DNA of 47,746 nt from Bacteroidia bacterium (GTDB taxonomy: Bacteria; Bacteroidota; Bacteroidia; Bacteroidales; VadinHA17), in the NCBI GenBank assembly GCA_026391215.1, contig JAPLDX010000091.1, forward strand, positions 1-47,746. Reading direction: 5' to 3'. A program made the position numbers and the translations under genes. Shown here in pieces: positions 1 through 47,746 of this stretch. Position 1 is the first letter of the stretch. Each line of letters begins with the position of its first letter. The notes under the pieces were generated by a model. That model was not told where the DNA came from. It searched no databases and saw nothing but the letters and a program-made list of their open reading frames with translations.

Positions 1-633
1 AAGCATATTGCCAAGGATTGCTGCCGTATAATCTGATCCTTCCCTGCCAAGTGTCGTTGAATGTCCGTTAGTTGTACCGCCAATGAAACCCTGTGTTACA
101 TAAACCAGTGATTTTCTAAAATCAAAAACAGATTTGATCACAGTGAAGCTATCCTCCCATAGAATATTGGCATCCCTGTACCTTTCATCGGTCAGCAGGT
201 AATCACGGATATCAATCCATTCAGCATTGATACCAGTTTTCTTAAGAAATTCAGCAATTATTATTGTCGACCATATTTCACCATATGAAACAATCTGGTC
301 ATATTCAAAATCATATCCTGATTGTGTTGCATCTTTCAGATACTTTTTAAGCCTTGCAAATGAGTCGTCTATTTTACTTTTTGCAGTATTTTCTGATATA
401 AAAAGCTCCTCAGTAACGGATGCGTGATAACTGTATATATCATCAAGATGATCCTTATAATTTTTATCGCCTGCCAGCCATGTTTTCAGTACTTTTTCAA
501 GTGCATTTGTCGTTTTCCCGAATGCCGAAACAACAATTACAAGGTTGTCATGTTCACCTGCAACTATTTTAGCGAGGTTGCTTATTCCTGCAGCATCCTT
601 TACAGAGGCACCTCCGAATTTAAATACCTTCAT
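1..633 (-). CDS. lysC: Aspartate kinase, 5' part (runs off the left edge of the window; missing from the ORF track)
   Basis: Manual translation from the ATG at 633 gives MKVFKFGGAS, and the left end reads VYVTQGFIGGTTNGHSTTLGREGSDYTAAILGNML. KFGG and TLGRxGSDYTA are aspartokinase motifs. Confidence 0.93.
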   Translation of the reverse strand, partial: MKVFKFGGASVKDAAGISNLAKIVAGEHDNLVIVVSAFGKTTNALEKVLKTWLAGDKNYKDHLDDIYSYHASVTEELFISENTAKSKIDDSFARLKKYLKDATQSGYDFEYDQIVSYGEIWSTIIIAEFLKKTGINAEWIDIRDYLLTDERYRDANILWEDSFTVIKSVFDFRKSLVYVTQGFIGGTTNGHSTTLGREGSDYTAAILGNML

Positions 634-718
634 AAAACAGAATTTGCGGTAAAATTAGGATTCCGGTTTAGAATTCAATTCTATTCTAATGGATTTTTTA
701 CCACAAAGAACACATAGA

Positions 719-3121
719 TCACTCATACCTCAATGCTTCAATCGGATTTCTTGTTGCTGCCCGCCAGCTTTGCCAGCTGACAGTTATCAGAGCTATACCG
801 ATAGCAATTACTCCTGAAAGTACAAAAATCCACCAGCTGATTTCTGTCCTGTATGCGTAGTTTTGAAGCCATTTATTCATAACGTACCAGGCAACGGGAG
901 CAGCAATCACAATTGCAATCACGACCCATTTCACAAAGTCTTTATTCAATAAACCCAGCACCTGGACTATTCTGGCGCCATTTGTTTTGCGGATCCCTAT
1001 TTCCTTTGTGCGCCGGGTAATTGAATAAGCAGATAACCCTGATAAGCCGAGACAGGCAATGATTATTGCCAGTATAGAACTTGCAAGGAATAATCCGCTA
1101 AAACGCTGTTCTCCCAGGTATTGTTCATCATAGAAATCGTCCAGGAAAAAATAATTAAAAGGATTTCCCGGGTAGTGTTCAATCCATATCTTCTCTAATT
1201 CCGGGATAAGCTGATCTATACCAGCCATATTTACTTTAATGGTATAGAAAGTATTTGCAGGCTGATTGAAGAATGTAATTGGACTGGGCAGCTCTTTTAA
1301 TGATTGCTGATTAAAATCATTGATAACAGCCTTTATGGATACTTCCTGGCTGCCTCCTCTCAGGATTTTTCCAACAGTGCTCTCTGCATCTTTAAAGTCA
1401 TAATATGTAAGTGCTGATTCATTTAATATAATATTATTGGATTCCTCCATAAAGGCTGCACCAAAATTTCCCCCTGCCAGTATAGTCAGTCCATAAGTAC
1501 TAAAGAACTGATTATCAACATAATAAGCATCTATTCTTTTTTCGGTATTACGTCCCTCAACAGGAATCCCAAAAACACGCGAGTTTTTGATTTCTGTCCC
1601 GGGCACATTAGATGAGGCTGTGATGTTACTGACCATAGACTGGGCTTTTATGTCATTTTTGAAAGATTCCAGGCTGTTCATGTATGATTCAAATGTGTTG
1701 GCCTTGATTATCCTGGGACCATCAATAACCAATAATCCTTCCTTATCAAAACCCAGATCATGATTGAGCATGAAATTAACCTGACGATAAATAGTAATTG
1801 TGCAAATGATCAGAATAACAGAAATTGTAAACTGGAAAACAACAAGAAAATTCTTAAGCCTGCTTATCCACACGGAACCTGTTGGATTTTTCCCTTTTAA
1901 TACCAAGCTGGGAGTAAATCGTGAAATATATATTGCAGGCAATAATCCTGTGAATAAGGATCCTGCAACAAGCAATAGAACAAATAGGAGCAGTACAATC
2001 AGGTAATTGATCTGAAGCGGGCTTTGCATAACCTGCTTAAAGAAAGGAAGTAAGAGCAAGACGCTGGAAAGACTTACAACCAACGCAAGAAGGTTCAGTA
2101 ACACTGACTCTGTCAGGAACTGGAAAATAAGGTCTTTCTTCAATGCTCCTGATACTTTGCGGATTCCTACTTCATGAGTTCTTTCTATTGAACGTGATGT
2201 CGCCAGATTGATATAATTTATAAAAGCAATCAATAATACAAGGCAGGCAATAATACCAAGTGAAACCACATTACGATAACTACCATTGACTTCTAATTCG
2301 TTACTGACAGATGAATGTAAATGAATGTCTGTAAGTTTTACCAATCTATATTCAAGCAGGAAGAAAGCTTCCTTCATAAATTTTCCGATGAAGGTTTCAG
2401 GTATCTGGGGCAACTTTGCCTGTAATGCTTCAGGATCTGCTCCAGGAGCCAGAAGAATATAAGAATATACCGTTTCACTCACCCAGTAACTATCCCAATA
2501 TTGTGAGTTCTTTATTAGATTCTCATATGAAAGGAGAATATCAAACTTTAAATGAGAATTTCCAGGTATTGATTTTACGATTCCAGCCACCTCAAAATCA
2601 CTTGCACCGTCAAGAGTGATCATTTTTCCCATCGGATTTTCGTCACCAAAATATTTCCGGGCGGTTTCTTCTGTAATTACAGCATGATTAATAGCAAGAA
2701 GGCTGGAATCAGCTTTCCCCTCTAACAGCGGAAATGAAAAGAGATCAAAAAAAGATGACTGTGCAAATAAGATATTTTTTTCCTTAAAGGTTTTATCCCC
2801 ATATTTTACAAGACTTTCAGTTCGATAAAAACGTGTATAACCTTCAACTTCAGGGAACATATTCTTTATTTCCTTCCCAACGCCGGTTGATCCTGACGCA
2901 GAATGCTGTTCAAGAATACCTTCTTCGTATAAAAGATAATCAACCCTGTATATGTTATTGGCATTTTCATGAAACTTGTCGTACGAAGTCTCTGCTTTTA
3001 TCCATAGCACAATAAGGATAAACGCAGTAATTCCGATGGTTAATCCTAAAAGGTTAATAAAAAAATACCCCTTGTTTAACATCAGGTTCCTGATGGTCAA
3101 TTTTAAGTAGTTTCTGAACAT
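719..3121 (-). CDS. ABC transporter permease, MacB/FtsX family (duplicated MacB_PCD + FtsX domains, no NBD); last gene of the array
   Basis: 800 aa. N-terminal INLLGLTIG TM, SYDKFH motif, two RxxEVGIRKxxGA FtsX loops, C-terminus SWQSWRAATRNPIEALRYE. Confidence 0.93.
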   Translation of the reverse strand: MFRNYLKLTIRNLMLNKGYFFINLLGLTIGITAFILIVLWIKAETSYDKFHENANNIYRVDYLLYEEGILEQHSASGSTGVGKEIKNMFPEVEGYTRFYRTESLVKYGDKTFKEKNILFAQSSFFDLFSFPLLEGKADSSLLAINHAVITEETARKYFGDENPMGKMITLDGASDFEVAGIVKSIPGNSHLKFDILLSYENLIKNSQYWDSYWVSETVYSYILLAPGADPEALQAKLPQIPETFIGKFMKEAFFLLEYRLVKLTDIHLHSSVSNELEVNGSYRNVVSLGIIACLVLLIAFINYINLATSRSIERTHEVGIRKVSGALKKDLIFQFLTESVLLNLLALVVSLSSVLLLLPFFKQVMQSPLQINYLIVLLLFVLLLVAGSLFTGLLPAIYISRFTPSLVLKGKNPTGSVWISRLKNFLVVFQFTISVILIICTITIYRQVNFMLNHDLGFDKEGLLVIDGPRIIKANTFESYMNSLESFKNDIKAQSMVSNITASSNVPGTEIKNSRVFGIPVEGRNTEKRIDAYYVDNQFFSTYGLTILAGGNFGAAFMEESNNIILNESALTYYDFKDAESTVGKILRGGSQEVSIKAVINDFNQQSLKELPSPITFFNQPANTFYTIKVNMAGIDQLIPELEKIWIEHYPGNPFNYFFLDDFYDEQYLGEQRFSGLFLASSILAIIIACLGLSGLSAYSITRRTKEIGIRKTNGARIVQVLGLLNKDFVKWVVIAIVIAAPVAWYVMNKWLQNYAYRTEISWWIFVLSGVIAIGIALITVSWQSWRAATRNPIEALRYE

Positions 3122-3157
3122 GGTTTTCTTTAATGATTATTAAAGGTACCACCTTTT

Positions 3158-5566
3158 CTATTCATAGCGTAATGCTTCAACCGGATTTCTTGTCGCTGCC
3201 CGCCAGCTTTGCCAGCTGACTGTTGCCAGCGCAATAATAAGAGCCAGTAAACCAGCCAGGACAAAAATCCACCAGCTTAATTCAGTTTTGTAAATAAAGT
3301 TCTGAAGCCATTTGTGCATTACATACCATGCGACCGGAGATGCAATGAGAAATGCGACCACAACCCATATTATGAATTCCTTATTAAGTAAAATCAATAT
3401 TTCTGAACCTTTTGCGCCGGACACTCGCCTTATTCCTATTTCCTTGGTACGACGGTCAATTGAAAACACAGCCATTCCAAGTATTCCAAGAATGGAAATT
3501 ACTATTGCCAGGATTCCAAAAGCAAGTGTAATGTTTTTTAATCGTGTTTCAGCCTGGTATGTTTCGTCAAGCAGATCATCAAAAAATGAATAGGAAAGCT
3601 CCCTGTCGTCCCTGTTCTTTTTATATATGTCACGGATATAATTAAGAGTTTCAGTAGTATTCCCTGGTGCAATGCGTACATTCATCGTCTGAATGGCTTC
3701 AGGATTGTTTGACAAAACAACAGGTTCTATAGCATAATGCAATGATCTGAAATGAAAATCTTTAACTACTCCGACAATCACATTTGTCCCTGTTCTTTGC
3801 CCGATCGGATCTTCAAAGCCAAGCATCTTCTCAGCGGTTTCGTTTATTACTATCGGGATAGATACAGCATATTCTTTATCTTCTTTCTTGCTCTTTCTTG
3901 CTTTGTCGAATTCTTCCCAATAAGCATCGGAACTCATTTGCAAAAACTGACCTTTTTTTATTTCAAGCTTATATGTTTTTTCAAAGTCTTCATCAACAAA
4001 AAAATGATTGACCTGAAGCGTATCCATACTCCCCTGGTGACTCAAAGGAAGCCCGCTTTTGAATCCGCCATATATTGGTGCGGAGGTGCTTGCAGACACA
4101 CTTAATATCCTTGGATTTCGAAGTAATTCCTCCTTAAATTCTTTATTGTCATACCATAAACCGGTAGGAATAACAACAACATTTTTATAATCAATACCAA
4201 GGTCCTTATTATGAATGTAGTTTAATTGCCTGATAAACAGTATAGTTGCAATAACAATGAAAATTGCTATTGTAAACTGAACTGTTACAAGCACCCTGAT
4301 AAAATTACTTCTTGAACCTGATAATGAGCCTCTTCTGAAGATCCCAACCGGACTAAACGATGACAGATAAACTGCCGGATAAATGCCTGAAATAATACCT
4401 ACCATCAGGGTCAGCAGGAACAGGTTAATAATCAGTCCAGGTCGAAAATTAAAGACCAGCTCTTTCGAGGAAATAGTGTTAAACCAGGGAAGAATGAACC
4501 ATACAACAATGAGCGCTGCGATGGTTGCCGCAAAAGTTTGAATAACAGATTCGAGCATAAATTGTTTGAAGATGCTTATCCTGCTCCCGCCGTTTGTTTT
4601 CCTGATACCTATTTCAACAGAACGTTCCGAAGCCCTGGCTACAGATAAGGTCGAGAAGTTTAATGAAGCCATAAGAATTATGAGGAATGCAAGTCCTGAG
4701 AAGATCCATACATACTTATAACTTCCCGGATTCTTAGTATAATAATCATTTGAATAATCTGAATAGAGATGGATATCAGCAAGAGGCTGAAATACCAGCT
4801 TGTCGGTAAGCTTCGAATACCGGCTGATATGATTTGATATTGCCTTCAGAAACTGGCCATCTACCTGAGCATCCTTTCTGAGCTTGATATATACTCTCAC
4901 AAAGCCCCTGTCTCCCCAGTTATTTGAATAAAGTGAATGACGATTGTTTTTATCTGATTGTATAAATCCAAAATCAATATGACTTTGTTCAGGGATGCGG
5001 ATAACACCACTTACCTTGTACACTTCCCGGCCGAATTTATCACTGATCACTGTTTTCCCTGAAGCAGATTCATTTCCGAATAATCTTTTTGCTGTCTTTT
5101 CCGAAAGAACGATGTTATCGGGATTTGTAAAAGCTCCCTCAGAAGAACCTTCCAAAAACCTGAATCCTCCGAAAACCTTAAAAAAGTCTTCATTGGTCCA
5201 GCACATCCTGGCTTCAATTTTATCTCCTCCTGATTCCAGTTTCAATGGAGAGTCTTCTGAACTGTAATCTATATATGTAGCAGCCTCTATCTGATCATAA
5301 TCCATTTTCATAGTTTCAGCTACAGGACGATAACACATGGGCGATTTTATTATTTCCTTTCCTTGTTTCGATAAAGTAAGTACACGGAATATCCTCCGGA
5401 AATCGGGATGGAACTTATCATAGCTGAATTCGTTATAAACCCACAGGTATATTAAAAGACTGGCTGCGATACCAATAGTAAAGCCCGTAAAAGTGATTAT
5501 TGAATAGACAGGTTTCCGGGACATATTACGTAATACTATTTTTAAATAGTTACTCATTGGCATCAC
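3158..5566 (-). CDS. ABC transporter permease, MacB/FtsX family
   Basis: 802 aa with the same architecture (SYDKFH, EIGIRKTNGG, VGVVKDFHFRSLH, RRTKEIGIRR, NPVEALRYE). Exact start codon uncertain (three nearby Met). Confidence 0.93.
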   Translation of the reverse strand: MMPMSNYLKIVLRNMSRKPVYSIITFTGFTIGIAASLLIYLWVYNEFSYDKFHPDFRRIFRVLTLSKQGKEIIKSPMCYRPVAETMKMDYDQIEAATYIDYSSEDSPLKLESGGDKIEARMCWTNEDFFKVFGGFRFLEGSSEGAFTNPDNIVLSEKTAKRLFGNESASGKTVISDKFGREVYKVSGVIRIPEQSHIDFGFIQSDKNNRHSLYSNNWGDRGFVRVYIKLRKDAQVDGQFLKAISNHISRYSKLTDKLVFQPLADIHLYSDYSNDYYTKNPGSYKYVWIFSGLAFLIILMASLNFSTLSVARASERSVEIGIRKTNGGSRISIFKQFMLESVIQTFAATIAALIVVWFILPWFNTISSKELVFNFRPGLIINLFLLTLMVGIISGIYPAVYLSSFSPVGIFRRGSLSGSRSNFIRVLVTVQFTIAIFIVIATILFIRQLNYIHNKDLGIDYKNVVVIPTGLWYDNKEFKEELLRNPRILSVSASTSAPIYGGFKSGLPLSHQGSMDTLQVNHFFVDEDFEKTYKLEIKKGQFLQMSSDAYWEEFDKARKSKKEDKEYAVSIPIVINETAEKMLGFEDPIGQRTGTNVIVGVVKDFHFRSLHYAIEPVVLSNNPEAIQTMNVRIAPGNTTETLNYIRDIYKKNRDDRELSYSFFDDLLDETYQAETRLKNITLAFGILAIVISILGILGMAVFSIDRRTKEIGIRRVSGAKGSEILILLNKEFIIWVVVAFLIASPVAWYVMHKWLQNFIYKTELSWWIFVLAGLLALIIALATVSWQSWRAATRNPVEALRYE

Positions 5567-5568
5567 AT

Positions 5569-7092
5569 TTATTTGATTATCATAAGTATATCTTCATTGT
5601 CCGCGACTGAAACCGCCAGCTTTTCCAGTTCTTCTTTTTTTTCTGAGGGGGCTCGAGAAAGCTTAAATTCATTCGATTTTATCCGTTCCTTCAGTTCACT
5701 TCCCTTCATAGGGAACATAATCTCACCATTTTGACTTATCATATATGACAGGGGCCACACCGGGACTCCGCCATCAATATTATTTTCCAGAATTTCAGGG
5801 GAATAATTTAAAGGATCACCTTTAATGATTGTTAACAGGCGGTTCAGTTTTGAATAGATAGCATGATAGATTTTAACCGTTTTGTTTTTTCTGGTATCAG
5901 GACAATCATAATCATCTTTTGTGAAAGTCAGGAAGATATAATTCTCTGTCTCAGCCCAATCTTCCGGAATGATTCTTCCTGTAAGGTCAAAGCCGGGATC
6001 AACACCTTCCTGCCTTGAGACTTTATATTCACCAAGTTCAAGCACATAAACAGGTATCATACGATTTGGCGGACTAATCCTGAAAACCGTATCGTTGAAA
6101 GCGGGACGATAGAAAAACCTTCCACCCGATTCATAATTTGTGCCGCCATCGGTGCCCCTCTGCATAATTTTTGTATAGTTAACCAGCTTTTCAAGGCGGG
6201 TAAATTCTGATAATGTATCTCCAAGGTTGTTAAGAACAATCAGCATGTTTTCACCACGAGCGGGAAGGATATATGAATCATGATCGAGCAAATAAGTACC
6301 TAAATCCATAAAAAAACCTTCAGGTGAACCGCCGAACATCCCCTGGTGTTTTCGGGGAGGTGGCGGAACAGTGTTCCCATGATTCAGATCAATAGCAATT
6401 TCACCCAAGCCGGAAATCTGATCCGGATTTTCAGGATCAAATTTGTATTCAGGCTTCAGCTGAACAGAGGAACAGTCATATTTCATTAAATATTTCTGCC
6501 CGGTAATATTATTACTGTAATAATAAAACAAATTGTCGCCGTCAGCCTGAACAGAAAATCCTCCACCCTTCAGATAATAATCGTTCCGGAATAGTAACCT
6601 GTCCGCATCAACCATTACTCCGCTCATTTCATTTTTTACAATTGAACGCAGGTATTTGCCTGATTTTGAATACAGATGAATCCCATACAGATTAAGAGCA
6701 ACTATATAGTTGTCCATAATGTAATATTTGAATTTCAGATCCTTTGGTATTGTTGAATCAGGGACAGGTTCTATTCTTACATATGAGATCGTTGAGGCTA
6801 CATCCGATAATTTTATTTCACTTATATTGTTCAGGCTCCCGGCAATATCAATATTTAAAGGTGTATGTTTTGGATCAACAGATCTGTCTTCTTTAAAATG
6901 AAGTCCATTCGAAAGCCTGTTCAATGAATCTGATAATTGTTTTTCCCGGGCAGCTTTCTCTGTCTCATTTTTTTCCTGAAGAAGGATTTGATTTACCAGT
7001 TCCTGTTCATTGGTTTGAAGACGGTTACGGTGACATGACAGATTTATGATCAGTACCAGAAAGATTATTGATATTATTAATGAGTTTCTCAT
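5569..7092 (-). CDS. Lipoprotein, probable DUF4934 / 6-bladed beta-propeller type
   Basis: 507 aa. Hydrophobic signal ending NLSC (lipobox); IKLSDVASTISYVRIE, NDTVFRI and NNIDGGVPVWP motifs typical of these Bacteroidales lipoproteins. Family assignment is from recollection only. Confidence 0.7.
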   Translation of the reverse strand: MRNSLIISIIFLVLIINLSCHRNRLQTNEQELVNQILLQEKNETEKAAREKQLSDSLNRLSNGLHFKEDRSVDPKHTPLNIDIAGSLNNISEIKLSDVASTISYVRIEPVPDSTIPKDLKFKYYIMDNYIVALNLYGIHLYSKSGKYLRSIVKNEMSGVMVDADRLLFRNDYYLKGGGFSVQADGDNLFYYYSNNITGQKYLMKYDCSSVQLKPEYKFDPENPDQISGLGEIAIDLNHGNTVPPPPRKHQGMFGGSPEGFFMDLGTYLLDHDSYILPARGENMLIVLNNLGDTLSEFTRLEKLVNYTKIMQRGTDGGTNYESGGRFFYRPAFNDTVFRISPPNRMIPVYVLELGEYKVSRQEGVDPGFDLTGRIIPEDWAETENYIFLTFTKDDYDCPDTRKNKTVKIYHAIYSKLNRLLTIIKGDPLNYSPEILENNIDGGVPVWPLSYMISQNGEIMFPMKGSELKERIKSNEFKLSRAPSEKKEELEKLAVSVADNEDILMIIK

Positions 7093-8588
7093 TTTACGAT
7101 CATAATAACCATATCTGTATTTTTCAATCCTGATGCCATTGAAAGATGCTTTCTCCGGTTTTCATCAGAAATAGCTGCTGCCTTAAATTCTTCAGAGTTT
7201 ACGAAATCCTTTATTATTTTCCCGGAAATAAGTTTCATCATTTCTCCATCAGGAGTTATAAAATCAGGCCAGAAACGCATACCTCCATCTATATCGTTTA
7301 CTATTCCTTCAGGGTATAAAGTAAAACCGGGCTGATGCAACATTTTCCCCCATTTCTTATCAAACAGGACATTATAGAACCTTACTGCATTCTTTTTTAT
7401 ATTATCAGGGGAATCATTATTCTGTGTGTATCTGATAAACAAAAAATTTGTTGTCTCATGAAGCGACATTAACATCAATTTCTGAGACAGGTCAAAATCA
7501 GGATCTAATGCATCACTGAAACTGACAGTAAGTTCACCAAAACTAATCACATAAACAGGTAGTAACCTTTCAGGCTCAATCAGCCTGAAGACAGTGTCAT
7601 TATATTCAGGTTTAATGGTCAGTAATCCTTCAGATTGATAGGTTATCAGATCAACAGGACGCCGATACACGCTCTTTGTAAAATCTACAATCCGCTCATA
7701 ATCAGTAAATTTACATATAGTATCGCCTGAGTTGTTATATGTGATAAGCATTGTTCCGGATTTACCTGAATTCCATTTGCTGTTTATGCCTGCCCAGGAA
7801 TCAGGACCAATACCAAATATTCTTTCAGGTTGATCAATGGGAAAATTGCCTGAAGTTATTAAAGTATCGCCAGGAATGCTTTGTTGCCCTGGTATTTCAG
7901 CCTGAGATTGAACAGGAGTACTTTTACCGGTACCAATTTTGTATTTCATTACCTGTCCTGTTCCGGCAGTTCCGTCATGGAATTCATAATAAAGATCCCC
8001 ATTTGTAAGATTAACGGGAATATGAGGCGGCACTCCAAAGAAATCATTCCCTCCATAGGAAACCATTTTACCGTAAAAATTTATTCCGGTTTTGTTTTCC
8101 CAGATTGTTTCCTGATATATACCCTGCATATTATATCTTATCACTCCGTACAATCCCTGGAAAATAATCTGTTCATCATCAGACCTTATCGTGGACATAA
8201 GTTCATCCCGGTAAAAAAAATGATCATAAAGAAGGATCGTATCCGGAGGCGTTTCGAGTTTCACATATCTTATTTCAGAAGCCACATCTGAAAGCTTTAA
8301 TGCACGGGAGCTGTTTAGTGTTCCGGGAATATCAATCCGTAAGGGCGGATTCTGAGTATCTGGTAACCGGTTTTCTTTTTTTCGCAGTCCGTATGAACTT
8401 TTCTTACCATAATTATCAGGATCATTGTTAAGGTTATTCTTCTCTTTCTCAGCTTTAGCCTTCTCACTGATCATAATCTCTTCAGCAAGTTCTTTTTCAT
8501 TTGTCTTTAGCCTATTGTGCCGACAGGAATTGCTAAAGAACATAATTACTCCCATCAGCATCAATATTAAAGGACTTCTCATTTTCAA
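7089..8588 (-). CDS. Lipoprotein, paralog of 5569-7092 (probable DUF4934 / beta-propeller)
   Basis: 499 aa. Signal ending NSC, then RHNRLKTNEKEL (paralog: HRNRLQTNEQEL), LKLSDVASEIRYVKLE, NDTVFRL, NDIDGGMRFWP. Its stop overlaps the next start (ATGA). Confidence 0.7.
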   Translation of the reverse strand: MKMRSPLILMLMGVIMFFSNSCRHNRLKTNEKELAEEIMISEKAKAEKEKNNLNNDPDNYGKKSSYGLRKKENRLPDTQNPPLRIDIPGTLNSSRALKLSDVASEIRYVKLETPPDTILLYDHFFYRDELMSTIRSDDEQIIFQGLYGVIRYNMQGIYQETIWENKTGINFYGKMVSYGGNDFFGVPPHIPVNLTNGDLYYEFHDGTAGTGQVMKYKIGTGKSTPVQSQAEIPGQQSIPGDTLITSGNFPIDQPERIFGIGPDSWAGINSKWNSGKSGTMLITYNNSGDTICKFTDYERIVDFTKSVYRRPVDLITYQSEGLLTIKPEYNDTVFRLIEPERLLPVYVISFGELTVSFSDALDPDFDLSQKLMLMSLHETTNFLFIRYTQNNDSPDNIKKNAVRFYNVLFDKKWGKMLHQPGFTLYPEGIVNDIDGGMRFWPDFITPDGEMMKLISGKIIKDFVNSEEFKAAAISDENRRKHLSMASGLKNTDMVIMIVK

Positions 8589-8608
8589 ATTATATCATTT
8601 TCAAATAC

Positions 8609-11011
8609 TTATTCGTATCGTAATGCTTCAACAGGGTTTCTTGTTGCTGCCCGCCAGCTTTGCCAGCTGACTGTTAATAATGCTATTAACAGGGTGATTA
8701 AGACGGCTATGGCAAAAATCCACCAGCTCAGTTCTGTCCTGTAGGCAAAATTCTTCAACCATAAATGCATTACATACCATGTAACCGGGGTGGCAACAAT
8801 AAATCCGATAACAATCCATATTACATAATCTCTGTTAAGCATTATTAATAGTTCATTTATCCTGGCCCCGTTGACTTTACGGATACCAATCTCCTTTGTT
8901 CGGGTGACTGACATCATCATTACCAGGCCAAAAAGTGATAGACTGACAATAATAATTGCCATTATACTGAATAAGATGAAACACTTGAAAAGCTGAATAT
9001 GAGATTTGTACTGGGCATTAAAGAACTCATCGAGGAAATAATATTCAAAATACTGACCCTCGAAATACTTCCTGAATTCTGAAGTTACATTCAAAACAAT
9101 CTCATGTATGTTTTTACTATGAATTTTTATGAATATAAAATAACCACCCTGGTCGCAATTATAAATGGTTGGCTTTATTTCCTGGTCGAGTGAATTCTGA
9201 AAATATCCATCTATCACTCCTACTATTTCTCCTATTTCCTGCTGTGGATCAGAATCCAGGTCAATAAGTGTTTTACCTATAATATTTTTATAATCATCTT
9301 CCCCAAAAGCGAGGGCAGCTTCTTTATTCAAAATCAGATGCCGCGGACCTCCAGTCCAGTTATTTTCATCACTGAAAAATTGCCGACCTGCAAGAAGCCT
9401 GACATTGAAAAACTGAAAAAAATCCGGAGCCACATCTGCCTGGAAGAACTGGTAATCCAGCCGGTCTTTCCCTTTTATTGAAATTCCTCCTTTGACCCAG
9501 GTGTTTTTTTCTCCGGGGGAAATTGTTGAAAATGTAAAATCCGTTATTCCCGGAATTTTTAGCAGACTCTCCTGGAAAGAAGTCTGTGAGGAATTAAATT
9601 CACGGGCAACCGGTCTTCTTACAACAAGTACCTGATCTATATCCATCGTAAAAGCATCCCGTTGCATGTAGCTTATCTGTTTCATAACCACTATCGTACT
9701 TCCGATAAGAATAATGGTGATAATGAATTGTACCACAAGGAGAAATTTTCGGGAGCGCTTTTTATTCTTCAGGATAAAGTCTTTCTTGATAAATGAGACA
9801 GGTGAAACATTTAAAGTCCTGATACCCAGTAAAAATCCCACTCCAAGACTCAGGAATATCAATAAACATGACGGAAGTAACCATGTATTAACCTGAAAAG
9901 CTGTTGCCAGCGTAAAATCGAGGTCTAATAAATTTCTAAAAAATGGAAAAAAGAGAAACAATAGTAAAAAGGCTAAAAAAAGGCTGAGTAAACCTGTCAG
10001 AACAGCTTCAGTTGTGAATTCGCCAATGATATTCCTGTTTGTGGCTCCATTTACGATCCTTATCCCTATTCCATTTATTCGTCTTGCTGTAATTGAAGAG
10101 TACAGATTTAGGTAGTTAAGGCCGGCGCTGAGAAGTATTAATAAGGCAATTGCCAGTAATATGGATAAGTATTTATTGTTCCCATTGGTTTCATGCTCAA
10201 AACGGTAATTGGAATGCAGATGGATACCCGTAATCGGTTGAAGGTGAAACTCGATGGGAAAATCTATTGTAACTCCCCTAGAAATAAAATTCTCCTTAGC
10301 CAGGGTTGTGATTTCCTCTGCAATTTTCACAGGATCGGCTCCTTCCTTTAGAAGGAAATAAGTATTAGTATTATTACAGCTATAACAATAAGAATTGTTG
10401 GTAATAGTCGATAAAGAAATAACCAGGTCAAACTTCAGATGGGAGTTTTTGGGTACATCTTTTATCACGCCCTGAACAAGCACTGGTTTTCTTCCGGGAT
10501 TCACTCCATAAATTGTTTTACCCACAGGATTTTCGTTCCCAAAGTATTTCCTGGCAAGCGATTCAGTTATGACTGTAACATCAGGTTGGCGAAGAAAGGT
10601 TTTTTTGTCACCGGATATAACAGAATGAGAGAAAAGATCGAAGAATGAACTATCGGCAAAAAGAGTCCCTTCCTCTTTATACATCTCCTCGCCTGCCTCA
10701 ATGTACTGAGTCACTTTCTTGCAACGACAGAAATTTTCGATCTCCGGGATTTTCTCCAATGCAATTTGCCCGACATAATAATTATTCCCGACACTTTTAT
10801 CCAGGCCGGTCTTATAATATCTGTATAAGACCAGACGTTGCAAACGCCCTGCATTTTCAAAGAATCTATCATAGCTCTTTTCAAACCTGATATATTGAAA
10901 GATAAGCAGTACAGCCATCATTCCAATTGCCAGACCAAGTATATTAATGAAGCTTATGCCCTTATTTTTCAGGATATCTCTGAAAGCCAGCCGGATGTTC
11001 TTAAAGATCAT
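8609..11011 (-). CDS. ABC transporter permease, MacB/FtsX family
   Basis: 800 aa. INILGLAIG, EKSYDRF, RTKEIGIRKVNGA, SWQSWRAATRNPVEALRYE. Confidence 0.93.
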   Translation of the reverse strand: MIFKNIRLAFRDILKNKGISFINILGLAIGMMAVLLIFQYIRFEKSYDRFFENAGRLQRLVLYRYYKTGLDKSVGNNYYVGQIALEKIPEIENFCRCKKVTQYIEAGEEMYKEEGTLFADSSFFDLFSHSVISGDKKTFLRQPDVTVITESLARKYFGNENPVGKTIYGVNPGRKPVLVQGVIKDVPKNSHLKFDLVISLSTITNNSYCYSCNNTNTYFLLKEGADPVKIAEEITTLAKENFISRGVTIDFPIEFHLQPITGIHLHSNYRFEHETNGNNKYLSILLAIALLILLSAGLNYLNLYSSITARRINGIGIRIVNGATNRNIIGEFTTEAVLTGLLSLFLAFLLLFLFFPFFRNLLDLDFTLATAFQVNTWLLPSCLLIFLSLGVGFLLGIRTLNVSPVSFIKKDFILKNKKRSRKFLLVVQFIITIILIGSTIVVMKQISYMQRDAFTMDIDQVLVVRRPVAREFNSSQTSFQESLLKIPGITDFTFSTISPGEKNTWVKGGISIKGKDRLDYQFFQADVAPDFFQFFNVRLLAGRQFFSDENNWTGGPRHLILNKEAALAFGEDDYKNIIGKTLIDLDSDPQQEIGEIVGVIDGYFQNSLDQEIKPTIYNCDQGGYFIFIKIHSKNIHEIVLNVTSEFRKYFEGQYFEYYFLDEFFNAQYKSHIQLFKCFILFSIMAIIIVSLSLFGLVMMMSVTRTKEIGIRKVNGARINELLIMLNRDYVIWIVIGFIVATPVTWYVMHLWLKNFAYRTELSWWIFAIAVLITLLIALLTVSWQSWRAATRNPVEALRYE

Positions 11012-11056
11012 ATACTATTTCAAATTATCAAATTTCTAATGGCAACGTATATTGAA

Positions 11057-13408
11057 TTATTCATAGCGTAATGCTTCAACCGGATTCCTTATTGCTGCCC
11101 GCCAGCTCTGCCAGCTCACAGTTAGTAGTGCGATTAAAAGTGCCAGCAAGCCTGAAAGGACAAAGATCCACCATTTCATTTCTGTCCTGTAAGCAAAGTT
11201 CTCCAGCCATTTGTGCATGGCATACCATGCCACCGGGACAGCAATTAAATAGGCTATTAAAACCAGGATTAAAAAATCTCTGTTCAGCAAGAGAAGTATT
11301 TCAGAGACTTTTGCACCGTTTATCTTTCTTACACCTATCTCTTTGGTCCGGCGTTCCGAGGAAAAAATAGCCAGCCCAAGAATTCCGATACATGAAATTA
11401 TAATGGCGAGAATGGCAAAAAGACTGATTGTGCGGGCGAAATATTCCTCCGACCTGTACATTGAATCAAACCATTCATCATAAAACTGGTATTTCAGAGG
11501 ATACCCTGGTAAGATTTCCTGCCAGATATCTCTTATGAAATCCATTCCTGGCCCCGTTCCGTTTGCAGAGAACCTTATATTCAATGCCGATGGCATACTT
11601 TTGGATGTAAACATAATGCAGACAGGTCCTATGGTCTTGTGAAGGGAACTATAATGAAAATCATTTACAACTCCGACAATATCAAATCCTCCAAAATTGT
11701 TAAACCGTTTATTTTCAAGGTCCTCAAATTCAAAATGTTTGTAAGCAGCTTCATTAATCATACATACTTTATCGATATCACCTGGCAGGAGATTCCTCCC
11801 CCTGATCACTTTCAGCCCGAATGTTTCTATAAATGCAGTATCGACCATGAGGCATGGCACATTGATATTCTTACTTGTATTCTCCATGTTGGATCCCATG
11901 CTCATTCTGATTTCCCCCGGGACACCTGATGAAACTGATAACCTTTTAATGTAAGGTGACTTTTTTAACTCATCCAATAAAACAAATGCTTTTTGAATAT
12001 TATTTTCACCGATGAACGGGAGATCGAGCCGGAGTAATTGTTCTTCATTAAATCCCGGATTTTTGTTTTTTACATACTGAATTTGTCTCTGTACAATCAA
12101 TACGCAAAAAATCAAGACAATTGAAATAGTGAATTGAAAGATTATAAGAGAATTGCGTATATAGTTTTTCTTAGCCGGTGAAAAAGCGGAACCGCTCAAA
12201 ATCTTTACAGGTGAAATCCTTGTCAAAAATATTGCAGGTCCTGTACCGCTGATTAACCCAATAAAAAGGATTGCTGCAGGTATGATAATAATATATGGGA
12301 ATCTGAATAAAAGATTTATATCAACAGCTGAATTAAATAGTTTCTGGTAGAACGGGATAAGGAACCATAATAACAGGATCCCAAAAATGCAGGCTGAAAA
12401 AATGACAATGACTGATTCTGTCAGATAATGATAAATGACATTATCCCGGCTTGCGCCGAATACTTTCCTTATTCCTGTATCTTTATTCCGCCTGGTTTGC
12501 TGTGCTACAGTCAGATTTATATAATTAATCACGGCAAGCGTTAAAATAATCAATGCGATTAACGTTAATAAATTCAATAAACCGGGATTACCTTTTTTTG
12601 TATCACTCCCAGTTGTTGGATCGTGAAGATAAATATCCTTCAGCTTCAGAAAACCTACCTGTTCGGCATAAGGCTTCAGCATACCGATATTCTCATTTAT
12701 CTTCTCAGACAGATGTTCGGGAATCACATTCTCTTCAAGCTGAAGATAGATCTGGAACGGCCACCAGTATGTGCTTGAGTCCCTTGAATCACCAATCCAC
12801 TGGTTAAATTTGAACCTGCTGTTTTCAGCATTCACAAGCAGCCCGGCGCTTAAGCTTGAATTTTCTGGAAAATCCCTGATAATTCCTGATATGGTTACCG
12901 GTAAAATGCCCAGGATCAGAATATCTTTCCCAAGGGGCGATTCTGCTCCGAATAATTTCCTTGCAGTTGTCTCAGTGATTATTGCGGAATTAATGCCGGC
13001 AAAAACCGGAGATGGCGGCTGAGAAACAAATGAAACTGTAAAGACCTCGAAAAAACTGTTGTCAACAGAGATAATATCATCCAGATAATAGCCCTTTTCT
13101 CCACATTTGACCTCTACCGGATGACCGGAACGTAATGCCAGACAGGTGTTTTGTATCTCAGGATAGTTTTTTGCCAGTATATCTTTTACACGATAATCGA
13201 TCTGGCTTGAATTATCCTTTGTATTTATGAGTCTTACGATCTGATCTGTATTCCCGTTGTACCGGTCATAGGAATATTCATTTATCACGAAAAGTGAAAT
13301 AGCCAGGCATATTGAGATCGCAAATGCAAAACCTGCAATATTGATTATTGAAAATTTCTTATTAGCAGTGATATTCCGTAAAGCTATTCTTAAGTAATAC
13401 CAGTACAT
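11057..13408 (-). CDS. ABC transporter permease, MacB/FtsX family
   Basis: 783 aa. INIAGFAFA, EYSYDRY, RRTKEIGVRKINGA, SWQSWRAAIRNPVEALRYE. Confidence 0.93.
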   Translation of the reverse strand: MYWYYLRIALRNITANKKFSIINIAGFAFAISICLAISLFVINEYSYDRYNGNTDQIVRLINTKDNSSQIDYRVKDILAKNYPEIQNTCLALRSGHPVEVKCGEKGYYLDDIISVDNSFFEVFTVSFVSQPPSPVFAGINSAIITETTARKLFGAESPLGKDILILGILPVTISGIIRDFPENSSLSAGLLVNAENSRFKFNQWIGDSRDSSTYWWPFQIYLQLEENVIPEHLSEKINENIGMLKPYAEQVGFLKLKDIYLHDPTTGSDTKKGNPGLLNLLTLIALIILTLAVINYINLTVAQQTRRNKDTGIRKVFGASRDNVIYHYLTESVIVIFSACIFGILLLWFLIPFYQKLFNSAVDINLLFRFPYIIIIPAAILFIGLISGTGPAIFLTRISPVKILSGSAFSPAKKNYIRNSLIIFQFTISIVLIFCVLIVQRQIQYVKNKNPGFNEEQLLRLDLPFIGENNIQKAFVLLDELKKSPYIKRLSVSSGVPGEIRMSMGSNMENTSKNINVPCLMVDTAFIETFGLKVIRGRNLLPGDIDKVCMINEAAYKHFEFEDLENKRFNNFGGFDIVGVVNDFHYSSLHKTIGPVCIMFTSKSMPSALNIRFSANGTGPGMDFIRDIWQEILPGYPLKYQFYDEWFDSMYRSEEYFARTISLFAILAIIISCIGILGLAIFSSERRTKEIGVRKINGAKVSEILLLLNRDFLILVLIAYLIAVPVAWYAMHKWLENFAYRTEMKWWIFVLSGLLALLIALLTVSWQSWRAAIRNPVEALRYE

Positions 13409-13422
13409 TTTTTTCTTTTTAT

Positions 13423-15789
13423 TTATTCATATCTTAATGCCTCCACCGGATTCCTCGTTGCTGCCCTCCAGCTTATACAACTTACTGTTAATAATGTTAT
13501 TCCAAATATGGTTATCCCTGATAAAGCGAAAATCCACAAGCTTATTCCTGCCTTAAATGCAAAATCCTTCATCCAATGCATCATTACAACCAACGAAACC
13601 GGAATTGCAGCAGCAAAAGCCGCGAAAACCCATTTTAAAAAATCCATATTCAGAAGTACTAATATTTCAGAGACTCTGGCGCCATTTATTTTTCGTATTC
13701 CGATTTCCTTTACTCGTCTGAGAATCGAAATTGAGGTCAGGCCTACAAGTCCCATCAGAGCAAGGATAATTGAGATTATTGTCGTGGTGAACAGCATTTT
13801 ATTAATTTTCGACTCCTGAAGATACATGCGGTTAAACGAATCATCAACAAACTCATATTCAAGGTTATATAGAGGATCGACAGTTTTAATTGCCTGAGAA
13901 ATATATTCCAGACCCTCATGGATGAACGATGGATTTAATCGGACATAAATAATTCCCCTTTTCAGGTCATTAAAGGTTATAACAAGAGGGCCTACCTTAT
14001 TATGCAATGAAGCAAAATTGAAATCTTTAACTACACCCAAAACATAGCCTGTATCATTCATTACCATCATCTGGCCAACTGCATCACCCTGAAAACCCAA
14101 AGCTTTTATTGCTGTTTCATTAATAATAAAATTCTTTTTATCAGTTGGAAATGAATTGTCAAAATCACGGCCATAAAGAATGGTAATATCAAATGTTTTT
14201 ATGAAGTCCTGCGTAGTCCGGGTTTGGTTAACCAGTATCTCTTCACTCTGCCGGGTACCGGTACGACTGGCATACTGTCCACTCATAGTCTCGTCAGTTA
14301 TTGACTGAGCAAGGCATACATTCAATATCCCATTTTTTTGAAGCAGTTTATCCCTGATGACATTATAGTTATTAAACACATTTTTATTGAGTCCATTTAT
14401 TGCAACGACGTATTCCTTATTAAATCCGAGATCCTTGTTTTTCACATAATTCATCTGCCGGTAGAAGATAAGCATACATGATACAAGAAGGGTCACAATA
14501 AAAAACTGTGATAAAACCAATCCTTTGATAAAGGGACTTATATGGCCTCCTTTTGAAGAAACACCTTTAAACATTCTGTCAACTGAAAAGCGCGATAAAT
14601 ATAAAGCAGGGTAAATACCCGAGACTATTCCTATAATAGTACTGAGAAGAATGAATCCTGCGAGAAGTCCGGGGTTGAACAGTTCGGAAACAGAAATATT
14701 TCCTCCGGTAAATTTGTTGAAATATGACAAGGTGAAGCTCGTAAAATAAAAGGCAAACAGCAATGAGAATAAAGCTATAAATCCCGCTTCTCCCATATAT
14801 TGTTTAATCATATCAAAACGCGAGGCGCCTGACACCTTTCTTACACCTGCTTCCTTAATACGTGTCTCTGCACTGACAGTAAACAGGTTTACAAAATTAA
14901 TTACGGCTATAATAAGTATAAATATTATCAGGCCCGTTGCAAGATAAATGTTTTGAATATTGCCGTGCGGGACATCCCAGATAATATTGTCGGAGTGGAG
15001 TTCAATATCAGTAAGAGACTGGGTGATCCCTTCTAATTTCCTTTCGGAGTCTTTCCAGAAATCAGCAGCAAGGGCGCTGTATGAATCACATATTTTTTTC
15101 AATGTAATTTCTTTATCGATATTCTTCCTGAGAAGTACATATGTATAAAATTCCCCTCCGGAGTGCTTTACCAGGTTGTCAAGAGAAGGATCATTAAATC
15201 CGCATAACATGTCAAACTTCAAATGAGAGTTAGCCCTGACATCGTCAAGAACTCCACCGACAGACAAGTCTTTCCCCGCGATTTTAATGGATTTCCCTAT
15301 TACGTCAATAGTGCTAAAAACCTTTATGGAAAGCGACTTGCAGATCATTATGCTCTTTGAATCTTGTAACACTTCTGAAGGATTACCACTCAGAACTTTA
15401 AATGAAAAGAGATCGAAAAATGTTGAATCGGCAGAAAGAAGGTGGTTTTTTGTAAACCGGTTATTTTCATATTCAATATCAACAATACCATTATCATAGA
15501 TCCTCAGGCATGACTCCACCTCCGGGATATTCTTTAAATAATATGGTAACTGACCCTGACATAAGGCAATTAACGTGGGATCCTGACCTGGAGAGAAGTC
15601 TTTTCCGAGTATCCTGTAAATACGATCATGTTTCTGATGAAAATGATCATAGCTAAGCTCATTTTTCACAAATAAAGTCATGTGGATTATAAGAGTCATA
15701 GCCACTGACAATCCCAGAACACAAATAATTGCGGTCAGCTTATTATTGAAAAAGAATCTGAATCCTGAAATTAGAAACCTTCTTAACAT
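13423..15789 (-). CDS. ABC transporter permease, MacB/FtsX family
   Basis: 788 aa. ELSYDHFH, RIKEAGVRKVSGA, RRVKEIGIRKINGA, SWRAATRNPVEALRYE. Confidence 0.93.
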   Translation of the reverse strand: MLRRFLISGFRFFFNNKLTAIICVLGLSVAMTLIIHMTLFVKNELSYDHFHQKHDRIYRILGKDFSPGQDPTLIALCQGQLPYYLKNIPEVESCLRIYDNGIVDIEYENNRFTKNHLLSADSTFFDLFSFKVLSGNPSEVLQDSKSIMICKSLSIKVFSTIDVIGKSIKIAGKDLSVGGVLDDVRANSHLKFDMLCGFNDPSLDNLVKHSGGEFYTYVLLRKNIDKEITLKKICDSYSALAADFWKDSERKLEGITQSLTDIELHSDNIIWDVPHGNIQNIYLATGLIIFILIIAVINFVNLFTVSAETRIKEAGVRKVSGASRFDMIKQYMGEAGFIALFSLLFAFYFTSFTLSYFNKFTGGNISVSELFNPGLLAGFILLSTIIGIVSGIYPALYLSRFSVDRMFKGVSSKGGHISPFIKGLVLSQFFIVTLLVSCMLIFYRQMNYVKNKDLGFNKEYVVAINGLNKNVFNNYNVIRDKLLQKNGILNVCLAQSITDETMSGQYASRTGTRQSEEILVNQTRTTQDFIKTFDITILYGRDFDNSFPTDKKNFIINETAIKALGFQGDAVGQMMVMNDTGYVLGVVKDFNFASLHNKVGPLVITFNDLKRGIIYVRLNPSFIHEGLEYISQAIKTVDPLYNLEYEFVDDSFNRMYLQESKINKMLFTTTIISIILALMGLVGLTSISILRRVKEIGIRKINGARVSEILVLLNMDFLKWVFAAFAAAIPVSLVVMMHWMKDFAFKAGISLWIFALSGITIFGITLLTVSCISWRAATRNPVEALRYE

Positions 15790-15822
15790 ACCATATTATT
15801 ATACTGTTTCCGCATTTCGGTT

Positions 15823-15877
15823 CTACTCGTACCTTAGCGCCTCCACCGGATTCCTTGTTGCTGCCTTCCAGCTTTGC
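15823..15877 (-). repeat. Orphan duplicate of a permease 3' end (encodes QSWKAATRNPVEALRYE*); direct repeat of 16206-16260
   Basis: 52/55 nt identical to 16206-16260, including a 48-nt perfect run. The only differences are Tyr TAC vs TAT and stop TAG vs TGA. Confidence 0.95.
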
Positions 15878-15883
15878 CTAAAA

Positions 15884-15912
15884 CCACCCCTAAATCCCCC
15901 AGGGGGGACTTT
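15884..15912. repeat. REP-like G/C-run hairpin, downstream end of cassette 1
   Basis: ccacccctaaatcccccaggggggacttt differs by one base from 18647-18675. It contains the ancestral DUF559 stop codon. Confidence 0.85.
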
Positions 15913-16153
15913 GAATTCTGCTGCTTGTCTCATTTTCTATCTTTTTATGACTGGTTCTATTTTGTTTTCAACTTCTGAGTTTGTAATCCGGATAACTTTA
16001 ATAAAATACTTCTCCATTTCTGCTGAACGGCCATCATCATAGTCTTTCCCATAGTAGCTTTTCATAAGGTGTCGTATTCTCCCTGAGAATTCTGGCAGCT
16101 TCGAAAGTCTCAGGTTTTGCTCCGTAATACATCGATTTTTCAATTTCTTCCAT
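15890..16153 (-). pseudogene. DUF559/Vsr-like endonuclease pseudogene
   Basis: Reads MEEIEKSMYYGAKPETFEAARILRENTTPYEKLLWE, then jumps frame to KDYDDGRSAEMEKYFIKVIRITNSEVEN. Relative to 18653-19051 it has a 134-bp internal deletion plus a 1-bp loss near 15938. The track ORF 15937-16143 is a chimera of these frames. Confidence 0.92.
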
Positions 16154-16176
16154 TTGTCATCTTTTTTTTACTAATT

Positions 16177-16203
16177 AAGCCCCCCCTGGGGGGTTTGGGG
16201 GTC
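16177..16203. repeat. REP-like G/C-run hairpin, upstream end of cassette 1 (inverted relative to 15884-15912)
   Basis: aagccccccctggggggtttgggggtc, 2 nt after the permease TGA. Homologous to 19070-19098 and 41062-41089. Confidence 0.85.
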
Positions 16204-16205
16204 GG

Positions 16206-18557
16206 TCACTCATACCTTAGCGCCTCCACCGGATTCCTTGTTGCTGCCTTCCAGCTTTGCAAGCTTACTGTCACTATCGCAATAGCCAGAGCCAGTAATC
16301 CGGCCAGTGCAAAGATCCACCAGCTCAATTCTGTTTGGTAAGCATAGTTCTGGAGCCATTTATGCATGACATACCAGGCTACAGGCATTGCAATGATAAA
16401 GGCAATAACCAATAATTTTATTAAATCTCTGTTTAGCATGATCATGACTTCCGTCACATTAGCACCGTTTATTTTACGGATACCGATTTCCTTCACACGG
16501 CGCTGGCAGGAAAAAAGCGACATAGCTAAAATTCCAAGGCAACAAATAATAATTGCGCTACCGGCAAACAAGGAGAAAGTCCGTTGGAACCGGAGCTCCG
16601 ACTGATACATGTTTCCGACTGCCTGGTCAAAAAAGCTTACTTCAACAGGGAAAGACGATGAAAGTTCTGAAGCCGTTGTTTTTATATCCTGAATCACATT
16701 GTTCAGGGATTTAAAACTGGTTGTCCGGATTTTTACAAGGCAATATGAAGCATATGACTCATTTCTTATTGCCAGTGATACAATCGGCTGGCTGACAGAC
16801 TTATAATGAAAATCTTTTACTACTCCTATAATCTCAAAATTGCGTTTACCCATTATAAACCTGCCTCCTAAAGGATTAGTGATGTTATGCTCACGCAGGA
16901 ACGTTTCGTTGACTAGAATTTTTTCTTTATCTGTAGAGAAATCATCTGAATAAAAACGACCAGAGACTAAATGCAATCCCATAATTTCAAAAAACACAGC
17001 ATCGGCACTGAATGTGTCAAAATTCAGTCGTTTCTTTTCCCCGTTCAGTTCCATGTCGGCTCCCCATTGTGAGATGTCCTTCCCGGGATAATACTGCGTA
17101 AAGGAAACTACATTGACAGCCGGTTTCTCCAAAAGCAGTTTTTTTAGTACATCTTTCTTCTGATCTATCTGTGGAGTCAGTTTTATCCCGATTATATTTT
17201 CCTGGTTTATACCCAGATTTGTGGAACCGAACCTGACCTGTTTTTGTACCAGCATTGTAAATGCAATAAGTACGATAGCAATGACAAATTGCATAGTTAC
17301 AAGCAGTCCGCGGAACGAGAAATTGGTTTTATCCGGGCTTACAGTATTCTTTAAGTTATCAATAGGTCTTGAGGAGGAGAGTCTTAAAGCCGGAATAATG
17401 CTTAAAATCAAACTAAGAAAAAGGATGCCAGATAAGGAAAGAATTATGAAACCTGGAGAATAGGTTAAATTTTGACTATAGTGTATCCCGGTATATTCAC
17501 TTATTAAAGGTTTAACTGAATTCACAATTTCAATGGCAATTATAAGAGCGACCAGGAAGAAAATGAATGACTCGAATAGCACATTTATAAGTATTGTTGA
17601 CCGTTTAGCTCCAAGGATCTTCAGAACACCGGTTTGTTTGATCCTGTCCAGCCATTGAGATGATGATATATTGATGAAATTTATAAGGGCAATCACCAGA
17701 ACCAGGCCGGCTACCATTAGCAGGAGCATGACTTTCATTTTGTCCCCGCTTACAAGGTAATCATTGCCATAAAGCATGAATTTTGAAAAATAGACTTTTC
17801 TCAGTGGAACCAGCTTTGCGCTTTTATAATCCTCACGGAAGTCTTCCGGGATTATGTTCAGAATGGTTTTTTCTGTTTCACCGGGATTGGCTTTGTTGCT
17901 TAAAAGAATAAAGGTTTGGAAATCACACCATCCCCATTCCGTGAACTCCCCTCCTTCACCCTGAACAATTTTTTGGGTGGCCATTGAAGCAACTGCACTA
18001 ACTGAAAGGCAGGAATTAGCTTTTGGCTCTTTAATTACTGCGCTTACTGTAAGTTCCTGGTTGTTGTTTAGCTTAATAATTTCCCCAATAGCTTTTTCCT
18101 GACCAAAAAGTTTTTCCGCCAGTGTTTCTGTTATAACAACAGTCAATGGTGCTTTCAGGGCAGACTCAGGATCCCCGTAAATGGCATTGTAGGTAAAGAA
18201 TTTAAAAAAATCTTCATCAGCAAACAACAAGTCGGAAGTGACAGGTTCTCTGCCTTCAGCCTGAAATACAGGAGCTTCCCATGTGCCTGCAATCCTGATA
18301 GATGATTCAACTCCCGGCACCTTAATGTCGATATTCTCCTTCAGGACCCCGGGCGTATAGATCCGGTCATCTGATGGCAGGTATAAATAGACCTTGTCAC
18401 CATTCTCATGGAAACTGTCAGTGGTAAGTTCACTGTAACAGTAAGTAGATAAAATAATCACCAGAGCCAGACTTATTGTCAATCCCAACAAATTGATCAG
18501 ATTGGTTACAGGTTTCCGTATAAAATTCCGGATTATGGTTTTAAACAGATATTTCAC
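16206..18557 (-). CDS. ABC transporter permease, MacB/FtsX family (GTG start)
   Basis: 783 aa. INLLGLTIS, RRVKEIGIRKINGA, SLQSWKAATRNPVEALRYE. Confidence 0.93.
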   Translation of the reverse strand: MKYLFKTIIRNFIRKPVTNLINLLGLTISLALVIILSTYCYSELTTDSFHENGDKVYLYLPSDDRIYTPGVLKENIDIKVPGVESSIRIAGTWEAPVFQAEGREPVTSDLLFADEDFFKFFTYNAIYGDPESALKAPLTVVITETLAEKLFGQEKAIGEIIKLNNNQELTVSAVIKEPKANSCLSVSAVASMATQKIVQGEGGEFTEWGWCDFQTFILLSNKANPGETEKTILNIIPEDFREDYKSAKLVPLRKVYFSKFMLYGNDYLVSGDKMKVMLLLMVAGLVLVIALINFINISSSQWLDRIKQTGVLKILGAKRSTILINVLFESFIFFLVALIIAIEIVNSVKPLISEYTGIHYSQNLTYSPGFIILSLSGILFLSLILSIIPALRLSSSRPIDNLKNTVSPDKTNFSFRGLLVTMQFVIAIVLIAFTMLVQKQVRFGSTNLGINQENIIGIKLTPQIDQKKDVLKKLLLEKPAVNVVSFTQYYPGKDISQWGADMELNGEKKRLNFDTFSADAVFFEIMGLHLVSGRFYSDDFSTDKEKILVNETFLREHNITNPLGGRFIMGKRNFEIIGVVKDFHYKSVSQPIVSLAIRNESYASYCLVKIRTTSFKSLNNVIQDIKTTASELSSSFPVEVSFFDQAVGNMYQSELRFQRTFSLFAGSAIIICCLGILAMSLFSCQRRVKEIGIRKINGANVTEVMIMLNRDLIKLLVIAFIIAMPVAWYVMHKWLQNYAYQTELSWWIFALAGLLALAIAIVTVSLQSWKAATRNPVEALRYE

Positions 18558-18584
18558 AATATTCTTTTATTAGTTATTAGTGTT

Positions 18585-18639
18585 TTATTCATATCTTAAT
18601 GCTTCAACCGGATTTCTTGTCGCTGCCCGCCAGCACTGC
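18585..18639 (-). repeat. Orphan duplicate of a permease 3' end (encodes QCWRAATRNPVEALRYE*); direct repeat of 19107-19161
   Basis: 46/55 nt identical to 19107-19161 with no indels. All differences are synonymous except one Thr/Ser codon. It shares the Q-C-W variant found only in that paralog. Confidence 0.93.
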
Positions 18640-18646
18640 AAGAAAA

Positions 18647-18675
18647 CCACCCCTAAATCCCCCAAGGGGGACTTT
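18647..18675. repeat. REP-like G/C-run hairpin, downstream end of cassette 2
   Basis: ccacccctaaatcccccaagggggacttt with a tccccc-aa-ggggga palindrome. It supplies the last codons (SPPWGI*) of the DUF559 ORF. Confidence 0.85.
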
Positions 18676-19051
18676 CAATTCTCCTATTAACTTCATATTC
18701 AATTCTTTTAACAACAGATTCCATATTATTTTCAACTTCTGAATTTGTAAATCTGATTACTTTGATAAAATACTTCTCCATTTCTGCCGATCTGCCATCA
18801 TCATAATCCTTCTTTTGATAATGGATTTCACCATCAATTTCTACTACTAACCTTGCATCATGACAATAGAAATCAGCAATGAAAATGTCAATCGGATGTT
18901 GCCTGCGAAACCTGAGACCACAAATCTGTTTAAGTTTTAGCTTCTCCCAAAGCATTTTTTCATGGAATGTCATATTCTTCCTGAGAATCCTGGCCGCTTC
19001 CATTGTATCGGGTTTTGCTCCGTAATACATCAATTTCTCAAGCTCTTCCAT
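18653..19051 (-). CDS. DUF559 / very-short-patch-repair (Vsr)-like endonuclease
   Basis: ARILRKNMTFHEKMLW...GLRFRRQHPIDIFIADFYCHDARLVVEIDGEIH...DDGRSAEMEKYFIKVIRFTNSEV is the canonical DUF559 pattern. The start at 19051 matches the pseudogene copy; an in-frame ATG at 19114 overlapping the permease stop is an alternative. Confidence 0.92.
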   Translation of the reverse strand: MEELEKLMYYGAKPDTMEAARILRKNMTFHEKMLWEKLKLKQICGLRFRRQHPIDIFIADFYCHDARLVVEIDGEIHYQKKDYDDGRSAEMEKYFIKVIRFTNSEVENNMESVVKRIEYEVNRRIESPPWGI

Positions 19052-19069
19052 TCCATTTAGTCTATTAGC

Positions 19070-19098
19070 AAGCCCCCCCTCGGGGGGGTTAGGGGGTC
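19070..19098. repeat. REP-like G/C-run hairpin, upstream end of cassette 2
   Basis: aagccccccctcgggggggttagggggtc with a C7-tc-G7 palindrome. Imperfect inverted copy of 18647-18675. Confidence 0.85.
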
Positions 19099-19106
19099 TA
19101 TTCATT

Positions 19107-21491
19107 TCATTCATATCTTAATGCTTCAACCGGGTTCCTGCTTGCAGCTCTCCAGCACTGCCAACTGACAGTCAGCAATGCAATTCCGAGTGCAAGTGCT
19201 CCGGCAAGCGCAAAAATCCACCAGCTAAGCGTGGTTTTGAAGGCGAAACTGCGCAGATACATTTTCATTAAAAAATAAGACAGCGGAACAGCTATAATAA
19301 ATGCCATTATTATCCACCTTACAATATTCCAGTAAAGCAATCTTATAATTTCAGTAATTGTTGCTCCATGCACTTTTCGCACACCGATTTCCTTTGTTTT
19401 CTGCCGTGACACAAAATGAATAATTCCAAACGTCCCCAGACAGGAAAGGATTATCGAAAAAATTGCAAACAGACGAATGACATATGCTGAATGCATTTCG
19501 GATTTATAAAGCGAATCGAGCCATTCATCGTAGAACTGATAATCAAAGACAAACTCAGGGCATACTTCGTTCCATATTTTCTTGATATTGTTTAATACAC
19601 CGGGGTAATCTCCAGGGAGTATTCTGCAGGTTAGAAAACTTACTCCAAAATCATCGGAACATTCAAATATTGTCGGTGCAACCGGCTGGTTCAGTTTTTC
19701 AACGTTAATATCCTTTATCACACCGACAACATCAAGCGAGTTTTTTGCTATTTCTGAAGGATTTGCACCTCCGAAAGCCTGTTCGGGTGTCGGGATACCT
19801 CTCACCACTTTACCTTCAATTGATTTCCATCCGGTAAGCCTGAATGCCGATTCATTCAATATCACCGATTTCTTCCAGTCCCGTTCTTCAAATCCCCTTC
19901 CCTGAAGGAATTCAGCATCATAGACTTTAAAAAAGTCGGGATCAACAGTAAAACTTGGAACGTTGCCGTTATATCCATATTTTCTGATTGTGTCCCCCCA
20001 CAAGCCCCACAAAGCAATGCGTCCGGGAACACCATGTGAAACGGTACACGATTTTATATAAGGATTGTTAAATAATTCCTTTTTTATTACCGGAAGTTTA
20101 TCTTTTATTTCCCAGGGAACTTTAATAATGACAAGCTGTTCTTTTGAAAATCCCAGGTCTTTATTCGCTAAAAGATTATTCTGACGGGTCATAATAACCA
20201 GTGACACAATCATTACGATCGAAATCAAATACTGTACTACGGAAAGTCCGCTTTTCATTTGCAGTTTACCTGTTACAGCAGAATTACCGAATATTGAAGC
20301 CGGTTTAAACCTGGAAACAATGATTGCAGGATAAAATCCGGCCAGCACTCCTACTATTATAACTCCCACTATAACTAATAAGATATTCGGAAAATGAAGC
20401 GCTGCAAAAACAGGGAAATCCTTTTGAATTAATGAAGTAAAAGGTTTTTCCAGAAGGAAGGATAAGTATATTCCAAATATAAAGGCAATAAAACTTACAA
20501 CAACAGCTTCGAAAATAAATTGCCAGAATATATCCTGCCTTCCTGCACCGTTCACCTTTTTTATACCTATCTCTTTAATGCGGGTAAGATGGTTGGAAGT
20601 AAACAGGATCACAAAGTTCAGAATCGAAATAACCAGAATTAATATTGTTACAACACTAAATAGCAGAATAGATTGAAGGTCGGCATGAAGTGTTTTGCTC
20701 GTGCCGCCCATAGTTAACGGACTCAGGTATGATTTCTTAAAAGGCAGTAATCTAAAAGATTGTTTCATATAATGATCCTGCGAATAATCCCGCGTAATCT
20801 TTTCCTCAAGCTTTACAGGATCGCTTTTATCGTTTAACAGGAAGAAAAATCGGGAATAGAAAATACCGCTTCTCCATTCTCCACCGAAATCATTTACATT
20901 TTCCCATGTGATGACTGCCTGTGGCTGAATACTTGATTTTTCAGGCAGGTCGTCGAATACGGCGCTGATTGTGAAGTTCTTGCTGTGCTGGAGGTTTATT
21001 GTTTTTCCCATGGGATCGGAATCTCCGAAAATAGTTCTGGCCAGAGAAGTGCTGATAGCAAGACTTTTATTGTCAGGCAATGGATCTTCTGTAGTTCCGC
21101 TGCGGATGTTCACAGAAAACATTTTAAAAAAATCGTTATCTGTCTTAACAACGCTGGTAACTGCAAAGGGAACCTTATCAAGGACAATTTCCATGGATTC
21201 GTTGTCATACCGGCATATTTTTTCTATTTCAGGATATTTGTCCCTTAATTCCCTGACAAGATCACCTCTGAATGTTGTGATTCCGCTTTCGACGCATAAA
21301 CGATAAATCCGGTTGATTTCAGGAAATGATTTATCATAACCTGTTTCATTAAAAACGTAGGAAGCCAGAAGCAAAGCAATAGCCAGGCTAAATGCAAATC
21401 CCGTAATTATTACAAATCCGAATACCGGATTTCTTAAAAGATTTTTGATGGTGATTTTTAAATAATAATTCATGGCATTTAATTCATTCAT
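19107..21491 (-). CDS. ABC transporter permease, MacB/FtsX family
   Basis: 794 aa. ETGYDKSF, RIKEIGIKKVNGA, KTKEIGVRKVHGA, SWQCWRAASRNPVEALRYE. The start overlaps the upstream stop (ATGAATGA); an alternative start lies 6 codons later. Confidence 0.93.
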   Translation of the reverse strand: MNELNAMNYYLKITIKNLLRNPVFGFVIITGFAFSLAIALLLASYVFNETGYDKSFPEINRIYRLCVESGITTFRGDLVRELRDKYPEIEKICRYDNESMEIVLDKVPFAVTSVVKTDNDFFKMFSVNIRSGTTEDPLPDNKSLAISTSLARTIFGDSDPMGKTINLQHSKNFTISAVFDDLPEKSSIQPQAVITWENVNDFGGEWRSGIFYSRFFFLLNDKSDPVKLEEKITRDYSQDHYMKQSFRLLPFKKSYLSPLTMGGTSKTLHADLQSILLFSVVTILILVISILNFVILFTSNHLTRIKEIGIKKVNGAGRQDIFWQFIFEAVVVSFIAFIFGIYLSFLLEKPFTSLIQKDFPVFAALHFPNILLVIVGVIIVGVLAGFYPAIIVSRFKPASIFGNSAVTGKLQMKSGLSVVQYLISIVMIVSLVIMTRQNNLLANKDLGFSKEQLVIIKVPWEIKDKLPVIKKELFNNPYIKSCTVSHGVPGRIALWGLWGDTIRKYGYNGNVPSFTVDPDFFKVYDAEFLQGRGFEERDWKKSVILNESAFRLTGWKSIEGKVVRGIPTPEQAFGGANPSEIAKNSLDVVGVIKDINVEKLNQPVAPTIFECSDDFGVSFLTCRILPGDYPGVLNNIKKIWNEVCPEFVFDYQFYDEWLDSLYKSEMHSAYVIRLFAIFSIILSCLGTFGIIHFVSRQKTKEIGVRKVHGATITEIIRLLYWNIVRWIIMAFIIAVPLSYFLMKMYLRSFAFKTTLSWWIFALAGALALGIALLTVSWQCWRAASRNPVEALRYE

Positions 21492-23796
21492 ACCTTAGTG
21501 CCTCAACCGGGTTATTCGTTGCTGCCCTCCAGCTTTGCAGGCTTACTGTCAGTAAGGTGATTCCCAGAATAATTAATCCTGCCTCAGCAAAGATCCACCA
21601 GCTTAAATTTGTCTTGTATGCAAAACTCTCCAGCCATTTATTCATAGTATACCCGGCAACCGGTATGGCTATTATAAATGCTATTACAATCCACTTAAAA
21701 AAATCCTTATTCAGCAGAATCATTACTTCAGAAACTCTGGCACCATTGACTTTTCGTATACCTATTTCTTTGATCCTTTTTCTGATAGAGAACTCTGCAA
21801 GTCCGATTATCCCCAGACATGAGATCATTATTGCCAGGATTGCAAATAAACGGATTGCCGCAGCAAGCTTCTCTTCACTCTTGTACATCGAGTCGAGCCA
21901 TTCATCATAAAACTGATAACTTAATTCATGACCGGGACAAACCTCTCTCCATGTTTTGGTCAGCAAGTCGATTGTTCCGGGAATATTTTCCGGAGTTACC
22001 CTTAAGGTAAGATGTGATATCCCCCATTCGGATGATATTATAATAGCCATAGGATTTATCGGAGTGTACAGGTCGGCAAAATGAAAATCCTTTACGACAC
22101 CAATTATTTCAAAGCCGTGATATTTTTCTCCTTCATAAGTGTCCCAGCCGGCTGTTTTAAATGCCGTTTCGTTGATATAACACACTTTATTAAGATCAGA
22201 CGGCAATAATTCACGTCCGCTGATCAAAGGAATCCTGAATACTTTTAAAAACGCAGTATCTGTAGTCAGTTCGTACATTGTATTCTCCGGTTTGCCTGGC
22301 ATAGCCCATGATGAATATGTATAAATACTTCCGGGTGAACCGTGTGAAAAACATACATTTTTAACTAAGGGATCAGATAACAGTTTATCTCTGATAATTC
22401 CTGCTTTTTCTGACAACCGCCAGTGGACATCCACCCTCAATAATTGATCAGTATCGAATCCATAATTCTTCGTTCTCACATAATCAATCTGTTTTGATAA
22501 TACAATCAGGGCAATTATAAGAGTAACTGAAACTGCATTCTGGAATATGTTTAGTAATGCCCTCAGACTGAATGATCTGTGCCTGGCGGCTTTCTGTTTC
22601 ATCAGGATCGTAAGAGGTCTTAGCCGGGAAATTGACAATGCAGGATAAACACCTGACAGAAATGATACTACCAGTACTCCAATAAGAAGCCAAATCAGCC
22701 AAAAAGGCCTGAACAGGATATTCAGGTCAATCTTATTTCCAAGAAATTTCTCAAAAAACGGAACCAAGAATGAAGAAAGCAATAACGCACATAACAGGGA
22801 GATAAAACAAACAAAAAACGCTTCGAGGATAAACTGCATAAATATCTGCTGTCTGCCGGCTCCTACTGTTTTTTTGATTCCGATCTCCCGGAACCGGTCT
22901 GAATGGTTTGCAGTTGTAAGATTAATATAGTTGAATACCGCCAGGAGGATGATGATTAAGCTGATCAAAGAAAACAGCTTTATCAGCTTCAGGTTTGCAT
23001 GAAAGGTTTGACTTTTGTCTATTCCCTGGGTAAAATAAGACGAAGCAAAAGGGATAAGGTTAATTTTCTCTATTTTATACCCGGCTTTAAACTGTATTGA
23101 TTTAATATCAGTATTCATTAATTCTTCCAGACCGGAAATATTCCCTGCACTTCTTACAAGAATGAATAACCTGAAATAATTCACTTCGTTTCCCATTCCA
23201 TCGCTCCATCCTTCATATTTGATTTTGATTTTTGAATTTGTAAAAAAATCGCCTCTTATGCTTGAATAAGAATTGAAGTCTTTTACAACTCCGCTGACAG
23301 TCAGAGGAGTTTGATATTCTGCAATAAATGTTTTACCCACCGGATCTGCATCACCAAAAATTTTGCGTGCAAAGCTTTCAGTAAGAACAATATCATTCAG
23401 ATTGATTAAGGAAGTGCCAATACTGCCAATTAAAAACTGCGTAGAGAAAATATTAAAAAAAGACGTGTCAGTCACAATCATTTGCCCGGTGAAGGGTTTG
23501 TTATCAAAGGTTAAGGTTGTACCATAGTTATTGTAGCGGCAGGCGTCTTCAATTGCAGGATATTCTTCCAGAAAGAATTCACGGAAATCTTCCCTCACAG
23601 ACGCTCTGTTATCATTGGCAAACACCCTGTAAACACGGTTTATATTCGGATAATCCTTATCATAGCTGAATTCCCCGATAATAAAAGCAATGATTACTAA
23701 TGCCATTGAAATACTGATGGAAAAACCGGTAATAGTAATTATAGAGGTGACCTTGTTCTTAAAGAGGCTCCGGATTATGATCCTTATTCTTGTCAT
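21484..23796 (-). CDS. ABC transporter permease, MacB/FtsX family; first gene of the array
   Basis: 770 aa. EFSYDKDY, RFREIGIKKTVGA, RIKEIGIRKVNGA, SLQSWRAATNNPVEALRYE. Confidence 0.93.
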   Translation of the reverse strand: MTRIRIIIRSLFKNKVTSIITITGFSISISMALVIIAFIIGEFSYDKDYPNINRVYRVFANDNRASVREDFREFFLEEYPAIEDACRYNNYGTTLTFDNKPFTGQMIVTDTSFFNIFSTQFLIGSIGTSLINLNDIVLTESFARKIFGDADPVGKTFIAEYQTPLTVSGVVKDFNSYSSIRGDFFTNSKIKIKYEGWSDGMGNEVNYFRLFILVRSAGNISGLEELMNTDIKSIQFKAGYKIEKINLIPFASSYFTQGIDKSQTFHANLKLIKLFSLISLIIILLAVFNYINLTTANHSDRFREIGIKKTVGAGRQQIFMQFILEAFFVCFISLLCALLLSSFLVPFFEKFLGNKIDLNILFRPFWLIWLLIGVLVVSFLSGVYPALSISRLRPLTILMKQKAARHRSFSLRALLNIFQNAVSVTLIIALIVLSKQIDYVRTKNYGFDTDQLLRVDVHWRLSEKAGIIRDKLLSDPLVKNVCFSHGSPGSIYTYSSWAMPGKPENTMYELTTDTAFLKVFRIPLISGRELLPSDLNKVCYINETAFKTAGWDTYEGEKYHGFEIIGVVKDFHFADLYTPINPMAIIISSEWGISHLTLRVTPENIPGTIDLLTKTWREVCPGHELSYQFYDEWLDSMYKSEEKLAAAIRLFAILAIMISCLGIIGLAEFSIRKRIKEIGIRKVNGARVSEVMILLNKDFFKWIVIAFIIAIPVAGYTMNKWLESFAYKTNLSWWIFAEAGLIILGITLLTVSLQSWRAATNNPVEALRYE

Positions 23797-23829
23797 TTTT
23801 CCTTTTTCTGTATTATTCTTGTTATCAAA

Positions 23830-23845
23830 AGCTAAAATGATGCCA
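23830..23845 (-). promoter_or_regulatory. Sigma54 (-24/-12) promoter for the permease array
   Basis: Minus strand reads TGGCATCATTTTAGCT, i.e. GG-N10-GC (consensus TGGCACG-N4-TTGC). It lies 33 nt before the first permease ATG, adjacent to a sigma54 activator gene. Confidence 0.8.
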
Positions 23846-23897
23846 TGCTTGTTTGTCGCTGATATATAATCTATTAGATATTTAGTATTATAGAATG

Positions 23898-23937
23898 CGT
23901 AAATATTTTTTACGTTTTTGCGTAAAATATTTTTACG
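23898..23937. promoter_or_regulatory. Tandem palindromic upstream activator sites (CGTAAA-N5-TTTACG x2)
   Basis: cgtaaatattttttacg (23898-23914) and cgtaaaatatttttacg (23921-23937), 23 bp apart, between the sigma54 promoter and the divergent regulator. Confidence 0.75.
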
Positions 23938-23994
23938 TTTCCTTGACTTTCCTTTTCCTAATGTTTACCTTAACCGAATAATTTATAAGCTCAC

Positions 23995-25374
23995 ATGCCT
24001 GTTCAGAAAGGAACCATTCTTGTTGTTGATGATAATAAAAGCATTCTCAGCACACTGGAGATCCTGCTTACGCCTGAATTCGGGGAAGTCACACCCATTT
24101 ACAATCCGAACCAGATCCTGCCCGAACTGAAGAAGAAAGATTATAATCTTGTTATTCTTGATATGAATTTTGTGGCTGGTGTAAATACCGGTAATGAAGG
24201 TATTTACTGGCTGGGGAAAATCAGGGAGACATATCCTGAGATTTCGGTCGTGATGATCACGGCTTATGGTGATATAGATACTGCTGTCAGAGCTTTGAAA
24301 GCAGGAGCTTCTGATTTTGTCCTCAAGCCCTGGGATAATGAGAAACTCCTGGCAACTCTTAAGCTGGCAATCCAGCTCAACTTATCGAAAAAAGAGGTAA
24401 GTCAGCTTAAGGAAAGGGAGTCAGAGCTTAAGAAAGAGATCAACCGTGAACAGCGGGATATTATCGGATCATCATCGCAGATCATCAATGTTATAAATCT
24501 TGCAAGGAAGGTGGCAAAGACTGACGCTAATGTTCTGATCACCGGTGAGAACGGTACAGGCAAAGAGCTTATAGCTTTTGAAATCCACAGGTTATCGGGC
24601 AGGGCAAAAGAATTGCTGGTTAGTGTGGATATGGGTTCATTGACCGAAACTCTTTTTGAAAGTGAGCTATTCGGTCATGTAAAAGGTGCATTTACCGATG
24701 CCCATGAAAACAGGCAGGGCAAGTTCGAGATCGCCCACAAGGGCACTCTTTTCCTTGATGAGATAGGAAACCTTTCATTCCATCTTCAGGCTAAGCTGCT
24801 GGCAGCCATCGAGAACAGGCAGATCACACGGATAGGTTCAAACCAGCTCATCCCTACAGATATAAGACTTATTTGTGCCACAAACAAGAACCTTGAAAAC
24901 ATGGTAAAAGAGGGATTATTCAGGGAAGATCTTTTCTACCGCATAAACACAATCCAGATTGAACTGCCTCCTTTGAGGGAAAGGGGGACTGACATAATAA
25001 CTCTTGCTGAATTCTTTCTCAGAAGATTTACACAGAAATACAGCAAACCGGAGCTTAAAATAAATCAGCAGGCTCTTGATAAGCTAATGAGCTACTCCTG
25101 GCCCGGTAATATAAGGGAATTACAGAACACTATAGAAAAAGCTGTTATTCTCAGCGAAACAAGTGTTATAAAACCTGATGACCTTTATCTGAGGCCTGCC
25201 ACAGAGATAAAAAGCTTCGATTTCATTGCCACTCTTGAAGAAATGGAAGAAAAGATGATGCAGCTTGCCCTGGAGAAAAATAATGGCAACTTCACAGCCG
25301 CAGCAGAACAGCTCGGGATAACAAGACAAACCTTATATAACAGACTTAAGAAAAACAAGCAAGATGATAAGTAA
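23995..25374 (+). CDS. Sigma54-dependent response regulator (NtrC/AtoC family; REC-AAA+-Fis HTH)
   Basis: ILVVDD/LDMN receiver, Walker A GENGTGKE, ESELFGH-GAFTDA, LFLDEI, FREDLFYRIN, WPGNIREL, AAEQLGITRQTLY. Confidence 0.96.
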   Translation: MPVQKGTILVVDDNKSILSTLEILLTPEFGEVTPIYNPNQILPELKKKDYNLVILDMNFVAGVNTGNEGIYWLGKIRETYPEISVVMITAYGDIDTAVRALKAGASDFVLKPWDNEKLLATLKLAIQLNLSKKEVSQLKERESELKKEINREQRDIIGSSSQIINVINLARKVAKTDANVLITGENGTGKELIAFEIHRLSGRAKELLVSVDMGSLTETLFESELFGHVKGAFTDAHENRQGKFEIAHKGTLFLDEIGNLSFHLQAKLLAAIENRQITRIGSNQLIPTDIRLICATNKNLENMVKEGLFREDLFYRINTIQIELPPLRERGTDIITLAEFFLRRFTQKYSKPELKINQQALDKLMSYSWPGNIRELQNTIEKAVILSETSVIKPDDLYLRPATEIKSFDFIATLEEMEEKMMQLALEKNNGNFTAAAEQLGITRQTLYNRLKKNKQDDK

Positions 25375-26722
25375 ACGGCTCTATATTAATATTATAATAA
25401 GTGTATCGCTTATTGCTTCACTTTCTATTCTGCTGGGATACCTGATCTTTTCGGAACAATCCGCACGCTTTTCAATTATCTGTTCCATTACGATCATAAT
25501 ACTGACAATCAGCCTGATATCCTATCTGAACAGGACAAACAGGAACATAAGATTCTTTTTTGATTCCGTTAAAAATGATGATTCAAACCTTTCCTTTCCC
25601 GTCGATAACAAAAAGGGAAATCTCAGGGAACTGCACCAGAGCATGAATAATGTCAACCTGCAGATACAAAGTCTGAAAATAGAGAACAGGCAGCAGGAAC
25701 AATATTTTCAGAAAATACTTGAATTACTGGCTACAGGGATAATTACATTCAATAACAAAGGATTCATCCATCATGCAAATTCAGCAGCAAAAAGACTCCT
25801 GACAACTGAAGTACTTACACATTTGCAACAGATGGAACGAATTGACAAGGAGCTGTTCTGGACAATAAAGAACCTTAAGCCTTATGAAAGACATCTGGTA
25901 GCTGTTAATACAAAACAGGGAGAAATACAATTGCTGCTGAAATCATCATCATTTGGATCAGATGAAAATGAGCTTACAATATTATCTATCCAGGACATTA
26001 AGCATGAACTGGATGAGAAGGAGGTTGATTCGTGGATGAGGCTGATCAGGGTTCTGATGCATGAAATAATGAATTCAATCACACCAATAACATCATTGTC
26101 AGAATCTCTTTCAAATATCTACCAGTCAGAAAAAAAACCTGTTATGCCACAGGATATAACGGAAAAAACCATTGCAACCACTTTGCAGGGGCTTAATGTA
26201 ATAAAAGAACAGGGTAAAGGTCTTATGGAGTTTGTTGAATCATACCGTAAGCTAACATGTATACCGAAACCCGAGATGAAGCTGTTTAGAGTTTCGGAAC
26301 TTTTTTCGAGAGTAAAGATCCTTGCCGGTTCTCTTGAGAAAGGTGAAAATAAGAATATCTCTTTCATATATGATGATCCCGGTCTTGAGATCTTTGCTGA
26401 TGAGAACCTTGTATCTCTGGTACTGATCAACCTGATAAAAAATGCAATGGAAGCCAACGAAAATAATCCTGATTGCAAGATAGAGATTACCGCAGGAAGA
26501 GATTTAAATGACCATAAGGAGATATGTGTCTCTGATAACGGTCCGGGGGTCAGTAAAGAGAATCTTGAAGAGATCTTTATTCCTTTCTTTACAACAAGAG
26601 AAAAAGGATCAGGAATCGGGTTAAGTGTCTCAAAGCAGATAATGGGAGCCCATGGAGGAACTCTGAAGGTGCGGTCAATTCCTGACAAGGAAACGGTATT
26701 CTGCATGAGTTTTCAAAATTGA
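25364..26722 (+). CDS. Sensor histidine kinase (two N-terminal TMs, PAS-like region, HATPase_c)
   Basis: H-box RVLMHEIMNSITPI, N-box NLIKNA, DNGPG, FIPFFTT, GSGIGL. Overlaps the end of the regulator gene. Confidence 0.95.
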   Translation: MISKRLYINIIISVSLIASLSILLGYLIFSEQSARFSIICSITIIILTISLISYLNRTNRNIRFFFDSVKNDDSNLSFPVDNKKGNLRELHQSMNNVNLQIQSLKIENRQQEQYFQKILELLATGIITFNNKGFIHHANSAAKRLLTTEVLTHLQQMERIDKELFWTIKNLKPYERHLVAVNTKQGEIQLLLKSSSFGSDENELTILSIQDIKHELDEKEVDSWMRLIRVLMHEIMNSITPITSLSESLSNIYQSEKKPVMPQDITEKTIATTLQGLNVIKEQGKGLMEFVESYRKLTCIPKPEMKLFRVSELFSRVKILAGSLEKGENKNISFIYDDPGLEIFADENLVSLVLINLIKNAMEANENNPDCKIEITAGRDLNDHKEICVSDNGPGVSKENLEEIFIPFFTTREKGSGIGLSVSKQIMGAHGGTLKVRSIPDKETVFCMSFQN

Positions 26723-26745
26723 AATGATTTCAGGCAAATAGATGT

Positions 26746-26753
26746 TAAATTTG
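26746..26753 (+). promoter_or_regulatory. Bacteroidota -7 promoter box for mfd
   Basis: TAAATTTG matches TAnnTTTG, 17 nt before the ATG. Confidence 0.55.
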
Positions 26754-26770
26754 CCGCCAAATTCCGTCAC

Positions 26771-29700
26771 ATGAAAGAAAATGAATTGGCCGCCCTTTTT
26801 GACAGCCATCCTGTTCTCACAGGATTGACGGAATCATTAGGCACATCCGGGGTGGAAAGGATCAGCGTTGAAGGCTTGTCAGGATCTTCAAAATCAATAG
26901 CTGTTGCCAGGATCTTCCTGAAGACCCAGTATACACATATAGTAATTATTCCTGAAAAGGAAGATGCGGCGTACTTTTATAATGATCTCGTTTCGCTGAC
27001 CGGAGAAGATTCGGTGTTCTTCTTCCCATCAACATACAAGCGATCCGTTCAATATGAACAAACAGAACCTGCAAATATTGTTCTCCGGACAGAGGTTCTG
27101 AATCACCTGGCTTCAGGAAAAAGAAAAGGGATAATCGTCACCTATCCTGAATCGGTAATGGAAAAAGTAATAAGCCGGAGAAACCTCAAGAAAAACACTT
27201 TCAATATTACTAAAGGGGATAAGCTTTCACTTGAATTCCTTGAGGAGGTCCTGCATGAATATAATTTTAAACGGGTTGATTTTGTTTACGAACCCGGACA
27301 GTATGCAATAAGAGGTAGTATTGCTGATGTCTTCTCCTATTCAGCTGATCTTCCTTACAGGATTGATTTTTTTGGTGAAGAGGTCGATTCTATCAGAACC
27401 TTTAATACAGACGACCAGTTATCCCTGAATATACAGAAACAAATATCCGTAATTCCCAATATCCAGGATATTTCAATAGAAGAATTAAGTGATTCATTTA
27501 CCGATTTTCTGACTCCCTCATCAGTAATATGGATTGAGGATGCAGTATACATAAGGGAAAAAATAAACAGTATCTATAATCAGACAGTCCAGCGGGAAGA
27601 GTCGGGACAGATTGCCGGGAAAATGGATCTAATTATGACAGGGACCCGGTTCCTGGATGAATGTGAAAAATTCAGGATTGTTGAATTCGGAAAGACAACA
27701 CTCCATGAAACGGCATTACAATTTACCTTTCATACTGAACCTCAGCCTGTATTCAACAAGAACTTTGAGCTTCTCTCCGAAAAGCTGGTATCGAATAACA
27801 TTAGCAGTTATGTTACTTTTTTGATCTCTGAGAGTCAGTCACAGATCGATAGGCTAAGGGATATTTTTGCAGAAATAAATCCTGATGTGAATTTCAATGC
27901 CCTGTTGCTTAACCTTCACGGAGGCTTCACTGACCATGACCTGAAAATATCGGTATTTACTGATCATCAGATATTTGACAGGTACCACAAATTCAGGATA
28001 AGAGGTTATTTCACCAGGAAAGAAAGCATTTCTGTAAAAGAGCTTACAGGATTGAATCCGGGAGATTATGTTGTGCATGTTGACCATGGCATAGGAAAAT
28101 TCGGGGGTCTTGAAAAAATTGAGGTGAACGGGAAGATCCAGGAGGCTATCAAGCTGGTTTACAGGGATAATGATACTCTTTATGTCGGTATTCATTCGCT
28201 CCACAGGATATCCAAATACAAAGGGAAAGAGAGCTCAGAACCAAAGATATACAAGCTTGGATCAGGTGCCTGGCAGAAGCTTAAGCAAAGCACCAAGAGC
28301 AGGGTTAAAGACATTGCAAAGGACCTGATAAAACTATATGCGGAGAGGATGTCATCAGGCGGATATGCATTTTCACCTGACTCATACCTGCAGCGGGAGC
28401 TTGAAGCATCTTTTATTTATGAAGATACTCCTGATCAGCTTACTGCAACTCGTGCAATAAAGGAGGATATGGAGGCTTCGCACCCGATGGACCGCCTGGT
28501 CTGCGGGGATGTAGGCTTCGGTAAAACTGAGGTTGCTGTAAGGGCAGCATTCAAGTCGGCTTCTGACAGCAAGCAGACTGCAATCCTGGTGCCAACAACT
28601 ATCCTGGCCCTTCAGCATTACAAGACATTTTCTTCACGTCTGAAAAATTTCCCATGTACAGTAGAATACTTTACCCGCCATAAAAAACCTGCAGAACAGA
28701 AAAGGATCATATCTCAGCTGGCAGAAGGGAAAATAGATGTTATCATCGGAACACACAAGCTTGTCGGACCGGGTATTAGTTTCAAGGATCTTGGATTGCT
28801 GATAATTGATGAAGAACAGCGGTTTGGAGTCTCGGTAAAAGAAAAGCTGAAAAAGCTGAAGACAAACGTTGATACGCTCACCCTTACAGCCACTCCAATT
28901 CCGCGCACCTTACAATTTTCACTTATGGGGGCCCGGGATCTTTCAATAATAAATACGCCTCCGCCAAACAGAATGCCTATTGTTACTGAATTACATGGAT
29001 TTAACGAGGAAATAATCAGGGAAGGCATTGAATATGAGGTATCAAGGAACGGACAGGTCTTCATTATTCATAACCGGGTTGAAAACATAAAGGAGGTACA
29101 GGCAAAGATCCAGCGTATTTGTCCAAATGTTAAAACCGCAGTTGTTCATGGCAAAATGTCCGGAATGGATATTGAAAATGTTATGTTCGATTTTATCCAG
29201 GGTGATTATGATGTGCTGATTGCCACAACTATCATTGAATCAGGACTTGATATTCCTAATGCCAATACCATCTTCATTAATGAGGCTCATCATTTCGGTT
29301 TGTCAGAGCTGCATCAACTTAGAGGAAGGGTTGGAAGATCAAATAAAAAAGCATTCTGTTATCTGCTGGCGCCTCCGATGGATTCACTTACGCATGAAGC
29401 CAGACGAAGACTAAAAGCCATAGAAGAATTTGCTGAGCTTGGAAGCGGATTCAATATTGCCATGCAGGATCTTGATATAAGGGGATCAGGAAATCTTCTT
29501 GGCGGGGAACAGAGCGGATTCATTGCCGATGTGGGCTTTGAGACATATCAGAGAATATTGAATGAAGCTATGGCAGAAATAAGAGAGACTGAAATGGCAG
29601 ACTCCGGTATCAGCGGCAAAAAAGATGAAAAATTTCAACCGGAACAAAAGGATAAATCATATGTTTCTGATTTTCAGATTGATACTGATCTGGAAATAAT

Positions 29701-30133
29701 GTTCCCTGATGAATATGTTTCAAGCATTTCAGAAAGGATAAGGTTATACAGGGAACTGAATGAGATTGAGAATGAAGATCTGCTGAAGAAATTTGAGACC
29801 AGGCTTACTGACAGATTCGGTCCTGTTCCACAGACAGCAATGGAGCTGCTTGATATTGTCAGGCTTAAATGGATTGCTGTCAAACTTGGCATTGAGAAAA
29901 TATTGCTTAAGAATAATCTCCTGATAGCCTATTTTATCTCAGATCCAAAATCATCTTTTTACAGGAGCCAGCTGTTTGTATCAATAATGAATTATGTCAA
30001 CCGGCACCAGAAGCAGATGAGTGTCAAACAGAAGGAGTCAAAGCTGAGCGTTACTGTCACAGGGATCAGCTCTGTCAAATCTGCAATTCAGATACTGAAT
30101 GGTATAACGGAGAGTATTGATGCTACTAATTAA
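26771..30133 (+). CDS. mfd: Transcription-repair coupling factor
   Basis: 1120 aa. UvrB-like N-terminus, PGDYVVHVDHGIG RID, GDVGFGKTE, DEEQRFG, TATPIPRT, LHQLRGRVGR, QDLDIRGSGNLLG. Confidence 0.98.
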   Translation: MKENELAALFDSHPVLTGLTESLGTSGVERISVEGLSGSSKSIAVARIFLKTQYTHIVIIPEKEDAAYFYNDLVSLTGEDSVFFFPSTYKRSVQYEQTEPANIVLRTEVLNHLASGKRKGIIVTYPESVMEKVISRRNLKKNTFNITKGDKLSLEFLEEVLHEYNFKRVDFVYEPGQYAIRGSIADVFSYSADLPYRIDFFGEEVDSIRTFNTDDQLSLNIQKQISVIPNIQDISIEELSDSFTDFLTPSSVIWIEDAVYIREKINSIYNQTVQREESGQIAGKMDLIMTGTRFLDECEKFRIVEFGKTTLHETALQFTFHTEPQPVFNKNFELLSEKLVSNNISSYVTFLISESQSQIDRLRDIFAEINPDVNFNALLLNLHGGFTDHDLKISVFTDHQIFDRYHKFRIRGYFTRKESISVKELTGLNPGDYVVHVDHGIGKFGGLEKIEVNGKIQEAIKLVYRDNDTLYVGIHSLHRISKYKGKESSEPKIYKLGSGAWQKLKQSTKSRVKDIAKDLIKLYAERMSSGGYAFSPDSYLQRELEASFIYEDTPDQLTATRAIKEDMEASHPMDRLVCGDVGFGKTEVAVRAAFKSASDSKQTAILVPTTILALQHYKTFSSRLKNFPCTVEYFTRHKKPAEQKRIISQLAEGKIDVIIGTHKLVGPGISFKDLGLLIIDEEQRFGVSVKEKLKKLKTNVDTLTLTATPIPRTLQFSLMGARDLSIINTPPPNRMPIVTELHGFNEEIIREGIEYEVSRNGQVFIIHNRVENIKEVQAKIQRICPNVKTAVVHGKMSGMDIENVMFDFIQGDYDVLIATTIIESGLDIPNANTIFINEAHHFGLSELHQLRGRVGRSNKKAFCYLLAPPMDSLTHEARRRLKAIEEFAELGSGFNIAMQDLDIRGSGNLLGGEQSGFIADVGFETYQRILNEAMAEIRETEMADSGISGKKDEKFQPEQKDKSYVSDFQIDTDLEIMFPDEYVSSISERIRLYRELNEIENEDLLKKFETRLTDRFGPVPQTAMELLDIVRLKWIAVKLGIEKILLKNNLLIAYFISDPKSSFYRSQLFVSIMNYVNRHQKQMSVKQKESKLSVTVTGISSVKSAIQILNGITESIDATN

Positions 30134-30140
30134 ATAACAC

Positions 30141-30256
30141 GTACTCACCCCCCATCCCCCTCTCTACTACGTAAAGAGGGGGCGATAACATACAATATAT
30201 CAATGCTTTCCCCCTCTTTGCTTCAGCAGAGAGGGGGAAAAGAAGGGGGTGAGTAC
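30141..30256. repeat. REPIN/MITE-like inverted doublet of hairpins
   Basis: Ends gtactcacccc ... ggggtgagtac are inverted complements, and each arm holds a ccccctct...agaggggg hairpin. It starts 7 nt after the mfd stop. Confidence 0.8.
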
Positions 30257-30291
30257 ATGAAGTATCTTAGACACTTTTAACTTCTTTTTCT

Positions 30292-30299
30292 TACCTTTG
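30292..30299 (+). promoter_or_regulatory. Bacteroidota -7 promoter box for the coaX operon
   Basis: TACCTTTG matches TAnnTTTG and supports a start at ATG 30318 rather than TTG 30297. Confidence 0.55.
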
Positions 30300-30317
30300 T
30301 ATTTTATTCATATTGCT

Positions 30318-31046
30318 ATGAACCTGATATTTGACATTGGCAACACCAGCACCAAGATGGCTTTGTTTGAGGGGAGAAAAAAGGTGACCTCTCTCCGGAC
30401 CAAACAGTTCAACTGCGAAAAGTTGCAGAAAATCTTTGAATCCTATCTTAAGAAAATTGATAAGGCAATAATCTCTTCAGTAAGAGATACTCCTGATTTT
30501 ATTATTGATCTGGCAACAATGGGAATACCATATGTTCATATTCTTACTTACCAATCGAAACTTCCTTTCAAAATTGAATATGAAACACCGGAGACGCTGG
30601 GGCCTGACAGGATTGCAGCTGTAGCAGGTGCATTCTCATTATTCCCTGGAAAGAAAGTGCTTATCATTGATACAGGAAGTGCTGTCACATATGAGTATCT
30701 GTCCGGAAAGACCTATAAAGGTGGAAACATATCGCCTGGCTTAAGTATGAGATTCCGGGCTTTACATAAGTTCACAAGAAAGCTGCCACTGGCTTCCACT
30801 ACAGAAAAATATTCTCCAATTGGCAGGAATACTCATGAAGCTATAACCGCCGGTGTAATCAATGGGATGATTTATGAAATAAATGAGTATATTCGCACGT
30901 TTAAAAATAAGCATACCGGCATTAAAGTGATTCTTACGGGCGGAGACGCAGGTTACTTAAAAGACAGAATTAATCATAAAGTCACTTATATGCCTGATAT
31001 TGTGATTGATGGGTTAAACTATATTTTGGAGTACAATGCAAAATAA
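30318..31046 (+). CDS. coaX: Type III pantothenate kinase
   Basis: MNLIFDIGNT, LGPDRI, IIDTGSAVT, GGNISPG, ILTGGD motifs. Confidence 0.96.
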   Translation: MNLIFDIGNTSTKMALFEGRKKVTSLRTKQFNCEKLQKIFESYLKKIDKAIISSVRDTPDFIIDLATMGIPYVHILTYQSKLPFKIEYETPETLGPDRIAAVAGAFSLFPGKKVLIIDTGSAVTYEYLSGKTYKGGNISPGLSMRFRALHKFTRKLPLASTTEKYSPIGRNTHEAITAGVINGMIYEINEYIRTFKNKHTGIKVILTGGDAGYLKDRINHKVTYMPDIVIDGLNYILEYNAK

Positions 31047-32316
31047 ACTGGCGTCATTAATAATAGTTTTCACATATTTACTTTCATTCTCTGTATCCGG
31101 ACAAAAACTTATCAATTCGCCCTATTCACGTTTTAATATCGGATCTCTTGAACCAGCCGGATCCTTCAGGAGCATTGGCATGGGAGGTGTCGGAACAGCA
31201 GTGAGGGACAACAGCTCTGTTTACTTCTTAAATCCTGCATCATACAGCAGCATTGATACGATTTCATTTATTTTTGATTTTGGCCTTGATTACGGAATAA
31301 ATTATCTGACTGAAGGCTCAAACCATCATTTCTCTGATGATATGAACTTTGACCATCTCCTGCTGGGATTCCCGGTGATAAAAGGGCTGGGCATTGCCGC
31401 CGGTTTAGTCCCTTTCAGCAATGGCTATTATAAAATAACTGAATCAGTCCTTAAAGGAGATCCGGGATATGATGCCATTACAGGTGAGTACATCTCTGCC
31501 CATACCGGTGAGGGTGGCTTTACAAAACTATTTCTGGGTTCAGGCGTGAACATCACAAAATACTTTTCTGCAGGAATCAATATGAACGTGATTTTCGGTA
31601 ATATCAGGAGATTAAATGAAATCGATTTTACAGATTATTATGGTATGTTCCATAATAATACTACTGAGAAGCTTCAACTGACCGGAATAAATCTTGAGTA
31701 TGGGGCACAGGCTATTGCACCTTTCAAAAATGGCTTTTATATTAATGCAGGCATGTCTTTCAGTACAGGAAAACATTATAATTCCAGATATGAGAAAGTA
31801 GGTTTTCTGTTTACTGCTTACAGTTCAGTAGATACATTGTTCAATTTTGCAGATTCAACGCGCGCTTATCTTCCGGGAGATATGAGGATGGGTATCTCCT
31901 TCGGCAAAAAAAACAAGTTTACGGCCGGATTTGATTATTCCGAATCAAAATGGTCCAAAGCAGTTATTTCGAGCACCGGAGGATATTTCAGCAATACTCG
32001 TTCATACAGGTTCGGGGCGGAATATATACCTGATAAATTCTCCAACTACAGCTACCTGAAGCAGATTGAATATCGTATAGGAGGACATATTGAAGATAGT
32101 TACCTGGTCATCAACGGTGAGCAGGTCAAAGAGTATGGTGTAAGCTGCGGTTTCGGATTGCCATTGAGGCGTACTTATTCTAAAGTCAATTTTTTCTTTG
32201 ATTATTCTAAGAAATACGGTTCTGGTATTTCAGGACTACATACAGAAAATATTTTTACTGTGGGTGCAAGTCTGAACCTGTATGATCACTGGTTCCTGAA
32301 ACGCAAATATGATTGA
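31036..32316 (+). CDS. Outer membrane beta-barrel protein (OmpP1/FadL-like, commonly found downstream of coaX in Bacteroidota)
   Basis: Signal peptide, NSPYSRFNIG...SIGMGG...NPASYS N-terminal motif, amphipathic beta strands. Confidence 0.7.
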   Translation: MQNKLASLIIVFTYLLSFSVSGQKLINSPYSRFNIGSLEPAGSFRSIGMGGVGTAVRDNSSVYFLNPASYSSIDTISFIFDFGLDYGINYLTEGSNHHFSDDMNFDHLLLGFPVIKGLGIAAGLVPFSNGYYKITESVLKGDPGYDAITGEYISAHTGEGGFTKLFLGSGVNITKYFSAGINMNVIFGNIRRLNEIDFTDYYGMFHNNTTEKLQLTGINLEYGAQAIAPFKNGFYINAGMSFSTGKHYNSRYEKVGFLFTAYSSVDTLFNFADSTRAYLPGDMRMGISFGKKNKFTAGFDYSESKWSKAVISSTGGYFSNTRSYRFGAEYIPDKFSNYSYLKQIEYRIGGHIEDSYLVINGEQVKEYGVSCGFGLPLRRTYSKVNFFFDYSKKYGSGISGLHTENIFTVGASLNLYDHWFLKRKYD

Positions 32317-32872
32317 TCCGGTTAAATCATACAGAAATACAAAATTATCCTGCCTGCTATTGGCAGCTGTTCTCTTGAACTCATGTCAGGGGAAAGTTGA
32401 AAAGATTGTTGATTTTGAAATACTATCGCTTCCCTCACTTACCGGAAAGAATATAAATACTGTATTCACCGATTCGGGTAAAGTTCAGCTGGTAATGTCC
32501 GCACCAATAATGGAAAAGTGGGATAATTATGAATCTCCTTTTTCGGAATTCAGGCTGGGGATGAAAATCGCATTTCATGACGGACACAAAGAGCCTATTG
32601 CCACCGCATCATCAAAATATGCAAAATTTTTTGTCGAGGAGAACCTGTGGGAGCTGGACGATTCAGTGGTAATCGTTAATGAATCAGGCGACAAGCTTGA
32701 AACCGAACAACTGTTCTGGAACCAGGATAAAAACCTTGTATATACAGACAGGTTTGTCAAAATTACAAATGAGGACCAGACGGTAATGGGCACCGGATTT
32801 GAATCAGATCCCCAGCTTACCAGGAGAAGAATAAAGAATGTTACCGCAACAATATATCTTCAAGATGAATAA
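32309..32872 (+). CDS. lptC: LPS export periplasmic protein LptC
   Basis: Lipobox LNSC, FTDSGKVQ, KLETEQLFWNQD...VYTDRFVKI...GTGFESD pattern; the coaX-lptC-gldE context fits. Confidence 0.85.
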   Translation: MIDPVKSYRNTKLSCLLLAAVLLNSCQGKVEKIVDFEILSLPSLTGKNINTVFTDSGKVQLVMSAPIMEKWDNYESPFSEFRLGMKIAFHDGHKEPIATASSKYAKFFVEENLWELDDSVVIVNESGDKLETEQLFWNQDKNLVYTDRFVKITNEDQTVMGTGFESDPQLTRRRIKNVTATIYLQDE

Positions 32873-33047
32873 AAGATTCCTGCTTATTTTTGAGATAATA
32901 TGGATCATCACCGGAATATTGTGCATTGTAGCCGGAATAATGTACATTATTAGAGACAGCGGTAATAAATTTTACTTATTCCCCATATTGGCTCTCATCT
33001 CTTTTGTCTTTGCCTGGCTCAGGCACAGGGAGCGAAAAAAAGATTAA
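32865..33047 (+). CDS. Small two-TM membrane protein
   Basis: 60 aa from an ATG overlapping the lptC stop. Two hydrophobic segments and a basic C-tail; it fills the operon gap exactly. Confidence 0.7.
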   Translation: MNKRFLLIFEIIWIITGILCIVAGIMYIIRDSGNKFYLFPILALISFVFAWLRHRERKKD

Positions 33048-33056
33048 CTTTGCTGT

Positions 33057-34316
33057 ATGAGCGGAATACTGGTCATACTCATAGCAATCTTATTTTGTGC
33101 ATTTTTCTCGGGTATGGAGATAGCATATATCTCTTCAAATAAATTACGGCTGGAGCTTGACATTAAACAGGGTGACTTCAATTCCGGAATCCTGAAATTT
33201 TTTGCAAAAAATCCTGGTCAGTATATTGCTACCATGCTTGTGGGTAATAATGTCGCCCTGGTTATTTATGGTATTTTCTTTTCAAGATTATTGAATCCTG
33301 TCCTTATTCCTCTTTTTGGTTCTGATCTTCTGGTACTAATTGTTAACACAATAATTTCAACAGCCGTCATCCTTTTTGTAGCAGAATTTCTTCCTAAAAC
33401 GACAGTTATTCTTGCTCCTAATTCCTTTCTGAAAACATTAAGCCTGCCAACTCTGGTTTTCTTCTGGTTGTTCTACCCTGTCAGTAAGTTTGCCCTTCTG
33501 GCCTCAAATCTGCTGATAAGAATATTTTCTAAGAATAAGCCGGTCTCAAGGCCTCATGAAAACATTGTCTTCAGCAAAGTTGATCTCGACCATTTTGTAA
33601 GTCAGAGCAGAGAGAGGGATGAGTCAGCAGCGCCGCAGCACCACAACATAAAAATATTTCAGAATGCTCTTGATTTCTCCTCGGTAAAGCTTAGGGAATG
33701 CATGGTACCAAGGACCGAGATTGAGGCTGTTGAGTGTAACAGTTCAATTGCTGATTTAAAAGAGAGGTTCATTGAAACCCAGCACTCCAGGATCCTGGTA
33801 TTTCAGGAATCGATTGATAATATAATCGGCTATTTTGATCTTAAAGACATCTTCAGAAATCCTCCTGATATCAAATCGAGTATCAGGAAGCTGGCAATTG
33901 TTCCTGAGACAATGGCCGCTAACAAGCTTCTGAAAGTATTTGTTGATGAGAAGAAGAACGTGGCTCTTGTGGTTGATGAATTCGGAGGCACTTCAGGTAT
34001 AGTGACCATTGAAGATGTGCTTGAGGAAATAGTCGGAGATATTGAAGATGAACATGATACACAGGAGCTAATAGAAAAAGTCATCAGCAGGAATGAATAT
34101 ATTTTTTCCGGGCGCCTTGAAATAGATTACCTGAATGAAAAATATCACCTCCGCCTGCCGGAAGAAGATGATTATGAAACACTGGCAGGAATGATATTAT
34201 ACTTCCACGGTAGTATTCCAGGGAATAATGATATTATAAGGATAAAGAATCTTGTGTTCAGGATCCTGAAAGTATCATCAACCAGGGTTGAGCTTATAAA
34301 TATAAAGGTGGAATAA
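33057..34316 (+). CDS. Hemolysin/CNNM-CBS-CorC family protein (GldE/TlyC-like)
   Basis: FFSGMEIA CNNM start, MVPRTEI, HSRILVF, VVDEFGGTSGIVTIEDVLEEIVGDIEDEHD, YETLAG. Confidence 0.92.
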   Translation: MSGILVILIAILFCAFFSGMEIAYISSNKLRLELDIKQGDFNSGILKFFAKNPGQYIATMLVGNNVALVIYGIFFSRLLNPVLIPLFGSDLLVLIVNTIISTAVILFVAEFLPKTTVILAPNSFLKTLSLPTLVFFWLFYPVSKFALLASNLLIRIFSKNKPVSRPHENIVFSKVDLDHFVSQSRERDESAAPQHHNIKIFQNALDFSSVKLRECMVPRTEIEAVECNSSIADLKERFIETQHSRILVFQESIDNIIGYFDLKDIFRNPPDIKSSIRKLAIVPETMAANKLLKVFVDEKKNVALVVDEFGGTSGIVTIEDVLEEIVGDIEDEHDTQELIEKVISRNEYIFSGRLEIDYLNEKYHLRLPEEDDYETLAGMILYFHGSIPGNNDIIRIKNLVFRILKVSSTRVELINIKVE

Positions 34317-34320
34317 AGAA

Positions 34321-34357
34321 CCTCTCCCTAAATCCCTCCCCCAGGAGGGAGGGACTT
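34321..34357. repeat. Single REP-like hairpin between convergent genes (possible terminator)
   Basis: cctctccctaaatccctccc-cca-ggagggagggactt has the same ccctaaatccc...gggactt frame as the cassette end repeats. Confidence 0.7.
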
Positions 34358-34363
34358 AATATA

Positions 34364-35044
34364 CTAATATGATATTGTGACTATCCAGGCTCCGGGTTCG
34401 TTTATTGTTAGCCGGAGTTCACAGCTGATCATTGCAGTATACCAGGCATTCGGTGCTGTAAATGTGATCTTTCCCCAGAACGGGAATTCTACCTGTTCAT
34501 ACCCTGTAAAATCTGAGTTGGTTCTTTCTGAACCCGAACTGGATTGCATAAACAAGTTATTCATTGAATAGCTTTCTCCTCCGGCTCTGGAAAACTTATA
34601 CTTTACATAAGGCCTGTCTCCTACTTTAAAGCAGCTCACCCTGCCGATACCGGTTCTGTATTCGATTAAATAAGGAGGAGGTGTCTTTTTCCCCAGGAAT
34701 TTATCATTCTTCCATTCTCCCATCAGCACTGAATCTTTGTCGTGGTACTTAAATTCATATCTTCCATTCCCATGTCTGAGTCCATTCTTCCACTCCCCGG
34801 TGTAAATTGCACCATTGCTCCAGAGGTATGTACCTTCGCCTTCAGGCAATCCCTCAACAAATTCACCCTTATAAAAGTCCTCACCAGTTGCTTCACCTGA
34901 CCCATCTGCAAGTCCTGCCTTACAATCACCTGTGTACGTACCTTTAAGACCAGGCAGCAGAACCTGACAGATTGTCTGTGCACTCAGGTCACCGGCAAAT
35001 AAAAACGCCGTCATCAATCCTGTAAACAAAATTGTCCTTTTCAT
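34364..35044 (-). CDS. Exported MORN-repeat protein
   Basis: Signal peptide; YTGDCKAGLADGSG, YKGEFVEGLPEGEG and YTGEWKNGLRHGNG repeats. Confidence 0.85.
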   Translation of the reverse strand: MKRTILFTGLMTAFLFAGDLSAQTICQVLLPGLKGTYTGDCKAGLADGSGEATGEDFYKGEFVEGLPEGEGTYLWSNGAIYTGEWKNGLRHGNGRYEFKYHDKDSVLMGEWKNDKFLGKKTPPPYLIEYRTGIGRVSCFKVGDRPYVKYKFSRAGGESYSMNNLFMQSSSGSERTNSDFTGYEQVEFPFWGKITFTAPNAWYTAMISCELRLTINEPGAWIVTISY

Positions 35045-35065
35045 AGCTTTAAATTAATCCTTATA

Positions 35066-35073
35066 CAAAGCTA
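35066..35073 (-). promoter_or_regulatory. Bacteroidota -7 promoter box for the MORN gene
   Basis: Minus-strand TAGCTTTG, 21 nt before the ATG. Confidence 0.5.
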
Positions 35074-35082
35074 CATTATTTT

Positions 35083-35115
35083 AAAAAAAGAAGAGAGCCT
35101 TTTGAGCTCTCTTCT
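35083..35115 (-). terminator. Rho-independent terminator of susCD
   Basis: 10-bp stem agaagagagc/gctctcttct followed on the minus strand by a T tract, 21 nt after the susD stop. Confidence 0.85.
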
Positions 35116-35136
35116 GATATTAGTTAAACTTAAATA

Positions 35137-36825
35137 CTAATGAACATCTGTTTCAGTAGGGATAGGATTCTTCCTGGTGTTCCACCAGATCTGGCTTGTA
35201 GTGCCACTTGTGCTGAACATACCTTCGTTTCCTGCCTCAACACTCTGAGCTGCTTTTGTAGCAACAAGATTATCAGTATTATAGGTTTCCTCACTTAATG
35301 CATACTGCAATCTGACCGGAAGTCCAAGGTTCGGATAATAAGCACCTTCAAGTTCAAATTCGAAGATCCTTTCCGGGAAACCGGTCCTTCTGATCTCGCT
35401 GTAAGCCTGTACGCCCTGTCCGAACATTGCTGCCCATTTCTGTTCGCATATCTTCTGGAATTTGTGAGCATCATCTCCTCCCCATGCTACGAGCGGGTGA
35501 GCAAGATAAGTGGCATAGTCAACCGGGTAGGTGGTTGTACCGACAGTGATGTCATAAGCATAACCCCATGATGGTGCAACAGTACTACCATCATTCAGTC
35601 CCCATCTTTCCATCGATGCCTTGATGCCGTTTTCATAAGCAGTCTGTGCAGCAGCGTCATTGCTTACGCGTTTGTAGTACTCGGCTTTAATGAATTCAAC
35701 CTCATCATAGCACATTACATAAAGAGGGGCATACTCATCGAAAGCAACAGCTGTTCCGAGCGCAGAAATTTCGGGGAAAATAGCTGCAGTGATGCCGCGT
35801 CCATTCTGGAAACCAACGTAATCCAGCGGAGGGGTCTCAACTGAATTGGGTGTCGGCTGACCATAGATATGAAGTCTCGGGTCAACCCTTGCTTCCAGCC
35901 AGTCAACCATAGTCTCTGATATTGCCTGGTCTTTCCTGGCGTAGAGTGTGTTGAAAATAGGATTCTTGTATGGTTCTCCCGGATAATAAATTGCTGCATT
36001 ATCATCATTCGAATCAAATACCGGATAGTTTGACGGATCAGCAAGTATCTTGCCTATTTCAGTATCAGCTGCAGCCCAGGCTGCTCCCCCGGCTGTGGTT
36101 GTAACATCAGTCTGTGCACCTGCCATATCATAAGTAAATGTCCATGGCGTTCCTGCTGCGCGGTTCAATAATCTCAGCTTAAGTGAGTTTGCAAATTTCT
36201 TCCATAATCCGGGGTCGCCGCCATAAAGAAGATCTCCCGAGCCAAAATTAATAGTTGTACTGCCAAGAAGAACATTAGCTTCTTCGAGTTTGGCAAGCAG
36301 GGCAGCATAAACGCTTTCCTGGGTGTCATACTTGGGATGAAGTGTTCCTTCAGCGCTGAAACCTTGCATGGCTTCGGTATAAGGAATATCTCCAAAGAGA
36401 TCTGTCAGATACATGTAATTCCATACCTGCCAAACCTTGGCAGCTGCCAGGAGCCTGTCATTCTTATCCTTGATTGCTTTGGTTTCAACAATTGAAAGGT
36501 TCTTCAGTGCGCCTGTATAAGGAGCATTGAAATAACCTGACATATCACGGGGCATGTACCTGTCTTCGTCAATGTACTGGACTTTGCACCATTGCTGACA
36601 CCATACACCAAGGTAGGTGTGCTGGATCCAGTCGCCCATTTCAAGGCCAACGCCAGTACGAATTGCATTAGTGAAGACGTTTATAGCAGGAACGTCAACA
36701 GGATTGTTCGGGTCCTTGTTCAGTTCCTCAAAACCTTTGGTACAGGATGCGAGCAAACCCACTACCAGGAACAATCCCAATATAATTCTTTTTGATTTTA
36801 TAATATATTTCATAATTAGATGCAT
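35137..36825 (-). CDS. SusD/RagB family surface lipoprotein
   Basis: LLASCTKGFEELNKDPNNP lipoprotein start, LTDLFGDIPYTEA, PKYDTQESVY, WKKFANSLKLR, AYSEIRRTGFP. The real start may be Met5 (36813). Confidence 0.95.
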   Translation of the reverse strand: MHLIMKYIIKSKRIILGLFLVVGLLASCTKGFEELNKDPNNPVDVPAINVFTNAIRTGVGLEMGDWIQHTYLGVWCQQWCKVQYIDEDRYMPRDMSGYFNAPYTGALKNLSIVETKAIKDKNDRLLAAAKVWQVWNYMYLTDLFGDIPYTEAMQGFSAEGTLHPKYDTQESVYAALLAKLEEANVLLGSTTINFGSGDLLYGGDPGLWKKFANSLKLRLLNRAAGTPWTFTYDMAGAQTDVTTTAGGAAWAAADTEIGKILADPSNYPVFDSNDDNAAIYYPGEPYKNPIFNTLYARKDQAISETMVDWLEARVDPRLHIYGQPTPNSVETPPLDYVGFQNGRGITAAIFPEISALGTAVAFDEYAPLYVMCYDEVEFIKAEYYKRVSNDAAAQTAYENGIKASMERWGLNDGSTVAPSWGYAYDITVGTTTYPVDYATYLAHPLVAWGGDDAHKFQKICEQKWAAMFGQGVQAYSEIRRTGFPERIFEFELEGAYYPNLGLPVRLQYALSEETYNTDNLVATKAAQSVEAGNEGMFSTSGTTSQIWWNTRKNPIPTETDVH

Positions 36826-36831
36826 TTAAGG

Positions 36832-39800
36832 TTAGAAATCAAGCCTTATATTGAAACCATAAGATCTGGTTGAAGGAATAGTGTTGGATTCAGCACCAAC
36901 AGAAGTATTACCTGCACCTGAACTTACTTCGGGGTCAATATCCTTGGTATTCTTAAACATTATCCACAGGTTACGTCCGATAAGTGAGAGGTTAAGGTTC
37001 TTAATTCCTACTTTATTCAGGAATCCTACGTTACTAAATGTATAACCGGCACCGACCTCACGCAGTTTGACAAAGCTTGCGTCAAATGTTGAAAGCTCAT
37101 TCTTGCCATACCAGCCATACCAATAGCTGTTGGCGTTGGAATAAGTGGTATTTTCAACCGGATCTGTAACGATAGCTCCAGTAGCATCCAGGAATTGTAC
37201 CTGTTCCTTCCCGTCTACTGTAATAATTCTGCCGTAAACGGTATTGGGAGCAAGAACACCTCCTCCGTCAGCAAGAGCATCTCTTACGTTCTTGCCATTT
37301 GCGTTGGTAGCTGCTGTTTCTTCAAGGATACCTGTATATACACCAAACATGTCGGTTACAGAGAATATAACGCCGCCTTTCCTGAAGTCTACAAGGAAGT
37401 TTAAGTTGAAATTCTTATAGGTAATTGAGTTGTTGATCCCTCCGAACCAGTCCGGATAAACATTACCGAGGTCTGTTCTGGCATTTGAACGGATATACCT
37501 GCCAGATGTACTTACCAGAGGCCTGCCTGAATAGATATAATGTGAAAGCAGTGTCTTCTCTTCATCATAATAAACCGGAGTTACATTTTCGCGAACTATT
37601 GCATATCCCCACAGTGTTCCGTATTCCTTGCCCGGGAAAGCATAAACCATTGCATTCCATCCAGCATTATAAAGGCTAAGGTATTTCATGTCTCCGTACA
37701 GTTCAACAACCTTATTCTCGTTCTTTGACCAGTTTAAGGTAATATCCCATGAGAAGTCAGGAGTCTGAACAGGAGTTGCTAGCAGCTGTAGTTCCACTCC
37801 CATGTTCTGCAGGTTACCGGCATTAATAGTCTTGTTTTCGAATCCTGTAGTACGAGAGATTGCAATATTCATGATCTGGTTGATGGTATTCTCCTGGTAA
37901 AAATTTGCATCCAGGGAGATCCTGTTCTGCAGGAGCTTAAGTTCCATACCTACTTCCTTTGAACGTTTCCTCTGTGGTTTAAGACCAAGCGGAGGAATCG
38001 TAGTTGTATAGTTCAGTGAAGGATTCCCGTCAAAAGGATTTGCTGCACCGAATACACCATTAAGTGCATAGGCATCTGCAGTACCACCTACTTCAGCATA
38101 ACTAGCCCTGAGCTTCAGGAATGAAAGAACATTTGACTGAATACCCAAAGCTTCGGTAACAAGGAATGATAGTGATGCTGACGGATAGAAATATGAGTTA
38201 TTATCTAATGGTAATGTTGATGACCAGTCATTTCTTCCGGTAAGATCAAGGAATATAAAGCTCTTATAACTCAGGTTGGCAGTTCCGAAAACACTCTGCA
38301 GTTCAGTATGTGTTTCAGCTAAAGCTGTTGTAGCTGCAGCAGCCGAGTTACTTACAGAGTAGAGGTCGGGGATGATAAGATCCGGGACTGTAGTCTGGTG
38401 AAACTGATAATTATAATGGTTATACTCACCGCCAAAGGATGCAAGGACGCCAAAATCACCGAAGTTTTTATTAAATTCAAACCTTGCATTGGCATTTATT
38501 TCCTGCCTGCGTCTTGAGTATGCAGTAAAACCACCAAGAGGATCTCCTCTTCCAACATCACCCTGAGCTGTTACTTCCATGATATCTTCAATTGACCAGT
38601 CGGTTCCGGCCATTGCCTTGAATGACAGCCAGTCGGTAAATTTCCATGAGAAATTCATGTTGCCTATCATCCTGTCCCTGTTCCTGGAATTGGTGTTTTT
38701 GTTAAGTGTCCAGTAAGGATTATTATGGTAGCTATGGTTCCAGTTTACCGGCAATCCGGTTTTCGGATCCAATTCATCCCAGTGTGCTTTGAGATATGCC
38801 ATATCAACCTGGCGGCCGAACCACTGGCTGATTGACTGCATTGGGTTACCACCGTTATACCCGTTCTCTGCAATATTATTACTCTTATTGCTGATATATG
38901 ATATGGAACCTCCCACATTAATGTTGTCTGTAACAGCCATTGAACTGTTCAGGTTAATAGTATTCTTCTTCAGGTCGGTATTGGGTAATATCCCTTTAAC
39001 GTCCTGATTTGATAATGAGAGACGGAAGTTTGAACCTCCTTTTGCACCTGCGATAGCAAGGTTGGTGGTTCTTTTCAATCCGGTCTCAAAGAAGCTCTTA
39101 ATGTTATCAGGATGAGCGATCCACGGAGTTGCTGTACGTGTATCAGTCTCCGCATCATACGGGCTATCAAACTGAGTGATCAGCCTTCCGTCAAGTCTCG
39201 GGCCCCAGCTTTCATCAACACCGTCATTGATACCGCCGTAATTGCCATCAACATATTCAAATTCATATATCCCGGCATTTGCATCAGCAGCAGATCCCTG
39301 ACCATAAAGGTTCTGATATTTGGGGATTACAAGCGGATCTTCCCACATCATGTTCTCCTCGAAGGTTACACCCAGGCCTTTTCCCTGCTGTGATTTACCT
39401 GATTTTGTGGTAATGAGGACAACCCCGTTAACAGCTCTTGACCCGTAAAGGGCAGCTGCACTTGCACCTTTCAGAACACTGATATTCTCAACATCTGAGG
39501 GGTTGATATCGGAGGAAGCGTTACCATAGTCCTTCCCGCCATATGCACCGGGGTCAGAAGTGGAGTTGTTAATAGGAACTCCATCAACAACAAACAATGG
39601 CTGGTTGTTGCCGTTAGCCGAGAGTGAATTAACACCTCTGATAAGTATCCTTACACCTGAGGCTACACCACCATCGGAGTTGGATATCTGAACACCCGAC
39701 AACTTACCCTGAAAGGCGTTTACAATGTTTGTAACTTTTGCTTTTTCAATGTTTTCGCCGCCAAGATCCTGTACTGCATAACCAAGAGCTTTCTTTTGTC

Positions 39801-40146
39801 TTGAAATACCCAGAGCGGTAACAACTACCTCCTCCAGTCCCAGGATATCAGATTCCATTATACCATCAATTACTGTCCTTCCTCCTATTACAACTTCCTG
39901 TTTTTTCATCCCGATATAGGAGAAAACAAGTGTGGTTGCGGTTTGAGGTACAGTAAGGGTATATTTTCCGTTTACGTCAGTAATGGTACCAATAGTGGTA
40001 CCCTTTACCTGTACTGTTACACCTGGAATCGGACCCTCCCCTTCAATAGAGGAAGCTATCGTTCCAGTAATGACTACTGTTTGTGCCTGGAGTGTGTAAA
40101 CACCCGCAAACGCAAACAACATAATCAACAGAAATAGTTTCTTCAT
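36832..40146 (-). CDS. SusC/RagA family TonB-dependent outer membrane transporter
   Basis: 1104 aa. LEEVVVTALG, QPLFVVDGVP, SVLKGASAAALYGSRAVNGVVLITTK, C-terminal Phe. Confidence 0.97.
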   Translation of the reverse strand: MKKLFLLIMLFAFAGVYTLQAQTVVITGTIASSIEGEGPIPGVTVQVKGTTIGTITDVNGKYTLTVPQTATTLVFSYIGMKKQEVVIGGRTVIDGIMESDILGLEEVVVTALGISRQKKALGYAVQDLGGENIEKAKVTNIVNAFQGKLSGVQISNSDGGVASGVRILIRGVNSLSANGNNQPLFVVDGVPINNSTSDPGAYGGKDYGNASSDINPSDVENISVLKGASAAALYGSRAVNGVVLITTKSGKSQQGKGLGVTFEENMMWEDPLVIPKYQNLYGQGSAADANAGIYEFEYVDGNYGGINDGVDESWGPRLDGRLITQFDSPYDAETDTRTATPWIAHPDNIKSFFETGLKRTTNLAIAGAKGGSNFRLSLSNQDVKGILPNTDLKKNTINLNSSMAVTDNINVGGSISYISNKSNNIAENGYNGGNPMQSISQWFGRQVDMAYLKAHWDELDPKTGLPVNWNHSYHNNPYWTLNKNTNSRNRDRMIGNMNFSWKFTDWLSFKAMAGTDWSIEDIMEVTAQGDVGRGDPLGGFTAYSRRRQEINANARFEFNKNFGDFGVLASFGGEYNHYNYQFHQTTVPDLIIPDLYSVSNSAAAATTALAETHTELQSVFGTANLSYKSFIFLDLTGRNDWSSTLPLDNNSYFYPSASLSFLVTEALGIQSNVLSFLKLRASYAEVGGTADAYALNGVFGAANPFDGNPSLNYTTTIPPLGLKPQRKRSKEVGMELKLLQNRISLDANFYQENTINQIMNIAISRTTGFENKTINAGNLQNMGVELQLLATPVQTPDFSWDITLNWSKNENKVVELYGDMKYLSLYNAGWNAMVYAFPGKEYGTLWGYAIVRENVTPVYYDEEKTLLSHYIYSGRPLVSTSGRYIRSNARTDLGNVYPDWFGGINNSITYKNFNLNFLVDFRKGGVIFSVTDMFGVYTGILEETAATNANGKNVRDALADGGGVLAPNTVYGRIITVDGKEQVQFLDATGAIVTDPVENTTYSNANSYWYGWYGKNELSTFDASFVKLREVGAGYTFSNVGFLNKVGIKNLNLSLIGRNLWIMFKNTKDIDPEVSSGAGNTSVGAESNTIPSTRSYGFNIRLDF

Positions 40147-40359
40147 ACGAAATTAGTTTTAGGTTTAATTAACAAGGTAAAGGTAACATTTTATATAAAA
40201 AATAAAAATGTGAAAGGTTTTTTTTATATAATGCTGAAAAAAAGACATATCTGCATTATTGTCACATATATGTAACACGGACGAACCATAACAAATCATA
40301 AGCTTCTAAACTTTTTCTAAAAATTTAGAAGACATAAGGAATTACTAATGAGTAATCCC

Positions 40360-40947
40360 TTATAATTTCCATTCCCCATGATTGTTTTTTAATTCCTCTG
40401 CTGCAATGCATAATTCTTTGTATACATCATCACCCAGGGCTCTCATAAGGGGTTCCTTAAGAAATACATAGGCATATATTCCTTCTTCTTTCCCTCTCTC
40501 ACATGCACTTGAACATATTGACAATTCTTCATAATTCACAGCACGGAAATCTGAGAATTGTTTTATCCTTACAGGGAACAAGTGACATGAAAGTGGCTTC
40601 TGAAAATCTATTTTCCCCTCTGACCAGGATTTTTCAATGCCGCACATGAAAATATTTTCTTTAAGGATTGTATAGGCGCACTCCTCATTGCCGATCAGAG
40701 GAGTTACCATTTCCTGATCATTATCATCCACGCTTGTGCCTTTTTCTTCGATTATCTTAACTCCCTCAGATCTCAGAAATGGCTTAACAGATGGCCAGAT
40801 TTCGTTCAGAATCCTGACTTCCGATTTTAAAAGAGGAGCTCCCGAATCGCCATACCTGCAGCAGTTTCCAAGACACTGAAGCAGGTCGCATTTGAATCTT
40901 TTTTCAAGAACATCAAAGCTGAAAATTGTATCGCCGATACGGAGCAT
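40360..40947 (-). CDS. DUF3109 family Cys-rich protein
   Basis: FKCDLLQCLGNCCRYGDSGAPL...CGIEK...KPLSCHLFPVR pattern. Confidence 0.85.
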   Translation of the reverse strand: MLRIGDTIFSFDVLEKRFKCDLLQCLGNCCRYGDSGAPLLKSEVRILNEIWPSVKPFLRSEGVKIIEEKGTSVDDNDQEMVTPLIGNEECAYTILKENIFMCGIEKSWSEGKIDFQKPLSCHLFPVRIKQFSDFRAVNYEELSICSSACERGKEEGIYAYVFLKEPLMRALGDDVYKELCIAAEELKNNHGEWKL

Positions 40948-40994
40948 CAGTTATGATAACTATTTGATTTAAAGACTTCCCTTCATCCTCTGGC

Positions 40995-41089
40995 ACCCCC
41001 CTGCCCCCCTGAAGGGGGGTCGAAACCCAAACTATTCTCCCTAAATACTGGAAGGGTTTATAGCCCCCCTTTAGGGGGATTGGGGGGTC
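40995..41089. repeat. Empty inverted doublet of the cassette-type hairpin repeat, abutting the gpmI stop
   Basis: acccccctgcccccctgaaggggggt ... agcccccctttagggggattggggggtc in inverted orientation with a ~40-nt spacer. The right arm resembles 16177-16203 and 19070-19098 and overlaps the gpmI TGA. Confidence 0.8.
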
Positions 41090-42608
41090 ATATGAGCACC
41101 TTACCTGTCATCTCTTTCGGGATAGGTATCCCCATTATTGTCAGTAATGTAGGAGCGACATCTGCAAGTATCCCTTCCTTTATTTTTTTATAATCATCAC
41201 TTACCAGGATGCATGGCACGGGATTAAGTGAATGTGCGGTGTTGGGGGAACCATCCGGGTTGATAGCCATATCTGCATTGCCATGATCGGCAATGATCAT
41301 GACATCATAACCCTTGCTCCGGGCAGCATTGACGACTGCTCCGGCACATTCATCAACAGTTACAACAGCTTTCATGATCGCGGGGTAAATCCCGGTATGC
41401 CCCACCATATCACCATTTGCAAAATTGAGGCAAATAAAATCGTACTTCTCAGAGTCAATTGCTTTTATAACCGCATCCCTTACCTGGTATGCGCTCATCT
41501 CCGGCTGAAGATCATATGTGGCGACCTTCGGTGACGGGATCAGTATCCTCTCTTCACCTGAAAACACTTCTTCCCTCCCTCCGGAAAAGAAAAATGTAAC
41601 ATGAGCATATTTTTCAGTTTCGGCGATCCGCAGTTGCTTCTTTCCTGAAAGCGCAAGAATTTCGCCGATGGTATTGTTGGCATTCTCTTTAGGATAAATG
41701 ACATGAAGCCCTTTGAAAGTGGAATCATAAGGAGTCATTGTGCAGTAATATAAAGGCATCGTTTTCATCCCGGCTTCAGGCATATCCTTCTGGGTAAGTG
41801 CGATTGTAAGCTCTTTTGCCCTGTCGTTGCGGAAATTGAAGAAGACTATTACGTCGTCTTTCTTTATCGTTCCAACTGGCATATTTTTCCCATCGACAAC
41901 AACTATCGGCTTCATGAATTCATCCGTAACACCGGCATCATAAGATTTCTTCATGGCATCAAGAATGTCAGTTGTTGGAGTTCCTTTCCCGCTGACAATC
42001 AGGTCATAACCATCCTTTATCCGCTCCCACCTCTTATCCCTGTCCATTGCATAGTATCTTCCGACAAACGATGCAACCCTGCCATTCGATTTCTTCAGAT
42101 GATCAAGAAGATTTTTCATATATATGATCCCGCTGCGTGGATCAGTATCCCGGCCGTCTCCAAAACCATGGATGAAGACATCTTTTATTCCGTAATCCCC
42201 TGTCATATCGCACAAATAATAAAGGTGCTTGTCAAGGGAGTGAACGCCGCCATCGGAAAGAAGTCCAAGAAAATGGACCTGTTTTTTATTGTCGTGTGCA
42301 TATGAAAATGCATCAGTAAGAACTTTATTTTTTCTTATCGCCCCGGTTTTACATTCCAAATTTATTTTTACCAGATCCTGGTATATGATTCTCCCTGCAC
42401 CTATATTCAGGTGCCCGACTTCCGAATTACCCATTTGTCCATCAGGAAGACCGACATCTTCTCCGCATGCCAGAAGTCTTGAATGTGGAAATTTTTTGTT
42501 TATTAAATCCATATTAGGCGTCGGAGCAGAGCTGATCACATCTGATTTAGTTCCATCACCAATACCCCACCCGTCAAGTATCATAAGGAGAGTTTTCTTG
42601 TTCTTCAT
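41088..42608 (-). CDS. gpmI: 2,3-bisphosphoglycerate-independent phosphoglycerate mutase
   Basis: [56 protein letters not shown]. Confidence 0.98.
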
Positions 42609-42676
42609 TTTAATTGTGCTATATATTTACTTAAACAAAAATCAAATATTGTAATTCAGGATTCCTGAACAGGGGG

Positions 42677-42684
42677 CAAATTTA
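42677..42684 (-). promoter_or_regulatory. Bacteroidota -7 promoter box for gpmI
   Basis: Minus-strand TAAATTTG upstream of the ATG at 42608. Confidence 0.5.
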
Positions 42685-42715
42685 GATAAAAAATAAATGA
42701 TCTGATTACATCGGT

Positions 42716-42761
42716 GAGATTCCTCATTCCGCCTTCTTTGTCGGCTTCATTCGGAATGACA
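42716..42761. repeat. REP-like element of a second family (TGTCATTCCG...GGAATCTC type)
   Basis: Minus strand tgtcattccgaatgaagccgacaaagaaggcggaatgaggaatctc with a tcattccg/cggaatga stem. Confidence 0.55.
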
Positions 42762-42784
42762 GCATCACTTTAAAAGGGAGGGGA

Positions 42785-42818
42785 GGAGCGGCAATTTGCC
42801 TCAGCAAATTGCCGCTCC
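42785..42818 (-). terminator. Perfect 15-bp hairpin downstream of the T9SS gene (terminator or stabiliser)
   Basis: ggagcggcaatttgc-ctca-gcaaattgccgctcc, 30 nt after the stop. The U tract is short and displaced. Confidence 0.6.
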
Positions 42819-42848
42819 CAATATTTATTTCGTTTCACACCCTTATAC

Positions 42849-45800
42849 TCAGTCTCCTGAAACTACCAGCTTCCTGAAGCCAAGGTCAATGCCGCCTGAA
42901 GTTATCCTTACAAGATATAATCCTCCTTTCAGGTTAAGGTCATCAATAGTGAATTCAGATACCCCTGATCCGGCTTTGTATGAAGATATCACTACACCGC
43001 GCATATCATAAATCCGGATATCAGTTTCCTGTGTGAGCGGCACTTCAAAGCTTATTGTTAATTGTTTAACAGCAGGATTGGGGTATAAGATAAAGCCATT
43101 GCCTGATGCGCCTGGCGGATCTTCAATACCGACAACTATAGCTGGTTGAATAACTGAGGATGCCTGGAAAATCTCTTTGGTTATTGTATTCTGAATGAAC
43201 GCAATAACCTCAAAGTCTGACCTATTCAATATCTTATCAAGCGTCCATGTCTGCTCTTCAATTGTTAAGCTATCTTTTCTTGTCCAGTTGCTTCGCAATA
43301 ATATACCACCTGCATCAGGGATGAACTTCCGGAAAATATTCCTGAATTCCTTATTGTCCAGTGAATCTCTCTTTTCTGTAACTGCAATGAAAAGAGTCAG
43401 GTTCTCTGAATCGATATCCTCAAGTGCCTTTAACTTCCCATTAACTGTCAGTACTCCATCAAATACGCTGGTAGTGAGCGAGATGTTGAAAAGTGAACGA
43501 ATAAGGCTTCGCTTTGTGACATTGTTGCTATCAATTTGTGTTATATCGCTGTCATATGCGTACATATACGCAAAATCTTTCTTTGTGCCGCCGTCAATAA
43601 AGGTGTACGGAGTCCTGGTCAATCCGTAGAACAGGATCCTTGCGCTTGCATCTCCCTGATTTGCATCATAATATGGATCGGTTCCTGGGAAGTTGGTATG
43701 ATACTGTATATTAATTACATCTTCGCTTCTGTTCCTTGCAATTATGTTGACAAGATCATTAGCATCGTTGGTTGTCACATCATTGTTGGTATTGGTAAAA
43801 TGTTCAAGTAGAATATTTCTGCTTCGTTCGCCTATCCAGATATCATCAAAAGCAATTCCTTCACCCTCTTTGTCCAGTTTTGAACCATCTGATCCATAAG
43901 CGATTCTGAAAATAACATCCGATTTGCCTTTGAGTCCGTCAAGTGTATGAATTGCCTCTACCCATTCATCATCAGGATTTCCTCTTAATGTCCAGCCCAT
44001 CTGGCTTCCTCCCGGTTCTCCTCTTATTACTGCCGAATTATACCACTGAATACCGTCATCAATAGCGCCCACACTTTTCCATTCACCACTGTCGCCGATT
44101 CTGTACTGAAGAACAGCTCCGTCTATATCCCTGGTAAACATCCTCCATAGCCTGAGCTTAATAAGCGGTCTCTCGGTAGCGCTGAAGTCATAGCATGGCG
44201 ATACAATTGAAGATGATTCCATCTTTGAACTATCAATATCGAAACCTGTAAACCAGGCATTTACACCGGAATATGCTGTGTTTATGGTGTTCCTGTCAGG
44301 TAGTCCGAACGACCAGTTATTGCCGCTCACTTCTCCTTTAACCCAGCCTCCGTTACCTGCTTCGAAGTTCTCAAAATAACCGTCTGAACGAATAGTAATT
44401 GCAGGTTTTATAAATATATCTTTTGTTACTGTATCAATACAGTTTTTATAGGTGGTCTTTACTATATATTGAAACTTCAGATATCCTGTATCGGATTTAA
44501 GATATTTTGCTTCCTTCACCTGAGTACTAAATGCAGAGAACTTATTGCCTTTATAGATCTTCCAGATCAGTGAATCAATCGGGGAAGTGGATATTGTTGC
44601 GTCCTGCAGAATAATTGAATCATTCGGATGCAGACAGTCACTCCTCCAATAAAAGTCAGCACCAGGTCTCCTTCCAAGATTAATTGTTGTGTCTAATGTT
44701 GCAGAACAACCGTTGACAGTAGTCGCTTTAAGTGAAATTTTTTGCAAACCGCTTGTTTTATAGAGATATCCGGGATTTTTTGTTGAATCCGGATATGGTA
44801 CACCGGCATCAGTGAACTGCCAAAACCACGAATCCACGGTTTCAGCTGATTTGGTGTTGTTAATAAAATGCGTTGTATCCAAATCACTTTCAATGCATAC
44901 ATCAACAGGCAGGAAAGCCACCTCAGGAGCCGGATAGATCGTAATGGGAACTGTTGTGCTGGTGCTGCAACCTGTATTAATATTGGTATAGGTGTAAGAT
45001 ACTGAAGTGGCCCCTGACGCCTTTGTGGGATCGAGATAACTTCCGGACATAGGACCCGTGAAAGAACCACCATATATAGAGGGGATCAGATCATATGGCG
45101 TCACATTATCACAGATCTGTTCCCCGAAAGCGAGGTTCTTGATAACAACCTGTCCCAGACTGTCCACAATGATTGCTTTTGAAATGCTGTAATCAACACC
45201 ATCCCATTTATATGAAAAGATCAGAGTATCAAGTCCTTCACCAGCTACAGGTACATTATAATCCGCATTTGTGGCACCAAATGTATAAACAAGAGTATTT
45301 TTAGTATTGGTAAAACCTGTTATCTGAACACCGGACATAGGAACGGGCAGATTAATTACTTTTACGTTATAGGTGGTGTCTTTATAACAGATCACAGAGG
45401 GTATATCAATAAAATTACCCTGGGCTATCCGGATTCTTGTTTTCAATCCAAGGCTGGCAGAACAACCGTTATCATCGGTAATACTGTATTTGATCTCATG
45501 CTCACCCAGCCCGGCGATATCAGGGAACATCTTATCACCTGAAATACCATTTCCGCTGAATGTTCCTCCCGTCTGTACAGGGATCAGCGCAACCGGTCCG
45601 CCATCAATGTTGTATGTAGAATTCAGAGGGAATAAGGGATCTGGTAACGGATTTATAATTACAGTGTCTCTCAGAACTGCGCTGTAACAGCCATTAGGAG
45701 ACTTGTATTGATAAAATACAGGGTAGGATACTCCTGCAGTTCCCAGTGAAGGATCAGCATAAGCTGATGCAGGTTTGGTATCTGACAGAATATCCCCTGT

Positions 45801-47746
45801 CCATGTTGCTGTTCCTCCTATCGGATATACTCCTTCAACTGATATATATTCCTTAGGATCCTTCTGGCAATAGGCAAGATTAAGATTAAGTATATTGATC
45901 TCTGTTCCCACCGAGTCAATCTTGAATGGCTGGCTGATCTGGTAGAAGATACCCAGGTACTTATATGAAAAATAGATACTGTCCTTATCAATTCCTGGAT
46001 GCATTCTGCCCGGATCAATAGCAATTGTGTCGCCGGATGTATAAATAATGCCATTGCTGTTGGTAAGTGTGAAAATACGATCTGTCGCTCCGGTTGGTAC
46101 TCCAGTAACCGTAATGGTATCCTGCCCGCTGTCATGGCAATAAAGCGGATCAAAGCCGTCAAAGGAGGATACGTTTGGATAAACAGTAATAATTTTTGAT
46201 GCTTGTTGTGAACAGGAAGAAGATGTATTCACAATATTAAGCAGATATGTAATAGTATACGGACTTCCTGAAGATCCGGCAGACGAGGGTGAAAAGATAC
46301 TTCCGGTTACACCTGATCCTGAAAAAACACCACCAAGTACATTTGCAGATAATCTAACATCTGCTTCTGATACACTATAGTCTGTTTTGGGTATAAGAAT
46401 TCTTGCAAGAGGATTGCTTTGCACGGCAGCTCCAACTATTGGAGTAAGGTTAGAAGATACAGGTGTCACCTCAAAAATAATCTCCTGGGTGTCGTCAATA
46501 TCTGCTGCTACAAGAGTGTATTGAATATTTGTTCCTATAACGACACTTGTGCTGGTGTCAATATCTTTTCTGTACCATTTATAAGTGGAGATGCCTTCGG
46601 CTTTGGAGAAAGTGTAGCGATATTCTCCCCGTATAATATTTCCTTCAGCTCTGATACCTTCTATACAAACCTCATCAGCTACCGGGACTCCGGTCAGGTC
46701 CTCAACAAGTTCAGTAGCCGGACTTGTTATTACTGATCCGGCATATGGAGGACCAACTGTTGATACAGGAGTTATCTCGAAAGTAAGAGTTTTGTTTATA
46801 TCAGCCGTTACAGGGACATAGGTTGTACCCGTTGCCCCGATTATTGGATCCGTACCATTTCTCAGCCATCTGTAAGTGCTTGCATTTGTTCCGCTGCTGC
46901 CATCAGTATAAGTGTACGTGGTTGTCAGATTATTACCAACTGAAGGATATCCAGAAATTGAAGCTCCGGAGACTGCCGGTATTGGTTTTACGACTACATT
47001 ATAAGTGGTCGGACTAACTGCTGTACAACCATTTAGGTCAATATAATTTACGCTGACTGTCTGGTTCCCTGTTGTATTCCAATTAACAGAATAAGTATTG
47101 TCTGTGACTATTCCTATACCGCCTGCTGACATAGACCAGGAATATCCAGACATCCATGCCTCTGTTTCATATATGTTTCCAGCAGAAGTAATGCGTGGTG
47201 CAGAAGGACCAGTTATTGTCACAAGTGGAAGAGGGTTGACGGTTACTGGTCTTATTACCTGTGATGAAGTACCACAACCAATTGCAACTACCTGAATATT
47301 AACAGTTCCCGAATAGCCGTTTATCCATGTCATCAGACCTGTAGTAGCATTTATCGATCCTGCTGCAGCGTCGCTTAATGACCAGCTAAAACCTGTGCTG
47401 TTGGTGGCTGTTGTGGAATAAAAGGTCATTGTGGTTCCCGCTGTAAGCTCGCAAGTTGGTTCATTGCCTCCTGATACGGTAATAGCCGTTGGAGTTCCTA
47501 CAGCAGGTGTTATATTTACTGTTCTGATCACCTGTGAGGAAGTACTGTTACAACCGGACGCAGTTACCTGTATATCGACACTTCCTGAAAATCCTTCAGT
47601 CCATATCATTACCCCCGTTGTAAGTCCAATTGAACCAGCTAAACCATTGCTTAATGACCAGTTAAAACCTGTGCTGTTGGCAGCTGTTGTTGCATAGGTG
47701 GTTGCGGTTGTTCCGTCGGTCAGCTGGCAGGTGGGTTCACTGCCTG
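42849..47746 (-). CDS. Large T9SS-secreted surface protein (Ig-like/PKD repeats, Omp28-like domain, type A CTD); 5' end lies outside the window
   Basis: The frame stays open from 47744 past the track start at 47609. C-terminal ILYPNPA...IRIYDMRG...GGLYLVRI...RKLVV is a T9SS type A sorting domain; PKD-like FINNT...WFWQF; ILLEHFT...QYH...TPYTFIDG Omp28-like block. Confidence 0.92.
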   Translation of the reverse strand, partial: GSEPTCQLTDGTTATTYATTAANSTGFNWSLSNGLAGSIGLTTGVMIWTEGFSGSVDIQVTASGCNSTSSQVIRTVNITPAVGTPTAITVSGGNEPTCELTAGTTMTFYSTTATNSTGFSWSLSDAAAGSINATTGLMTWINGYSGTVNIQVVAIGCGTSSQVIRPVTVNPLPLVTITGPSAPRITSAGNIYETEAWMSGYSWSMSAGGIGIVTDNTYSVNWNTTGNQTVSVNYIDLNGCTAVSPTTYNVVVKPIPAVSGASISGYPSVGNNLTTTYTYTDGSSGTNASTYRWLRNGTDPIIGATGTTYVPVTADINKTLTFEITPVSTVGPPYAGSVITSPATELVEDLTGVPVADEVCIEGIRAEGNIIRGEYRYTFSKAEGISTYKWYRKDIDTSTSVVIGTNIQYTLVAADIDDTQEIIFEVTPVSSNLTPIVGAAVQSNPLARILIPKTDYSVSEADVRLSANVLGGVFSGSGVTGSIFSPSSAGSSGSPYTITYLLNIVNTSSSCSQQASKIITVYPNVSSFDGFDPLYCHDSGQDTITVTGVPTGATDRIFTLTNSNGIIYTSGDTIAIDPGRMHPGIDKDSIYFSYKYLGIFYQISQPFKIDSVGTEINILNLNLAYCQKDPKEYISVEGVYPIGGTATWTGDILSDTKPASAYADPSLGTAGVSYPVFYQYKSPNGCYSAVLRDTVIINPLPDPLFPLNSTYNIDGGPVALIPVQTGGTFSGNGISGDKMFPDIAGLGEHEIKYSITDDNGCSASLGLKTRIRIAQGNFIDIPSVICYKDTTYNVKVINLPVPMSGVQITGFTNTKNTLVYTFGATNADYNVPVAGEGLDTLIFSYKWDGVDYSISKAIIVDSLGQVVIKNLAFGEQICDNVTPYDLIPSIYGGSFTGPMSGSYLDPTKASGATSVSYTYTNINTGCSTSTTVPITIYPAPEVAFLPVDVCIESDLDTTHFINNTKSAETVDSWFWQFTDAGVPYPDSTKNPGYLYKTSGLQKISLKATTVNGCSATLDTTINLGRRPGADFYWRSDCLHPNDSIILQDATISTSPIDSLIWKIYKGNKFSAFSTQVKEAKYLKSDTGYLKFQYIVKTTYKNCIDTVTKDIFIKPAITIRSDGYFENFEAGNGGWVKGEVSGNNWSFGLPDRNTINTAYSGVNAWFTGFDIDSSKMESSSIVSPCYDFSATERPLIKLRLWRMFTRDIDGAVLQYRIGDSGEWKSVGAIDDGIQWYNSAVIRGEPGGSQMGWTLRGNPDDEWVEAIHTLDGLKGKSDVIFRIAYGSDGSKLDKEGEGIAFDDIWIGERSRNILLEHFTNTNNDVTTNDANDLVNIIARNRSEDVINIQYHTNFPGTDPYYDANQGDASARILFYGLTRTPYTFIDGGTKKDFAYMYAYDSDITQIDSNNVTKRSLIRSLFNISLTTSVFDGVLTVNGKLKALEDIDSENLTLFIAVTEKRDSLDNKEFRNIFRKFIPDAGGILLRSNWTRKDSLTIEEQTWTLDKILNRSDFEVIAFIQNTITKEIFQASSVIQPAIVVGIEDPPGASGNGFILYPNPAVKQLTISFEVPLTQETDIRIYDMRGVVISSYKAGSGVSEFTIDDLNLKGGLYLVRITSGGIDLGFRKLVVSGD

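What the first reader, a model, noticed from the sequence alone, without database searches (positions are those of the whole stretch)
18585..19161. Candidate new mobile system: hairpin-flanked DUF559 endonuclease cassette that duplicates and replaces the 3' end of its host gene
SEEN: in transcription order the locus reads permease...QCWRAASRNPVEALRYE-TGA, hairpin repeat, intact DUF559 ORF, inverted hairpin repeat, a second orphan QCWRAATRNPVEALRYE-TAA, then an ordinary AT-rich spacer and the next permease. The two 55-bp tails differ at 9 positions with no indels, and all differences are silent except Thr/Ser. So the orphan looks like real coding sequence rather than a decayed target-site duplication. 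No transposase or integrase gene is in the window. KNOWN: DUF559 has the Vsr-like PD-(D/E)xK fold and an ExDGxxH motif (here EIDGEIH). Vsr-like EDxHD proteins such as I-Bth0305I act as homing endonucleases. Some free-standing mitochondrial homing endonuclease elements (e.g. in Allomyces atp6) bring a foreign gene 3' end and displace the native one downstream. INFERENCE: this is a minimal (522-bp unit) bacterial counterpart that cuts in or near the conserved tail and installs a recoded replacement tail, leaving the host gene intact. I cannot confirm novelty without a literature and database search.
Basis: partly seen in the sequence, partly recalled or inferred. Interest (0 to 1): 0.88.

Follow-up and report, generated by a model that had tools for sequence, protein, structure and literature searches.

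The report
Nuclease cassette that duplicates gene tails
A tiny selfish DNA element carrying one nuclease gene sits just behind a transporter gene between two copies of that gene's last codons, and related genomes show it spreading from gene to gene in this way, much like elements known from fungal mitochondria.

Summary
In the window a DUF559 (Vsr-like) nuclease gene, bounded by imperfect GC-rich terminal inverted repeats, lies directly after the stop codon of an FtsX/MacB-type permease and is followed by a 57-nt orphan copy of that gene's tail (9 differences). A second, decayed cassette with the same layout lies 2.9 kb away. Among the 72 testable closest DUF559 loci from other Bacteroidota genomes, 22 follow a permease tail and 19 of those 22 carry an orphan tail. 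Two other gene families show the same duplication. Gene-less miniature copies with the same ends are scattered in the genome without any flank duplication. In one Draconibacterium-like genome, two cassettes that are 98% identical sit in two different permease genes. The similarity stops inside the tails, which marks a recent transfer by recombination within the tails. Differences between the tail copies are mostly synonymous. Orphans usually resemble relatives' tails more than the in-gene copy does. Best reading: a homing-like, tail-replacing selfish nuclease cassette, a bacterial counterpart of fungal mitochondrial mobile ORFs. Cleavage by the nuclease is inferred, not shown. I found no description of this arrangement in print.

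The parts
19107..21491 (-). Host gene 'perm3': FtsX/MacB-type ABC permease, 794 aa, one of an array of 8 full-length co-oriented paralogues
   Evidence: ORF list; Pfam FtsX 2e-31 and MacB_PCD 3.8e-20; tails of the array listed
19105..19161 (-). In-gene copy of the duplicated tail (last 18 codons plus stop TGA)
   Evidence: the repeat finder family D1, 57 nt, 84% identical to the orphan, spacing 522
19069..19096 (.). Left terminal inverted repeat with GC palindrome, starting about 10 nt after the permease stop
   Evidence: hairpin scan; local alignment of the two ends; same repeat family in relatives
18653..19051 (-). DUF559 (Vsr-like PD-(D/E)xK) nuclease gene, about 132 aa from the internal Met. 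The listed ORF runs to 19114. Its stop codon lies inside the right repeat
   Evidence: Pfam PF04480 E 1.8e-33; PDB 3hrl E 2.3e-13; AF2 model pLDDT 87; Foldseek 3hrl TM 0.91 and I-Bth0305I 3r3p TM 0.78; start inferred from alignment A1
18649..18674 (.). Right terminal inverted repeat with GC palindrome. Together with the T-run behind it, it matches a terminator-like pattern on the gene strand
   Evidence: terminator-like consensus match only
18583..18639 (-). Orphan copy of the permease tail (18 codons plus stop TAA), not part of a long ORF (29 codons open)
   Evidence: It matches relatives' tails at 8, 5 and 7 of the 9 sites where the two copies differ
16206..18557 (-). Next permease 'perm2', host of the second cassette
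16208..16260 (-). In-gene tail copy of the second cassette
   Evidence: the repeat finder D1, 53 nt, 98% identical, spacing 383
15886..16202 (-). Second cassette: inverted repeat arms 16177-16202 and 15886-15911 (26 nt, 88% complementary) around a DUF559 remnant that lacks roughly residues 60-98, the catalytic core
   Evidence: tblastn in two pieces, residues 5-59 and 99-153
15825..15877 (-). Orphan tail of the second cassette, followed by the spacer and the start of the next permease (15789)

Best explanation
This is a small selfish element. It consists of one gene for a DUF559 (Vsr-like) nuclease bounded by GC-rich terminal inverted repeats, and it has gene-less miniature derivatives. It lives directly behind the stop codon of a co-oriented host gene. 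At conserved multi-copy gene ends, above all the ...NPVEALRYE tail of FtsX/MacB permeases, it sits between two copies of the last 16-21 codons.

It spreads to further tails, in paralogues and in other genomes, by homology-directed repair or recombination within the tail. An occupied allele (tail-cassette-tail) serves as template for a broken empty tail. Alternatively a circle of cassette plus one tail integrates by a single crossover. Either way the product is again tail-cassette-tail. The in-gene copy becomes a hybrid of recipient 5' part and donor 3' part, so the protein is unchanged. The other copy, donor 5' part plus native 3' part, is left as an orphan.

Shown: the anatomy, the association, the recombinant breakpoints, and the coding-like state of the orphans.

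Inferred: that the DUF559 protein makes the initiating cut or nicks in or near the tail, and that the miniature copies are moved in trans.
For: 1. Association. Of 72 testable closest DUF559 loci, 22 lie within 500 nt behind an FtsX-type tail. Of those 22, 19 have an orphan tail behind the cassette. The control 99th percentile was 12, and orphan scores ranged from 13 to 55. In 55 of the 72, a co-oriented ORF of at least 100 aa ends within 400 nt upstream.

2. Recent transfer. In G044, two cassettes in two different permease genes are 98% identical over linker, repeats and gene (382/391 in the gene). The last 30 nt of the in-gene tails are 93% identical. The start of both orphans shares a rare Ile-for-Gln codon. 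The gene bodies are 57% identical and the downstream DNA 44%.

3. Import. In L059/L016 the in-gene tail belongs to a different subtype, yet the orphan has the consensus 5' part.

4. Synonymous bias. Differences between the two copies are 106 synonymous against 53 non-synonymous codons in 26 pairs, with junction codons included. Only 21% of random changes would be synonymous. The syntenic orphans of the window and of G045 differ at 9 nt (6 synonymous, 2 not), fewer than the in-gene copies (14 nt).

5. Comparison with relatives. Relatives' tails are closer in total distance to the orphan than to the in-gene copy in 11 of 12 comparisons over 4 loci. At the differing sites the orphan's lead is clear in 8, slight (1-2 sites) in 3, and reversed in 1.

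6. Variable occupancy at the same junction. It is empty in G011 and in the closest metagenome relative. It holds a miniature element or another small element elsewhere. No DUF559 motif was found upstream in any of the 58 metagenome loci, 4 of which were too short to judge.

7. Other targets. Tails are also duplicated in an epimerase-like gene (three copies, L055) and a dehydrogenase-like gene (L052).

8. The nuclease is kept. 65 of 80 copies are open over the matched stretch. Acidic and His residues are invariant in 28 sequences. The fold matches 3hrl and the homing endonuclease I-Bth0305I.

9. Precedent. Fungal mitochondrial mobile endonuclease ORFs carry a foreign C-terminal and displace the native one (PMC3630166, passages).
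Against: 1. No cleavage data exist, and no target site can be read from the sequences. Unoccupied consensus tails coexist with an intact nuclease gene in the window's array.

2. Several pairs share gene-specific features in both copies: the Lys in the window's second cassette, the Cys in the first, and a Thr in L104. That fits local duplication or later homogenisation better than import.

3. The left border of the orphan varies from about -63 to -33 (most often -58) with different linker bases. There must therefore have been several independent births, not one inherited junction.

4. Gene-less elements, and an unrelated small hairpin element, also carry orphan tails. A nuclease in cis is therefore not needed.

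5. One of four relatives of L041, the closest one, matches the in-gene copy better. L030 is a near tie.

6. The window's cassette is old (syntenic at about 78% identity), so its differences could have arisen after insertion.

7. Many loci come from related genomes and are not independent.
Confidence: 0.6

Rival explanations
1. Insertion with long target duplication only. Each cassette entered by a widely staggered break (one cut near -58, one at the stop codon) whose fill-in duplicated the local tail. No tail is ever imported. Later differences come from gene conversion by the many paralogous tails.
For: Both copies share gene-specific features in several loci. The border positions are variable but clustered. 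Two loci repeat 4-5 bases beyond the stop. The phenomenon is documented for restriction-modification genes, with repeats of 46 to about 420 bp (PMC2853133).
Against: The 19 other hairpin pairs of this genome show no flank duplication and no short target duplication. The orphan of L059 has a 5' part absent from the local gene. The two G044 orphans share their 5' part although they lie in different genes. The stop codons differ in about half of the pairs, even nearly identical ones.
Confidence: 0.15
2. Passive passenger. The inverted-repeat element is moved by an unknown enzyme or merely by host recombination between the many conserved tails of the permease arrays. DUF559 is cargo with another role (repair, defence or addiction) and does not drive the spread.
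For: Gene-less copies and an unrelated small hairpin element also lie between tail copies. Arrays of tail-element-tail-element-tail look like unequal recombination (L035, L037). A weak PADLOC match to a methyl-directed restriction enzyme exists (E 0.0025).
Against: Every one of the roughly 10 DUF559 genes of this genome and most of the 80 relatives carry their own matching inverted repeats. The ORF ends inside the repeat. 65 of 80 copies are open. Transfer of a 0.5-kb heterology on 20-30 nt of homology is hard to obtain without an induced break (established knowledge of RecA homology requirements, recalled).
Confidence: 0.2
3. Deletion remnant. The orphan is what is left of a permease paralogue that once lay between the cassette and the next gene.
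For: The genes stand in tandem arrays of paralogues with near-identical tails.
Against: In 19 of 22 loci the orphan begins within a few bases of the right repeat and is only 33-63 nt long. The orphans match their own upstream gene in gene-specific codons. No relative examined shows a full gene at that place.
Confidence: 0.02

Closest known systems
Mobile endonuclease ORFs (mORFs) of fungal mitochondria with C-terminal duplication (Allomyces atp6; Glomus atp6, atp9, cox2, nad3)
   Same: A free-standing endonuclease gene lies behind a complete host reading frame. An inserted C-terminal is followed by the ORF and then by the displaced native C-terminal. Differences are largely synonymous, and the native copy is closer to relatives (PMC3630166, passages read).
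   Different: The nuclease family differs (LAGLIDADG or GIY-YIG there, DUF559/Vsr-like here). The setting is a bacterial chromosome. The targets are multi-copy paralogues. The element has terminal inverted repeats and many miniature derivatives. The duplication is much shorter (33-110 nt).
Vsr-like (EDxHD) homing endonucleases such as I-Bth0305I and the free-standing genes of 'fractured genes'
   Same: The fold is the same (Foldseek 3r3p, TM 0.78, E 7.5e-4). The family is described as occurring in group I introns, between split inteins and as stand-alone inserts (PMC2677866, abstract read).
   Different: There is no intron or intein here. The protein is a single domain of about 132 aa. Its best sequence match is the uncharacterised 3hrl protein, not I-Bth0305I. 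The tail duplication and the inverted repeats do not appear in the abstract I read.
Insertion with long target duplication of restriction-modification genes (Kobayashi laboratory)
   Same: Nuclease genes with no recombinase are flanked by direct repeats longer than 30 bp that occur once in the empty genome. Some overlap a gene's 3' end. Some restriction-modification units also have imperfect inverted repeats (PMC2853133).
   Different: Here the nuclease stands alone without a methylase. The same conserved tail is hit again and again. At least some repeat copies are imported.
REPIN-RAYT systems
   Same: A gene is flanked by inverted palindromic repeats, and the genome holds dozens of short doublets of the same repeats (abstract starts in the search listing only; the rest recalled).
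   Different: RAYTs are HUH tyrosine transposases, usually one copy per genome. Here the protein is a PD-(D/E)xK nuclease with about 10 diverged copies per genome, each with its own repeat family.
Prophage-like elements that integrate into a gene's 3' end and supply a replacement end (e14 and phage 21 at icd)
   Same: A replacement 3' end with mostly silent differences, and a displaced native end (recalled, no call).
   Different: Those use a tyrosine integrase and are kilobases long. No integrase is in the window.

Membership tests
DUF559 / Vsr-like PD-(D/E)xK nucleases (Pfam PF04480) | Sequence match above the curated threshold | tested here: met
   115.1 bits against a cutoff of 20.6, E 1.8e-33, profile positions 4-107 of 109. 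NCBIfam PRK09767 scores 88.7 bits, below its equivalog cutoff of 218.
DUF559 / Vsr-like PD-(D/E)xK nucleases (Pfam PF04480) | Fold of the solved family member | tested here: met
   AF2 model pLDDT 87.3, pTM 0.82. Foldseek 3hrl: E 3e-8, TM 0.91 normalised to the target.
DUF559 / Vsr-like PD-(D/E)xK nucleases (Pfam PF04480) | Conserved acidic/His residues of the ExDGxxH region | tested here: met
   D61, E72, G75 and H78 are invariant and D74 is at least 90% conserved in 28 sequences. Their catalytic role is recalled from the family, not tested.
DUF559 / Vsr-like PD-(D/E)xK nucleases (Pfam PF04480) | Nuclease activity | not testable with these tools
   Needs purified protein.
EDxHD homing endonucleases (I-Bth0305I type) | Structural likeness to the catalytic domain | tested here: met
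   3r3p_B: E 7.5e-4, TM 0.78 (target), 20% identity.
EDxHD homing endonucleases (I-Bth0305I type) | Residence in a group I intron or intein | tested here: not met
   No Rfam family in 15600-19400 at E up to 1. The gene lies behind a complete ORF, not within one.
EDxHD homing engonucleases (I-Bth0305I type) | Cleavage of the element-free allele | not testable with these tools
   Biochemistry needed.
mORF-type free-standing homing elements with C-terminal duplication | Order: host ORF with complete end, endonuclease ORF, displaced copy of the end | tested here: met
   Window, two instances. 19 of 22 permease-associated relatives. L055 and L052 for other genes.
mORF-type free-standing homing elements with C-terminal duplication | Downstream (displaced) copy is the native one, closer to relatives | tested here: inconclusive
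   In total distance, 11 of 12 comparisons over 4 loci favour the orphan. At the differing sites 8 are clear, 3 slight and 1 reversed. The relatives are only 72-87% identical, and likeness to the family consensus is a confounder.
mORF-type free-standing homing elements with C-terminal duplication | Evidence of transfer between genes | tested here: met
   G044: cassettes 98% identical in genes that are 57% identical, with breakpoints inside the tails.
Insertion with long target duplication | Direct repeats longer than 30 bp around an inserted nuclease gene, single copy at the empty site | tested here: met
   57 and 53 nt. Single tail in G011 and in L109.
Insertion with long target duplication | Both repeats derive from the local target | tested here: inconclusive
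   Fits the window's second cassette and L104. Does not fit L059 or the G044 pair.
REPIN-RAYT | HUH/Y1 transposase | tested here: not met
   The protein is DUF559.
Classical insertion sequence / MITE | Terminal inverted repeats | tested here: met
   26-nt arms, 88% complementary. Ends A-C-run ... G-run-T in 19 of 19 pairs.
Classical insertion sequence / MITE | Short target-site duplication and a DDE or other known transposase | tested here: not met
   No consistent flank repeat at 19 pairs. No transposase among the window's ORFs of at least 150 aa.

The most novel reading that the evidence does not exclude
DUF559 proteins of this kind are the driving nucleases of a widespread, undescribed class of bacterial selfish elements. 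These elements combine transposon-like ends and miniature derivatives with homing. The nuclease makes offset nicks within a conserved gene end. In G044 the recipient-derived parts of the two tail copies overlap by about 13 nt. Both 3' ends then copy an occupied allele, so the element brings its own gene end. Cycles of loss by tail-to-tail recombination and re-invasion keep the orphan tails looking like coding sequence across species.
Probability: 0.35. Interest if true: 0.85.

Novelty: new variant of a known kind. Interest (0 to 1): 0.78.

Why it matters
- DUF559 is a large nuclease family with no assigned role. Here its members behave as the single gene of a mobile element, which gives a concrete, testable function.
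- It would show that the 'bring your own gene end' strategy of organellar homing elements also operates in bacterial chromosomes, using conserved ends of multi-copy genes as safe landing sites.
- It explains recurrent annotation artefacts in Bacteroidota: nuclease ORFs extended through the repeats, stray gene ends, and assembly breaks.
- If the roughly 130-aa protein proves sequence- or structure-specific, it would be an unusually compact nuclease.
- The coding-like conservation of non-coding orphan tails offers a handle on gene conversion or on invasion-loss cycles.

Tried and rejected
**Public reads.** Only assembled contigs were on offer, and they break at the repeats. No contig bridged an empty site or a circle junction, so nothing could be concluded. 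One X2 contig joins the left-repeat region to the orphan through 25 other bases at depth 3.78. It may be a miniature copy elsewhere and was not followed.

**Rfam.** No family matched in 15600-19400.

**Hairpin stability.** The four palindromes fold at -4.1 to -6.6 kcal/mol as DNA, no better than shuffles. I therefore describe them as inverted repeats with a short palindrome rather than as strong hairpins.

**Short target duplications.** None was found at 19 pairs.

**Promoter scan.** Consensus matches only, not used.

**Dcm/Vsr-like palindrome centres.** The idea that the palindrome centres are Dcm/Vsr-like sites was noted but not tested.

**Weak flank repeat at C64.** A possible ~24-nt flank repeat at the C64 cassette of this genome, seen by eye, was not confirmed by any test.

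**Literature.**
- 'DUF559' occurs in 25 papers, of which 22 were listed; none of the listed titles or abstract starts deals with mobility of such cassettes.
- Combined searches on Vsr-like/mobile/inverted repeats and on very short patch/palindromic/Bacteroidetes gave nothing on this arrangement.
- 'Long target duplication' occurs in 32 papers, of which 20 were listed; none of the listed ones is on DUF559.
- Supplements were not opened.

**Known errors in my own calls.**
- In one search the rows for the G005 orphan used wrong coordinates and are void.
- In one search junction codons are included, which inflates the non-synonymous count.

Full report
**What is in the window.** On the minus strand lies an array of 8 full-length co-oriented FtsX/MacB-type permease paralogues, all ending in nearly the same 20 residues.
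- stop codon;
- a repeat with a GC palindrome (about 19069-19096);
- a DUF559 ORF (Pfam E 1.8e-33);
- the inverted partner of the repeat (about 18649-18674), which contains the ORF's stop codon;
- a 57-nt orphan copy of the permease tail (18583-18639);
- a short spacer and the next permease.

The two tail copies are 522 nt apart and 84% identical, without gaps. The nine differences fall in five synonymous codons, one Ser/Thr codon and the stop codon.

A second cassette of the same design lies behind the next permease at 15825-16260. It has 26-nt arms that are 88% complementary and 53-nt tail copies that are 98% identical. Its nuclease gene has lost its middle third. Among the window's ORFs of at least 150 aa, none of those scanned is a transposase or integrase.

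**The element in its own genome.** tblastn finds about 10 DUF559 loci in the 3.39-Mb assembly. Each is flanked by GC-rich inverted repeats, and the repeat family differs with the nuclease lineage.

A pattern scan finds 82 repeat halves, many of them as 54-113-bp doublets without a gene. These miniature copies share their ends (A, C-run ... G-run, T) with the cassettes. They show no target duplication.

In a flank test on 21 pairs, only the two permease cassettes have a flank repeat. The tail duplication is therefore not what this element does at every insertion. It is tied to the conserved gene end.

**Relatives.** A scan of one genome per species returned 542 relatives of the nuclease. The best 80 come from many Bacteroidales, Marinilabiliales and Cytophagales, and most have comparable inverted repeats.
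- Of 72 loci with enough flank, 55 have a co-oriented ORF ending within 400 nt upstream.
- 22 follow an FtsX-type tail, and 19 of these 22 have an orphan tail behind the cassette. Some orphans are decayed by stops, deletions or frameshifts.
- Arrays such as tail-cassette-tail-miniature-tail occur (L035, L037, L044, L007).
- Gene-less elements also sit between tail copies (L013, L014, L015).
- Two other gene families show the same pattern: an epimerase-like gene with three copies of about 110 nt (L055), and a dehydrogenase-like gene with a 45-nt copy (L052).
- 65 of 80 nuclease copies are open over the matched stretch.

**Is a tail imported or made on the spot?** Four results point to import.

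1. In G044 two cassettes lie in two permease genes 5.6 kb apart. They are 98% identical from the linker behind the stop codon to the junction with the orphan. The likeness extends into the last 30 nt of the in-gene tails (93%) and into the start of both orphans, which share a rare Ile codon in place of Gln. Gene bodies (57%) and downstream DNA (44%) are unlike. This is the footprint of a recent transfer with both breakpoints inside the tails.

2. In L059 the host gene has a different tail subtype, yet the orphan begins with the consensus type. Only the last 30 nt or so agree.

3. Differences between the copies are 106 synonymous to 53 non-synonymous codons over 26 pairs, although only 21% of random changes would be synonymous. 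The syntenic orphans of the window and of a congener (G045, about 78% identical over 3 kb) differ less than the in-gene copies do (9 nt against 14) and mostly silently. An untranslated remnant left to itself should do the opposite.

4. Relatives' single tails are closer in total distance to the orphan than to the in-gene copy in 11 of 12 comparisons. At the differing sites the lead is clear in 8, slight in 3 and reversed in 1.

Against a pure import model:
- Several pairs share gene-specific codons in both copies.
- The orphan's left border varies between about -63 and -33.
- One close relative of L041 sides with the in-gene copy.

I therefore think the arrangement is born locally now and then, by a break with long overlap or an illegitimate join. 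It then spreads and is homogenised through the homology that the two tail copies provide.

**The same junction in relatives.** The junction behind the orthologue of the first permease varies:
- empty in G011;
- holds a solo repeat in the closest metagenome relative (L109);
- holds miniature elements in others;
- holds a different small hairpin element with a 21-nt orphan in others;
- holds a DUF559 cassette only in the window's lineage, in G045 and probably in G005.

The second cassette's junction is unoccupied in G045. Occupancy thus changes on the time scale of species within a genus.

**The protein.** It is a single-domain DUF559 of about 132 aa. Its closest solved relative is the uncharacterised 3hrl protein (E 2.3e-13). 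The model is confident (pLDDT 87). It superposes on 3hrl (TM 0.91) and on the catalytic domain of the homing endonuclease I-Bth0305I (TM 0.78). The acidic and His residues of the family motif are invariant in 28 relatives. Activity and specificity are untested.

**Mechanism proposed.** A break in an unoccupied tail is repaired from an occupied allele. The left end pairs with the in-gene copy and the right end with the orphan, and the cassette is copied in between. An equivalent route is a circle of cassette plus one tail that integrates by one crossover. Both routes give a hybrid in-gene tail that encodes the same protein, together with a displaced orphan.

Recombination between the two copies would remove the cassette and leave one functional tail. 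Cycles of loss and re-invasion, or repeated conversion from functional tails, would keep orphans coding-like.

- Shown: the anatomy, the recombinant footprints, the silent-site bias.
- Inferred: the nuclease as initiator, the intermediates, mobilisation of the miniature copies in trans.

**Comparison with what is known.**
- The closest parallel is the mobile endonuclease ORF of fungal mitochondria, which carries a foreign C-terminal and displaces the native one (PMC3630166, passages).
- Vsr-like homing endonucleases are known from introns, split inteins and stand-alone inserts (PMC2677866, abstract).
- Long target duplications and imperfect inverted repeats around restriction-modification genes were catalogued without a mechanism (PMC2853133, passages and Discussion).
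- One survey lists 'DUF559 domain-containing protein' among annotations enriched in predicted programmed inversions (odds ratio 14.3; PMC9881135, one passage). The inverted repeats seen here would explain that.
- None of my searches found this bacterial arrangement described.

I rate it a new variant of a known kind.

**Limits.**
- Many loci come from related genomes and are not independent.
- Orthologues used for the native-versus-foreign test are distant.
- Read data were uninformative.
- No experiment was possible.

Noticed in passing
L002 (G022), L006 (G016), L139, L144, L145, L153, L156; also behind the orphans in L033, L044, L104: A different small hairpin element, with an AT-flanked CCCGA...TCGGG-type palindrome, sits behind permease stop codons. 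It is followed by a short orphan of only the last 6-7 codons (about 21 nt). It may be the miniature form of another DUF559 lineage, such as the C38-type cassette of this genome.
   Followed up: partly
window 40996-41087: A 92-bp gene-less doublet of the commoner repeat family lies between a DUF3109 gene and a phosphoglycerate mutase gene. It has no flank duplication.
   Followed up: partly
L055 1263-2045; L052 1330-2075: DUF559 cassettes lie behind an epimerase-like gene (three tail copies of about 110 nt) and behind a dehydrogenase-like gene (45-nt copy). L057 follows the same kind of dehydrogenase tail in another genome. L046/L051 and L083/L108 also share upstream gene ends pairwise.
   Followed up: partly
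window 18650-18668 and 15887-15905, minus strand: The right repeat plus the T-run that links it to the orphan matches an intrinsic-terminator pattern. It could end the permease-nuclease transcript. This is a consensus match only.
   Followed up: no
window 18648-19139 in run X2: The contig covering the cassette has word depth 15.2, against 6.75-8 for the flanking contigs. This hints at further copies or strains carrying the cassette in that sample.
   Followed up: no
L194 (G045:C27) 935-1640 and 6292-7000: The two cassettes of G045 are more alike (alignment mean 88%, flanks included) than either is to the window's syntenic cassette (about 78-80%). This suggests transfer or conversion between cassettes within that genome after the lineages split.
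   Followed up: partly
window 23995-26722: A sigma-54-type response regulator ORF and a histidine kinase ORF stand divergently next to the permease array.
   Followed up: no
window 5569-7092 and 31036-32316: Two ORFs of 507 and 426 aa have no Pfam family at E 1e-5. The first sits inside the permease array.
   Followed up: no
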